The notes beneath the pieces are model-generated. The model saw nothing but the letters and a program-made list of their open reading frames with translations. It was not told the DNA's origin and ran no database searches. The position numbers and the translations under genes are program-made. DNA of 64,000 nucleotides from Pseudovirgaria hyperparasitica (taxonomy: Eukaryota): assembly GCA_010093815.1 (NCBI GenBank), contig ML996578.1; one strand, 5' to 3'. Below are positions 1-64,000 of the stretch, in pieces; within the stretch, counting starts at the first letter, position 1; every line of letters starts with the position of its first letter.

Positions 1-252
1 GAGGAGAAAGCTGGTCCTGTGAGAATTCTTTACCATGGGACATCAATTTCCGTGTCTCTACGGCGTTCTGAATGACTAAAGCAAGTCGTGATGCATGTCT
101 CGAACGTATGCAGGGCCAAATTCAGACCCTTATGCGGCTTGAAAATGTGAGACAAGCAGCATATCTCCAATCTCAACATTGTATCTAAGTTGATATTCTA
201 TATGGGTATCGAGACTCTATGTGGGATCCCTGTATCCAAATGCTTTACTTCG

Positions 253-1341
253 TTAGTCGAGGTCATCGTCATTCGTGTTGAAATTCGAGTCCGCAGCCGT
301 GTCAGTGGTGTTGACGTCTGCCTTCTCGGACTCGCCAAGCTCATCTATCGGAAGGAGAGAAAGAATGATGACGAAGAGGGGCTTGTCTGCTGTCCGATCC
401 TTGAGGACATATCTGAGTGTGTGCGTTCTGATTAGCGGGTTAGACGGGTTGTGGCAAGGAAAATGCAGAGCCCGACTGGGGTGTAAAAGCAAGAACAAGA
501 GCAAGCGAGGGTGGGAGAAAGACGCACCTCAGCGGCTGGCCATCCCAATGTTTAACTATTGAGAGTGTGATTACCGGGAGCTTCAGCGAGAAATCTGAAG
601 AAATCTGTTAGCACGCGCCATTGTTGACCATGGGAGACCTTGTCCCTTACCGTTGAAGTCTAGGTAGGGGTTGAAGAAATCGCAGGCATAACTCCGGCCC
701 TCTTCGAATTTGAAATCTTTTCTTGTGTCTTCTCCCAAAAAGTGCTTCATCCGTGCAGCACTCTGCTCTGGGATACCCTGCTCCTCTCTTACGGTCGCGC
801 CATCGCCTTCCGCTCCCTCCTCGAAGACGACTACGTCACCGTCCACCTTATCGCCACTCTTCTCTGCCATCTTATCCACATCTTTTGAACCCTTCTCTCC
901 TATCCTCAGCACATTAATACTGCTCAAAAGAGGCCCATACAAATGCGGCTCATCCGCATACGGATCACCATACAGCCCAGGGTCAACCCACTTCTTCACA
1001 AAGTTGAACGCCGTCCCAAAGCCCCATGGTAGCCTGTCTCTGATCGGATGGTCAAAGTCATTGCCGAACACAATCTCGTCGCCCGTGTATGTCTTCTTGG
1101 GTGTGAAGGTGAAGGATATCGAGTATAAGTCGGACTTGTGAGTCTCGTGCGAGAAGTAGGGTGAAGTGGATGGCGAGCCTTTGGGTAGACCACGGTAGTT
1201 TTGTATCCGCACGTTTAATTGTGCAGTCAGATTCTCGGTGTCAATCTTCACGGGCTCAGGTGCATTCACAGCGACGTCGTGTTGCGTGGATTCGTCGTAG
1301 GTGGGGCCGGCCGTGACCTTGAGAATGTACTTTTCGGCCAT
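253..1341 (-). CDS. DUF1769 (UPF0590-like) domain protein, 3 exons
   Basis: ORF 583..1341 has Y(I)LKVTAGP, VRIQNYRGLP, FGNDFDHPIRDRLP and DFFNPYLDFN motifs. Introns at ~650..595 and ~526..413 join FNDFSLKLP..HWDGQPLRYVLKDR, with stop at 253. Confidence 0.8.
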
Positions 1342-1673
1342 GCTGGAAGAGTCCGTGAGAGTTTCTAGGAGGACACGTCCGGGTGAGCGATCGCGTCACT
1401 ATTGTAAAACGTTCTGGTTAGGAGCTGTTGATTGCTCGCGAGCTGAGCAGATTGTGGAGGTATTTACGCACACGAGGAGACGTCGGACGTCATACCTTGT
1501 GGCGTATCAAAAAATCACATGTGAAGAAGTTTTGATCCTGATATGTTTATTTGGTCACGACTCTACCCCTAAACCAGATCCGGGCGGGAACTTTGTGAAT
1601 TCAATGTCGAAAAAGGTCATCATCAAGATCACCAAATAGATGTATCTGTCGATACGGTCGGTATGTCGCCTGT

Positions 1674-2936
1674 ATGTCTTCATCTAATTCGTGGAGATGG
1701 CGATCGCCGAGACGCCACCGTGGTAGAATCCTTCTTTTTCTCGTCGCCTGTATCTTGATTTCGCTATACAAACTTCAAGATTCTGCTCCATCCAGCATTA
1801 TCAACATCGGCACCCCTGCAATCGGATCGGGTTCACAGCCACTCAATCAGACGGCCCTGGATATTGCGCCCGCTTATGTCTCAGCTATCATGGAACCAAG
1901 ACTATCCAATCTCTTCTCTATGCTAGAATGTCCCGAACCCGACAAAGATCGCTACACATACCTCTACACATCGTCAGAACACAAGTTTTTCTTCGCTCTC
2001 AACCTTCGTAACAGCATCTCTATCTTACCCAGACTGCTCAGTTCCATCATTGAAGCAGTCGAATTTCTTGGGCCGCACAAATGTGTTCTCTCCATTGTCG
2101 AGGGCCACTCTCACGACGGTACTTACGAAATCCTCCACGCTCTCCGGAAATCCCTTTCTCATCTCGGCCTCGAATACCACCTCGTCCGTAGCTCCATCGA
2201 CTCACACACTGGCGACCGCATCGCCCAGCTCGCTGCACTACGCAACCTCGCGCTCACTCCTCTATTAGAGAGGCCCGGCACGCTTGATAGCACCACCGTC
2301 CTCTTCCTTAACGACATCGCCTTCTGCGCCGAAGACATCCTCGAGCTCACCCACCAACTCATCTACCAACACGCAAGCATGACCTGCGGCATGGACTGGA
2401 CCTTCGTCGGACCCACGCCAACCTTCTACGACGTCTGGATCGCACGTGACATGCGCGGCGAGACCTTCTTCCATATCCCCCTTGACGGCAGCTGGGAGTA
2501 CGCCAACGAGCTCTTCCCGGCCAATGCACGGGCACGCGAGGATCTGGAGTCTGGCACGCCGTTTCAGGTGTTTAGCTGCTGGAACGGCGGAGTCGCGATT
2601 CGCGGAGATGTGTTGCGGCGTGTGCGATTTCGAGGCCCGTCGCCGGGAGAGTGTGTGCAGGGCGAGCCGACGTTGTTCGCGAAGGATCTGTGGGCTGCGG
2701 GACTGGGAAGGATTGCGGTGGTGCCGAGTGTGAATGTGGAGTATAGCGATTACTGGGCGCGTAAGGTGAAGGGGTCCAAGGGGTTTGTGAGTCGATGGTT
2801 GATGGTTGACGAGGGAGAGAGGATCGTGTGGGATGACCAACCTCCGGAAAAGGTGAGGTGTTGTCCTGGGTATGAAAATCAGGTTATGCTGCCGTGGAAT
2901 GATGGGCTGGGTGAGAATGGAGCCTTGCTGGGTTAA
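1674..2936 (+). CDS. CAP59/CMT1-family alpha-1,3-mannosyltransferase (GT69), type II membrane protein
   Basis: 420 aa. N-terminal TM anchor; motifs FFALNL, SIVEGHSHDGT, RIAQLAALRNLAL, VLFLND, FYDVWIARD, PFQVFSCWNG, GEPTLFAKDLW. Confidence 0.88.
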   Translation: MSSSNSWRWRSPRRHRGRILLFLVACILISLYKLQDSAPSSIINIGTPAIGSGSQPLNQTALDIAPAYVSAIMEPRLSNLFSMLECPEPDKDRYTYLYTSSEHKFFFALNLRNSISILPRLLSSIIEAVEFLGPHKCVLSIVEGHSHDGTYEILHALRKSLSHLGLEYHLVRSSIDSHTGDRIAQLAALRNLALTPLLERPGTLDSTTVLFLNDIAFCAEDILELTHQLIYQHASMTCGMDWTFVGPTPTFYDVWIARDMRGETFFHIPLDGSWEYANELFPANARAREDLESGTPFQVFSCWNGGVAIRGDVLRRVRFRGPSPGECVQGEPTLFAKDLWAAGLGRIAVVPSVNVEYSDYWARKVKGSKGFVSRWLMVDEGERIVWDDQPPEKVRCCPGYENQVMLPWNDGLGENGALLG

Positions 2937-3397
2937 TGTACCTATTTGTGTAATATATAACTCGATAGATCCTGTAGACTGGCTGATGGAAAGCCGAAAA
3001 CTAGATGCTCTGTGACCTGGCAACGACCCATTCTCGCAATTTATAGTGAATTTTAAGTATGTAGCTGGCGGGACAAACAGTTTAACCACTGATACGTGCC
3101 TAGTCATGTGGAATTTGATAATTGTTCAATTATATCATCATCATGTCTCTACCAGATATACTAGATGCTCAACCCGGGATATTATGAAATACCAGCACAA
3201 AGCAAGTTGTATTGTGCCATACATCGTTCAAAACTTGGTCACTCACTGCGAAGTATCAACCATACATCACACACACACGAGGAGAAAAGTAGGAATTTCA
3301 GATTATCATATGTTTTCCTAGTACCGCGATGGATCTGGACTTGGTGATATGATACTAGCCACTCGGGATTATCGACCATGATAGTACATGACAGCCC

Positions 3398-4099
3398 CTA
3401 CTCCGCCCACCGTAACTCCATGTCATCAGCCTCCGCAGAGGTCATTCCTTCGATGTGGAGATCACACCCTCCCATGCCCCTCTTCCCCCTTTCGAGAACA
3501 TGACCGAGCATCATGCTGACCACTGTCCGCACCGCACGAGTCAGCCCATCCCTCCAAAAGCAGCTCTGGACATTGATGGTGATGCTGCGGAGACTGATCA
3601 GATTCCGCAGAGCGCCAAATTTGCTACTCCAAGCCGAGTTCAGGAACCGGCTACCTTGGATCTGATCAGCCTCATATAGTTCGTCTGGCTCCTGGTAGCT
3701 GATCAAACCCGTAATCGGGTCAAGGGTTAGCACCATATGGTCGGGGTTGAGGGTGAGGGCTGGCTCGGTGTGCGGGCTGTCGGCATTGCTGAAGAAGATC
3801 TCAACAGCGCGAACCGTCGATTTGAAGAGCGGAGAAAGAGGGCATGGTAGTGTTGGCAAGGTGAAGCTGTTGTGGGTGTAGAAGACTCGCAGGGTTTCGT
3901 CCCGGACTACGCTGTTGATCATCGTGAGATTGAGGTTAACGTTATATCGAGTGCCATCATTGGTGGAACCAGGGCGGCCAAGTGGGTTGTGGGCACGAAG
4001 TATCTTGACTGGATACGAGGGGACAAGTGCGTGGAAGTAGATCTCGTCGCGTAACTCACGTGGCAGCGCCATCAGGCCGACATGAGCTTGCTCTGGAAC
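3398..4099 (-). CDS. F-box-like hypothetical protein (main exon; upstream exons probably up to ~4482)
   Basis: LMALPRELRDEIY F-box-like motif and later ETLRVFYTHNSF. A splice acceptor (attgac...tgcaatag) lies just above 4099, so the 5' end is uncertain. Confidence 0.55.
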   Translation of the reverse strand, partial: VPEQAHVGLMALPRELRDEIYFHALVPSYPVKILRAHNPLGRPGSTNDGTRYNVNLNLTMINSVVRDETLRVFYTHNSFTLPTLPCPLSPLFKSTVRAVEIFFSNADSPHTEPALTLNPDHMVLTLDPITGLISYQEPDELYEADQIQGSRFLNSAWSSKFGALRNLISLRSITINVQSCFWRDGLTRAVRTVVSMMLGHVLERGKRGMGGCDLHIEGMTSAEADDMELRWAE

Positions 4100-4959
4100 C
4101 TATTGCAGAATTGGTGTCAATATATGAGTACATATGGATCAGCGGTGAACGATACGATTGAACTGGCAATGAGCCCTGGTTGGTGTAAGCGCGCAGTCTG
4201 GTAGTGCGGCATGTGGTGTACTGTCTGGGTGTTGTCATCGCTATCTTTTCCAGAAGGTCTCTGTTTAACGAGTCAGTGTCTACATCAACTAGCAGGTGCA
4301 CAATTTACCATCGGGTTTCCTCGCCGCATCGTTGAGATAATGCTGATTTTGACTGCCCCTGTCGCGGTTTCAGTGCGCACCAGCCTACCGGGAAAGTCCG
4401 CTGGTACATGGACTGAAGAAGACAGTATATAGGTAGCCACTTGCATTGCCGCCTCTAGGCTACTTGGGAAGGCTGTAGTCATTGTGGGACTTGTTCGTCT
4501 TGCGATGAGCTTAACAGTGAAGTAAGTACCAGGATTGTGATCGTTGGGGTGAGATTCCAAAGTAATCCAGAATGAGGGAGTAGGGAGAGAACTGTCCAAA
4601 AGTATCTTAATGTTTAATATGGGAAAGCAGGGTCGGAGCTACCCCCGGATGAACTCTTAACTAGTCTCGCAAAGAGACAGGAACATTTCACTTGGACATT
4701 GTAATTGAGAAGGTGAATGTAGGAAGCGTAGGGATAAGACTGCGTGAATATACGCATGGGCGATAGTTCGATCGCGCCCGTATATGATTCTCACGCCCGG
4801 ACTTCTATAATCGTGAAGACGAAATCTTACCAATATACTTACACATCAGTCACGTCGACTGTGAATTTACAGGGTATTCCTTTATTCTCATGCATGCGTC
4901 TACACCTGTCAGGCGGAATTTCAACTCATTTAGATCAATCAGCTGCTTCTCAAGGCCTC

Positions 4960-7900
4960 TCAACCGCTCATATACGCCACAAGCGTCTCACGTGCTTGTT
5001 CTGATAGTCGTTCCTGAACACATTTGCTGATGCGTCCACCATGCCGAGCGTCCGCATCTTTCAGCGTAATTCCAACCCATGACTTAATGTCTGAAATTTC
5101 AGGATACGGATCGACAGGGGGTCTGCGACATGTACTCAGAGGGGTAAAGCCGACTCCGAATCCAACGTCGTCTGTATCTTGGTCAGGAATCATATCGTCG
5201 GCCTTTGGTGGAACCGGTGGATTGATGAGCAATTTGAGAAGTGCTTCGCATGTCAATGCCCAGCCCTTGGGATATCTGGTTGCGTTAGCATTTAGGGATC
5301 AGTCGATGCTGACTGCGTTTCCTTACCTGGTAATGAATGCCTCTGAGTTTGCCAGGATTTTGGTGAATGACACGACGGCAGTCTTCCGGTCGTACGGACG
5401 AGACAGCTTCTGAGTGTCTGGAAGGATGATGGAGAGATACAATTGTTTGAAGACACTACGAAGGTTATTGATAATTCTTCTGTGGCGAATAGTATAGACT
5501 TACTCGTGCTGTATCTTGTCTGTCAATTGGATAAAGAAGTCGGTACCCAGACCTCGATCATCCTTGGCAGAGATGAAGTGGAAGAATCGTATAAAGCGCT
5601 GTGTTAAAGATTCCGTCTTCGAACCCGACAGTCTCTGTAGCATGAGTTGCACAATCGAGACCAAATAGTTCTCCAATGCAGCTGACGGGAATGTTCCAAG
5701 AACACATTCGATGAGCTCAAACGCCTGCGAATCAGTGGCTTTCTTGGAGATAAGGCTCTGGTATATGACCAGGATCGGTTCGAGCTGATTGTTCTTCAGA
5801 ATGTCGTCTGCAGCTCGCGGTATCATGGCTGTCAATAGTCGAACCAAAGCGGGAGCATTGCCTTTGGATTCCCAGAAGTTCGGCATTAAGATCGGCTCCA
5901 AGAGGCTCCTGTAGAAGTCTGAAAGTGGGCGGGTAGGATTGGCCTCAAGAAGAGCGGCAAATATCTGAATGACGTAAGGCACGAACTCCTGGACATCAGT
6001 TTGGATGATGGCTGCGAATGGCTCATATATAGCATTCTCAAGCACATCGGGTTGCGAGGGTGCTGCGAACCGGATCAAAGCCCCAATAGCTTCGAAGTGA
6101 AAGTAGTAGAACCGCGGGTTACTGGGGTTATGCCTGATGACTTTGGTGATATTGACGAAATTCCGCACGACCATGTCGCAGATTGGGAGCACGCCGTCCT
6201 TAATGGATATCAGCACTCTCATAACACATCTCATCAAGAACTCATTCTCTTGAAGTTTCTCTGGTGCGGAATCCTTCTGAATAAGTGTAAAGAGGTGCTG
6301 TAGAAGGTCCTTGGCTAGTGGTGTGATATCAGATCTCGCTATGACGGGCTGCATGTCTTCTGCAGCAAGATGGAGCACTCGTTCCACCGCGATTGCGGCA
6401 TATGTGTAGACGACATAATTGGAAGAGCCCAAGTGCTTGACCAGTAGGGGAAAGGCTTGTTGCCAATTTTCTCGCGAGATCTGGCTTCGGAATGTATAAA
6501 CGAACTTGATAGCATCCACAGTCAAGATTGGGTGGGTGTCATCGGACGTCAAGTCCTCTGCAATGTTAGTGGAGAAGAATTGGAGTACATTTACGTTGCT
6601 AAATAGAGTTAGACTAGATTCCTTGAACGCATACGAAACAGTGGACTTACGTGTTGACAGATTTGACACCTTCGGCCGCAGTGATCTGACCCTTTGCTGC
6701 TATAGACGAGAACAGGTAGATTGCAGTGTCTTTCGACTTCCAATTGCTCTTGGGGCTCGAGGAGAAATCGGACAGATAATGATTGATATACTTCGTCACG
6801 ACCTGAGTTACGAGAAGTTCGAACTGCTCCATAAGCTGTCGAAGGAAATCTGTAGCCGCACGTCTGCGTGTGTCGTTATCCGATCCCTCCAGATCTCGTC
6901 GAATGAACTCGATTGGCTCGTCTTCGAAAAGCTCAATATCTGATTCGCGCAGCGATAAATTGGGCAAGATGACTTTTTCGACAACTTCACCAAGTGTGCC
7001 CTCACTGTTGAAAGCCTCGGCGTGAGACTTGATCCGTGTGATGGACGTCAGGAATTGCAATGCTTTGCTGACCAGTATGTCATATTTCGTCTCCGTGCCC
7101 ACATTCGTCAGAAGATGCCATGAGCTTTGGACAAACTGCCCGAGATATGTATGGAAGTCTTCCTCGAACTTTAGGACATATAGCGTAAGGACCTCGAATA
7201 TGCCTGACTTGACGAACTCCAGAATGCCTGATTCGGCCTCGTCGTCGGTGTGGAGAATAGGATTGTCGTACGTGAGGTACTTATGGAGCAGTCCTACAAT
7301 GGCAGGAAGATTCTCTTCGAAAGCAGGAGGTAGATCTTGACACGAGAGGTCGAACAGAAGCTTCATTTGCAAATTCAATGTGGTGAAGAGTTGTTGAAGG
7401 ACGTCTTTGTTGCTTTGATTCTCAGTGATCAATCTGTCGGTATTCTACATAAGTCAGTCATTGGGTAAGACCAAATGAAAGGATCGTATTACCGCTAATA
7501 GTGTAAGGAAAGGTGTCGCGAATTTTCCGAGTACGTGATTAATCTCTGTGAATAGTCCATCCGAAACAAAGAGCGGTCGCCAGCGTTTGAAGATGGAATG
7601 CCCGACTTGAAGCACACCATTGTTGACTATGGTGTTGTCCGGGGTGAGGCGCGACACAAGATCCTCCTTCTCGTCAGTCATGTTATCGCAAGCTTGTGTT
7701 CTCACATACGTCTACAAGGGTATCCCATCGTTCCCAGAAGTCGCTATCTGCGATGACACTAATTGCCTCTCCAAGCTGCGTTTGCATTGCTGATGGCACA
7801 GATACCATCAACCCAATGAGCTCTCTCTTGATTGCGACAACTTCATCTTCAGGAAGTTTATAGTTTCCGTCTACATCCTGTGCCCACTTCTGTCAGCGAA

Positions 7901-8294
7901 TCTGTATGCTTTTTGTTTATTATACAAGGTTACTACGGACCGTCCAGTTGCGCTTCACAAAGTTTTTGAAGTATAACGAGCTTGCCAGGCGGCTCTGGAG
8001 AGGAAAGGAGTCAGATGCTACGATCTGAAGAAGAGCCAGCGAGAATGCCGGCTCGCTTTCTTTTTGCTTGATCGAAGCTTCGGCTACACCAGTGGTCAGT
8101 CGGGATTCAACTCGTGCTCTCTGGATTAGCAGAGTCTACATAGGACGCAGGAGTACCAAGCGTCAGCTTGATTGGGCCGATATAGGCAAAGCTTTATGGC
8201 ACATGTAAACAAATATTGGTGGGGTTGTACCTTGCTTGTGCTGCTTCGGATCCAAGCTGAGCTGGAGAAGCTGGGCGATAGGTTGAGGATCCAT
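4960..8294 (-). CDS. CSE1: Importin-alpha re-exporter Cse1/CAS (exportin-2), multi-exon
   Basis: Starts MDPQPIAQLLQLSLDPKQHKQ at 8294. Exon peptides include YFKNFVKRNW, LFEDEPIEFIRRDLEGSDNDTRRRAATDFL, ENEFLMRCVMR and NPSNPRFYYFHFE. Canonical introns explain the ORF breaks. Confidence 0.93.
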
Positions 8295-8932
8295 ATCGTC
8301 GAACTGGAATCAGTATATGAGGAAGAGGGAGGGAAGAAAGGAAGGGTGGAAGTGTACTTTGGGGCGCCTCGTAGAGTGAAGCTTGATGTAAAAAGTGGGT
8401 GAGTAGTGGTTCAGATGGCCTTAGCGCAACCAGTGGTCGCAACCTTCTGGGGTTGAAGTTGAACTCTTGGCGGACCCTCCTTGACAGCTCTCCTTCAACA
8501 GCCTGACCACAATCCCTGCAAACAAGGTGAAACCACTGATCGACCATCCACGCCAGCCTGTGCTGCGCTTTGTTGCGCCTGACCGTCGCCGCTTGATAGA
8601 GCTCGTTTTCAGGCCTGCCCAACGGTGCCCACCCGGTCGATATATAGCTGTCTCTGCCCGGGCCTTCATCCATCGCAAGCGTCTCCGCCGCACCTCCGCA
8701 GCACCTCCGCAAGGTATATACGTCCCAAGGCTTCATCCTCATGCCATTGCGTTCAGTCTTGAATGTGTCCGCTTCCTGTTCAGCTTCCGAAGTACTGGAG
8801 CTGTGTGGAGAATAAACCGCGCTTGCCATAGCCGTATATTTCGTGAGTCGAACTTGTGCGCTGTGACTATAAGACTGACAAATTATTCTAAAGCCTCTGA
8901 TCGCTCCCCTTGCATTTAATACAGTAAGACTT

Positions 8933-11900
8933 ATGTCTTCTGGTCCAAATGACGTCCCATCAGAACCAAATCGGAGATCACCCTCATCCGCTCTCTTCAG
9001 CGCCTTCAGGACGTTAACCGGAAGGCGTCCCGGAAACACGCCTTCACCATCTCCCATCACCTCCAGCTTAATCACTCCAACTGCCCTCACACAGTCTGAA
9101 ACTGTCACGTCATCGCTCGAAGCGAAAGCTGAGCCTTCAAGGAACGGAGAAATTGGTACATTTGATAACGGAATAGACAGCATAGCACAGCAGCATGGAA
9201 AGGTACTCGTAAGGAATTCGGTGCAAGCCAATGAGATTATTGGGGGTCCGCCAGAGCTGCCACCACTACTTGAAGAGCTTGGATCTGGGCGACCATTGCC
9301 TGAACGACTGGCCGCAGTAGACAAGGTCTGCGGAATACTAGCCAAATACCCGGTTAGCAATGTCCTCCTCGTTTGGACAACCGCGAGCGATCTCCTGGAT
9401 CTCGGAGGTAACCCGGAAGCAATACGTGCTGGATACACATTACTGCAAAGCTGCGTGAAGGTCTCCGAGCTTTCACCGCTAGAACGAAGTATATTTTTCA
9501 AGGCCATAGCGCGAAACCGTACCAAGTCCGACTTCGACCTGCGGATTCAGTCGCTAGTCGATCTTACGCATGGAGGACGCAATGTAGAATCATTCGAGGG
9601 ATCTGTGGCACAATTTCTCGGTACCTCCTTGACAGACTGCTTTGCCCGAGACAAAGACACGCGAAGAGAGAATCGGAAAAGGAAGGATGGTCCGCTGACG
9701 AACGCCGATAATCGGCCGGACGATGAGCTTGACCGAATGTTTCAGTTTGTCATTGACGTGGTCAGGTTCAATTCGAAGATATTCCGCGAACAGGACATAG
9801 CACTCCTGCTCCACCAAATTGTTAAGATCTGTCGTAAGACTGCTCGCTCTCAGGACGTCGAGAAATCTGTGACGCTGTTCGACATGCTCGTAACCTACAC
9901 CCAGATCCCCGCGGAATCGCTGAGGCCTTGCTTGGAGTTGTTCTGCGATGTTTATCGTCAGTTGAAAGACGTGCAAGATCTAACTTGGAGGGCTTTGAGC
10001 AACTTACTGAAATCACACGCTGGTCCTTCGGCCGTCACGGCACTTCTTCAAATTCTTCGAGACATTAGAATTGCACAGGGTGCACAGAAGAACGTCTCTA
10101 GGGGTGCCATAAGAGTTGTGCAACGCCTACTGATAGCTGATGGGTCCGATGGGTTGCCAAAGCTCTACCTCAGCGATGTTTTTCCCGCCCTCAAGGCATC
10201 ACTCATTGTGGAACATCGCAGACTAGAGTCTGACATCCTGGAACTAGTTTCATTCATACTGACTGATCAATTTCTGACATCGCAATTGTTGAAGGAAGAT
10301 GATTGGAGTGACCTGGTTGAAGTGCTCATACTATGCTCCCGGGGACTTTCTTCCCCTTACCCCTCGGAACCTCTTTCTACCTCAGAACGGACTCCCAGTG
10401 AGCCTGATATGCTTGGAGAGTCTCTGATGCGTACATTTGTGCATCTCCAGCGCCTTCACCTGCGCGCAGATTTCGTGCAACGGGAATACATATTCAAACT
10501 CTTCATGAGATCCGCTCATTTACTTGACCACACTTCTATGGAGTTTTTGGTTCGTCAGCATGCCGAAGAAAGGCTTCTACACCCCTCTAATGCGCAATGG
10601 GAGAACGCAAGCAGAGACCTTTTGGAGAGAGTCTTCACAGATATGACGAGACAGCGTCGTCTTCGCATCCAGGTCCTGGAATTACTCATCGATAGCTACG
10701 AAACGATCGAGGGAGTCTATGCTGATGGGACCGTTTTAGAGTACGCAAAATTGATCCTTGACAACATATCTTCCGAGAGAGATCTCGTAGTGCTCGAGGT
10801 CTTGGCAAATTTCGCTGTCTCTGTGGCCGAAAATTCAGATATAGGCTTGTTCAGATATATCCTTGAACAGTTTCGAAAGGTTCTTGACGACCATAGCGCA
10901 CCATTGACAAACGTGTCTTCGAGCACTAGCTGGAGTTCCGGGACGACGATGCAGGCGCCAGATACCACACATATGGGGTCCCTATCGAACACAGTGACGA
11001 AGGCCCTCGTAAGAATATTTATAAGAACGCTGAATACGTCTGGAGAGAAGACTCAAGATCTTTACGACTTGCTATTGTATATAGCCGGCTCAACCGCTTG
11101 TCAGACTGACGCTCGAGTCAGTGCTCTCAAACTTTTGTTTCGTCTTCGAAGCGATGCGCGGCATGCGATACTGATCAGTCCATCATCAGAAGGACAAGAT
11201 ATCGCTTTTGTACTTTGCCGAACAGCAGAGACAGCAGTGGTTAGAGAGGATGACTCTAGCAATAACAGAGCAGTAGAAGAGTCGCCCATGGGCTTATACA
11301 GAGCTGCAGGATCTCCAAGTCCGCATTCATCGCTTACTAGACAAACATCGCGGCCGAATAACGTCGCAAGCCGTGTAGCGAAACCCATTGCTCCTCTTTG
11401 GATGTATCCCGGTCCAAGGGGTCTGCCTGATGAACCCCGTTCATCTGCAAGCCACCTAGTCTTTGCATATATTGACCCAGAGTCAAAGGTTGCTCGAGAC
11501 GCCAGACGGACTCTCAAGCTCGCACTCTGGCTTGAGCTTCTCATATCCATCATACAACGTGATGATGATTGGGAGATATATAGCTACGTCCTGGTTCATT
11601 TTGGCCCACAGTTGACCAATCGAGCATTGTTCAAGGGCTGTGTTCCCCAGATAAAGATGGTCAGGAATGTACTCTGTGAGCAGTTGCGCGCTACAAGTTT
11701 CCAAGAGCCCCCGGGCTACACATCACTGAAGAAGGCTGACGTGGCTGTGTGCCTGTTCTACACGCTGACAGTGCTTATCAGCTATCATCAATTCTTTGAA
11801 AAAAGTGAAGAAGATGAGCTGGTCCGGACGTTCCTCTTCGGAATTGGCTCATGGGATCGGACGTCAAAATGGTGTATTCATGCCATTACCATATGTTGCC

Positions 11901-13777
11901 ATGAGCTTCCTCTATCAACCAGCAAGACTCTTGACAGTATCATCCAGAAGATGTCCCAAGTAGTTACGCAGCAGCAGATTGCTGTGCATATTCTTGAGTT
12001 TCTGACTGCTCTGTCAAGAATGCCAGAATTATATAAGAATTTCCGCGAGGATGATTTCAAGATGGTGTTTGGCGTCAGTTTCCGCTATTTGCAACACGTT
12101 CGATACCAACGCGAGAATCTGGCGTCTTCGAATACCCTAAGGAATAGCAATTCTGGGTATGGAACCTTGCGCCACAGTGGTCCTTTTCAAGAGTTCTCGA
12201 CCGTATCAGAGCAGGAAGCAAAGCCCAAAGAAATTCCTGCTGCTCATGACCTTCCTCAGTATGTACTTGCTCTGGCATATCAAGCTATCGCGTTCTGGTT
12301 TCTCTCCATGAGACTTCAAGACAGGCGAAATCACATGGCTTGGATCACGAAGAATCTCATACACATTGACAATCAAGGAAAGGAGGTGATGGAGGAGCAG
12401 GCGCAGGTTACCATTGACCTCATGCAACGTGTCGCATTCTCAGATCGAGATGAAACGATGCCGGATTCAGCATTCGCCGGACCGGAGGATGGTGAAGTAT
12501 CCAAAAAGACTTGGATTGTTGGCCACAGCTTGCTGACAGTCGAGACTGCGGCAAGGACCGGTGCATCTCAAGTCACAACCAGAAGGGCTTCTGGTACACG
12601 ATACCTCACAATGCGTCCAAATCTTACGAGACCACCTCGTCATCAAGTTCCCATTAATACAGGTCTGGCGGCAGAAGCTTTCTACACGTCATCATATGTT
12701 GGTATCTTGCCTGACGATATAATGCAAACCATTGTATCGCCCTTCAGTTACCCGACTCCGGATATGATTAGAGTCGAACTTATCTCGCTCCCCGATGACG
12801 ATGCAACCCGCAGAGCGATCACAACATTTGACCGCAATCCCACTGTTGACAGTCTCAAAGTCGGAGTCGTATATGTTGGCTACGGCCAGACCAACGAAAC
12901 TGAGATCCTTAATAACGTTATTGGCTCACCCGATTACACATCGTTCCTCGACGACCTTGGCACGCTGGTCCGTCTAAAGGGCACTACGATTAACACTGGA
13001 GGCCTCGACCGCGAGTTCGACACCCACGGTGAATTCACGTACATCTGGCGAGACCGTTGTACCGAAATCGTCTTCCACGTTGCTACCCTCATGCCTACGG
13101 ACCCGACCGATTACCAAACCATCACCGCAAAGAAGTCGCATATCGGCAACGATTATGTGACTGTGGTCTTCAACAACAGTGGCCTGCCTTATAAGTTCGA
13201 CACCATCGCATCTGCATTCAACTACGTTGTTATTGTCATCACACCCGAAGCACGTGCATCTTTCGTTGACAGTCGACTTGAATCTGACCCTGACGCCTCG
13301 CGCCGCTTTTACAAGATCCAGGTTCTTTCGCGCCCAGATTTTCCTGAAACCTCACCTGCCTCTGTGACCAAGGTTGTGTCCGGCCGGCACCTGGCGTCCT
13401 GCGTGCGGCTCATCGCGCTCAACGCCTCGTACTTCTCCCTTGTCTGGGCTGTGCGCGAGGGCGGCGAGTCCATCTCACCATGGCGCAACCGTTTGCGCGA
13501 GATCAAGAAACTGCGAGAGAGACACCGCAATCGGACTGAAGAGCGTAACAGTAGGACTCTGACGCCGCCGCCAGGCCTGGGAACTGGGAGCTCTAGTGCA
13601 TTCGCCGGGCACGGCATGGGCGGTACGATGAGAGACAGCGCCATGAGTTATAAGCGCGGCAGCGCAAGTGTGAACACAAACACGAATACGGAGAGGCTGG
13701 AGGGCAGGAGTAGCTTCTTGAGTTCTCTGGGTGGGAGTGTGGATATGGAGAGGCAAGGAAGTGATAGCACCAGGTGA
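8933..13777 (+). CDS. TSC2: Tuberin (TSC2), Rheb GAP
   Basis: Single 1614-aa ORF. Tuberin-region motif DWEIYSYVLVH; C-terminal Rap/Ran-GAP domain KVGVVYVG..GSPDYTSFL..EIVFHVATLMP..KKSHIGND. Confidence 0.93.
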   Translation: MSSGPNDVPSEPNRRSPSSALFSAFRTLTGRRPGNTPSPSPITSSLITPTALTQSETVTSSLEAKAEPSRNGEIGTFDNGIDSIAQQHGKVLVRNSVQANEIIGGPPELPPLLEELGSGRPLPERLAAVDKVCGILAKYPVSNVLLVWTTASDLLDLGGNPEAIRAGYTLLQSCVKVSELSPLERSIFFKAIARNRTKSDFDLRIQSLVDLTHGGRNVESFEGSVAQFLGTSLTDCFARDKDTRRENRKRKDGPLTNADNRPDDELDRMFQFVIDVVRFNSKIFREQDIALLLHQIVKICRKTARSQDVEKSVTLFDMLVTYTQIPAESLRPCLELFCDVYRQLKDVQDLTWRALSNLLKSHAGPSAVTALLQILRDIRIAQGAQKNVSRGAIRVVQRLLIADGSDGLPKLYLSDVFPALKASLIVEHRRLESDILELVSFILTDQFLTSQLLKEDDWSDLVEVLILCSRGLSSPYPSEPLSTSERTPSEPDMLGESLMRTFVHLQRLHLRADFVQREYIFKLFMRSAHLLDHTSMEFLVRQHAEERLLHPSNAQWENASRDLLERVFTDMTRQRRLRIQVLELLIDSYETIEGVYADGTVLEYAKLILDNISSERDLVVLEVLANFAVSVAENSDIGLFRYILEQFRKVLDDHSAPLTNVSSSTSWSSGTTMQAPDTTHMGSLSNTVTKALVRIFIRTLNTSGEKTQDLYDLLLYIAGSTACQTDARVSALKLLFRLRSDARHAILISPSSEGQDIAFVLCRTAETAVVREDDSSNNRAVEESPMGLYRAAGSPSPHSSLTRQTSRPNNVASRVAKPIAPLWMYPGPRGLPDEPRSSASHLVFAYIDPESKVARDARRTLKLALWLELLISIIQRDDDWEIYSYVLVHFGPQLTNRALFKGCVPQIKMVRNVLCEQLRATSFQEPPGYTSLKKADVAVCLFYTLTVLISYHQFFEKSEEDELVRTFLFGIGSWDRTSKWCIHAITICCHELPLSTSKTLDSIIQKMSQVVTQQQIAVHILEFLTALSRMPELYKNFREDDFKMVFGVSFRYLQHVRYQRENLASSNTLRNSNSGYGTLRHSGPFQEFSTVSEQEAKPKEIPAAHDLPQYVLALAYQAIAFWFLSMRLQDRRNHMAWITKNLIHIDNQGKEVMEEQAQVTIDLMQRVAFSDRDETMPDSAFAGPEDGEVSKKTWIVGHSLLTVETAARTGASQVTTRRASGTRYLTMRPNLTRPPRHQVPINTGLAAEAFYTSSYVGILPDDIMQTIVSPFSYPTPDMIRVELISLPDDDATRRAITTFDRNPTVDSLKVGVVYVGYGQTNETEILNNVIGSPDYTSFLDDLGTLVRLKGTTINTGGLDREFDTHGEFTYIWRDRCTEIVFHVATLMPTDPTDYQTITAKKSHIGNDYVTVVFNNSGLPYKFDTIASAFNYVVIVITPEARASFVDSRLESDPDASRRFYKIQVLSRPDFPETSPASVTKVVSGRHLASCVRLIALNASYFSLVWAVREGGESISPWRNRLREIKKLRERHRNRTEERNSRTLTPPPGLGTGSSSAFAGHGMGGTMRDSAMSYKRGSASVNTNTNTERLEGRSSFLSSLGGSVDMERQGSDSTR

Positions 13778-14336
13778 GGATGCTGTTACGGGTGGTGGAG
13801 AGACTCCATTATGTGAGGTGTTGGCGTTTTGGGACTACCGAAAATGCATGGAAATCTGGGTGTTTGGGTGGATGGTATCGCATAAAAGCTTTGTCGTATA
13901 CAGGTGGGTATATATGAGATGGAGTACCTGGACTTGCGGGAATGTGCATGTTCGGAGCGCTGGCTACTCGTATATCCGCAACTAGTAATAACAGATTCAT
14001 CGAGTTTCTACACATGATAACTAACCTAAGCAGCGGGTTCGTGTGAAAAGGTTTTCCTTTCTTTACTGCTTCCAGGGGTCTGAGGATGGACTCGAGGTTA
14101 TGGGAGGGTGCTACCTTTCAAGACTACATCGCAAGAGATATATATATACCCTGACCGGCAGTATTCAAGGACCAAGACAGGTACAACGTAACGAACTGAT
14201 CGATATCTAACTAAGCGCCTGTTCGCTAACCACGGCATACAATGCCCACGTTCTACCAATCCACATGTCTATTTAGAAGTTGTGGGGTTGGGGAGTTGGC
14301 GGGGGTATATCTCTAACCACAACGGACTTCCCTCCT

Positions 14337-14368
<32 letters not shown>

Positions 14369-14371
<3 letters not shown>

Positions 14372-15418
14372 ATCCATATCATCCAAACTCGCCTCCACCC
14401 GCCCCCGAGCACCCTCACTCTCCCCAACCAAAATGCCCACCACACACTCACTCAGCATATTATCCCAATTCACCCACGGATGCACATCCATAAACAGCCT
14501 CGTCCCATCTTTCCCCGCCGCCCGCATCAGCTCGCCTTTACCGCCCGGGTGAAACGGCAGATAGGGCGTGATGTTGTACACTTTGCCTTGCCACACCGAC
14601 CACGCCGGCCTGTCCTTGCGGCCGTTGTTGTGCTTGAGCTGCGCGGGCGTGACGAGCGTGAGCGTGCTTACGCCGGAGAGATTCTTGCCTGATTTGACGA
14701 GGTTGGCCCAGTCGAGGGGCGAGTGGCCGGGTTCGAGGAGGACTTTTTGGCGGGCGTTGGGGGTGGGCGGTGGGGGTTTGACGGGGAGGTTTAGGTTGCT
14801 GCTTGCTTGCGCCGGGCTGCGGTTGGGGAGGGGGCCGCGGTTGGGGAGGGGGCCGGTTGTGGGTATGCGGAGGGAGGTTGTTTTGTTTGTGTGTGTTTGT
14901 GGCTTTGGAAAGGGGCGTGGAGGGGGTGGCATGGATTGGGTTGAGTGGGTGAGCGTGGGCTGTCGTGGGCTTGCTTTTGTTGATGGGAGGGCGAATGAGG
15001 GGGGTGTTGCGGAGGCGCGCTGGGCGGAGTTGAGGGCTGGGAAGGAGGGTGGTGGGAGGTTGTCTTCTTCTTCTTCGTCGTCGTCGTCGTCTGAGGTATC
15101 TCCTGAGTCGAGGGAGAAGGAGGGGATTGATATGGATGTATCGGATCGGGCGTTCGCTTTCGGGGTCGTTTCCGGAGAGGGTGTTTCTTGGCCTTGGAGT
15201 GTGGTTTCGGGTTTTGTAATGCGTGGAACGTCTGCTATGTCTTCTCCTTGTTTACTCGATTCACGTCCCGGGCTGGTAGTTTGGCCATTCTCTCTATGTC
15301 TGGGCTCGGAAATGGTTTGCGACTCATCTTTCCTACTCGGTTGCGCCCACAAGGGGAGGTAGTGCCGTAGGGCGTAAAGCGACGCTGCCATGAGTAGTAA
15401 TAGTAGAGCCACAATCAT
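14369..15418 (-). CDS. Cytochrome b5-like heme/steroid-binding domain protein (Irc21-like)
   Basis: N-terminal hydrophobic segment, Pro-rich linker, then LEPGHSPLDW, GKVYNITPYLPFHPGG and DGTRLFMDVHPWVN (both heme His ligands). Confidence 0.85.
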
Positions 15419-15747
15419 CGCGGTATAAGTCTCGTAGCAGTAATGCAGAGCATCGCGACTATGTTGTCGACCGGGGGAATGAAGATGATGATAAAGTCTC
15501 AGGCGCCGCCGCTCGCAGGGTCCACTCTAGATCCTACACAGGGCTGAGAAATCCCCACGGGTCTAGACGTCATCCCGGCGCGCGTGCAAGACGCCTCAGG
15601 TACCCTCGCCTGGCCTGGGCGTCTAGGCCGTTTCTGAAGCTTCCATGAACCAACACCAATAATCTCTCCACTCCAACAACTCTGTACATCCTTCATCAGT
15701 CCCACTCGCCGCATCTGAAGGCTGTATTCCGAGCACGCATCGCCAAC

Positions 15748-16278
15748 ATGTTCCGACCACTACTCCGACTAGCCTCCATACAATGTGCGAGACCTTCAAC
15801 AATCACACGGCTTGCACACGGGCGTAATGTCCCCCAGCCAACTGCCCTACCAGTACAGCATCACCAGCAAACACAAAGACTGTTCAGTATCAGCACACCC
15901 AGACAGGCTGTCACGGGGAAGAGCGAGGTAGACGAGAAGATGGACGAGCTACAAGAGCTGTATGCGTACGCCCGAGATGAGGTATTTTATATTCCTCCCC
16001 AATTCCATTCCCGTCTCAATCACGGTCAAATGCTAAATGGGTGGACTGTATAGTTTGAGATTGCTGCCGAGGAAACCGAGAAAGTGTCGGTGTACGCCCA
16101 GGACGACCGGGAAGCGGCACGCGAAGCCCTCACATCACTGCAAGAAAAGTACAAGGCGGCGACGGAAGGCTCAGATGCTAGTCTTGCGGAAGAAGTAAAG
16201 AGGCGGGTTGGCCCGCGTATAAGAGAGCTGGAGAATGCGGTCACAGCTATGGAAGAAATGGCACAGAATCAAGATTGA
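15748..16278 (+). CDS. Small conserved fungal protein with a probable mitochondrial presequence, 2 exons
   Basis: Arg/Ser-rich N-terminus MFRPLLRL..RLFS. Intron 15982..16053 (gt..gctaaa..tag) joins ELYAYARDE to FEIAAEETE..RRVGPRIRELENAV. Confidence 0.75.
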
Positions 16279-16402
16279 GTGGGTGGATGTAGACTGTATG
16301 AGTAAGGTGGTGGCCATGCTGTGCACTATTGGAGGTACTTCAAGAAGGGGTATCTCATAACGATATATACAATGAATACCAAATGATGGACGCGTAAAGC
16401 TC

Positions 16403-19400
16403 CTAATTCAAGACCTTATTCCTCCGCATACGATAAAAACGCTCGAGGCAGTTCCGGCGCTGCTCTTGCGTCCAGCCTTCGACCCCGATAGCAAACTCGA
16501 CTGCATCTTTGAATCCAAAGGTTTGAGCCATGGTGCAGAATTGCCTGATGCGCACATCCTCAGGAGGCTGGTATTTCCATCTGATGTTCAAGTGTTCTTT
16601 CTCATCGTCCTCAGTTGCGAAACTTCGCTCCCCTATAACTTCAAGTTCGTCATCAATATCGTCATGGTCGTCTTCCTGCTGGGTCGCCGAGGCTGCAAAT
16701 GCGCGTTTCCGAGTCATGTCGGTATCGTTCTGCATTTCCAAAGCATTGCGACTCAACTTGGATTCGACCTTGGAAGACCCGATGACCTCGGCGTTCTCGT
16801 GGGTGTATTCCACGCCGGCTCCTGCCAGGATTGCTGAGATAGGATCGGCTTTTCGCTGCTGCTTCTTGTCCTCGAACTTCTCCCCCTGCGAACCAATCTT
16901 GTCTTTCTGGATCAACTCTGCCAACTGGCTCATCGCTGCCCCTTCTTTCCCGTCCGCGCCGTAGATGAAGTCATCATCTTCAGCATCATTTTGAAGATCC
17001 ATTGCCACCGCCTGGACCCCAGCTTCCTTGGCCTCGGCCACGTTCGTTTTGTTCACGATATCACGAAGGACGACGGCTCCATCCCTGAAGGTGAACATGT
17101 TGTGCAACCCAAATATCTCTCCCTTGTGGTCTTTCTTGTCCTGGATACCTTTGAAGTATCGTCTCTCGTTACTGGCATTGTAGCCGATGTTGGCTTGCTG
17201 TTGCTTGTAGATTTGGCGTGCATACACAATTTCTTCTATAGTGCCAGCACTTATGAGGCGGAAGACTTCAACGTCTCGAACCTGACCTATTCGATAGGCT
17301 CTGTCTTGCGCTTGAAGATCGTACCTAAACAAAGTCAAATGATATCGCACTTGGCATTCGAATAGCTTACGCTGGGTTCCAATTCGGATCAAAGACGACC
17401 ACTTTGTTTGCGGATGTGATGTTGAGACCGACACCGCCTGCCTTTGTGCTGATGAGGAAGACAAATTGGTTCTTGTCGGCGTTAAAGTCATTGACCTCCC
17501 TGGAATTCGTCAATTCCCGTGGCTGCGAGCATTCGTCCATTGCACTTACTTTGCCCGGTCGTCGAGCGACATAGCACCGTCGAGATAGCTGACATTATAC
17601 GTAGTCGTAGTCGTGAAGAGTAGGTGGAGCATACGAAGTAGACGAACACTGTGGCTGAACACGAGCACCTTGTCTCCGGATGCATGCCAGTACTGCAGGA
17701 GTGCTTTCAAGACTCTCCATTTACCACAAAATGTTGGCGATGCATAATTCATGATTGAGTCTCGCTGACGGTACAGTTCTTTCCAATCTTTGGGCAGAGC
17801 GTCTTTGAGATGCTCCAAGTCTTTTGCTTGTTTCTCGGCAGGATCTGCGCTCGTGGGTAGAAGTAAAGCCAGATGGTTCGATAGTTTCTGGAGCATCATC
17901 ATGCAAGGGAACACGGCATTCTGCCATGGACCGAATTCAGGAACATACGAGTAGCAACACCATCCACGCTTCTTCTCTGACTTGCAGTCGCACTTGTCAG
18001 CGGAAGTGCGTATGTACTCGACCAAGTCGCTATTGACAAGGTTGGAGTAAGCTTCCGCCTGTTTCTTCGTCAGAGGGCAGAACACCACGCGATCACTCTT
18101 CTTCGGGAGCTGGTCTGCGATGAGAGTCTTCATTCGGCGGAGGAAGAATCGTGGGAGGAGAGAATGAACGAGTGAGTTCGCCGTCTTACGCGCCTTGGCA
18201 AGCTGTGGCATAGTTGCATCATGAGACTGCCCCATCTTCAACGGATCTGCAATACAAGTTTTCCAGGTCGCTAATGAACCAAAATGGCCTGGATTGCTCC
18301 AATTCAGGAGTGTAAAGAGCTCTTCGTACTTGTTCTGAATCGCCGTTCCAGTGAGACCAATCCGACATAGGGCATTGACTTCGTTCATAGACTTGGCAAT
18401 TTCTGAGCTACGACTCTTCAGCTGATGACATTCGTCTGCTATAACACAGTCCCAGTTGATCGTGTTGATGGCACTCTGATTTTTCCTGTAAGTAGCGTAG
18501 GTGGTTATCATGATCTCAACTCGACCATGTTTTGCAGCCTGCAACGCAGCCTCTCTAACATCTGTCGCGCCATGGTACACGTAAACCTAGGTGTGGATAT
18601 CAGTATTCAGGGAGCACTTTAATGGTGTCCCAAGAAGTGAAAATGACTTACTTGCCAATAGCCCCATCGATCAAGTTCATCCTGCCAGTTTGCCATCAGA
18701 CCGCCTGGGCATATGAGAATGATTTTAGGGTACTCTTTGGCCTGTTGGCCGCCCTCACGTTGCACCTTCCGCATTCTCTTCTTGTCCCGTTCATCGCCAG
18801 TCTTTCCGAAGGCTGCAGTGAGGAATGAGATCACTTGGATAGTCTTTCCGAGACCCATATCATCGCCTAAGATGCCTCCCCGTTGATACACGAAGAGTTC
18901 GTGCAGGAATTCGGCGCCCTTGACTTGATAGTCGCGCAGCCATTGCGCGATAGGTGCAGGTATGACACCTGCGGAAGCTGGCAGGGTGATATCCTCGTAC
19001 TGTCTCACGGGCTTGATATGATCGAACCTGGGCTTCTCTTGTAGAGACTCCAGTCGTTCATCGTCGGAGAACTCGATGTCATCGTAGACTGGCGGCAGCT
19101 TCAAGCCAGCCTCTCCTAACCTGGCACGAGTTTGCTCAAACTTTGTCTTTCTTTGCTTGATGTAATCTGGCAGCGTCTCGTCCAGGAGTTCGTCCTCGTC
19201 AGTTTCATCTAAATTTGCTAGGACCCTCTCCCTTTTGACTCTCTTTGGCTTCCTCCCAACGATGCTCTTTGACGATGCCTTTGTGCTGCCAGCACTGATT
19301 ACGGCGCGGGCGCGACGTGTCTGTTCAGCAGCGCGTTTCCGTTTCAACGCCTTCTGGTTCTTGAGCGCATCGTACGTCACCGCGCCGTCCTCGTCCTCGG

Positions 19401-19663
19401 ACCAGTCGACTTTGTCTCCTTCTTCATCGATGTCCGAAATCTCCGCAGCATTGTTTACAACATCTAGACACCAACTGTGAGGACCTTTCGGTGATGGACC
19501 AAGAACGTCTACTACCTTCAATATATTGCGAGATATCAGTCGTCTCAGGCAGGCCTACTTCTTTCCTGACGACATCTGTGATTCCTATTTCACTACCGCT
19601 ACCACTATCGGTATCCTCGCCGAAGACCCGACGCGCTACATTCTCATTGAATATGTGCGACAT
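16403..19663 (-). CDS. SNF2-family ATPase, ERCC6L2/Rad26-like DNA excision repair protein, multi-exon
   Basis: [21 protein letters not shown] (Walker A), [48 protein letters not shown]. Canonical introns; first exon uncertain. Confidence 0.88.
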
Positions 19664-20601
19664 TTGACTGTTGACCACATCGATGATGGCCGGAGCGGCT
19701 ATGAGACTACTTCCATTACCTGGTCACAGAAGTGACGCGACGAGGTTGAGTTGAGTACAGCAGTCGCGATGGTAAAGCAGTAATTGCGGGGCAGACACGC
19801 GTACTCACGTGACTGTAATTACTTCGGACTTAACTCCTTCCGGCCTAGTTTTCTCTTGGAGTGAACCTAGCCGACTAGCTAAACACTTGATAACCTCTTT
19901 GGAATTTCCTTGGGTACGCGACCCTAAAGAATCGTATTACTTGATGGATGTATTACCGTAGTATTGACCGACTGGCCTACATTTACATGTCGTGATTCTC
20001 CACACGGTCACTAAATATCTTTCTTATTATTTAATTAATATCTAACTACCTTTTGTCTACTATCTACTATCTTGTATGCACGATCTTATATCCACCACCT
20101 CGTAGCCCTCCATTACCTCGCCCTTCGCCCATTTTTCAGTCTTAAATCATGGATGAGCCTATTGAGCAATCCGTCATACAAATCAGTCCAAGTACTTGGC
20201 TGATAGGCAGTCTTGTGCTTTCAACCTCAAATATCGAGCCGTGTGACCCGTGATTTCACATTTAATACTATCCTTTGTCTTCACAAAGGGCCAGGAGATG
20301 GTAACATGGCTCGGTACTGCTCTTTCATATATGGGAGGGGTATCCCCTGTGATGTTACACAAGAATGTTCCCTCCGCCAATGTGCGGACTGAGCACTGCT
20401 GAAGTCCAGCCTGAGGTAAGTTCACAAATCTCTACATTCACTTGGATTCTTGGCGTGTAGTCGCCGTCCCTCGCGTTGGAGGCGAACCTTAGACATCTGA
20501 CATGCAATTTGAAACAATGTCAGCGATGACGACATTCCAATCTCCCGTGTTACAAACAACGTTTTTTTTCTCTTTCTTTATCGCGTCTAGTCTTCAGCCT
20601 C

Positions 20602-22395
20602 ATGTCATCATCCCTTTTCAAACCTGCAACTTACTGGGGCTTTGGGCGACGAACACACGTCAAATCTCCACGACTTACGGGAAGAAGCAAGAGATTTCAC
20701 GCGCATATTCGAGATTCAAGCACTCTGCCACTCCCACCGAATGCAGCGATGGCATGCTGGACGGTCTCGACTTCCACGGGCAAGCAGGACTGGAGTTCAC
20801 TCCAGGCTCTCAGCTCGAACTGCGCCCATCATCTCAAGAAATGCGCCGAGCACGGAGGTGACCTGAATGTACACACGGTCATTGTGCATGGGTCATGGGA
20901 CAGACCGACCGTCCGTCCGCAGGACTCTGACGGATCTTGGATCCTGGTCAACAAAAGCGACGACCATACCGTGCGGCCAGAAACACTGGCGCAAGCCATG
21001 GAGCAAGACGTACCAGAAGCCATCAGCGAGCTAAAGGCATTACTGGAGAAGCTCCCAGGACTCCAGAACCTCATGTAGGTTGACCATCCCCATCACCCCC
21101 CCTACGAACCGCCAACCTTCTGACACGAAGACAGCTGGGCAACCGAGCTTCCCTTCTCCCCCAACCTATGGCCCGCCATCCCAACCACCATCCAAGACCT
21201 CAACATCGACCTCAAACTCCCCGCCAGCGAAGACGGCACACCCCGCTTCTTCAACCCGCACGACCTCAAGCCCCTCCGCAACTACCGCAACCTCCACCGT
21301 CTCGCGATCCGCGGCATGAGCGAGTCCTACCAGGGCATCATATGGGAGACCGTCTGGCTGAACCCTAACATGCACCGTCTGGAACTGCGTATGGCATCCC
21401 CACCCATCATACGCGACGGCACAGCCTGGCCCGAGATCAAAGACGACTGGACCGTGAAGCCCGCCACCACCACCACTACTACAGCAGAAGACATCCCCCC
21501 CTATCACGGCCACGAGGGCCGCGGCATCCTACACCACCACTTCGGCCACGGCGAGTACCTCGACGACATGGTCATCCGCAAGACGCGTATCGCAGCCGGC
21601 AGAGCAGGCGACGGCTCCGCGCTGCCCCTCCGCGAACTCTACCTCGAGGGCTTCGTCGTCGACAAGACGCCGTTTCGCGTCAACTTTGATGGTTTGAGGA
21701 AGCTTGAGTTCGGACCTAGGTGCTTTGACGCGGGACTGCAATTGCCGGACGGCCTTGTCTCGCTGGTCGACATCCGCGTGTTGTCCGGTGTGGACGGGGA
21801 TATTGGACAGGTCCTGAGTACGCAGCGGGGACATGCCCAGGCTTTCGAGAATGCAACAAGGGCAGTCTCCGAGGATGCTAGCTTTGTGAACAACAACATC
21901 AACAACCTACCCACCACCCTTCACCCCACTCCGACGACCCTAAAGTACAGCCGCGCACACACAGACCGACAATCCATCAGCACACACCCTGGCCCACCAC
22001 CACCTCCTCCTCCTCCTTCTACCTCTCCAACGACCCCAGCACTGCCAATAACACCAGACGAGTCCAGCAAGCTCAAGCCCACCACCACCCTCCTCCTCGC
22101 GGAATACCAGGCCCGCATGCGGCTGCATCATACGACCAGCTGGCCGCTTGCGAGCGCGGGTGTGGAGAACAAGACGATGACGACGACGAAGTTGGAGGTC
22201 GGGGCTGAGAAAGGGGTTTGTGACGCGCTTGCAGAGCTTGAGTTGCCGCCTGCTGAGGAGGAAGATGATGGAGGGGAGGGGGAAGGAGAGGGAGAAGGGG
22301 GAGGGGAAGGAGAAGGAGGAGGGGAAGGAGAAGGAGAAGGGGAAGGAGAAGGAGAAGGGGAAGGAGAAGGCCACGAGTCGAAAGTATTCCTCTAA
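20602..22395 (+). CDS. Hypothetical protein, 2 exons, with a C-terminal (GE)n low-complexity tail
   Basis: ORF 20602..21078 splices via gtaggt(21075)..ctgac..acag(21135) in frame into LIWATELPFS..GMSESYQGIIWETVWLNP (ORF 21316..22395). Confidence 0.6.
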
Positions 22396-23951
22396 CGTCC
22401 CCCTCTCTCAAAGAGAGATATAATGACCAGGTCACGCAGGCAGGTAGGTAGGTGTACAGAACCCAGCACACGGATCATGCCTTGTTGTATGTATGTATGA
22501 GTTTCAGGCATTACAACGATTGCATGGGTAATTTGAAGCAGAGCAGAGCAGAGCAGAGCAAGCAGACCTCATAAACGAGCAAGCAAACGAGCAAGCGAAC
22601 GAGCATACGGCGTTCCGGTGGTGGCGGTAGTAGTTTATAGCAGCGAAGCAAACTAGAAATGGTAGATTCATACAATAGACATTCCAATTCCAATTCCAAT
22701 TCCAACCCCAAGTCCCACCATACCATACACCCCATGCTTTATCCCGCAAGTTTTGACTTTTTCATGCCAAATAGGCGGGGCAAACAACAACACACCAAGG
22801 TAATGATCTTTGGAATTGACGGGGAAAAAGAATGGTAAAACAGACAGATACCGATTATATCAATTGGATGTATGTAGATACACACACTCTGTCTTTTTTC
22901 TCCTGGCACGCAGCGTGATAAAACGATAACGACAAACGATACAGAGAGCCGGCGAGACGCGGTAGATGGGAATGGATGAGTGGCGTATCGGCATGTTCTC
23001 ATATTCCCATATTCACATGCCTTGGACTTGGGCTTGTGTTTACTTGTATGTATATTTATATGTCGCTCTACCAGACTCCAACCCCAGACCAGGCCTAACC
23101 CGCAAACCCGCAAACCCGCAAGACAAAAAGACAAAAAAGACAAAAAGACAAATAACAAAAGACATGAAACCACAACAACACGACCCCTACCTACCAATTA
23201 CCCAATACGTGGAACGCCATGTATATATGTATACATAACATCGATAGTCCCGTGTGCATGAACGGGACGAACGATGACGAACAGAACGAACAGAACAGAA
23301 CGAACGATAAAAACAACGATAAAAACGACGATATAACACCCACTAATTACCACCACACTACATACTGTAATTACATAACCTAGGAAGATTTGCTTCCTCC
23401 CCGCGTAGCCGTGCATGTATGTAATAATGCATGTATGCATGCCATGCCATGCTTGCTTGCTGCATCCATGACTGATTGAATGACCTGCATGATCGAGTGG
23501 GAGATGGATGGGTAGATAATACCTATTAGTAGACCTATGCAGGCACCACCAAAACCCCCCTGCATTAAAGCTGCACATATGATGGAGGTTTGACAAATTG
23601 ACAATGTCGGAACATGGCGGGCGGACACAACACGCGCCTTGATGACACTCTGCACACGACTTAGACAACAACCTACAACAACCCACAACAAAACAACACA
23701 ACACAGACAACACAAGCCCACAAGCATTGGCGGGAGCTCTGCAAGATTCCCATTAAATAGTTTCTGTTATTCGACTACTACTACCTGTCCTGTCCTGGTT
23801 CCTCAAGAAAGCAGCCCCCGTTCATCGAGTGCAGTCCCGGATCCGAAAAATGATGCCTTACATTGAGCACTTTCCCATCTCCAGTGAATAAACCAACACT
23901 ACATGATGACAGCGCCTTTTTTTTTTGGTAAAACCTTGAGACAGGGTGATT

Positions 23952-23983
<32 letters not shown>

Positions 23984-24536
23984 CCAGCCTTTTTCCTCCG
24001 TGCAGCTGAATCCGCCGATGAGAGAGGGACCCGCCGTGAATATACATCGACTTGAACAAAAAGGGGTGTCTCTGGCCTCGACCCGTGAGAGTCGAGAGCT
24101 ACGAGAGCGTGTGTGCGTTGAAAGGGAGAAAAGTTCTCCATCGCGGAAGGTTGTACAATTTCGGGGGTAACGCGCACTAACCCAATCCGGCAACGACTCC
24201 TTTTGAAGGGCTCGCTGGAAAAGGGAGAGGCTGCGAGAATGTGATGCGGATCGGGTACCTTTTTGTGAAACCAGGGGGGGTGAAAAACGCTCACAAACAA
24301 TGCTGGGACAATGGGCAAAATGGGCAACGCTATGACGCTCGAACAAGGAGTCTTGACAAAGGGAATTTTGGGGAGTTTTTTTTTCGGAAGTTTTTCTGAA
24401 AAGGTTGTGTGGATGACGGACGCGTGGGTAACAACGACAGCAGCAATAACAGCAACAGCAGCGGTAACAACAACAACAAGGTTCGACGCTGTGGTCAAAG
24501 CCGTATATTTTGACCAATGCCAGAAAACATAAAAGG

Positions 24537-25757
24537 CTACTGTACATACTGGGCGGTAAAGTGTTGCTGGGTCTGGTGGAAGGGATCGCTGTAGGCCATA
24601 GACTCAAATTCGTTGGTGGGTGTGGCTGGGTAGGCGATTTGGGGGTGTAGTTGATGAATCTTTGGGTCATTCGGGGCGTATCTTTCATCATCGGGAGTAT
24701 CTGGCGGGGTCCAGGCGCCCTGTCCGTACCCTGCATTCTGGTGATTCTTCTGCGGGGTGTGAGGGCTGTGGTAGAGGTCGGGGGTCTGGTCGTTGACTGG
24801 AGTGAGCGTGGGCGTGGGTGGAGCGTGCATTTGTTTCATGGCTTGTGCTTGCAACTGCTTGCGAAGGAACTCCTCCACGACGGTCGAGACTGACGACAGC
24901 TGGCCGGAGGCGTACTTGCGGGCCACCACCTGCGAAGGGTTGTATAGATGCGTGGAGAGGGCAACGACGACGGTCTGATCATAGGATCCAGTCCATATGG
25001 ATTGATGGCTCGTCGAGCGGTTGAGGACACATCTCGCCAGCGTCAAGGCGGACTTGGCGAGTATCGAAGGGAGGACGGAGACGAATTCGCGGTGGAAGAG
25101 GGCAATCTCGCAGATGTACTGGGTCAGATGCTCGACCTCACGCTCCTCCTCCAGCTCGGCCAGGGCAATCTGAAGAAAGCTGTCAATGGTGGGGTGTCCA
25201 ATCATCCAGTCCAGAGTGGCCAAGACGTGCCATTCCATCTGGGTGAACATCTCGTCGTCGTACAGCTGGCAACACATGCTCTTCAGCTCGCGTATGGTAG
25301 GCACTCGGTCCTTCTTGTCACCATATTTGGCGGCAATGAGGAGGGCAGCACATCCGACGAGCTGGTAGTGACGCTTGTAGACCACACGACGGGAGCAGTA
25401 ACGATCGAGCAGGTTCACTGCGAGGAAGAGGGTCTCGGGCAATAGCTGAAAGGCCATGTGAGCTTCGATGAGGAAGTCGAGTAGGTAGGGACGCATGAAC
25501 CACTGGATCTCGGTCTGGATGTCAATCGAATTGACGTCTGGCATGGTGTCGGCCTCCATCTTCTCCATATGGGCAAGGATGTCATCCTGATATTCATCTG
25601 CAGTCGTTTGAGACAACTGCATGCCCATGATACGCTGATGTTGCCGTGCAACCTGTCTGGCCTGCTCCCGTTTCTGTGCTTGGATGGCATGAAAGCTGTC
25701 CTCCTCCTCGTAGAAGAAACTATCGCATTGTCCGTATCTTGAATGTTGGTAGGCCAT
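24537..25757 (-). CDS. G1/S-type cyclin (CCN1/Puc1/PucA-like)
   Basis: Cyclin box MRPYLLDFLIEAH..ETLFLAVNLLDRY..YQLVGCAALLIAAKY..QMEWHVL. PEST-like C-terminus with several TP sites. Confidence 0.92.
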   Translation of the reverse strand: MAYQHSRYGQCDSFFYEEEDSFHAIQAQKREQARQVARQHQRIMGMQLSQTTADEYQDDILAHMEKMEADTMPDVNSIDIQTEIQWFMRPYLLDFLIEAHMAFQLLPETLFLAVNLLDRYCSRRVVYKRHYQLVGCAALLIAAKYGDKKDRVPTIRELKSMCCQLYDDEMFTQMEWHVLATLDWMIGHPTIDSFLQIALAELEEEREVEHLTQYICEIALFHREFVSVLPSILAKSALTLARCVLNRSTSHQSIWTGSYDQTVVVALSTHLYNPSQVVARKYASGQLSSVSTVVEEFLRKQLQAQAMKQMHAPPTPTLTPVNDQTPDLYHSPHTPQKNHQNAGYGQGAWTPPDTPDDERYAPNDPKIHQLHPQIAYPATPTNEFESMAYSDPFHQTQQHFTAQYVQ

Positions 25758-28358
25758 GGTGAAGAGTGAGATGTTGAGAAGAGTTTGAGAATGAAAGAGA
25801 GGACGTCAGGTCTCCTGGAATGACAGATTTGGTTTGAACGAAGTGATAGGCTGGTTGACCCAAGTCTGGAAATAACAGTCGAGACTGTCCGGGATAAAGA
25901 TCGTATGTAGTTGGAAGTAATGAAGACGTCGACTCGCTGCGGTAGGGAGAAGACAGTCTGGAAGCAAAGGCAATGAATTAGCATAGAGCTACAGCCACGT
26001 TGAAGCGGAATGGATACTCACCTGGTAATTAGAAGATTAATGTTAAAGAGTGTGTGTAATATAAACGACAAAAGAATTTCGAGCTGACGAAATAGACGCT
26101 GGCACCTGTACAAATTGCATGTGAAGGTAGAGCGAAGATTGGATGTCTCTTAAAAAGAAGCAGCTGTTCCGACGACGAGTGGGGCACAGTTTTCCGAGGT
26201 AGAGCACGAGTTAACGAGTCCACCTATGTCATCCGGGTAGAGGATCACGAGAATGTGAACGTGGTCCTGCTGAAGTAATGTACTGGAGTCTGTAACAAGG
26301 GATGATGGTCAGTTAACGGTGTGAGGATTGCCGGGATCTGAGCATACCAGAGAGAGAGCCCCCGGTTCAACGTGTTGGTGTGATGCCGATGTACCGATAG
26401 AGACGACGACGAGGAGTCGGAAAAGACACAAACTGTAAAGAGTGACAGGTCAGCAAAGGCTATTAATTTTTTTAGAGAAAAAAAAAAGAGTGTGAGGTAA
26501 GAAAGAGGTATGGCAAGAGGTGGAAGAACAAGTCCGAGGTCAATGGTGAAGGGGGAAAAGATTGGAGTGGTCCGTGTGTCAGGCACTGTCCGCCCTAGCC
26601 AGGCAGGAAAAGGTAGTCGCCGGGCGGACTGGAATGAGGCATGAAACCTTGGAATTCACTCCTGCAGATCCCTAGTGCGAGTCGTCACAATTGAGCATCA
26701 CCCGCTCTGCGTGCTTCAGGGTCCGGGGATACAGGCCTTTCCCTTGGAATAATGTGGGAGGAGCTGCAGGCTGAGGAATTCTTCACCTGTTGACACACCT
26801 GGACTTGACTCGGATATTCTGCAACTTTTACTGTTCTCCAGCTATGCTCTATTCCGTGTCTCACAGCTGGAATTTATTGGCCGCTACGTTCGACTGGAGG
26901 TCTTAGCTCACAAGTGGAAGAAGATTTGTGAGGTCTTGCTTTGCTTGAATTGGATAGTGGCAGGGACTTGAACGAGGTATGTTGAGATAATAGGTGGTCT
27001 CCCTTGCTTTTACAGACTGCATACATTATTGACCCTGTATAGATGTCGAGTTGAGATGGGTATGTTATGGAGCCGAGGGTATGGTGACGGTAGCCAAATG
27101 CTTATTGCACGGGATGGATTCGCAGCAAACTGGACTCGAAGGACCATGGATGTAGGCCGTACGATCATGTATTGATCCCAGACGTGGCTGGCGTCGATTG
27201 GAAAGCCAATGGGTGTAGGGGTAGGTTCTCGCTGGCCAGTTTGGGAGAGGGTCGAAATCGATTGGATGGGAAGGGTCGATTGGGGTAGTCTGGCCATTGG
27301 AATGAAGATGATATGGGGAGTATGACTTACCACGATGGTTTTGCCTAGTCTGAAAAGCTCGTCACTAGATCTCTCAAGCTGTATCTGGGAATGAAGATTG
27401 TGGAGATCTGTGTTCCAGTTCCGGCAACGAGATCAATGGTAGCGGACAAGGGAGCAGTAGATGGTAGATCCTCCTTGCTTGACGATGAGGCAGGTAGGTA
27501 GGAGTGAGCGAGAGAGAGGGAGGAGAGTCTCAGATTGGAGATTTATGGTAAGGGATGGAATGTGGAAGAGTGTCGAGGCCCTGTGAGACGAGCAAAGGGA
27601 CACACGGACGACGGCAGAGATAGGATCAGGCTGAGAAGCAGGAGAAGCAGAGATATGCGAGGCCGAAAGAGGGGACTCTACACAGCTTTCTACTTTCTCT
27701 CTCTCTCTCTGACAACTCTCAAGAAGCCGACCTGTGAGAGCAAAGGGGGGAGGGGGTGGGTGGGTAGAAGAGGTTGAGAGTGGGAGGGAGAAAAGGACGA
27801 GGAGGATGGGAGTGGAGAGAGGAAGACAGGAAGAAGGTTGAGGATGAACAAGGCTGGTGCTGGTATGAAGATTAGAGGTTCCTGGCTAGTGGTCCATAAC
27901 TGGAGTAGAGTGGGTGGTGCACACACACACAGACAGTACAATGCACAGCTCTCTCTCCCGCACCTTGATCCGCTGCTGACTACGGAGCCAGCGAGGGCCT
28001 CTCCTTGGCCGGAGAGGTGCAGAGAGTTGTGTGAGAGTTGTGTGTGTGTGAGAGATGGTGAGAGGGGGAGATAGGGCCAGAGAGGGCCAGAGAGGTGGAG
28101 TGGTCGTGTGGAGGCGAGTCGGACGGGCAGTGATAGGCTGGGGAGAGCGGTCGAAGGACGCTGGCTAACCTCAAACCGCCTAAACCGCCCAGAACAGCCA
28201 GGCCCAAATGTGATAAACCGGGGGGGGGGAGGGGGAGGGCGACGGGGGGGAAAGGTCAAGGGGGATTACAGCAGCAGGTGACGGGGGAGAGAGAGTTGAG
28301 ACTGGCTGACTGGCTGACTGGCTGAGAGTGGCCACGACGATGTTTTGGCTGGTGCTGC

Positions 28359-31300
28359 TAATTACTGCTGCTGGTGCTGGTGCTGGTGCTGGTGCTGGTG
28401 CTGCCCATCTCCGACCGCCCGCGCGCCCGCCAATGGAGCCCTGTTCACGGCGTGTTTGCCAGCCAAGTTCCAGCCCGAGTGCCAGCCAATTGCCAGCTAA
28501 TCTGCCGGCCTGCTGAGACTGCTGCTGAGGCTCCAGTCTCTCTCTCTGCCTATCATTAATATCTACCATTCACTTCCTTCTACTACATGCATATATCTAC
28601 ATACTGTACATATTACACACTTACTCCTCTGTCAGAAGTCAGAAACACACTGCACAAGAATCATTCTCCACCGCTGGTCCCCAAGAAGTCTCCACTGTGC
28701 TTAATCTACTGGCGCCCTTTCTCTCTCTCTCAGCTCTTGTCTCCGCCTCCGACGACTGACCGACTCTCGCCTCTCTCTCTGCATATTACGCCGCCGCCTC
28801 ATACACGCTTTTTTTTTAATTATTACTCTTAGACACGCTACATCTGCATACACTCACGCGTCTGCACACACGAGAGCAACGCGACATGCCCTGTCTCCGC
28901 CCCCGTCTGATCTCTTCTTACTGGCCATCCAAGTTTTTTTCTTTCTTCCTTGACCCTTTGACCGGTCGGTTCCAGCGTGGAAAGGTGGAAGGAAGGAGGC
29001 CGGGTATCATCTAGCCATTCTCTGCCCTTCTAGCTCCTCTTCAATCCATGGATCCCTCGAAATTCTTCGCATCTTTCTTTTTTTGGCTCACTTTTCCACG
29101 ACTGTCTACCTAGTAATTAGTGGCTTATGGCTCAGCATATATATTACATGCCCCATCCCTCATAAGCCCATTCCTCAATATCCACATGCGCGACATCTCT
29201 GGTCGTCCGTTGGTGCATGTCGCGTGCCACGGCTTGCACTGCTTGCTTGATCTTATCATCCATCTCTACTATTAATTACCTATTACTCTCGACACGCTCG
29301 ACACTCTCGACACGCTCCTATCTTTTCTCCTCGCGTACCCGGACTGCCTGACACGTGCACGCCAATCATCAAAATCCACGAAATAGCCCTCCCCTTCCAT
29401 CTGCATGATCCGTCATGCCCAATATCGATCCTCTCCGCTTCCTGCCCATCCTGACTGGCTGCCACGACTTCATACTAAAAACCAGCTCGCCCACTTGCAC
29501 CATCCAAGCTGCTCCTAATCCGGTAACTTTATCAGATGCCATCGCCTGGGAACCCTAATACTAATTAATGCCTACTACTTACTACCTACTTACTACTGAC
29601 TCTACAGACAGGCTCTACCTGTGCCGCGACCAACTGCTTGCTTGCTTACCTACTGATATATCCTGGATAATTACTTATCCCATCACCATCCGTCCAATCC
29701 TCGCTCGCGCGGCCAGCCCAGCTAGCTAGCTAGCCATGAATCTTGATCTAGCAATCTAGACACTAATTACTAGGAGGAGATGGGATGAATCTTGCTTCGA
29801 ACCCTTGCTTGTCTTTTTTTTCCGCACGCTTGCTTGCTTGCTTGCCTGCTTTTCCTTCCTCTAGCTAATTAGCTGCTCTTGGTGCTTTCAGCCCAGCCCA
29901 GTCCATCCCGACCACCGGGCTCGCTGCACTTCACGATACCTACTAATCCGGCACAGCTTGCTGGGTCTTCCCGGCTAGAACGACCCCCCCCCCCCCCCCC
30001 CCAAAAGACCGAAACGCGTGTTGTGTTTGCTAGGCTAGGGTAAATGGTATTATATCTTCTGAATACTAAATGCATGCATACGCGACACGCGACACGCCTC
30101 GTTCGTCTCGCCACTATATATATATATAAACCTTTCTAGAGAAAAAAGAAAAAGCCATCGTACCATCTCCACTCGTTCATCACGACTAGTATGGCATGGT
30201 AATACAAAACTGCTCTTGCGTCCCCGTCCGCCCCCCTCTGCGCGTGGCTAATTAATTATCCGATGAGGTCTTAAAAGCGTCACTAATTAAAGAAGAAAAA
30301 AGAAAAGCAAAGAAAGCCTCATTGAATTGATTAATTGATTGCTATTGAATTCATTCGTCCCCCTTCGTCCCATCTCGGGCCTTTCTTACGTAGCACTAGA
30401 TCGCTCCAAAACGGAAATATTATGAGACAAGACACACATACAGTACATACATACATTTAGGAAAGAAAAAAAAGAAGAATACGCCCCCCGCCTCTCCCCA
30501 GCGGACCCGCAAATACATTCACACATACATACATATATACCCCCCAAAGTCCGCTATACTACACTATACACTATCCCCCATCCCCCAATCTCGTCTCCAA
30601 AAAAACGCGTCGTGCGGTCCTGCACAATGATGACAATGACGAGACACGAGGCCGCCGAAGCTCTTTTTACGTGTTTCCTTCTTCCCCTGCAGCAAGCTGC
30701 TGCTAAATGGGTGGTTTTACACGCGCTCGCGTCTCCACCGTACACGCGCGTGTACGCGTGCGTGCACACAATCGCGCTCGCGCTCATGAAACATGCAAAT
30801 CTCGAAAGTCTTCTGCTTGAGTTAGTTGCCAGAGCACCCACACACACAGCCCCTTGTAATGTAATGTGGTATTCTCCACTGGGGCGCGCTTTTGGGACTT
30901 GCTGCAGGCTTATGGTACTGCTACTGCTGTCGCGTGTTTGGTCTTGCTGTCTGTCGCGTGTGATGTTCCAGGTCGTGCTGATCCACACTCGTCTGGCTTG
31001 TGATTCTTCTACTGGGCGTAGTATGGTATGGTATGGTATGGTATGGCATATGCTGCCTCGGATGCACCATGCCATGCCCATGCTATGCCCAGGGCTCATA
31101 ACCTGGCTTGATGGAGTAATTTGTCGTTGGTCGGCGATGCGAGGCGAGACCTGGCCTGTCTGTCTGTCTGTCTGTCTGCTTGGCCTGGAATGGGCTGGTA
31201 TGGCATGATTGATCGAGATATCCACATGATGGGTTACTGTAGGTATGTACTGACTGGGCAAGAAACGTGACAGCGTCGTACCACGTTGTTGCCAACCAGT

Positions 31301-32328
31301 CAGTCAGTCAGTCACCCATAGGTAAGCCGTTGAGTGAGTGCATTTCGCGCTGGCTATCCGTCTCGGGCAACTCGTGTGCGATGGACGCAACGCAAACATG
31401 TTCTCATTCGGCGTTTGTTACAAGTAGTCTATTAGACAGGCAAGCAAGCAAGCAAACCTCCCGTTACACCCGCCCGCTTCCCAAACATCCATTCTCAAGT
31501 CCCGGGCACCCACCGAACCGAACCAGTCTGAACTGAACCAATCCAACCAGGGCCGAAAAAAGTATTCTACTCGTCACTCGTCACTCATCTACCAAAAAAA
31601 AAACGAAGAAGAAATGACGACAAGAGAATTTTTTGTGCATCATGTGCATGTATATACGTAGTCACCGCAGCCAGCGTATCCATATGTACAATGGAATATT
31701 TTTGTCCAGGTTGCGTCATACATAATGCACAAAACCATCAAACGCTGCTCCCCTGCTTAGTACATACCCTACCCCATGCTCCCCTGCGCCCATGTTCTGC
31801 TCCTAGCGCAAAGCACAAAGCGGGTCCCCGGGCATAGATGGAGCATCGTCAGATCATGAGATGAGATGGATGTCGCCAACCTGCGCAACCCCAGTCCTAG
31901 TATAGCCTCTGCCGGCTGCCCATGATGCTTGCGCGCGTTAGTCAGTTAGTCAGTTAGTAATAAGTGTACCTACTGTAGCGTGCGTAGTGGAGTGTAGCCA
32001 CGACGACGTAGCGCAGCATAGCCAAGCAGAAAAAAACGCAGACCCACACACACACACACACACCGAAACTCGTTTGATATTCCAGAGCACATGTGTTGTG
32101 TGTTCAACACCCCGTCCGACGGACGGTCTGGGCACGCAGCGGAACGACACGACACGACACGATACCACACGAAACGAAACGAGAACGCGTCGAGAACGCT
32201 CCGATTTCTAGCGCGGTTTGCTTTCTGGGACGCGTCTTTCGTACGTGCGGTTGCATTTTTGCTAGCTTTTGTGGCGCGGGCTTGGGATGATGATGCCCGT
32301 CCTCTTCCATGCCATCCTATTGACGCGT
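28359..32328. promoter_or_regulatory. Distal cluster of TAATTA and ACGCGT (MCB-like) motifs upstream of the cyclin
   Basis: By eye: 11 TAATTA between 28359 and 30289 and 7 ACGCGT between 28856 and 32328, in a region without credible genes. Confidence 0.45.
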
Positions 32329-33470
32329 TTTGATGATGATTGAAGGAACGAAAACCTGTGTGCACTGTGGCCCCCCCTTGCACGGAGTTTGCGGGTATTA
32401 GCGGGGTCTAGTCTGCCCTTTTGGATGTTTGGTCGGGCTCGGGGCTTTTTTTTTTGGTGTTTGAGGTTTTGCTGTGTTAGGGAGAGAGGGAGTAGAATTG
32501 ACGTGATTCTGGGGATTGGTGATGCATAAAACCACGGGTTGCACCAAGGTTGCTGGGCATTATTTGTGCATTATGTAACGACCTCAAGAAGGCAACTTCA
32601 AGCTGAGGTTGGCCTTCATAGTTTGGGACGCAGAGCGGCCCGTTGAAACTTATTCGCAGCATTTATTAAACACGTGGGCCGCCCGACCAGCTCGACCCAA
32701 CGCCCACGCGGTAATCAATCATAATCAATTTGATTGTCTGATGAGCCGGTTGCAGCGTACAGTATTGCCATTAACTCTATCTTGCACTCTAATCCATGAT
32801 GGCGGCATCTGTGCTCGCTCGCATCCGTGATATAATAACGGCCGAAACTGCGCCCAGACTTTGTGGCTCCGCTCTGCCCGGGCCTTGACTTCGGTTGGAC
32901 GTTTTGTCCTGTGACAGTGACCAGGCGGCTTAAATTAGATGGCACTTTGCGGCGGTTGATCGACGATGATTCCATCAAAGATCTCGCGCATCGATAATCT
33001 TCAATTGCTTGCTGCCCACGGGATGATGGGTCTTGCAGCGGGCAGGCCAGATAGGTGTGACAGACTGGGGACTGATCAAGTTTGGCCTTTCTTGAGTTGC
33101 TTTCTCGCGTATCTGCTTCTCCAGCCCAGCACCTAGCGAGATTTGTTGAACATGTATTCTTGGGGGCTGCTACAATATCACACGAGACATATACAGCTCA
33201 GTTGTGGGCTCATGGATGGTTATCGCGCGGTCTCGTTATCGTTTACCGAAGTCCAAGGTCGACTTAGCGGCAGCACGGAACATAGTTTTGCCGAACCTCA
33301 AGAAAAAATTCGGGAATAGAATCGCGTTTTTGATGATGCGCATACACCACGAGCTACACATACAGCCTGCTAACATCTGACTTGTGGCAACTGGCGCATA
33401 GACACCACCAAAGTACTATGGCCAGAACTGTCTCCTGCAATCCCTCAGTCAAAATAATTCTGAGGTAGCC

Positions 33471-36326
33471 ATGGACATCCACCGCGCCCGCTTCATACCC
33501 TACCCACCGTCTGCCATAAATGCGCTCGCCTTTTCGCACGCCAGCCCGGGTCCGATCACAACGAAAAAAGGCACACAGGATCGTGCGCCAGACCCCTCCT
33601 GCTTACGCCTCGCCATAGGCCGCGCGAACGGCGACATCGAAGTCTGGAATCCGGCGAAAGGCACGTGGTTCCACGAAATCACGCTGCATGGCGGGAAAGA
33701 CCGCAGTGTCGAGGGTCTCGCCTGGACGCAAGAGCCGAGTGAAGAGGACGAGAATGGCAAGACTCAGCCTGGCCAATTGCGGCTGTTCAGCATAGGCTAC
33801 TCGAGTACTGTGACCGAGTGGAACCTGCTCACCGGACTTCCGCTGCGCCATTCCAGCGGCAGCCTCAGCCAAGTATGGTGTCTAGCGGCGCAGCCGAAAT
33901 GGACACCTTCGAGTGATGGAGCCCGGGCCGGGGAGTTTCGCGGTCAAGATCTGGCCGTCGGGTGCGCCGACGGAACACTTGCGATCTTGTCTACGGAAGA
34001 CAACGAACTCCAGTTCCGGAGAAATCTCTCGAGAGCTGCCGCCAAGAAGGCAAGAGTGCTCAGCGTGACCTACCAGACGCGAGACGTTGTCGTTGCCGGC
34101 TTCGCGGACTCGGCGATCCGGGTGTACGATGCCAGAAACGGAGCCCAGATACGCAGCATCTCACTCGTCTCCAAGAAAGAGTCACGCGGGAAAGAGACGC
34201 TGGTCTGGGTTGTTCAAATTCTGCCAAACGGCGATATCATCTCAGGAGACTCGATGGGCGAGGTTCGCGTCTTTGACGGCAAAACGTACTCTAGCTTGCA
34301 CAGACTGCAGACTCATGAGGCAGATGTGCTTAGTCTTGGTGTCAGTCAGTTCTCAAATCTCTTCTTTAGTGGGAGTACAGATCGCCGCACTGTGGTGTAC
34401 AATCAAAAGATTGCCGGGAAGAAGGCACGCAATCAGTGGAATCGCCTGTCGCACCGGCGATATCACGAGCACGATATCAAGGCCATGGCCGTCTACGAAG
34501 GCAGAAGTGTTGATGTTCTTGTCTCTGGAGGTGAGGATTGATGTCATAAGTTTAGAATAATCCAGCTGACACGCAAAGGTCTCGATGCCAACCCGGTCCT
34601 TGTACCGATTCGGGATCACGGTCAGCAGTACAGCCGCACACTGCCAATCGTACCACATCGCCCACCCATGATCACTTCGAAACGAGCCCGCATGATTGTG
34701 AGTTGGTGGGATCGAGAGGCTCGCCTATACAGAATTCCACACAAGGCTGAGGATAGTACGCCGAGCTTGTTAGCTCGACTTGCTCTACAAGGTGAAGAGA
34801 ACATCTCATGCGCTGCTCTGGCCGACGACGGAAGTCTGCTAGCCCTTGGTACCGCAGCAGGAATCCGAGTATTTCAACTGTCTGCCAAAGCGTCGGAGCC
34901 TGGTCAAGTCAAGATTAGGAAGCTAGACGGGCCGGAGGTTGTTGGTGCTCGCGTCCTGACATTCTCCCCGGACGCAAGATGGCTTGCAGTAGTCACTACA
35001 ACAAGCGATTGCAGACTTTTACGCATATTGCCCGGCCAAGATGGACAGAAAGCCAGTTTGCTGCGGCACGTTGTTGTCTTACAAAGGAGTCAGAGAGACC
35101 AGAGAGGGCACACCGATGGCTTGAACGGAGCCTGGGGCCGTTACGATGCCACAGTGGTACAGGCAGCCTTCTCCTCCGACAGCAGAATACTTGCGGTTGC
35201 CGACCTCGGGGGTCGTATAAATAGTTGGGTCCTAGAAGGGCACGAGGACTCTACTGCTCCTGAGCTGGACCTCTCAAAGCCCGCCAAGCATACCTCGTCA
35301 GATGATGACGAGAGCAGCGACGACCCCGATGACGACGACGAAGATCAGATGGCCGTCATCAAAGGGCAGCATTGGATTCCGGATGCCAGGGCTCTTCCCA
35401 GACTCGACTCCTCACCGCTCATTCTATCCTTCCGGCCCTCATCTCCAGAGCACCAAGTCGAGCCTAATGGCAATCCCGGACTTCATCCCACGCGTCATAC
35501 CCCACATGTAAAATCACACGACCTACCTCGCGGGGAGCATCGCCTTTTCGTGGTGACAGCAAGACACCGATTCTACGAGTTTGACGTGCTGAAAAACGAA
35601 ATGACGAGCTGGACGAAACGCAACCCTTCGTCCAACCTGCCGGAAGAATTCCGCGCTCTGAAGGATCTGGCCAAGGGGTGTTTCTGGGACACCACCGAGG
35701 GCAAAGACCGGCTGTGGCTCTACGGCAGCAACTGGCTGTTCATGTTCGACCTCTCCCAGGACTTTGTGTCGAGCAGCGGCGATGCCGTGGCCGGCAAGAA
35801 ACGAGACTTTCACGAAGTGCTGGAGCAGCAAAAGGAGTCTACCGGTGCCGGCGATGTGGTCAAGGGGCGAGAGCAGGAAGGCGTCGGGCGAAAGATTCGG
35901 AAGATCACGGCGAACGGCACGGGCCAGACGGTGGAATGGATCGAAAGGAAGCGGAACAAGCAGGAACGTGACGACGATGACGACGATGACGACGACGTCT
36001 TGGCATTGCCGCCATTGCAGCGAGACACCGAGGAAGATGGCCCGAATGGCAATGGCGGGACGACGACGACGACGACGACAACGGAGTTGGTGTCGAAGAG
36101 TCGAGGCCGAGGCCCTCGTTACTGGTATACGCTCAAGTACCGCCCTATCCTGGGCGTGGCTGCTATCGACAATAACAAAAACAACGACAACCATGGCCAG
36201 ACCCACGCAGCAAATGGAGACGCATCCACCCGGCCTGCACGCCTCGAGGTCGTCCTCGTCGAACGCCCGTTCTGGGACTTGGACTTGCCGCCTAGGTTCG
36301 TCGGGCCCAACGAGCGCGACAAGTAA
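33471..36326 (+). CDS. UTP4: U3 snoRNA-associated protein 4 (cirhin), WD40, 2 exons
   Basis: MDIHRARFIPYPPSAINALAFS, RLAIGRANGDIEVWNP, HRRYHEHDIKAM, WLYGSNWLFMFDL, KYRPILG, VVLVERPFWD. Intron 34531..34578. Confidence 0.92.
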
Positions 36327-38622
36327 GAAGCAAGCGCAAGTCTTTTGTTTCGTATCTCTACCCTACACCCTACCTCTACCCTACCACACCATACCATGAG
36401 CATCATCAGCGATGGCGTTGGGCATTCGGCGGCGTCTTTTTTCATACTTTCCTGCGGAGAACTTTGATATATATCTACTGTTCGGGTGGGGGGGTTTCTG
36501 CGTATGGATGGACAGAGAGGATTTGCGCTGAAAAGAAATGTATGGAAGTTGGAATGGATGTCTTATGTTCGAGTATGGGTTTTTGGATCTGAGGCAATAG
36601 ACCATTCCATGTAATGTGTCTGTGTCTGTATGTCTCTGTCTCTGTTCAAGTCACCCCCCCTGCCCCCAACTCCACAGGTCAGTGGGCCCCTAAACCGAGC
36701 ATGCCAGACGCAGAAACAGCCGGAAATCCTGATTCGCTATTGGGTGATTGATTGATTGATTGATTGATAGGTGATATACCACATACGAAGTATCAACAGA
36801 GCGTGCACCGCACTGCACGATAGCATAGCGGGTACGTACCCGTGGCGCGAAACGCGTACCATACACCATACGTAATACTCAGTGGGGTGGAGAACTGACG
36901 TGTGGGTGAGTGAGTGCAGTAGACAGTGACATTTTCCAGCAGATCCTATCCAGGAGGTAATTAATCAAACCACACACCTCCTTCCTCTCTCTCTCGCCAC
37001 TGAAGGATTAGGTTCTTTGTGAGAAGTCGCACGTGCGTGTCTGGTGCTACTTGCGTGTTCTATGGGTATGTACATGTACGTTACATGCGTGTATATGGGA
37101 ATGTATGTATGTACGTGTACACTTGTACATTGTGATTACAAGCAGTTCTCAGGGTTCAATCCAGCACGTCGGGACGCGCGTATGCAAGACAGAAGGGGGG
37201 GGGGTCCCAGCGTAGCCGCTAGACTGTATTGGGCGAGATACGCGGCTTGAGGGTCCAGACTGGGTGAGTGATGGGAGGACGTGTCACGTGGTGGACCCTT
37301 TGGGGATTGGTATTGCTGCCTGAGGTTGTGGGCGGGTTTGCGCGTCGGTTTCGAGTGGTTCTCGTATCATCGTATTTGGATTACTTACGCTTGGTGGATT
37401 GCAGGAGGTGTTAGAGTCGAGGTGATTACTGGGTGTATGTTCCGTCACTGTCACTGTCAACGTCGAGATCAAACGTCTACGGTGCGGGTGCACTCTGCGA
37501 CATGGCAGATGGGATGGGCTCATCAGCATATGTTAAATTTCCACAGCTTCTTGTTCTGTCCGGAATGGAACAGTGTCTTTCTTGCGCTTGGGTAGATGGA
37601 TGGATGGTTCAAGGGCTATCCTGGATGGAGAGGAGAGTGCTTGCGAAAGGCGATACGCAGAGAGAGAAGACAAAGACAACAAGCAAGTCCGCCGCGCAAT
37701 GGAAGAAGAAGCCAAGGCCAGAGTGTGTCTTGTGTCGGGGGTGTGGTGTCTAAAGAAAGGGCAGCGGACGGCCCCTTTGCCGGCGAGACTAAGAATAATA
37801 CGTGTGCGTGCCATGTAATTACAGTAAGTAACTGATGAGCCCTGTGCGAATGTCTTGCGTTTTGCTTGACGGGGTGAGGAGGGAGCAATGATCGTCTGCG
37901 TTGCTGACTGCGTGGTGTGTGTAGCGATCATGAAGTAAGTAGTCGTAGTCTCTTGGTCCATAGAACGAAGCAGATGGTGATTGATACAAGAGCATTACCA
38001 CCACCACCACCACCACCACCATCGAATCTTCATCACTTCCCTTCATCTGCTGGACTCGCGGCATCTGGACATCATCGTCGTCGTCGTTTCGCGTGCAGAT
38101 CCAGAACGTGAGTTACGACAGCACCTCTTGGTGTGGTCGTTGGCCAATCACGGCAGGCACGCTAAGCAGTCGTCGTCAGCTCTGGGTGGATTGCGCATCC
38201 ACGCCAAACCGTCTGCGTCGTCGTCTCTTCGTCGTCCCTCATCGCCCATTTACCCTTCTCTTCCCTCCCACTACTACACCACTTTCTCTGCTCCATTCGT
38301 CCCGTATCCTCCACCGAGTCCCCCTCGACATCCTACCTACCTACCTCGCCGTCGCTGCCTTGCGATCCGACTACTACTCACTCGACCTGCATCACCCCAG
38401 CCTTCTCGTCCCTCACGTCCCAGTAGTTCGCGTGCACTGGCCGCGCGCCCGTGGCGGATTCGTTACCCGGGCTGTGCAAAAGAACAATCCGCAGGCTACG
38501 ACATTCGACCAACCCGCCATTAAGACTGCGACGCCCCGCCAGTTTCTTTGCAAGAAACCAATCCACCCATACTCGCATCCATTGTGGCTGGCTATTCACA
38601 CATTAGATCACGCCTGCGCACC

Positions 38623-40037
38623 ATGGCGAGCTCCTCACGGCACGAGGCTGCCGACCTTGACCTCGACGCCGGCTACGGCTCGCAATGGGCAAAGTCCATG
38701 ACGGAGCAGTTCAGACAGCTGCTGAGCACGCGGAGGATGAACGACCTGACGACTCGCTCGACGGCCCAAATATCACGCTCTGGTTCTCCAGGACCGACTG
38801 ATTATCGGAGATCACTGCACAGCGGCTCCGCGCAACAACAGCAACAACAACAACAACCTCCGTCTTACTCTTCACTTCGAAACATACCTCTCGTACCAAC
38901 ACCGCCTTCAGATCCGAAATCGCTGCGCTTTCGCAATAAACTACTATCCCTATCCGACGTACCACGGCGCTGGGAGAACCCTGGTCTGCTCGACGAAGCA
39001 TTGCGCGCAGTGCCGCTGGAACAAATATACAATGAAGCAGAGGAGGAAAGCCAGATTCTACGAGCAGAGGCCGAGAGCTTAGGTGGCGGCAAGAAGGCCA
39101 TGTGGGGTTATCAAGACTGTGTTGTTCGAGCGCTGCTCCGGTGGTTCAAGCGATCGTTCTTTACCTACGTCAACAACCCGCCTTGCTCGAAGTGCATGTC
39201 TCCATCAATCGCCATTGGCATGGCTGCGCCCATTCCCGACGAACAGGCCCGCGGCGCCAACCAGGTCGAGCTCTATCAATGCATCAACGAGGTCTGCAAG
39301 CACTACGAACGCTTCCCGCGATACAACGATGCATTCGTCCTTTTGCAAGAACGACGAGGCCGCGTAGGCGAGTGGACCAACTGCTTCTCGATGCTCTGCC
39401 GGGCTGTCGGCTCCAAAGTTCGTTGGGTGTGGAACAGTGAAGACCACGTCTGGACCGAAGTCTACTCCGTGCACCGTAAGCGATGGATACACGTTGATGT
39501 TTGTGAGGAGGTTTGGGACAAGCCGTTGCTCTACACTCTAGGTATGTATTATGACTTGGTCCGCATCGTCTGTCGCCGCCACTGACTTGCATATCAGGCT
39601 GGGGTAGAAAACTAGCCTACTGTATAGCGTTCTCGGCGGAAGGTGCCATGGACGTCACTAGGCGCTATGTCCGGAATCCACAGACTCACGCCGCAGACCG
39701 CAACGCGGCCCCCGAGTCCGTCGTACTGCACATCATGGACGAGATCCGAGCGATCCGTCGCGGGAAGATGACCAAGCAAGACAAGTTCCGTCTCGAAGGC
39801 GAAGACATGAGGGAGAACCGCGAGCTGCGCCACTATGTTATCCACGCCATCGCCTCGGAGATTATCAAGCTGAAACCAGCCGACATTGTCTCAGGCCGGA
39901 TACCCCAAGTTACCAGGAGCGATGCCGACGCTCAGAAGGCAGCCGAGAGCAGACAGAAACAGGAATGGGTCCGCTCTCGAGCGCAAGGCCGAGGCAACCC
40001 TAACCAGCACCACCAACACGACCAAGGACACCGGTGA
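38623..40037 (+). CDS. PNG1: Peptide:N-glycanase ortholog PNG1 (probably catalytically inactive), 2 exons
   Basis: [62 protein letters not shown]. Intron 39542..39597. Confidence 0.9.
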
Positions 40038-41452
40038 TGTTCGGGCTTGGTATCAGAAACATACTTTACACCGCATCTTGCAAGCGTAGACTTGCTCGAT
40101 TAAAGAGACATGCTGAAGGCACGGCTACGCCCGTGAGTAAGAGTCGCAGCACTCACCATGAGGTCGCTATTGAGACGTCTCTGACCACCCCACCCAGAGG
40201 CCTGGACGATGAGATTGGGCCCGGACAGGGCGGCTCCGTCTCATGATACTTTGTATTTGTACGCTCCGCACTCAGGCGAGCCTCGAGACCGTCTCAGACC
40301 GCACATGCATCATCAGCTCGGCGTCCGGCATTGTCTACATGATCGTACACCCTCCTCGATTACTCATTCCGAATGACGTTGGGGCCTCGAACTAATTTCT
40401 TATGTTGCTCATCCTTACTCTTTATACCATGACATGCAGCGAGCCAGTCTTCAGACTCACTACTGTGTTCTGATTGCTCATCATCATCGTCATCATCATC
40501 ATCGTATCCTATCGCTCCCCTCTTCCATTTGTTGTCGACACATGGGCGCTCTGGCTTCGAGTCGCCCGATCTCATACATCAAACCATCATCATATCATCA
40601 TTGTCATGATCGCTACCATCATCATCGCCAGTCTCTCGCAACATTGGCGCGAGGTGTCTTTTTGGGGGGGTTTTGGCGCAAGGAGGGACGAATGGAACCT
40701 GCATGGTTTGCTTCTTTGTTTTGTCTGGTTCGACGCCACGTTTCTATTCTATTCGATTCGATTCTATCACATCTTTATGGATCTTTGCCAATCCATTTTC
40801 TTGTTTTTTTGTTAAGGTTAGGGATAGGGATAGGGATAGGGTTGAGGAATATTCCGATAATGGGCCCTCATACCATGATTTATTGATGGATGGATGGATG
40901 GATGGATGGATGGATGGATGACAGGTTCTGAAAGGGAAAAGAAAAGTTTGTCTAGATAATCTGGTCGGGCAGGCATATGATTGTGTGGTGGATAGAAAGA
41001 ATGGTGATTGGGGAGATGGATGTGTGTGTGTGTGTGTGTGAATAGATGAGATGTACAGTCACTCGAGTTTTTGTCAGGCTGAGATGATGAGAGAGAGAGA
41101 GAGGGACTGGACTGTAGGGTGGATGGATGGCATTGAATTGCATGAATGGAAGGATGCGAATACGAACTATCAAAGCATGAATGAATGTCTTTTGTGAATT
41201 GTATCTATTGTCTGCGTGCCTCAGGCCTTGTGCCTTGTGTGTATGTATGTGTGTGTGTGTGTGTGTGTGACTAAGCGAGCGGAAAAGGACTAGTAGGTAG
41301 AGTTGGCAACTTGGGCTCAGGGGAGACTAGAGGAGGCTAAAAATAGAATGGAGCAGTCGGGAGAAAGAGCACATACACACAGACCAGGTAGAATGTAGAA
41401 TGTAACTGCCGAGGGTGGTGCCCTGTGGCTGTGGCTGTGGCTGTGGCTTTGA

Positions 41453-41943
41453 GTAGTGAGTTAGTGGGTAGTGAGTTAGTGGGTAGTGAGTTAGTGGGTA
41501 GTGGACAGTGGTAGTGGCGCAGCAGTAGGGCGAATTAGACTAGGCAAGGTAGTTTGTGACTTTGTGTAGAACGTGGGGCGTAGGACGTAGGACGTAGAAC
41601 GTAGGACGTAGGACGTAGAATAGGACGTAGAACGTAGAACGTAGCGTAGGGCAGGGCATAGTAAGGCAGGAACAGTGTATAGTACAGCGTGGTATAGGAG
41701 TATAGTATAATAGTATGATATATGTCTTTCTCTTAGGAGTGTTTTTTTGAGATAGCTTTCTAGACGGGTTTTTTAGATGGGCTTTTATTATGTCCTATGT
41801 GTGCTGTTGTTCTACTGTTCTATGTGTACTGTTGTTCTACGCGTGCTGTTCTATGTGTGCTGTTCTATGTGTGCTGTTCTATGTGTGCGGTTCTATGTGT
41901 GCTGTTCTATGTGTGCTGTTCTATGTGTACTGTTCTATGTGTG
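41453..41943. repeat. Cluster of short minisatellites: 15-bp GTAGTGAGTTAGTGG x3, 7-bp GTAG(G/A)AC array, 14-bp TGTGTGCTGTTCTA array
   Basis: Tandem units are directly visible at ~41453-41500, ~41570-41645 and ~41797-41943. Confidence 0.85.
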
Positions 41944-43114
41944 TTGCTCCCCGTGACCTCGAGTAATTGAATGCTTATAAATAGAAACGTCGGGCCGGGT
42001 GATGGTTTGGGGTTGGGGCAGAATGGGGACGCGCGACGCCACGGTATGGTATGGTATGGTCTGGCATGGCGATACGCGCATATGGCAAGGTAAGGTAGGA
42101 CAAGGCACGGCGAGGTAAGGGGAGGTAGGTCGAGGCAAGGCAAGACTTGTTTGCTTGCTTACTCGTGGTGCTTGTGCGTGGATGTCTATGGTCGTGACGA
42201 AGTGCGTGCTTAATTGAACTATATTCCTGTTGACAGTCTAGTATTATAGGACGGATGAATAATACAGCAGACGGCATCCAGCAGACGGCAGAACGGAAGA
42301 TGGCGTACGGACATGGGCACGGAAACGGCAAAGTAGATTCAGGTAGTAGATTATAAGTAGATTCAAGTAAAATACGGCCCCCAAGGTGTGTGTCTGTCTG
42401 TGGAGGGCATAGACAGATAGCCAGCCTTGGGGGTTTGATACGTCTTTTTGGGGGTTTTGGGGAGGAGATGTGGAACTGTAGATCGACTTGTGATGGTGAT
42501 GAGATGGTTATGGATTAGATATGTATGTGTATATGTCCATGGACTGAGTGAATATTGATGTTGATGGTTATGATGATGACTCTCGAGAGTGTCTACAGTA
42601 GTAAGGCAGTGAGCGATGGATTGACTTGACTTGCTACCACCACACAGCCCAGCCCAGCCATACCAGTCCAGGCGGATTTGGGGGCGTTTGTTAGGGGCGC
42701 AGTCAGCACCCTTGGCCATGCTAATCTGCGGGTCTGCGGGCTGAGAAACTGCCCAATGCTTTTTGAGCTGCGCGTGTTTCTTGTGGGGGCCTCGCGTACA
42801 TACTTTACATAAAGCAATGTCATGGACTGACTGACTGTCTGTCTGTCCTCGTTCCTCTGCCTTGCGTTGACTTGCCTTTCCATCCATTCATCCAAAGAGG
42901 GTTCTTCTTTCTGAGCGACTCACTCGTTATTGTTGTTTTGGCATCGTCGTCGTCGATTGATCACACTCTCGCTTCCTGGTCGATTGATTGAGTCTTCAGC
43001 CGTTTCGGAATTGGATAGCCTTGCGGGCTGTGGTGTGACTTTGGCCTCACTTTTGGCATAGCTACGATCCGGACTTTGGTTTTATCGAACAGACAGTCAA
43101 GACGATCGGTCAGA

Positions 43115-44195
43115 ATGGGGAAAGCAGGCCGTTTCGCGTGCATTTTTGTGCCCATGGGCCTCACCATAGCTTCGTTGCTGTGTCTGTTGCTCGTCTTTCT
43201 GGGTGGACTGGTGCGTCAATTCCCCCCCTCTCACAACTAAATATGCGTTTCGCGAGAGACGACGACTAACAAAGGCGACACGCAGAGCAAGTCCAACGCC
43301 CTAGGAAGCCTGTATTTCATGCAGCTAGACGCCTCAAACTTCACCGCGAACCCCGATCTCAGCGCCGTCGACTTCACCGACATCGACGACCAGTTCCTCG
43401 ACATGTTCAAGAGCTCGTTTGCAAAGGGCGACCTGAAGGACTTTTACAACATCTACATCTGGAACTACTGCGATGGCACGGCAGACGACAAATCGGGCGA
43501 TAAGACGATCGACCACTGCTCGTCCCGCCAGGCGGCGTACTGGTTCAACGTCAAGGAGGTGTGGGGCATGGACGGCGCCGCGCTGGCCGACCACTTCCCG
43601 AAGGCGCTCGACGACGGCCTGAAGGTGTACGAGAAGGTCGCAAAGTTCATGTTTGCCTGCTATACTGTGGCCTTTTGGGTGACTGTCGCGGAGATTGTGG
43701 TGGGTATTCTGGCCATCTTCTCGCGGTGGGGCAGCCTGTGCACGACCATTGTGTCAACCGTACGTTATTCACCCATACCCTTCTGAATCAAGGCCATACA
43801 GCTAACCGCCAAACCAGGCCGCCGGCATCTTCGTCACCGCCGCCGCAATAACCTCGACCGCGCTCTTCGCCACCTTCACCGGCATCGTCAACACCTCCCT
43901 CAAGCCCTACCACATCCACGCCTCCATGTCGACCAAGATGCTCGCCATCGTCTGGCTGGCCGTCGCCTTCAACGTCGGCGCCGGCTTCTTCTGGCTCATC
44001 TCGACGTGCTGCTGCTCCGGCAAGAGCGACCCCAAGCACAAGAAGACGACGTTTGCCCAGCGCACGCCGTACACGTATGAGCCGCTGCACGACCACCACC
44101 ATGCCGGTGGTGCTGTTCCGCTGGGGCAGATGGGTCCTGGTGGGGCCTACAAGGGCGGAAATAATGCGTATGAGCCGTTTAGGTCGCATGCTTGA
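43115..44195 (+). CDS. SUR7/PalI-family (Pun1-like) tetraspan membrane protein, 3 exons
   Basis: MGKAGRFACIFVPMGLTIASLLCLLLVFLGG; DFYNIYIWNYCDG..DHCS claudin-like motif; three further TM segments; ISTCCCSG. Introns 43211..43285 and 43760..43817. Confidence 0.87.
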
Positions 44196-45200
44196 GCGGC
44201 TTGGTGGTGGTAGTGGTGGTGGTGATGGGGACGGTAGCGATTTGAGGGGGTGTGGGCATGTTTTTACATTCGTAAAATCTCACGAGTGAACGATCTTTTC
44301 TTTTTTGATAATGCGCTCGGATACCACGACGGTTTTGGGGTTCATTGGGCTGGTGACGTGGAGACAAAATGTGGGGAGGAGATGATGGTTTTTTATATAT
44401 TCGTTGTCTATATTGTACGAATATCAACGTTGGTCCGGATCTGAACTGAAGAAATGGGCATTATTAGGGATCATGGGTTTGTTTTTGTTTGTGAATTGCT
44501 TGATTGCATGCAGCGTGATGCTACTACCTACGTAAGTCGACCGGGATGACCCTTGACGGACAAAAATAGTAGCGCCCTAAGATCGCTAGGAGGAGTGGAG
44601 AATCGCTCAATTGCGGCCATATAGCACTCGCTATATAGGTATCTCCAGACAGAGGAGTTGACAAAACAGTGTATGGCTAACTTCCAGAAGCTGTGAGCAT
44701 ATGATAAACGACTCTATAGAGAGATGGACGCGGTAATAACGTCTTGGCCCCTCTCTATCGGTGAGGAGTGAAGAGTCTGCCTTGCCCTGGGCCGGACAAG
44801 TTTGGCGCTTCCTTCGTATCGAGAGAGGCTGAGCGTTGTGTGTGTTGTTCGTCTAAGAGGCCTGCATTGGAACACCGAGCAGCAGCATCAGCAGCAGCAT
44901 TTACGTCAATCCGGTTGATCAGAACAAACATCTTCCCCCCCCCCCCCCCCCCGCGCTTCCCTGCCGCCTGTGGCTTGCCCGAAAGCCTAATCACTTGACA
45001 CGCCTCCTACATAACTTTCAGCTGCCCGAGCAAGTCTTCCTTTCTTGGTCGTCCGTCCCCCAGGAGCGTTGTCCGTCACCCACCCCCCATAGACCTGAAA
45101 GCAAGTTTCGCATAGAGTTTGTTCGGGGCACGATGTCCTACTAGCCGGCGCTGGCTTTGCGAGTGTGTGTGTGAGTGTGTGTGTGTACAAGTCGTCGAAG

Positions 45201-47783
45201 ATGGAAAACTGGAGTGCCTGGAGCGCACCGCTCCAGGAAATAAGTTCCGAGAAAATCGCCGTGACTGGGTCTGCCCCTCCTCCTCCTCCACCTCAATCTC
45301 AAGCTCAACCTCAGACTGGCGGCGGCGTACAGTCGTCGCAGGACTACAAGCGACCGACAAGCAATGGCACGTCTCCTGTGCCGGTCGTGAACGAGCCGAA
45401 GCAACAGAGCTCGGATCAGAAGCATTGGAGTCAATGGAGTCAGCAACCGGCTGTGGCGATTCAGCCAAATCAGCCAGAGAAGGAGTTTGTTGCTCAACCT
45501 CAACCTCAGAGTCAGCACCACCGCGCGTCGATACAGAGTGCCAACTCGGGACACAGCTCTCTCTATACACCTCCGCTGGCACCGCATGGACATAGACCAC
45601 CGTCTGTTCACAGCATACTGGCCCAGGCTCCAAGTCATGGAGGATACACGCCCCATATCCCGGCGTCAGTCGCGCAGCCTGTCGGGACAAGTCCGACGGC
45701 ATTACTCCCCAACCAGTCCCAGTTAGCGACGAATCTGCGTCTTGGGCATACCTTTGGAGCACTAAAGTCCGAGATATACTTTAGGTCTGGCATCTTCGAC
45801 ATCAACGATAGCTGGCTGCCGGCCTCAGGACCACTGTTCACCGAAGACGTGCACAAAGCGACGAACCGCATCCGCGAGAAACGATGGGCCATCTTCGTGT
45901 GCAGGGCCGTCGATCGGTTCACGGCGTGGTGGGAGGCCATGAAGCAGTCAATCTACGACCAGCCCGTGACGTGTGGCGATCTGAACACCAAGGACATCAA
46001 TCTCCTGCAGCGTGGCTTGTCGAGAACCACCATTCTCACCAAGGAACGTCTTCCACCGCTCGACGTGCTCATGGTCTGGCACACCTTCATGTTGAGTCCG
46101 CAGCGATACCTCGAGGACTGTCTGCTGCAGGGCATGATGGGTCTTTGGCACGGCGGATTCCCGTGGATGGCAATCGACCAGGCCATCGACACTCGGACTG
46201 GCATCTACGATCCGGGTCCAACAGCAGCAGCAAGCTTCTTGAGCATGACTGGACGCGCGTGGGTCAACACGCACGAGACGGGCATCAAGCCGCTTGGCTG
46301 CCCGTCCTGTGCATACAACGGCTGGCCTCCAAACTATCACGTTCGGCAGATACACGCCTCGAATTTTGGCAGTTTGCTGGCGACAGAACAACAGCAGCTG
46401 CAGATGAAGGTCAACTACAGGCACCCCATCATCACCGATATTGATGCAATCTGCTGGAAGGCGGCCGGCTGGGCGGATGCCGGGTACTTGGTGATTTGTT
46501 CGAATTGCAAGAATCACAACACTCAGGATACGTTGCGGGCGCAGAAACTGGTCTACGACATCGTTCAGTTCCACAGGCCCAACAACATGACGGACAAGTT
46601 TATGGTCGGAAACGTGCATCATCTCCGACCTCCGCCCGGGGTACTGTTCGGCAAGCAAGGGACTCCTCGGACCGCCGGGATGATTAATGGGATTGCTGAT
46701 GGGGAGGGCTTCTTCCCTATTCGACTGATGGATGCCATTGCAAATATCGATGGCAGTGGTGCTCGTCGGACGGGCAAGCCAAACTTCAGATTCACCATGG
46801 AGGCTTTGTTGCAGGATGTGCAGACGTCGCTCTCGAAGTCGCCAAAACATCTGAATTACGCCCAGATGGGCGGCCACAACATCTCCGTCAACTACAAGGG
46901 AGGCCAGTGGAACTCGGGCATGGACGAGAAGGAAGGGTTGGCAGTGCGCAAGACACTCCGCTACTACCTGGACAACTCGTCACCATTCACACTCGATCTC
47001 GTCACGGCGACGATCCGCAACGGCGTCTTCTCGCAGAAGATGGAGAACCTAGGCTGGTGGCGCTCGACTCAACTACCTCTCTTCGCCCCACGCCTGATCG
47101 AGAAGTACCGTCGCTTCTTCACCCTCCACTCCAAGGCCTCCCTTCTCTCCAGCTCATCCCTCCTCGCCGTCCCGACCACAGACGTCGACCTGGCCTGGCA
47201 CACACACCTCCTCAGCCCAGCCCAGTACTACAACTTCTCCCTGCAGACCGTCGGCCGCCTCATCGACCACTGCGACAAGATCCCCGAAGCATACCTCTCC
47301 CAAGCCTTTGCCCAGACATGCAAGAAATACGAAGCCGCCTTTGCAGAGCCCTACTCCGAGTGCATCTGCTGGTACTGCGAAGCCATCCGCACAGCCAACA
47401 ACGCAGGCGGCTTCGTCGGCAACCTGTTCAAGAGCAGCAGCAAGGACAAGAAGCCCATCTGGGCCCACCCTTTGCTCGCAAACGCAACCTCCGACCCGGG
47501 CGTCAGCACGCACATCTCGTCGCACAACGCCGTACGGGTGGAGAAGCCGGATCTCCGCTATGCGGAGCTGCATGCCGAGCATCAGAAATGGCTCGAGGAT
47601 GGGTGGCGGAAGGCCGTTGAGCGGGCGGGCAAGGAGGGCCGTAGTCGGCCGGTGGCGGCGAAGACGAATTGGGCGCCGTATGTGGTGAATGCGGATTTGC
47701 AGGGCCCGGTTACGGCGGCGTCGACGGCGACGGTGAATTCGTGGGTTGAGGGCGTGTTGCGCGATATGTATGGCTGGACGTGA
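45201..47783 (+). CDS. DUF1399 / glycine-rich domain-containing (GRDP-like) protein
   Basis: RAVDRFTAWW, LPPLDVLMVWHTFMLSP..YLEDC, VPTTDVDLAWHTHLLSP, IDHCD, YSECICWYCE, THISSHNAV. Confidence 0.82.
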   Translation: MENWSAWSAPLQEISSEKIAVTGSAPPPPPPQSQAQPQTGGGVQSSQDYKRPTSNGTSPVPVVNEPKQQSSDQKHWSQWSQQPAVAIQPNQPEKEFVAQPQPQSQHHRASIQSANSGHSSLYTPPLAPHGHRPPSVHSILAQAPSHGGYTPHIPASVAQPVGTSPTALLPNQSQLATNLRLGHTFGALKSEIYFRSGIFDINDSWLPASGPLFTEDVHKATNRIREKRWAIFVCRAVDRFTAWWEAMKQSIYDQPVTCGDLNTKDINLLQRGLSRTTILTKERLPPLDVLMVWHTFMLSPQRYLEDCLLQGMMGLWHGGFPWMAIDQAIDTRTGIYDPGPTAAASFLSMTGRAWVNTHETGIKPLGCPSCAYNGWPPNYHVRQIHASNFGSLLATEQQQLQMKVNYRHPIITDIDAICWKAAGWADAGYLVICSNCKNHNTQDTLRAQKLVYDIVQFHRPNNMTDKFMVGNVHHLRPPPGVLFGKQGTPRTAGMINGIADGEGFFPIRLMDAIANIDGSGARRTGKPNFRFTMEALLQDVQTSLSKSPKHLNYAQMGGHNISVNYKGGQWNSGMDEKEGLAVRKTLRYYLDNSSPFTLDLVTATIRNGVFSQKMENLGWWRSTQLPLFAPRLIEKYRRFFTLHSKASLLSSSSLLAVPTTDVDLAWHTHLLSPAQYYNFSLQTVGRLIDHCDKIPEAYLSQAFAQTCKKYEAAFAEPYSECICWYCEAIRTANNAGGFVGNLFKSSSKDKKPIWAHPLLANATSDPGVSTHISSHNAVRVEKPDLRYAELHAEHQKWLEDGWRKAVERAGKEGRSRPVAAKTNWAPYVVNADLQGPVTAASTATVNSWVEGVLRDMYGWT

Positions 47784-49371
47784 TGCTGTTGATGGCGTTG
47801 ATGTGTGGGTGCGTGCCTGTGATGGCAGGGGAAGGGGCATGATGTCTCGACGAGCGGAGACGATGCACTATGTGCTCGAGTGGAATCTGAAAGACTGGAT
47901 GAGAGACTATGGAAGAAGGCCTTTTGGTAAGTACGTCGTTGACACCCTGGGACATCCTTTATACGGCGACTACAGACTTCAAGCACAGCGGGCCAGTCTC
48001 TACCTCTACGTATACTGTACCGCAGGACACACAACCAGACAAGGCAGAAAGCCCGTCGTCGCGTCAAGGACAGATAGGGACAGACTACCACAGCCAAGTC
48101 GATACTACTACCTCCACCACTACGACTACAACCACGAAGCGACAAGCCGGTAAACGGCCCTCCAAGAAGGAGAAAAGCCGAGGAGAATAGGAAGGAATAC
48201 ACGACACAGAAGGAAGGGGTATTTATATAACATATACTATACAGCCCATAGGTAGCAGCAGCTCACTTGAAGGCTGAGAGGAGAATGCCAAGAGCAAGCA
48301 CGTGTAGCGAGTGGATATATATATATATATATATATAGTATGCTATATGGCTACATGTCTCAAACCAGTTCAGAACAGTTGTTCTATCCATCTACATACC
48401 TACTGTATCCGTATCGTTATGTCGGGATCTGACCACATCCACACATCTATCTACAGAAGATATATATGCAGTAGCCAAACAAGGCATATGCCACGCATCC
48501 ATGCTGCACAAGCACAAGCACTAGCCCACGCATAAGCACACACACACACACACACCGACACCCTTCCACGCCGCCGCCGCCAAGAGTGCATTAGTGTCCA
48601 GTCAGCAGTATACTAGTACCAACCAACAAACCCACGAGCCCGGTTCCATTCTGTTGTTCCATGAGTGAAATGGACCGACCGTTCATTACCGGCAAACAAA
48701 CCCTCTCGTCTACAAAAGAATGGCGAGCCTCGTGAGACACACACACACAGACACCTCACCGCCTCCAACCCCCAGCTCACGCGGTCATGTGGTCCCCAAA
48801 ACCCCAAAACCGAAAAGCATGGATGAGATGTGACAATCTGTGCAGCTGACGACCGCCTCCTCCGCCCAGCCAAGGGGGTGGTTGAACGAGGGGGGAGCCT
48901 CGTTGTGATCCCGTGACAGGATTCGATAACCATATATGCAGACCAGGCCAGGCCGGTGGAATACGGTCTTCGTGCTGACGGATGCGCACCCCACATGCGT
49001 CAAAACCGCCCGGAACAGCCCCGAACTCCCCAGCCTCCCCCAGATTTTCCTAACAACGTAAACGACATAACAGCCCCCCCAGGTCGTTTCATGCAAGCGG
49101 CCCAGACCCAGCTAGCGCGCCTGCCCAGACGGGACGAGGGTCAATGCGCTATCCACGCGGTCATGTTTGGATGCCTGAGGCTGCGGATTTGTTCCATTTG
49201 TGAGGAACACTAGTGACTAGAGATTTGGGTTGGATGGGCGGGATGGATGGATGAGATTGGGTTGGGATTTTTTATAGATAAGTAGCTTTTCTTCTGACGT
49301 CCTCGTCTAGATTTCTTCTACTTTGTTGCCTTTTGTCTTCCTGCTCTTCTTCCTCCTCCTCCTTGTCTTCC

Positions 49372-49405
<34 letters not shown>

Positions 49406-49607
49406 TGCTGGTTGCCTGAGGGGGGCTTTCTGGCTTTCACTTTTGACCTGCTGGACTGCTGGACTGCTGTGCCGCTGTTGTGCTGCTGATCGCTACTTAT
49501 ACGCATACACACGTTCTGTCGTGGACTGTGGCAGCGAGAGAGATAGTGTGTGTGTGTGTGTGTTGGTGATAGACTGAGTGAGAGATATATCCTCATCCTC
49601 GCTCGCC

Positions 49608-52600
49608 ATGGCTACTCCAAGCCCTGTCACCGTCCTCGCGACCGTGACCCAGCTCGTCACTCTATCCCCCTCGCCCTCATCCACCGGCACTGGCGATAGA
49701 GCTCCGCCGCAGGGTGGTGTGCTGGAGGGCGTCAATCCGGCGCATTACGACAAGAAGAATCCCATCATCCTGTTCATCATCCAGGTAGGTTAACACTCCT
49801 CTCGCCCTTTTATGACGGCCAGAAACCGCCCCGACTAACATCATGTCTCCCAGGCCTTCATCATCCTGTGCTTCTGCCGCGTCCTGCACTGGCCGCTCTC
49901 CAAGATCCGCCAGCCGCGCGTGATTGCAGAGGTCATTGGGGGCATCCTGCTCGGGCCCTCCGTCATGGGCCGCATCCCGCACTTTACCACCACCATCTTC
50001 CCCGCTGATGCGGCGCCCAATTTGAATCTGGTGGCTAATCTCGGTCTCACGCTTTTCTTGTTTCTAGTTGGGCTGGAGGTCAATCTGCGCCATCTCAAGG
50101 ACAACTGGAAGGTTGCTCTGAGTGTGGGGTTGGCGGGCATGGCGCTCCCGTTTGGCCTGGGCTGTGCGGTCGCGTATGGCTTGTATCATGAGTTTCGGGA
50201 TGAGCCGGGCACGCATCCGGTTGCGTTTGGGACGTATGTGCTTTTTATCGGTGTTGCCATGGCTATTACTGTGAGTTGCTGATGTGTCTGGCGACTGGAG
50301 CGTCGATGTGCTGATAGACTCAGGCGTTTCCTGTCCTGTGTCGAATTCTCGTCGAGCTCAAGCTTATACACACGCCTGTCGGTATCATTGTGCTGTCGGC
50401 TGGTGTTGGGAATGACGTTGTCGGTAAGATGCCCCCCCTTTATATATACACATCCAGCACACGCTTGTTCTAACACTGTCCAGGCTGGGTGCTTCTTGCG
50501 CTCTGTGTCGCGCTGGTCAATGCTGGAAACGGGCTCACTGCTCTGTGGATTCTCCTGACGTGCGTCGGCTACGTGCTCTTCATGTGCTATGCCGTCCGCC
50601 CGGCCTTTATGCACGTCCTCCGCCGAACGGGCACGCTCGAGAACGGCCCTTCGCAGGGCATCATCGCCTTGACGCTCCTGATTGCGCTTGGCTCGGCCTT
50701 CTTCACGGGCATCATCGGTGTGCACGCCATCTTCGGTGCGTTTGTGGCCGGCATCATATGCCCGCACGAGGGCGGCTTCGCGATCAAAGTCACGGAGAAG
50801 ATTGAGGATCTGGTCTCGGCGCTGCTGCTGCCGCTGTACTTTGCGCTGTCCGGCCTGAACACGAACCTGGGACTGCTGGACAATGGCATTACGTGGGGCT
50901 ACGTCGTGGCCGTCATCCTCATTGCCTTTGTGGCCAAGTTTATCGGTGCGGCTGTTGCGGCGCGTGCGAACGGGTTGTACTGGCGCGAGAGCTTCACGAT
51001 TGGGTCTCTGATGAGTTGCAAGGGCCTGGTCGAGCTGATTGTGCTGAATATCGGACTGAACGCCAATATCCTGAGCCAACGCACGTTTACGATCTTTGTG
51101 GTTATGGCGCTTGTCACCACCTTCGCCACCACGCCCCTGACGTCCTTCCTCTACCCCCCGTCCTACCAGAAGAAGATGGAAGCCTGGCGCCGCGGCGAAA
51201 TCGACTGGGACACCGGCCTTGCCCACGCCGCCGACGACGACAGCAGCGGCAACAGCATCAACCTCGAGAAGACACAGCACAGCAACGAAAACACCAGCAA
51301 CAAAGTCCAAAAACTCCTCGTCTACCTCCGCATCGACAACATGCCCATGCTCCTCGCCTTCATCTCCCTTCTCGGCGCCGACGCCCAGCCCGCAACCCCA
51401 CGCATCCACCCATCCCGCAGAGACCCAACCGCCGACGACGACAACAACAACAACTCCCACCTCTCCAAACACCGCCCCGTCCAAGCCCACGGCCTCCGCA
51501 TGCTCGCCCTCACAGAACGCACCTCCGCCGCAATGCAAGTCTCCGAACCCCCCTCCGCCTCCACCCCCACCACCACCGACCCCATCGTCAACACCTTCCG
51601 CACCTTCGGCCAACTCAACAGCGTCGCCGTCTCCGGCGAAGTCTCCGTCCTCCCCGAATCCTCCTTCGCCGACGCCCTCGCCACAAAAGCCGCCGATCTC
51701 GAATCCGACATGGTCCTCCTCCCCTGGTCCGAAACCGGCGCCCTCGCCCAGGACCACGCCGTCATCCCCGGTGCCGCCGCCCGCGACAAGCTCGATTGTC
51801 CCGCCTACGCCGCCTTTGTCCTCGACATGCTCGCCCATGCTCCCTGCCCCGTGGCCGTATTCGTCAATCGCAACTTCGGCGGCGTGAAGACTAGGTCGAA
51901 GAAATCCCAACTCCCTACCACCGCAACCCCCGGAGCGACAGCAGCACCACCACCATCCTCCCAACTCCGCCGCATCCCCACCTCCCTCAGCATCCACAGC
52001 GCCCGCTCCTCCCCCGCCGTGGCAATCGCTGCCCCCATCCTCGATAAATCCCACCACATCTTCCTGCCCTTCTTCGGCACACCAGACGATCGCGTCGCGT
52101 GCGCGCTCGTCCTGCAGCTCGTGCGCTGTGCCGCTGTCACGGCGACGATTACGCATTTCCGCGGCGTGGTCGTCGTGCTCGATGCTCCTTCTACCACTCC
52201 TTCTTCTCCCGTACCTGCTTTGTCTCCGTCTCCGTCCGCGAAGACACCGACCGTCACCACAAGCCCCGCAGATACAAACAACAACACCAACCCAGCTACC
52301 AACCCCAACAACCCCGACGAAAAAGCAACATCCTACCTCGAATCCCTCCAGTCCGCCCTCCCCGCACACGTCCTCCCGCGCGTCCTCTTCGACACCGTCG
52401 ATCTCTCCCTGTCACTCTCCCCCACCACACACAACAAACCCAACCCCAACTCCACCACCAAACCCCAACCCAGAACTCAAACTCAGATCCTTCGCCGTGC
52501 CCTTGCCCGCGCCGCGCTTGAACTCGGTAATGCTCCGCGTAATGCTGGGGATTTACTTGTTCTGGGCCGGAATGCGGGGGTGCGGTTTGGGGTTGGTGGG

Positions 52601-52792
52601 GGTGTACAGGATGAGGGTGTAGAGGAGGGAGATGTAGAGGATGAAGGGGATGACGACGGCGCGGCGAGTCGGGCGCTGGGCGTGTTGGGGAGTAGGGCTG
52701 TGCGCGGACGGGTCAAGGGGAGTGTGCTTGTTGTGCAGGCTGGTGGTGGTGCTGGGGTGGGGATGGGATCGGGGATGGGAGGAGGGGTTTGA
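49608..52792 (+). CDS. KHA1: K+/H+ antiporter (CPA2/CHX-like), 4 exons
   Basis: [70 protein letters not shown]. Introns 49785..49853, 50271..50323, 50424..50483. Confidence 0.92.
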
Positions 52793-52982
52793 GGGGAGAG
52801 TGGGTAGGGGAGAGTGGGTATAAGATGGGATTGGGATGGGTATGGGATGGGTATGTAAGGGTGTTTTGGGGATGGGTATGTACGGGTGTTTAGGATACTT
52901 TGGAGGAGAGAGCAAGAGAGCAAGTAAACAAAGGCTGGATGGATGGATGGATATGGATACTGATCTGGGAGTTTCTGAGATA

Positions 52983-53370
52983 CACACATGCACACACACA
53001 TGCACACACACATGCACACACACATGCACACACACACTACTAGCTCATCAAACGAATTCACGACATCAACCATTCCACGATCCGCCACAAAAAAAAAACT
53101 GCGATCGGTATATCTATCCCCTTTGCTCGTCCGGTTCTTGTGCTTAAGGCTCAATACTCTCAATACACAACACTCGATACTCAATGCTCAATACACAACA
53201 CTCAATACTCGATACACAACACTCAATACTCAATACTCAATACTCAATACTCAATACTCAATACTCAATACTCAATACTCAATACTCAATGCTCAATACA
53301 CAACACTCAATACTCAATGCTCAATGCTCAATACACAACACTCAATACTCAATACTCAATACACAACACT
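52983..53370. repeat. (CACACACATG)n and (ACTCAAT)n tandem arrays between the convergent KHA1 and SLX4 3' ends
   Basis: 10-bp units at ~52983-53036. 7-bp ACTCAAT units interspersed with ACACAAC variants at ~53150-53370. Confidence 0.9.
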
Positions 53371-53467
53371 CATCATGCACATCAATCCATTCATCTATCC
53401 AATATCCAATATCCAATATTCACACAACCACCACACCGCACCCTACCTACCCTACACAAACAGACAC

Positions 53468-56400
53468 CTACACCTTCCGCCGCAACGACTCGTCCCACAC
53501 GCAACACACCCCATGCGCCTCCAAATACTCATACACCTGCCACGCCGCGACTGGGTATCCGTGCTTGCTGGCATCCACCTCCACCTCCACTCCCTCCTCG
53601 ACTGCGCTGTCATCACTACCATCGCTGTTGTCATCCGCCCTCTTCTTCTTATCCTTTCCCTTCTTGTCCTTTTCCTTTCCCGTGTCCCCCTTCCCCATCC
53701 CCTTTGCCTTCTCATTCCCCTTCCCCCCTTTACCCGTGCCCTTGCCCCTCCCCCCTGTCCCCCTCCCCCTCCTATCAACCCACCCAGTCCGCACCCCTCT
53801 ACCACACAGCCACCCGGCCAACTGTCCCGGCGCAACCGGGTCATACAGCAGGATCCGCTCAAGCCAGCACAGTCTCGTCTTGTCCGCACTACCACCACCC
53901 CCCAACGCCGCCTCATCGCGCAGCGCCGCCGTAATTTGCGGAAAGAGCAGGGCGCGATGCGTGGGCCAGTCATCGACGTCGTCCTCATCACCAGCATCCG
54001 CCAATGCATCAGTCCGGACCTGTGCGGCGTTTGCATTCGCGTGTAGAGTCGGGCAGTCGGGGGTTTGGCTGAGTTGGAGCTCGAGCTGCAGGGCATTCAA
54101 GGGGCCAATCTGCACGTTCCTATCCCTCGTCGTACTCTTACCATTCTTCTTGTCCGTCTTGCGCGCTTTCGGTGGCGAGAGGCGCACGGGGGGCGAAGGG
54201 GGCAGGGCGGCGAGGTCCGAGTCTTCGATTTCGTCGTCGACGTATGATGTGTCGTCTGCTGCTGCTGTTGCTGATGGTGGGGTCTTGCGAGACTTTCTTG
54301 GTTTACTGGTGACTGGTGGGGCCGTTGCTGCAGGCTCGGCTGCTGCGTCTTTGCGGGGACGACCGACAGGACGCTTTGGGGGAGACGGCGATTCAGACAC
54401 GTCTGTCCTGCGAGGACGGCCGACGGGGCGTTTGGTCGGTGTTGTGGGTAGTGCGTCGACAACGACGGACTTCTTCTTCTTCTTATTTTGAGGGCTCAAC
54501 GTAGTGTGGAAAGGCCTTGCTGTGGGGACGGCTGATGCTTTGAAGGGCGCCGGCTGCGTGAAGCTGATGCGGGAGTTGGGTGTCAGCGACTTCAGGGCTA
54601 GTCTTGCTGCGCGGCACGGCGATTTCGCAGGTGCTTGGGTGAGGAAGCGCGATGGAGATGGTAGGGCAGAGTCATCGTTGCTTGATGGGGACGAGAGTGT
54701 CAGGGGAGGCGATGAGGTGATGGCGATGACCGATTGCTCGTTTGCCCATGTAGGTGGTAGTGGAGGAGAGATTGCGCTCAGCGTGTCGGTAGGTCGTAGT
54801 TTCGGCGAAGGCGTAGGAGTCAGGATTGGGGACGATATCAGGGAGATGAATGTCGCCTTGGGCGGCGGAGGTATCGCTGGAGCAGCGGTTTCTGGTCTCG
54901 GTGCCTCAGTGGCCACAGTCTCCTCTAGCACGTCAGAGGTGTCCCCTGTCTTCGGAGGCATCATAACAGTAACAGGTGTTGAGTTGACCGCCCCCCGAGA
55001 CTGCACAGGATCTTCAGGACGCTGCTCAGACGCCTCGAGCTGATCCGCCTCACCACTCTCGGTCTCCTCCCCAAGTTCAGCCTCCTCAGGCGACACTATC
55101 TGCGAGCTGCCCCTCTGCCACACGCCCTTGTCGCCAATAGCCGCGTCTCTCCACGCTGCCTCCCACAACGTCCTCGATCCCCGCACAGACGTCAGTCTCG
55201 AATCCGACAGCTCGGACCCACCAGTGTCCACAACTCCCGTACAGTCGTTGAAGGACATCTGCAATGCTCGAATGAACGAAGGCGACTCCGGCTGAGCAAG
55301 CTGACTCGATGTCCCGAATAAAAAGTCTTGCGTGTCAAGCTTCCGCAAGGCTGATTCAGGTGAGAGGAGCATCGGCACGACGACCGTAGCTTTCTTCTTG
55401 GGCGACGCCGCTCTCTTCCGCTTCCCGTTGGCCCTAGGAGCGGCCGGCTCGCAAGGAGCGCGTTTCTGACGCGGCTTGGATATCTTCCCTTTCCTCGGCA
55501 CGTCGTCCGTCCTCGGCACGGTCTTGGCTGATGCAAAAAACGGACTCTCGGACGGAGGAGCAGGGGCAGGGGGCTGTTCTACCACGCGATAATGCTCGGT
55601 AGCTCTGTCGGTGATTGTGGTAGGCCTCTTCCTTGACGGTCTCGGTTTCTTCACCCTCTCCGCAGCACTCTTTGCGACTTCAGGTCTTGATGTGGCAACT
55701 AGTTCTATCCGGCGACTTTTCGCAAGAGGATCTGTATTATTCGCAAGCTCGGGCATCTGGGGAGCACACGCAAAGCTTCCCACCATGCTCTGAAAAGCCT
55801 CCTGATGCTGGACCTTCTCTTGCGTATTGCTAATGATCGGCCCGTCATGTGTCCCATCGTCTTGTTCTGTATTACTTGTAGTATTCTTGACAGGCGTCCA
55901 CTCTGTCCTCCTCTGGACAGCTCCCTCCAAATCCAATTTGAGCGGCTCGGGCGTGCCGGCTTTGCTTGTGACAGACTTCTCTATTGCTTCCTTCGGGCCG
56001 AAATGCGATGACACCTTTCCCGTTGTTTTCTTCTTCGCTGTCGGTGCTGCAGCATCTCCCGTGCCCTTCGCAGTCTTCTTTGGCCCAACTCCCGGCTTAA
56101 CGACTTTCGGTTTCTTTATCCGTGACTGCTTAACCGCCTTCTCAGCCTTGTCTGTTGCTTCGTCATCGGCCTTGCGTTTCCGCTTTCTGGGCGCAGGCGT
56201 CTTCTTCGGCGGTGCATGCCCAGGCACCACCGTATCTCGTAGCTCCCGTAGCACAGCCGGGACAGCCTGCGCACTGATTGGCGGTGTATCCAGCTCGATG
56301 ACACTCTCCCCATCAGAATCGGGAATCTCGATCTTCGGTGCCAGCACCGTCTTCTTCGCTGGCCGGGCCTTCTTCTCCGCCGACTTCTCTGGCTCTTTCG

Positions 56401-56686
56401 CGACCTTTGGCGCTCTTGACTTTACAGGTTTCTTGGCCGCCTTGCTCTCTGCCTTCTGCGTGACATCCTCCGCTACTCTCGCCTCCAGACTCAGTCGCCT
56501 CTCTCTCACGAGCCCACTAACGCTGTGGAACCCAAACCCAGCAGCGCCATCGGGGACTGTCGCGGCACGGGAACCTGACTTGATTCCAGCGTCTCTGAAG
56601 CTCGTGAATGTCGACGGAGAAGGCAGTGTATCAGAAGAATTGCCGAGCGAACGGCGCCGCGAGGTGTTGTAGTCGGCGAGTTTCAT
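53468..56686 (-). CDS. SLX4: Structure-specific endonuclease subunit SLX4
   Basis: RRTEWTP, LLSPESA..QDFLFGTSSQL, LWEAAWRD, EIEDS and C-terminal Slx1-binding region LFPQIT..WLERILLYDPV..YLEAHGVCCVW. First ATG at 56686. Confidence 0.87.
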   Translation of the reverse strand: MKLADYNTSRRRSLGNSSDTLPSPSTFTSFRDAGIKSGSRAATVPDGAAGFGFHSVSGLVRERRLSLEARVAEDVTQKAESKAAKKPVKSRAPKVAKEPEKSAEKKARPAKKTVLAPKIEIPDSDGESVIELDTPPISAQAVPAVLRELRDTVVPGHAPPKKTPAPRKRKRKADDEATDKAEKAVKQSRIKKPKVVKPGVGPKKTAKGTGDAAAPTAKKKTTGKVSSHFGPKEAIEKSVTSKAGTPEPLKLDLEGAVQRRTEWTPVKNTTSNTEQDDGTHDGPIISNTQEKVQHQEAFQSMVGSFACAPQMPELANNTDPLAKSRRIELVATSRPEVAKSAAERVKKPRPSRKRPTTITDRATEHYRVVEQPPAPAPPSESPFFASAKTVPRTDDVPRKGKISKPRQKRAPCEPAAPRANGKRKRAASPKKKATVVVPMLLSPESALRKLDTQDFLFGTSSQLAQPESPSFIRALQMSFNDCTGVVDTGGSELSDSRLTSVRGSRTLWEAAWRDAAIGDKGVWQRGSSQIVSPEEAELGEETESGEADQLEASEQRPEDPVQSRGAVNSTPVTVMMPPKTGDTSDVLEETVATEAPRPETAAPAIPPPPKATFISLISSPILTPTPSPKLRPTDTLSAISPPLPPTWANEQSVIAITSSPPLTLSSPSSNDDSALPSPSRFLTQAPAKSPCRAARLALKSLTPNSRISFTQPAPFKASAVPTARPFHTTLSPQNKKKKKSVVVDALPTTPTKRPVGRPRRTDVSESPSPPKRPVGRPRKDAAAEPAATAPPVTSKPRKSRKTPPSATAAADDTSYVDDEIEDSDLAALPPSPPVRLSPPKARKTDKKNGKSTTRDRNVQIGPLNALQLELQLSQTPDCPTLHANANAAQVRTDALADAGDEDDVDDWPTHRALLFPQITAALRDEAALGGGGSADKTRLCWLERILLYDPVAPGQLAGWLCGRGVRTGWVDRRGRGTGGRGKGTGKGGKGNEKAKGMGKGDTGKEKDKKGKDKKKRADDNSDGSDDSAVEEGVEVEVDASKHGYPVAAWQVYEYLEAHGVCCVWDESLRRKV

Positions 56687-56943
56687 GACGATTGGGACGC
56701 GTGATAGCGAACGACATTTGAAGGCTTGCGAAGAGAGTCGTCGCAGTGGCAGTGAGTTGTTAGCCCTCAATGGCTTTCCAAACCGAGAGAAGCAAGCCAA
56801 GATGGCGGTTTGGGGCGACCGTGTTTGGTGTTTGATAGCGGTCTGCTGGATCTGGCGGGGAATTCCAGATCGGGCGGAGGACGGCCGGGGGTCGCATTCG
56901 CGCTAAGGTCCTGGCTTAACACGCAGTCACGTGGCAATCCCAC

Positions 56944-57423
56944 ATCCATAGTTACATGGGAAAGCTTGGCGCCCGATGTTCGCCCGTGTCACTAACACGC
57001 ACGATTTAGTATAAACGACATTTTCATCTATTACTACTATACTACGCTTATATAGTATCTATAACTATATAGTATAGTATTAAAGAGGTAGTATAACTAA
57101 TATATAGTACTATAGACCCCTAATACCTCCCCTATATCTATCTAGAGCGCCTTTAGATATAGGGGTATTTACCTAGCTAGACGTAAGAATATCTCTATAT
57201 AACTACTCTTTTTCTATAGTTTTAGAGGTATTATAAATAATATAAAGTAATATAAAGGCTATAGATATATAATAAGGATTATATAGAACTAGTATTTAGT
57301 AATATTTAGTACTATATAAGTATTATACGGTAGTAATAGATAAAAATATCGATCATACTAAATCGTGTGTGTTGGTGACAAGGGCGAACATCGGGCGCCA
57401 AGCTTTCCCATGTAACTATGGAT
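56944..57423. mobile_element. Non-autonomous DNA transposon (MITE) with ~80-bp TIRs and a RIP-mutated interior
   Basis: ATCCATAGTTACATGGGAAAGCTTGGCGCCCGATGTTCGCCC..ACGATTTAGTAT from 56944 is the near-perfect reverse complement of ~57345-57423. The interior is very AT/TpA-rich. No clear TSD. Confidence 0.85.
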
Positions 57424-57811
57424 ATACGGATGGGAAGGGCCGTTTAGGCATGGAAGCGATCGCGATATGATGCAGGTATAATCTCAGTCAATGCTTCTTC
57501 TATCTCCGAGATCACGAAATGGTATATCAATGCTCCATACGAAAACATCACTCAGACGAATTTTGTGGCAACGGAGTCTGACTGTATAATTCATAATTCA
57601 TGCATTCTTCTATTTCTGATATCCTCGTAGTGATTTCAGGATATAAAATTGCTCCGTGAACTGTATGAATGTCTCCAAGAACTCAAACCAACATACACCC
57701 AGCTCCTCCATACACAGTCGATCCACTTGCTTATGTCCATTCCACAAGTCCATGCCGTTCTCACCCGTTGGACGCAAAGAAACGTCCTGGGCTGCTTTCC
57801 CTCCGGGGTTT

Positions 57812-58108
57812 TCAATCATGATGCGGGGGATTGTTCTTTATAAGGTCCCACCCGAGTTCGATTCCCTTCGCGATGCCTTTTACGATGCCTTTTATGGCGC
57901 CCTTTGGGAGGCCTTTCGAGCCCCTAGGACTGATCACAGCATTGGCGTTCGCAGCATCGGCGTTCGCAATATCGGCGTTTCCTGCGTCGATGTCTACAGA
58001 TCTGCAGTCGAGGGGGCGATTTTCACCATAGCAGCTTCTGAACTTCGGATCGACATAGAGGGCGGCGGAGAGAGTGAGGAGAAGAGGAAGGATAGTAAGG
58101 AGCTTCAT
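57812..58108 (-). CDS. Small secreted protein, family copy A (98 aa), with a C-terminal KGxx glycine-zipper peptide
   Basis: Signal peptide MKLLTILPLLLTLSAA; AACATG start context; TATA at ~58246-58253; paralogous flanks shared with copies B and C. Confidence 0.75.
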   Translation of the reverse strand: MKLLTILPLLLTLSAALYVDPKFRSCYGENRPLDCRSVDIDAGNADIANADAANANAVISPRGSKGLPKGAIKGIVKGIAKGIELGWDLIKNNPPHHD

Positions 58109-58612
58109 GTTGATGCGGATGCAAGACAATATCTGGTCTGAAAGGGTTGAAGTAAGAGAGCGAATCCCGGGACCAGTACGGGAGAAGGATGATAGTGGTT
58201 GATCGTGTAGCGAAGGTTGCTCAGCTTGTGGAGTGTCTAGAGAGACTTATATACCCGTAGACTTGTCCTCACTCATCATGGGGTAGAAGGCACACGGGCC
58301 TTGAAAATTGGAAACATCCGGATTAGTTCGTGCATAGCTTCCACTTCTCTCAATTACCGTTGGAGGTGCCGATGAACTTCGAAGTGACCATCCTCCAGCT
58401 CGATCGCAAGTTCGAAACATAACCGGAGGCGCGATGACAACGCAGCGGTCTAAGACCGACATAATTATGAAACGGGAGTGCACGGAGGCACAGCTGACAC
58501 AAACAAGCATAGACAGCCTTCCATAATGTTTCGGTAGTGCATGTCTCAAACAAGTTTAATCTACGGCCGCACCACCCTGATATCAGTGCTACACCACTAC
58601 TGTCTTATATAG

Positions 58613-58939
58613 GTGAGCATCTATCGAGCACCCCAAAATAGCCTATCGAGCACCCATATTTTCTTCTTTAGACAGTAGTGTCGAGAGCTTAAAAATAGCA
58701 TCTTAGTATTTAGAACACATTTATAACGGGCCTATAAGTCGAAATCAGTTGAGATTACGTATATTACGTGTTATTATAAGGCCTATAAGTTGAAATTGGT
58801 TAAAATCACGTGTACTACGTATAATTCTAGAACAACCGAGTATATAAGCGTATTATTATAATGCTAAGCCGCTATTTTTAAGCTCCTAAGACTACTACCT
58901 AATTAAAGAAGGAGATGGGGGTGCTCGATAGATGCTCAC
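58613..58939. mobile_element. MITE with TIR GTGAGCATCTATCGAGCACCCC and an 8-bp TSD (hAT- or Mutator-like)
   Basis: Perfect 22-bp TIRs (58613-58634 / 58918-58939), extended by imperfect inverted matches. TSD ttatatag/tcatgtag. The paralogous empty site at ~60081-60100 lacks the element. Confidence 0.9.
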
Positions 58940-59068
58940 TCATGTAGAAGGATCTCCAACTCTTAGTAGATAATTTAGTATATACTGTAGTATCTTAGCA
59001 AGTCAATACACACTCTTACATCCATCCTATAAGTCCATACCTTTCTCACCCCTTTTGCGTGCTCTCTT

Positions 59069-59359
59069 TTATGGCTTTCCATCCCTGCCACTCCCCCTTG
59101 GCCCCCCGGCAGCAGCATGTGCCCCGACCAAGACATTCTTTGCCCAACGAGTGGACACACTCCAGATTTTAGCAATATCGGACAAATCATTGGTGTGTCT
59201 TGCGTTGATGTCTACAACCCCACCGGTAGGATCAGATAAATCACGAGGGGTAGGCCAATCGGGATAAGCGGGATGCGGGTTTTTATCTTCCGTAGGAGGT
59301 TTAATATAGATAGCAGCGGAGAGAGTGAGGAGAAGAGGAAGGACGGCAAGGAGCTTCAT
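59069..59359 (-). CDS. Small secreted protein, family copy B (96 aa)
   Basis: Signal peptide MKLLAVLPLLLTLSAA; same start context; TATA at ~59726-59733; paralogous promoter and 3'UTR. Confidence 0.72.
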   Translation of the reverse strand: MKLLAVLPLLLTLSAAIYIKPPTEDKNPHPAYPDWPTPRDLSDPTGGVVDINARHTNDLSDIAKIWSVSTRWAKNVLVGAHAAAGGPRGSGRDGKP

Positions 59360-59396
59360 GTTGATGCGGATACAAGATAAGATCCGATTTAAAAAG

Positions 59397-59622
59397 GTCG
59401 AAGTAAGAGAGGAGTCGAAGTAAGAGAGGAGTCGAAGTAAGAGAGGAGTCGAAGTAAGAGAGGAGTCGAAGTAAGAGAGNNNNNNNNNNNNNNNNNNNNN
59501 NNNNNNNNNNNNNNNNNNNNNNNNNNNNNNNNNNNNNNNGTCGAAGTAAGAGAGGAGTCGAAGTAAGAGAGGAGTCGAAGTAAGAGAGGAGTCGAAGTAA
59601 GAGAGGAGTCGAAGTAAGAGAG
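59397..59622. repeat. 17-bp minisatellite GTCGAAGTAAGAGAGGA spanning an assembly gap (N 59480-59539), in the 5' leader of copy B
   Basis: About 10 identical units are visible around the gap. Copies A and C have a single diverged unit. Confidence 0.92.
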
Positions 59623-60274
59623 CGAAACCCGGGACCAGGACGGGAGAAGGATGATAGTGGTTGAATGGGAGGCGCGGTGAATGCGTGCGGCGAAAGTAGC
59701 TCAACATGTAGAGTGTCTGGAGGGATTTATATACCCGTAGACTTGTCCTCACTAATCATGGGGTAGAACTTGGAAGGCACACTGGCCTTGTATACTTGAA
59801 ACATTGTTGGTCCGCGTCTATCAATTACCGAGACGACGAAGTGACCACCCTCCAGCTCGATCGCAACATAACCTGGGGCGCGATGACAACGCAGCGGTCT
59901 AAGACCGTTATGATTATAAAGCGTGAGTGCACGGAGGCACAGCTGATACGAGCACAGACGGCCTTCCATTTCTCGGTTCATGGAATCGGCAGAAAAAGAT
60001 GGAGGATGATTGAGTAGTGCATGTCTTAAAGAAGTTTAATTTATAGCTACACCACCCTGATATCAATGCTACACCACTACTGTCTCATATACAAGGATCT
60101 CCAACTCCTAGTAGATAATTCGGTATATAGTATCTTCTCGCCCAGCTAGTCGATACAACCACTTACATCCATCCCACAAGTCCATATCTTTCTCATCCCA
60201 CAAGTTCATATCCTTCTCACCCCTGAGGCACAAAGAAGCGGCATTCTGTGCTCCTTTTCCTTGGGGGTTTCACA

Positions 60275-61213
60275 CTATCCTGAACCCGTGAAAAACTTGA
60301 CCACGCTCGAGAAAGCCGTTGCTAGCGCCCTTTCTATCAGGTTTCCGACTAACACGTCAGTGCTACGAGTGGCCAGATTCCTAGCATGTACAGTGCTGAC
60401 ATTGGCTCCTGCGGTGGGCTGCGCACATTCGGCGTTCATCGCAGCGGTCGTGTTGGTATTGTTGGCAGTTCCTGCGGTATTGCCATACATAGCGTTGGCG
60501 TTTCCAGTGTTGACTTGCCCAGCATCGGCTTTTCCAGCATTGACTTTCCCGGCATTGGTATATCCAGTATTGGCGTTTCCACCTTTGCCATACATAGTAT
60601 TGGCGTTACCAGCATTGATATTGCCATTGTTAGTGTTGGTGTTTGCAACGTTGCTGTTACCAGCATTGCCGTACATGGCATTGCCATTTCCAGTGTTGGT
60701 GTTTGCAATGTTGCTGTTACCAGCATTGCCGTACATAGCATTGCCATTTCCAGTGTTGGTGTTCCCAATGTTGCTGTTACCAGCATTGCCGTACATAGCA
60801 TTGCCATTTCCAGTGTTGGTGTTTGCAACATTACCAGTACCAGCATTGCCGTACATAGCATTCCCATTTCCAGCATTGCCGTTTGCAATATTAGCATTAC
60901 CAGCGTTGCCGTACATAGCATTCCCATTTCCAGAATTACCGTTTGCAACATTGCCGTTACCAGCATTATTGTCGTCCGCAGCTTTGCCGTACATAGCATT
61001 GCCGTTTCCAACATTAGGGCTGTCCGCAGTATTGCCATTTCCTGTCTCGCTATACATAGCATTGGCGTTTCCTGCATCGCTTCCTGCAGCATTGCTGTTT
61101 ATAGCGTTCTCTTCGTCATGACGAGCCTTAAGAGCGGCACTTCCATCGCGAAGACCAATAGTGAGGGCGGAGGAGAGGGTGAGGAAAAGGGGAACGACAG
61201 TAAGGAGCTTCAT
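60275..61213 (-). CDS. Secreted Asn/Gly pentapeptide-repeat protein, family copy C (312 aa)
   Basis: Signal peptide MKLLTVVPLFLTLSSA; 60-bp DNA tandem repeats encoding NAGNS-NIANT-NTGNG-NAMYG; TATA at ~61385-61392; paralogous flanks. Confidence 0.82.
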   Translation of the reverse strand: MKLLTVVPLFLTLSSALTIGLRDGSAALKARHDEENAINSNAAGSDAGNANAMYSETGNGNTADSPNVGNGNAMYGKAADDNNAGNGNVANGNSGNGNAMYGNAGNANIANGNAGNGNAMYGNAGTGNVANTNTGNGNAMYGNAGNSNIGNTNTGNGNAMYGNAGNSNIANTNTGNGNAMYGNAGNSNVANTNTNNGNINAGNANTMYGKGGNANTGYTNAGKVNAGKADAGQVNTGNANAMYGNTAGTANNTNTTAAMNAECAQPTAGANVSTVHARNLATRSTDVLVGNLIERALATAFSSVVKFFTGSG

Positions 61214-64000
61214 GTTGGTGCTGATGCAAGATAGACAGACAGACTTGCAACTAAGATCTGATTGAAAAGGTCGAATTAAGTGAGCGAACCGCGTGACCAG
61301 CACACAGGAAAAACAATGACGATTAGATGGAAAGTGTGGTGATTGCGTATAGCGAAAGGTAAGAATGTGTCCTTTCTGAAGAGATTTATATACCTGTAGA
61401 CAGCCTGGTTCTCACTTACCATTACTTAAAAGGCGCACTGGCCTTGAAAATTTGAATCATTGCTCGGGCGTATCTTCTTCCACTTCTCTCCATCTCCACA
61501 AAGGGAGACGAAGTGACCAGCTTCAATCGTAGCATGACCTGAGGCACAATGACAGTCGCCATCGATGAACCGCTGCTGCCAAGAGTAAACAAACGCCAGG
61601 GCCTGAAACTGAGCGTCATTAGACGCATACGACCATAAAGCATGCACTGAGGCACAGTAGAGACAAGTACTGACAGACTTCCAGAATGTTTTCGAGATCT
61701 TCGCCCGGGTGTGGGGCAATTGTTTCAGAGGCTCGGTAGATGTCGTGGCGTGACCGATTAGCGTCTTCCTCAGACCTGTAACGATGTACTGGTGACTCTT
61801 GCTTCTTGATACTGGAGTGTATGATCTTTAAAAGGGCCGATTAGAACATGGTGACAACCTTGAATGGAACAATGAGATGAAACTGGGTTAGTGTGAAGAC
61901 GTGAAGCGTAGCGCTCGGACTTCGAAGACGAGTAGTCCAAGTTATCCATCTGCGAAATGGCAAAGAGGAGAAAACAAATGTGGTTCGAAACAGTGGATGA
62001 TCGGAATGCAAAGCGTGCTTTTACGGTGGCCTGATACCTTTTAGACCGGACAGTGACATGCATTGTCGAACCTTCGTTGAATCGGACCTACCGTTCAGTC
62101 GATCCATACTCTTAATGGTATATCGATACTTCATAAGGAAAATTTTCTTCATACCGTTGCCGCTTCAATGGACACAGAGGAGTGTGTAGCACCACGGTGC
62201 CTCAAGGAGATATTGTTTGACTAGCTCTCGACGCAGACGCTATCCTCAAATCATATATGGAATTACTGATTGTGGTTAGGGCTGTCGGAGACAGCAGCGT
62301 TACGATTGTCCTGTTATCTCTTGCCTCTTTGCCGCAGATACTGATACCCCAAGGCAGCCATCTGCTCTTGAGCATTTCTAGCAATGCTGAACACATCCTA
62401 TTGCGTTTCCCGAGCCCCTATGAGCCAAGCCGTAGAGCTGATAGAACTCACCTGTTGTCGCAGACGCTATGCAGTACCATCAGATAGAGCTCAATAGGAG
62501 TAAGGATCCCAGTTCTCAAACTTAGAGAGCAAGATACTCGTACGAAATCATCTATAAGAGCGATGTCGGCGTCACAATATTTCGAACACGAAGACTTTAG
62601 CAAGAATGTCCGGCCAGAATTCTCCAGGCATGAAGAAGGTCCCCGGTGCATGTTGATAGTGGTTGGCTAGCACCGTTCATAGCAACCGCAAGTCCAGCGA
62701 ATGCGGGCTAAAGCGTCAGTAGGCAGTAGAGCACACGGCGGTGATCGGATGCCGGCCGAGTATCATACTTTTCAACATGTATTCTGTTGCAAAATGATGA
62801 TTGAGTGCTGCGTATTGTCGCCAGGCGCAGAGCAGGCTGACTTATGTCGGCAGCGGGGTGTCGGCAAAAGACCATGTCTCCCTGATTATCGATCGCAGTA
62901 GTCATATTATCTCTTATAGCAATAAGAAATTTAGCCACATCGAGTTTCCAGGCTGTATCTAGAATACGATGCGCCTTGAAACGAGCCGAGCGCAAGCATC
63001 GTGAGAGGCGTGTGGTGTCGTGGGCATGTCGGCCGGGTCCGACAGTAGACACTACATAGGACGAGAATAGCGTCGCCGGCTAGGAATGCTGACAATGACG
63101 CAGATCTTGACGAATGCCATGCGCGATAGATCCAAGTGTAACGCGCGACCTGGGGCTATCTTCGTGGTTTTTGAGCTGCGTAGACAGGTCCTCAAGTTTC
63201 AACTTCCTCAGGAGTCAAGACAGTCTGTTTAGACTATTGGTTTAGTAAGATAAGACGTCTCCTAGAGCGAAGTGGAACTTTAGAAGCGAGAGTTCCGTAG
63301 TCGCGACATAAAGCGGTGCGTAGTAAGCGAATTGTATAGACAGAGCTATGATGAACATCATACAGTATATGTGGCGTTGAATGTGGCGGTGACGGCAGAA
63401 GCGGGTCTGGGCAGGCCCGCACCGTTCAGCCCTTTCTGTTCACAGCCAATCAGCACTCATCCCTTTATCATAAATGACAACAAACACATACACAAGGCAA
63501 GAAAAGACACCCCACTTCCCCACAATAAAAAGACGACCACTTCCGCCCCAAATGACGGCCGAGCAGTTTTATCATCAAAGCAACGGGGCGTGACGCACAG
63601 TGTAGAAGGAAAAGAAGACAAAAGGATCGAGTCCACGGCCGGGCCCGCTTTCACATCTCCTATTACTCCTCCCATCTGCCGTCCTCCGCCCTCCGTCTTC
63701 CGTTCCACGCGGCCCTCTAACACTCCCTGCAGTAGTAGCAGAACTTCCCGTCCCCTCCTACTAAATGCTACGTAGAAGGACTTTGGTCTAGCCAAACGGC
63801 CATTTCCATCCTCCACTAGACTATGGTGCGGCCATGGGTTAAGGCCTTATCATTGATGGCCATTATTCGTCCTGCCATGTCCGGATCTTCTGTCCTCGTG
63901 TCGGGTTCTTTCCAAATGATTATATGTCCTACCTGGGTCGCTGTTTCTTCCATTTTTATGCATTGTAGGGCTGTATCGACATCCACAATCACAATCACAT

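Follow-up and report, generated by a model that had tools for sequence, protein, structure and literature searches.

A tandem array of genes for predicted secreted, repeat-driven candidate effectors or antimicrobials in Pseudovirgaria hyperparasitica

We analysed a window of 64,000 nucleotides on contig ML996578.1 of the Pseudovirgaria hyperparasitica assembly GCA_010093815.1. Three intronless open reading frames with homologous ATGs lie head-to-tail on the minus strand of this window, each within a repeated unit whose parts are given below. A preliminary description of this DNA had placed three head-to-tail minus-strand genes at ATGs 58108, 59359 and 61213, and both the ORFs and the homology of their starts bear this out.

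57693..57811, minus strand: gene 1 3′ UTR, conserved motif at 57738-57768 (repeat families D8 and D10)
57812..58108, minus strand: gene 1 coding sequence (P0001, 98 aa; ORF calling, ATG at 58108)
58109..58603, minus strand: unit 1 5′ UTR, TATA block (about 58247-58254) and conserved upstream/spacer sequence (repeat families D5-D7, D9, D11-D13 and D16; alignment)
58604..58938, no strand: 335-bp AT-rich MITE-like insertion with terminal inverted repeats (contig joint skipping 335 bp; inverted repeats I2, I3 and I5)
58985..59068, minus strand: gene 2 3′ UTR, conserved motif at 59023-59053 (repeat families)
59069..59359, minus strand: gene 2 coding sequence (P0002, 96 aa; ORF calling, ATG at 59359)
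59360..60129, minus strand: unit 2 5′ UTR, TATA block (about 59727-59734) and conserved upstream/spacer sequence (repeat families, alignment)
60145..60274, minus strand: gene 3 3′ UTR, motif in tandem duplicate at 60170-60224 with a 24-nt period (repeat families)
60275..61213, minus strand: gene 3 coding sequence (P0003, 312 aa; ORF calling, ATG at 61213)
60479..61079, minus strand: gene 3 coding tandem-repeat array with 15-, 30- and 60-nt periods (families D1 and D3)
61214..61691, minus strand: unit 3 5′ UTR, TATA block (about 61386-61393) and upstream sequence (repeat families, alignment)

Kept between the copies are the spacer, the TATA promoter, the 5′ UTR, the ATG context, the signal peptide and the 3′ UTR. 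The TATA block (27 nt, family D13) occurs in three copies that are 89% identical, 146-375 nt upstream of each ATG. Between the spacer and the ATG, 430 of 498 aligned bases (86%) are the same in units 1 and 2, as are 37 of the 40 bases that start at the ATG (columns 681-720). The upstream part of unit 3 is more diverged, at about 67% to the other two; in blastn, unit 1 matches unit 2 with E 5e-84 and unit 3 with E 6e-26. The 3′ UTR motif (families D8 and D10) stands once behind each of genes 1 and 2 and twice behind gene 3, with 27 of 35 bases identical between units 1 and 2. The common TATA block, the roughly 400 bp of shared upstream sequence and the shared 3′ UTR motif of the preliminary description are all upheld by these comparisons. 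In units 1 and 2, identity drops right after the signal-peptide cleavage region and resumes within about 8-20 nt of the stops; for genes 1 and 3, the 3′ homology sets in 7-8 nt ahead of the stop codon, and for gene 2 it sets in 15-17 nt behind it.

The 335-bp insertion sits between the 3′ end of gene 2 and the promoter of gene 1 and is missing from the paralogous spacer; in a contig from the listed runs, the joint skips the 335 bp. MITE-like inverted-repeat insertions are thus present as first described, and the neighbouring ORFs agree with the claim that housekeeping genes adjoin the cluster. The accompanying proposal of a RIP-affected compartment holds for two inverted-repeat insertions, to which RIP-like composition is confined, but not for the cluster as a whole (TpA/ApT 0.87; (CpA+TpG)/(ApC+GpT) 1.17). 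The 5′ UTR of gene 2 carries a 17-nt minisatellite at 59397-59479 and 59540-59622, on either side of a 60-N assembly gap (59480-59539).

All three N-termini have M1, K2, L3, L4, P8, L9, L11, T12, L13, S14 and A16 in common, and those of genes 1 and 2 are identical at 16 of 21 residues. Each consists of MK, a hydrophobic core whose mean Kyte-Doolittle value over 10 residues is 2.3-2.7, and small residues at −3/−1 near positions 14-16; by our own heuristic, these look like signal peptides, and the common signal peptide described earlier is borne out on that basis. P0001 to P0003 are accordingly predicted to be secreted, and they are poor in Cys (2, 0 and 1 residues).

Behind the signal peptide, the products part ways. 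P0001 continues with a short polar stretch holding its 2 Cys, about four pentads (GNADI ANADA ANANA...) and an amphipathic C-terminus of the form (K-G-I/A-x)n that is encoded by a 12-nt K-G-I-x repeat. P0002 has a Pro-rich stretch, a pentad relic (VDINARHTND) and an amphipathic C-terminal segment. P0003 has about 222 aa of G-N-A-x-x pentads followed by a predicted C-terminal helix; the strict 5-residue period, with G-N-A at pentad positions 1-3, includes five regular 20-aa units (GNGNAMYGNAGNSNxANTNT), each a 60-nt super-repeat of four pentads. The in-frame 15-nt pentad G/A-N-A-x-x thus occurs in about 4 copies in gene 1, as a relic in gene 2 and in about 44 copies in gene 3. The mature regions had been called nearly unalignable, and their divergence is indeed strong (121 of 225 bases, or 54%, in a forced alignment), but the pentad is shared in frame by genes 1 and 3 and persists as the relic in gene 2. 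Only two blocks of significant local similarity remain, one of 28 nt shared by genes 1 and 2 and one of 53 nt shared by genes 1 and 3. Both lie in frame, and the scores are 31 and 36 against shuffle maxima of 22 and 31; BLASTP of P0001 against P0003 gives E 2e-9.

All three genes have kept an open frame, and these frames terminate at almost the same homologous position. After shuffling, the mature regions remained open in 155 of 5,000 cases for gene 1 (3.1%), 162 of 5,000 for gene 2 (3.2%) and 0 of 5,000 for gene 3, so the open frames are not due to chance. Codon-usage scoring gave a weak signal that did not separate the frames of gene 2, and long antisense ORFs are also present in genes 1 and 3. 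In run X3, from another study with the same organism label, a contig is identical to the gene 2 region over 410 nt (58987-59396), and one contig also extends into gene 3.

Protein, profile, metagenome, Pfam, PDB and Rfam searches found no relatives, and the exact proteins had no match in a collection of 15 billion proteins. The Atlas contains P0003 letter for letter but not P0001; P0003 must therefore have been predicted by some gene caller. Because no relative was found, conservation across species cannot be shown.

The preliminary description had interpreted the genes as prepro-peptide precursors. Once the signal peptide is removed, a Kex2-like or other protease would on this view cut behind a lone Arg, that of ISPR (gene 1), INAR (gene 2) or VHAR/LATR (gene 3), and free a 29-43-aa amphipathic, membrane-lysing C-terminal peptide. 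The amphipathic segment itself is borne out: in each protein the maximal hydrophobic moment is C-terminal, a value that shuffles matched in 15, 27 and 11 of 500 cases, and AF2 places helices there, at residues 69-92 of P0001 and 278-309 of P0003, although both models are of low confidence (the two pLDDT values are 49 and 56). In gene 1, however, the amphipathic periodicity follows automatically from the 12-nt (4-residue) repeat. The processing site fares less well. There are no dibasic sites (KR, RR, KK or RK) in P0001, P0002 or P0003, and what genes 1 and 3 have in frame opposite the Arg of gene 2's INAR is the Gly of an A-G-N pentad; the Arg sites are therefore not homologous. Nor is there a conserved spacer or pro-region, the spacer being a pentad array whose length differs greatly from gene to gene. 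According to excerpts of PMC8528282, the relaxed Kex2 motif has Arg at P1, an aliphatic residue or Pro at P4 and a tolerant P2; ISPR, LATR and LKAR match it, whereas INAR and VHAR have Ala at P2, outside the tolerated residues quoted there. Although 11 of the 14 Arg residues (4-5 per protein) lie in [LIVAP]xxR, this is a low-specificity pattern, given that L, I, V, A and P make up 29-45% of the proteins. The same low specificity applies to the LxxR-type positions LKAR (28-31) and LATR (280-283) in P0003 and LDCR (33-36) in P0001; P0002 has no LxxR with Leu at P4. Chance alone would be expected to put an Arg 30-45 residues short of the C-terminus; we estimate the probability at about 0.6 for gene 1. 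Conotoxin and frog-skin antimicrobial prepro genes have a hypervariable mature peptide beside a conserved signal and conserved untranslated regions, and their conserved pro-region ends in a conserved basic processing site. The array shares with them the conserved signal and flanks, the divergent mature part and the amphipathic C-terminal segment; unlike them, it has no conserved pro-region and no conserved or dibasic site, and it comprises three one-exon members in a fungal genome. On balance, we regard release of a peptide from these precursors as unlikely.

A second possibility, which we judge decidedly unlikely, is that gene 3 alone is functional and encodes a secreted Asn-rich β-solenoid or surface/wall repeat protein, each coil of which would take up 20 aa, or four pentads. 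Genes 1 and 2 would then be collapsed derivatives that keep the expression signals and have little or no function. The strict periodicity of P0003, the mere handful of pentads left in genes 1 and 2 and the presence in the Atlas of P0003 and not P0001 agree with this. So does a pN/pS of about 0.32 among the five regular 20-aa units (10 pairs of 5 non-independent units), which fits constraint at the protein level and counts equally towards the main reading given below. Checked against a right-handed quadrilateral β-helix with four pentads per coil, P0003 has the 5- and 20-residue periods, and a single-sequence AF2 model places strands every 20 residues across 100-193; however, pLDDT there is about 50-58, and Foldseek of the model against the PDB returned no match (best E 7.7). 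The sole Pfam match of P0003 is PF01469 (Pentapeptide_2), the family of the mycobacterial NxGxGNxG type, at E 0.72; its 10.2 bits fall short of the cut-off, which is 26.4, and neither PF00805 nor PF01469 gave anything above the curated cut-off. Pentapeptide-repeat proteins have a similar 5-residue period, in which Asn follows a small residue and precedes an aliphatic or small one, and four pentads make up each 20-aa super-unit of P0003, but here the centre of the pentad is mostly occupied by Ala, not by Leu or Phe, and the protein is eukaryotic and predicted to be secreted. The frames of genes 1 and 2 are open to the homologous stop, which is unexpected for decaying copies.

It is very improbable that the unit is a repeated non-coding or mobile element with incidental or recently dead ORFs. 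The lack of homologues and of the exact proteins in the large collection, the weak codon-usage signal and a region made unstable by MITE-like insertions and minisatellites would suit such an element. Against it stand the three homologous ATGs followed by a canonical signal-peptide pattern, the frames that end near the same homologous point despite turnover and the TATA block ahead of every ATG. Copy number also argues against it: blastn found three units and no fourth within the window, and, as a weaker point, the contigs of the listed runs, of which 111 pieces are not shown, yielded no additional copy whose 5′ end reached 85% similarity.

Precursors of ustiloxin-type (dikaritin) RiPPs have core repeats flanked by Kex2 sites, and UstYa/DUF3328-type tailoring genes lie nearby. 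Gene 3 resembles these and KEP precursors in outline, with a signal peptide and many near-identical short repeats around an A-M-Y-G core of invariant Tyr (8 MYG occurrences) that might be cut out and modified, but this reading is close to refuted, as the defining KR, RR or KK sites between repeats are missing and no UstYa/DUF3328, tyrosinase or other tailoring gene, nor any such Pfam family, occurs among the 31 ORFs from 40 to 64 kb (2.3 kb being visible beyond gene 3). As defined in excerpts of PMC6339444, a KEP has an N-terminal signal peptide, at least three repeated motifs between KR/RR/KK sites and repeats covering at least 15% of the protein; the signal peptide is present here by our heuristic and the repeat coverage is reached in P0003 only (about 222 of 312 residues), whereas the motifs are separated by no such site in any of the three proteins. 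K2PP effectors carry KR, RR or LxxR in the first half, after disorder-promoting residues (excerpts of PMC8528282). The genes resemble KEPs and K2PP effectors as predicted secreted precursors with repeats (gene 3) and possible LxxR-type sites, but LxxR alone is a weak likeness.

Further parallels are with fungal effectors. Lineage-specific tandem clusters of small secreted-protein genes are described for smut effectors and rust secreted-protein families (excerpts of PMC4081816 and PMC3253089). As in those clusters, the copies are tandem duplicates that keep the signal peptide ahead of a fast-evolving mature part, have no homologues outside the lineage and are accompanied by transposable-element insertions; in contrast, the proteins here are Cys-poor, their divergence is tied to coding minisatellites and the whole non-coding unit is conserved. 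On sequence, all three fit the class of small secreted candidate effectors (signal peptide, small size, no known domain, lineage restriction), gene 3, at 312 aa, lying at the upper size limit. Repeat-containing secreted effectors are represented by Rsp3 of Ustilago maydis (excerpts of PMC4617103 and PMC5923269). Gene 3 is similarly built, with a signal peptide and then a long array of short imperfect tandem repeats, but searches found no protein similar to it in sequence and its repeat is a 5-residue, Asn-rich one. Arrays of the Rsp3 type are typically length-polymorphic. This is a known kind of locus holding an orphan family, and fast-evolving, species-specific clusters of secreted proteins are fairly ordinary; the earlier claim of an undescribed system stands in that no search found a relative, but not as regards the kind of locus, which is familiar in fungi.

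Taken together, these data point, with a probability of roughly 60%, to a lineage-specific tandem family of secreted, repeat-driven candidate effectors or antimicrobials in a fungus that is probably a filamentous ascomycete. Duplication of a unit some 1.2-1.5 kb long would have given rise to the array. Within the unit, everything from the signal-peptide cleavage region to the stop has been remodelled, and much of this part is made of short in-frame tandem repeats. Point substitution alone would be insufficient for this divergence, which would have come about by replication slippage or unequal exchange in the coding minisatellites, with a probable further contribution from selection for change, from gene conversion of the flanks or from both; with three copies only, the roles of selection, slippage and gene conversion are inseparable. 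The products would combine a low-complexity or β-solenoid-like middle with a C-terminal amphipathic helix and may act outside the cell, at the surface or membrane of a host or competitor, probably as intact proteins; the C-terminal helix might be released by proteolysis, but nothing indicates this.

A bolder version of this family, which we hold to be quite improbable, is a fungal ‘fixed chassis, variable cargo’ system, in which an invariant promoter, signal peptide and 3′ UTR would surround 12-, 15- and 60-nt coding minisatellites that, through slippage, give rise de novo to new secreted amphipathic or β-solenoid peptides; cleavage at monobasic [L/I/V/A/P]-x-x-Arg sites would then free membrane-active peptides. 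If true, it would be a fungal counterpart of conotoxin and frog antimicrobial-peptide diversification, reached by a different mutational route.

This locus is best read as a tandem family of secreted-protein genes, young and restricted to its lineage, in which conservation spans the whole duplication unit apart from the exported segment. The ORF listing of the minus strand over 57400-62200 contained all three head-to-tail ORFs at the sites proposed in the preliminary description.

Features of the three-gene cluster and its inserted elements
57812..58108, minus strand: gene 1 coding sequence, 98 aa (protein P0001)
59069..59359, minus strand: gene 2 coding sequence, 96 aa (protein P0002)
60275..61213, minus strand: gene 3 coding sequence, 312 aa (protein P0003)
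58604-58938: MITE-like insertion, 335 bp, AT-rich, between gene 2 and the gene 1 promoter, recognized by terminal inverted repeats and a contig join
56944-57423: AT-rich element with inverted arms (114 nt, 89% complementary), GC 0.32, just downstream of gene 1

All three proteins begin with MKLL(T/A)(I/V)(L/V)PL(L/F)LTLS(A/S)A. Of the first 16 residues, 11 are the same in all three, and 16 of the first 21 agree between genes 1 and 2. In agreement with the proposed common signal peptide, these N-termini have, by our own heuristic, a basic start, a hydrophobic core and small residues at −3/−1 near residues 14-16.

Each gene, together with its upstream spacer, TATA block, 5′ UTR and 3′ UTR, forms a unit. 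A repeat finder confirmed several of the shared elements claimed earlier: a 27-nt TATA block in three copies (89% identical), a 5′ UTR and signal-peptide block common to the units, several upstream blocks with 86-97% identity between units 1 and 2, and a 3′ UTR motif that is single behind genes 1 and 2 but duplicated in tandem behind gene 3. When the units were searched against the whole window with blastn, these three copies were the only ones returned. In a three-unit alignment made after excision of the 335-bp insertion and a 5′ UTR minisatellite, units 1 and 2 agree at 430 of 498 aligned positions (86%) between the inter-gene spacer and the ATG, at 37/40 in the window starting at the ATG (columns 681-720), at 121/225 in the mature part, or cargo, that follows the signal peptide (54%, in a forced alignment), and at 27/35 in the 3′ UTR motif. 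When the 3′ ends were aligned locally, homology between genes 1 and 3 returned 7-8 nt before the stop codons and continued through the 3′ UTR; for gene 2 it returned 15-17 nt past the stop. The drop in identity and these recovery points thus confine the variable segment to the stretch from the signal-peptide cleavage region to the stop codon, bearing out the idea of conserved flanks around a variable mature segment.

One frame of the 3′ UTR motif stays open behind genes 1 and 3, yet we rejected a coding role because the same frame is interrupted by a stop behind gene 2 and its offset from the main ORF varies between genes. Its consensus fold (−3.15 kcal/mol, one compensatory pair) made no case for a structured RNA, and Rfam gave no match at E ≤ 1 over 56800-62300. 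A scan for bacterial-type promoters and terminators, a scan type not relevant to a fungus, stayed at shuffle level. The 5′ UTR of gene 2 (59397-59622) contains a perfect 17-nt minisatellite, GTCGAAGTAAGAGAGGA on the plus strand, with 4.9 copies either side of a 60-N assembly gap, counts that cover the gap flanks only; units 1 and 3 have the 17-nt unit as a single copy. Directly past the TATA block, at 59707, lies an upstream ATG whose reading frame runs through this array into gene 2. Separately, a 28-nt direct repeat (82% identical; 57518-57545 and 62114-62141) flanks the cluster, and may be due to chance or mark the edge of an older duplication or insertion.

The preliminary description called the mature regions nearly unalignable. 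The 54% identity of the forced alignment agrees with this, whereas local DNA alignment found two in-frame blocks scoring above all 100 shuffles: 28 nt between genes 1 and 2 (V-D-I-D-A-G-N-A-D versus V-D-I-N-A-R-H-T-N-D) and 53 nt, within repeats, between genes 1 and 3. P0001 and P0003 also match by BLASTP (E 2e-9). The element common to the cargoes is a five-residue repeat, mostly G/A-N-A-x-x, which we term the pentad. Gene 1 has about four pentads (15-nt period, 2.9 copies), gene 2 a relic and gene 3 around 222 residues, including five regular 20-aa units, GNGNAMYGNAGNSNxANTNT (60-nt period, 5.8 copies, 88% matches). The 10 pairs among these five units give a pN/pS of about 0.32; the sample is small and its members are not independent, but the value fits constraint on the protein. 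The C terminus of gene 1 itself consists of a 12-nt repeat encoding K-G-(A/I)-(I/V/A) four times, which produces an i/i+4 lysine stripe.

Given a spacer and promoter about 86% identical beside a nearly unalignable cargo, ordinary substitution is insufficient to explain the divergence. In-frame repeats of 12, 15 and 60 nt are abundant, which suggests that the cargo probably changed mainly by slippage or unequal exchange. In such a model, the signals for expression and export would pass almost unchanged through duplication, and the exported portion would be rebuilt from short in-frame repeats. Selection for change may have contributed, as may gene conversion of the flanks, in a comparison that covers three copies.

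A different interpretation, and the one on which the preliminary description settled, is that P0001-P0003 are peptide precursors processed at Arg sites. A relaxed Kex2 motif in which P1 is Arg, P4 is Pro or aliphatic and P2 is tolerant is described in the excerpted text of PMC8528282, and ISPR, LATR and LKAR match the motif as given there, whereas INAR and VHAR have Ala at P2, outside the tolerated residues quoted in that excerpt. The pattern [LIVAP]xxR takes in 11 of the 14 Arg residues and, as L, I, V, A and P make up 29-45% of these proteins, its low specificity leaves Arg processing possible but not indicated by the sequences. Moreover, the Arg of INAR in gene 2 aligns in frame with the Gly of an A-G-N pentad in genes 1 and 3 and is therefore a substitution inside the repeat; judged from this alignment, INAR is neither a conserved site nor a homologue of ISPR in gene 1. 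A prepro-peptide pattern consists of a pro-region plus a processing site, both conserved, and the family has neither of these in conserved form; the three proteins contain no KR, RR, KK or RK. The conserved prepro arrangement was thus not borne out, and we consider Arg-processed precursors unlikely.

Less probable again is a solenoid protein from gene 3 combined with genes 1 and 2 as its collapsed copies. Single-sequence AF2 models of P0003 and P0001 were poor overall (pLDDT 49 and 56). In P0003 the model places strands every 20 residues between 100 and 193 (pLDDT 50-58), as a solenoid would have, but a Foldseek search of the PDB with this low-confidence model gave one match at E 7.7 and nothing usable. 

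Both models are at their best in a helix at the C terminus, residues 278-309 of P0003 (blocks at pLDDT 73-75) and 69-92 of P0001 (68-73). Consistent with the amphipathic-looking C-terminal segment noted earlier, each of the three proteins has its maximal 18-residue hydrophobic moment towards the C terminus: residues 75-92 of P0001 (equalled by 15/500 shuffles), 60-77 of P0002 (27/500) and 291-308 of P0003 (11/500). Under the tandem-family reading, we infer that the three proteins would be extracellular, poor in Cys and rich in repeats, that each would carry an amphipathic helix at its C terminus, and that they would act at a surface or membrane.

That the ORFs are not genes at all seems improbable, because shuffled mature regions stay open in only 155/5000 (gene 1), 162/5000 (gene 2) and 0/5000 (gene 3) cases, so that the frames are not open by chance. 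Plus-strand ORFs of 158 aa (57665-58141) and 282 aa (60386-61234) span genes 1 and 3 fully, and gene 2 has no full-length counterpart; they are probably a by-product of stop-poor repeat composition. We rejected the plus strand as the coding strand, given its lack of a full-length ORF at gene 2 and the minus-strand location of every ATG, signal peptide and TATA block. Kex2-processed repeat proteins (KEPs) or RiPP precursors are scarcely credible, since KR, RR and KK are absent, the family falls outside the KEP definition as excerpted from PMC6339444, and no UstYa/DUF3328, tyrosinase or other peptide-tailoring family occurs among 31 ORFs at 40-64 kb, the window ending 2.3 kb past gene 3.

We compared contigs over 57400-59396 from four sequencing runs under one organism label, of which X1 and X2 are possibly the source of the window and X3 and X4 come from another study. 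A 440-nt contig of X3 is identical over 58987-59396 (gene 2 and its UTRs), and a second X3 contig, of 782 nt, matches the signal-peptide segment with 8 differences and has loose ends that read as gene 3; genes 2 and 3 are therefore present in a second sample, gene 2 unchanged. Neither gene 1 nor the intergenic stretches received an X3 or X4 contig, a result that carries no weight as to absence. For the 5′ UTR and signal-peptide segment, the sole extra records among those listed, from any run, carry gene 3, which is weak evidence, within the listed contig records, that there is no further copy whose 5′ end is 85% similar or more.

The surroundings agree in part with the earlier picture of a MITE- and RIP-affected compartment. 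The 335-bp segment carries terminal inverted repeats in a nested arrangement (29 nt, 90% complementary), and the paralogous spacer, which separates genes 3 and 2, lacks it; an X1/X2 contig from that spacer joins across 58603/58939, which identifies the intervening 335 bp as an insertion and upholds the MITE claim. In X1, summed contig depth in bin 57400-57466 is 13,672 versus about 271 in adjacent sequence, so the edge of the element at 56944-57423 is a high-copy repeat. Dinucleotide indices of this element are RIP-like (1.43 and 0.42), whereas those of the cluster are unremarkable (0.87 and 1.17); the RIP claim holds only for the two inserted elements. The expected housekeeping block is present, with genes for tuberin/TSC2 (its ORF strongly matching PDB tuberin fragments), a cyclin, Cse1, an SNF2 helicase, a CAP59-type mannosyltransferase and SUR7 in the window, and an Na+/H+ exchanger at 49.8-52.8 kb. 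This gene content and the long uninterrupted ORFs suggest a fungus, probably a filamentous ascomycete. Adjoining the cluster is a 1144-codon open frame (53471-56902, minus strand) with only a weak, below-cut-off Pfam match to the Slx4 C terminus (E 1.2e-4), in a GC-rich region with long overlapping ORFs on both strands.

Word-indexed protein searches with P0001, P0002 and P0003 returned nothing at E ≤ 0.01 within 0.55-1.75× query length, and exact look-up in the protein collection found none of them. A profile built from the three-sequence alignment gave three matches at E ≤ 0.001 among 1.84 billion representatives. We rejected these as repeat-inflated: they are internally repetitive and scored over 3-10 stretches, their best pairwise BLASTP reaches 27% identity over 60 aa (E 5e-4), and a signal peptide is lacking. 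In metagenomes, tblastn confirmed none of 118 pattern matches, and a signal-peptide-region DNA pattern had no match. Pfam hits were sub-threshold (DUF6639 for P0001, 16 bits against a cut-off of 27; Pentapeptide_2 for P0003, 10.2 against 26.4), and a PDB sequence search with P0003 was empty at E ≤ 10. The Atlas held no usable feature match for P0001 or P0003, and the structural neighbours of P0003 all lay below the naming bar; P0003 itself is present there letter for letter, in a record possibly from the same genome, and was thus predicted by some gene caller. Literature searches on conserved signal peptides with hypervariable mature regions in fungi returned no description of this family, which is not proof of its being unpublished.

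Fungal tandem clusters of fast-evolving, lineage-specific secreted proteins and repeat-containing effectors are well documented (PMC4617103, PMC5923269, PMC3253089 and PMC4081816). The three-gene family is an orphan, and its kind of locus is already known in filamentous fungi; with no detectable relatives, its contribution is one more orphan family of candidate effectors or antimicrobials and not a new principle. The Asn-rich pentad array of gene 3 could be of structural interest if it folded as a solenoid, and in gene 1 a 12-nt repeat yields a predicted amphipathic helix. If the genes are expressed, the locus would be a compact example of new secreted proteins arising in a fungus.
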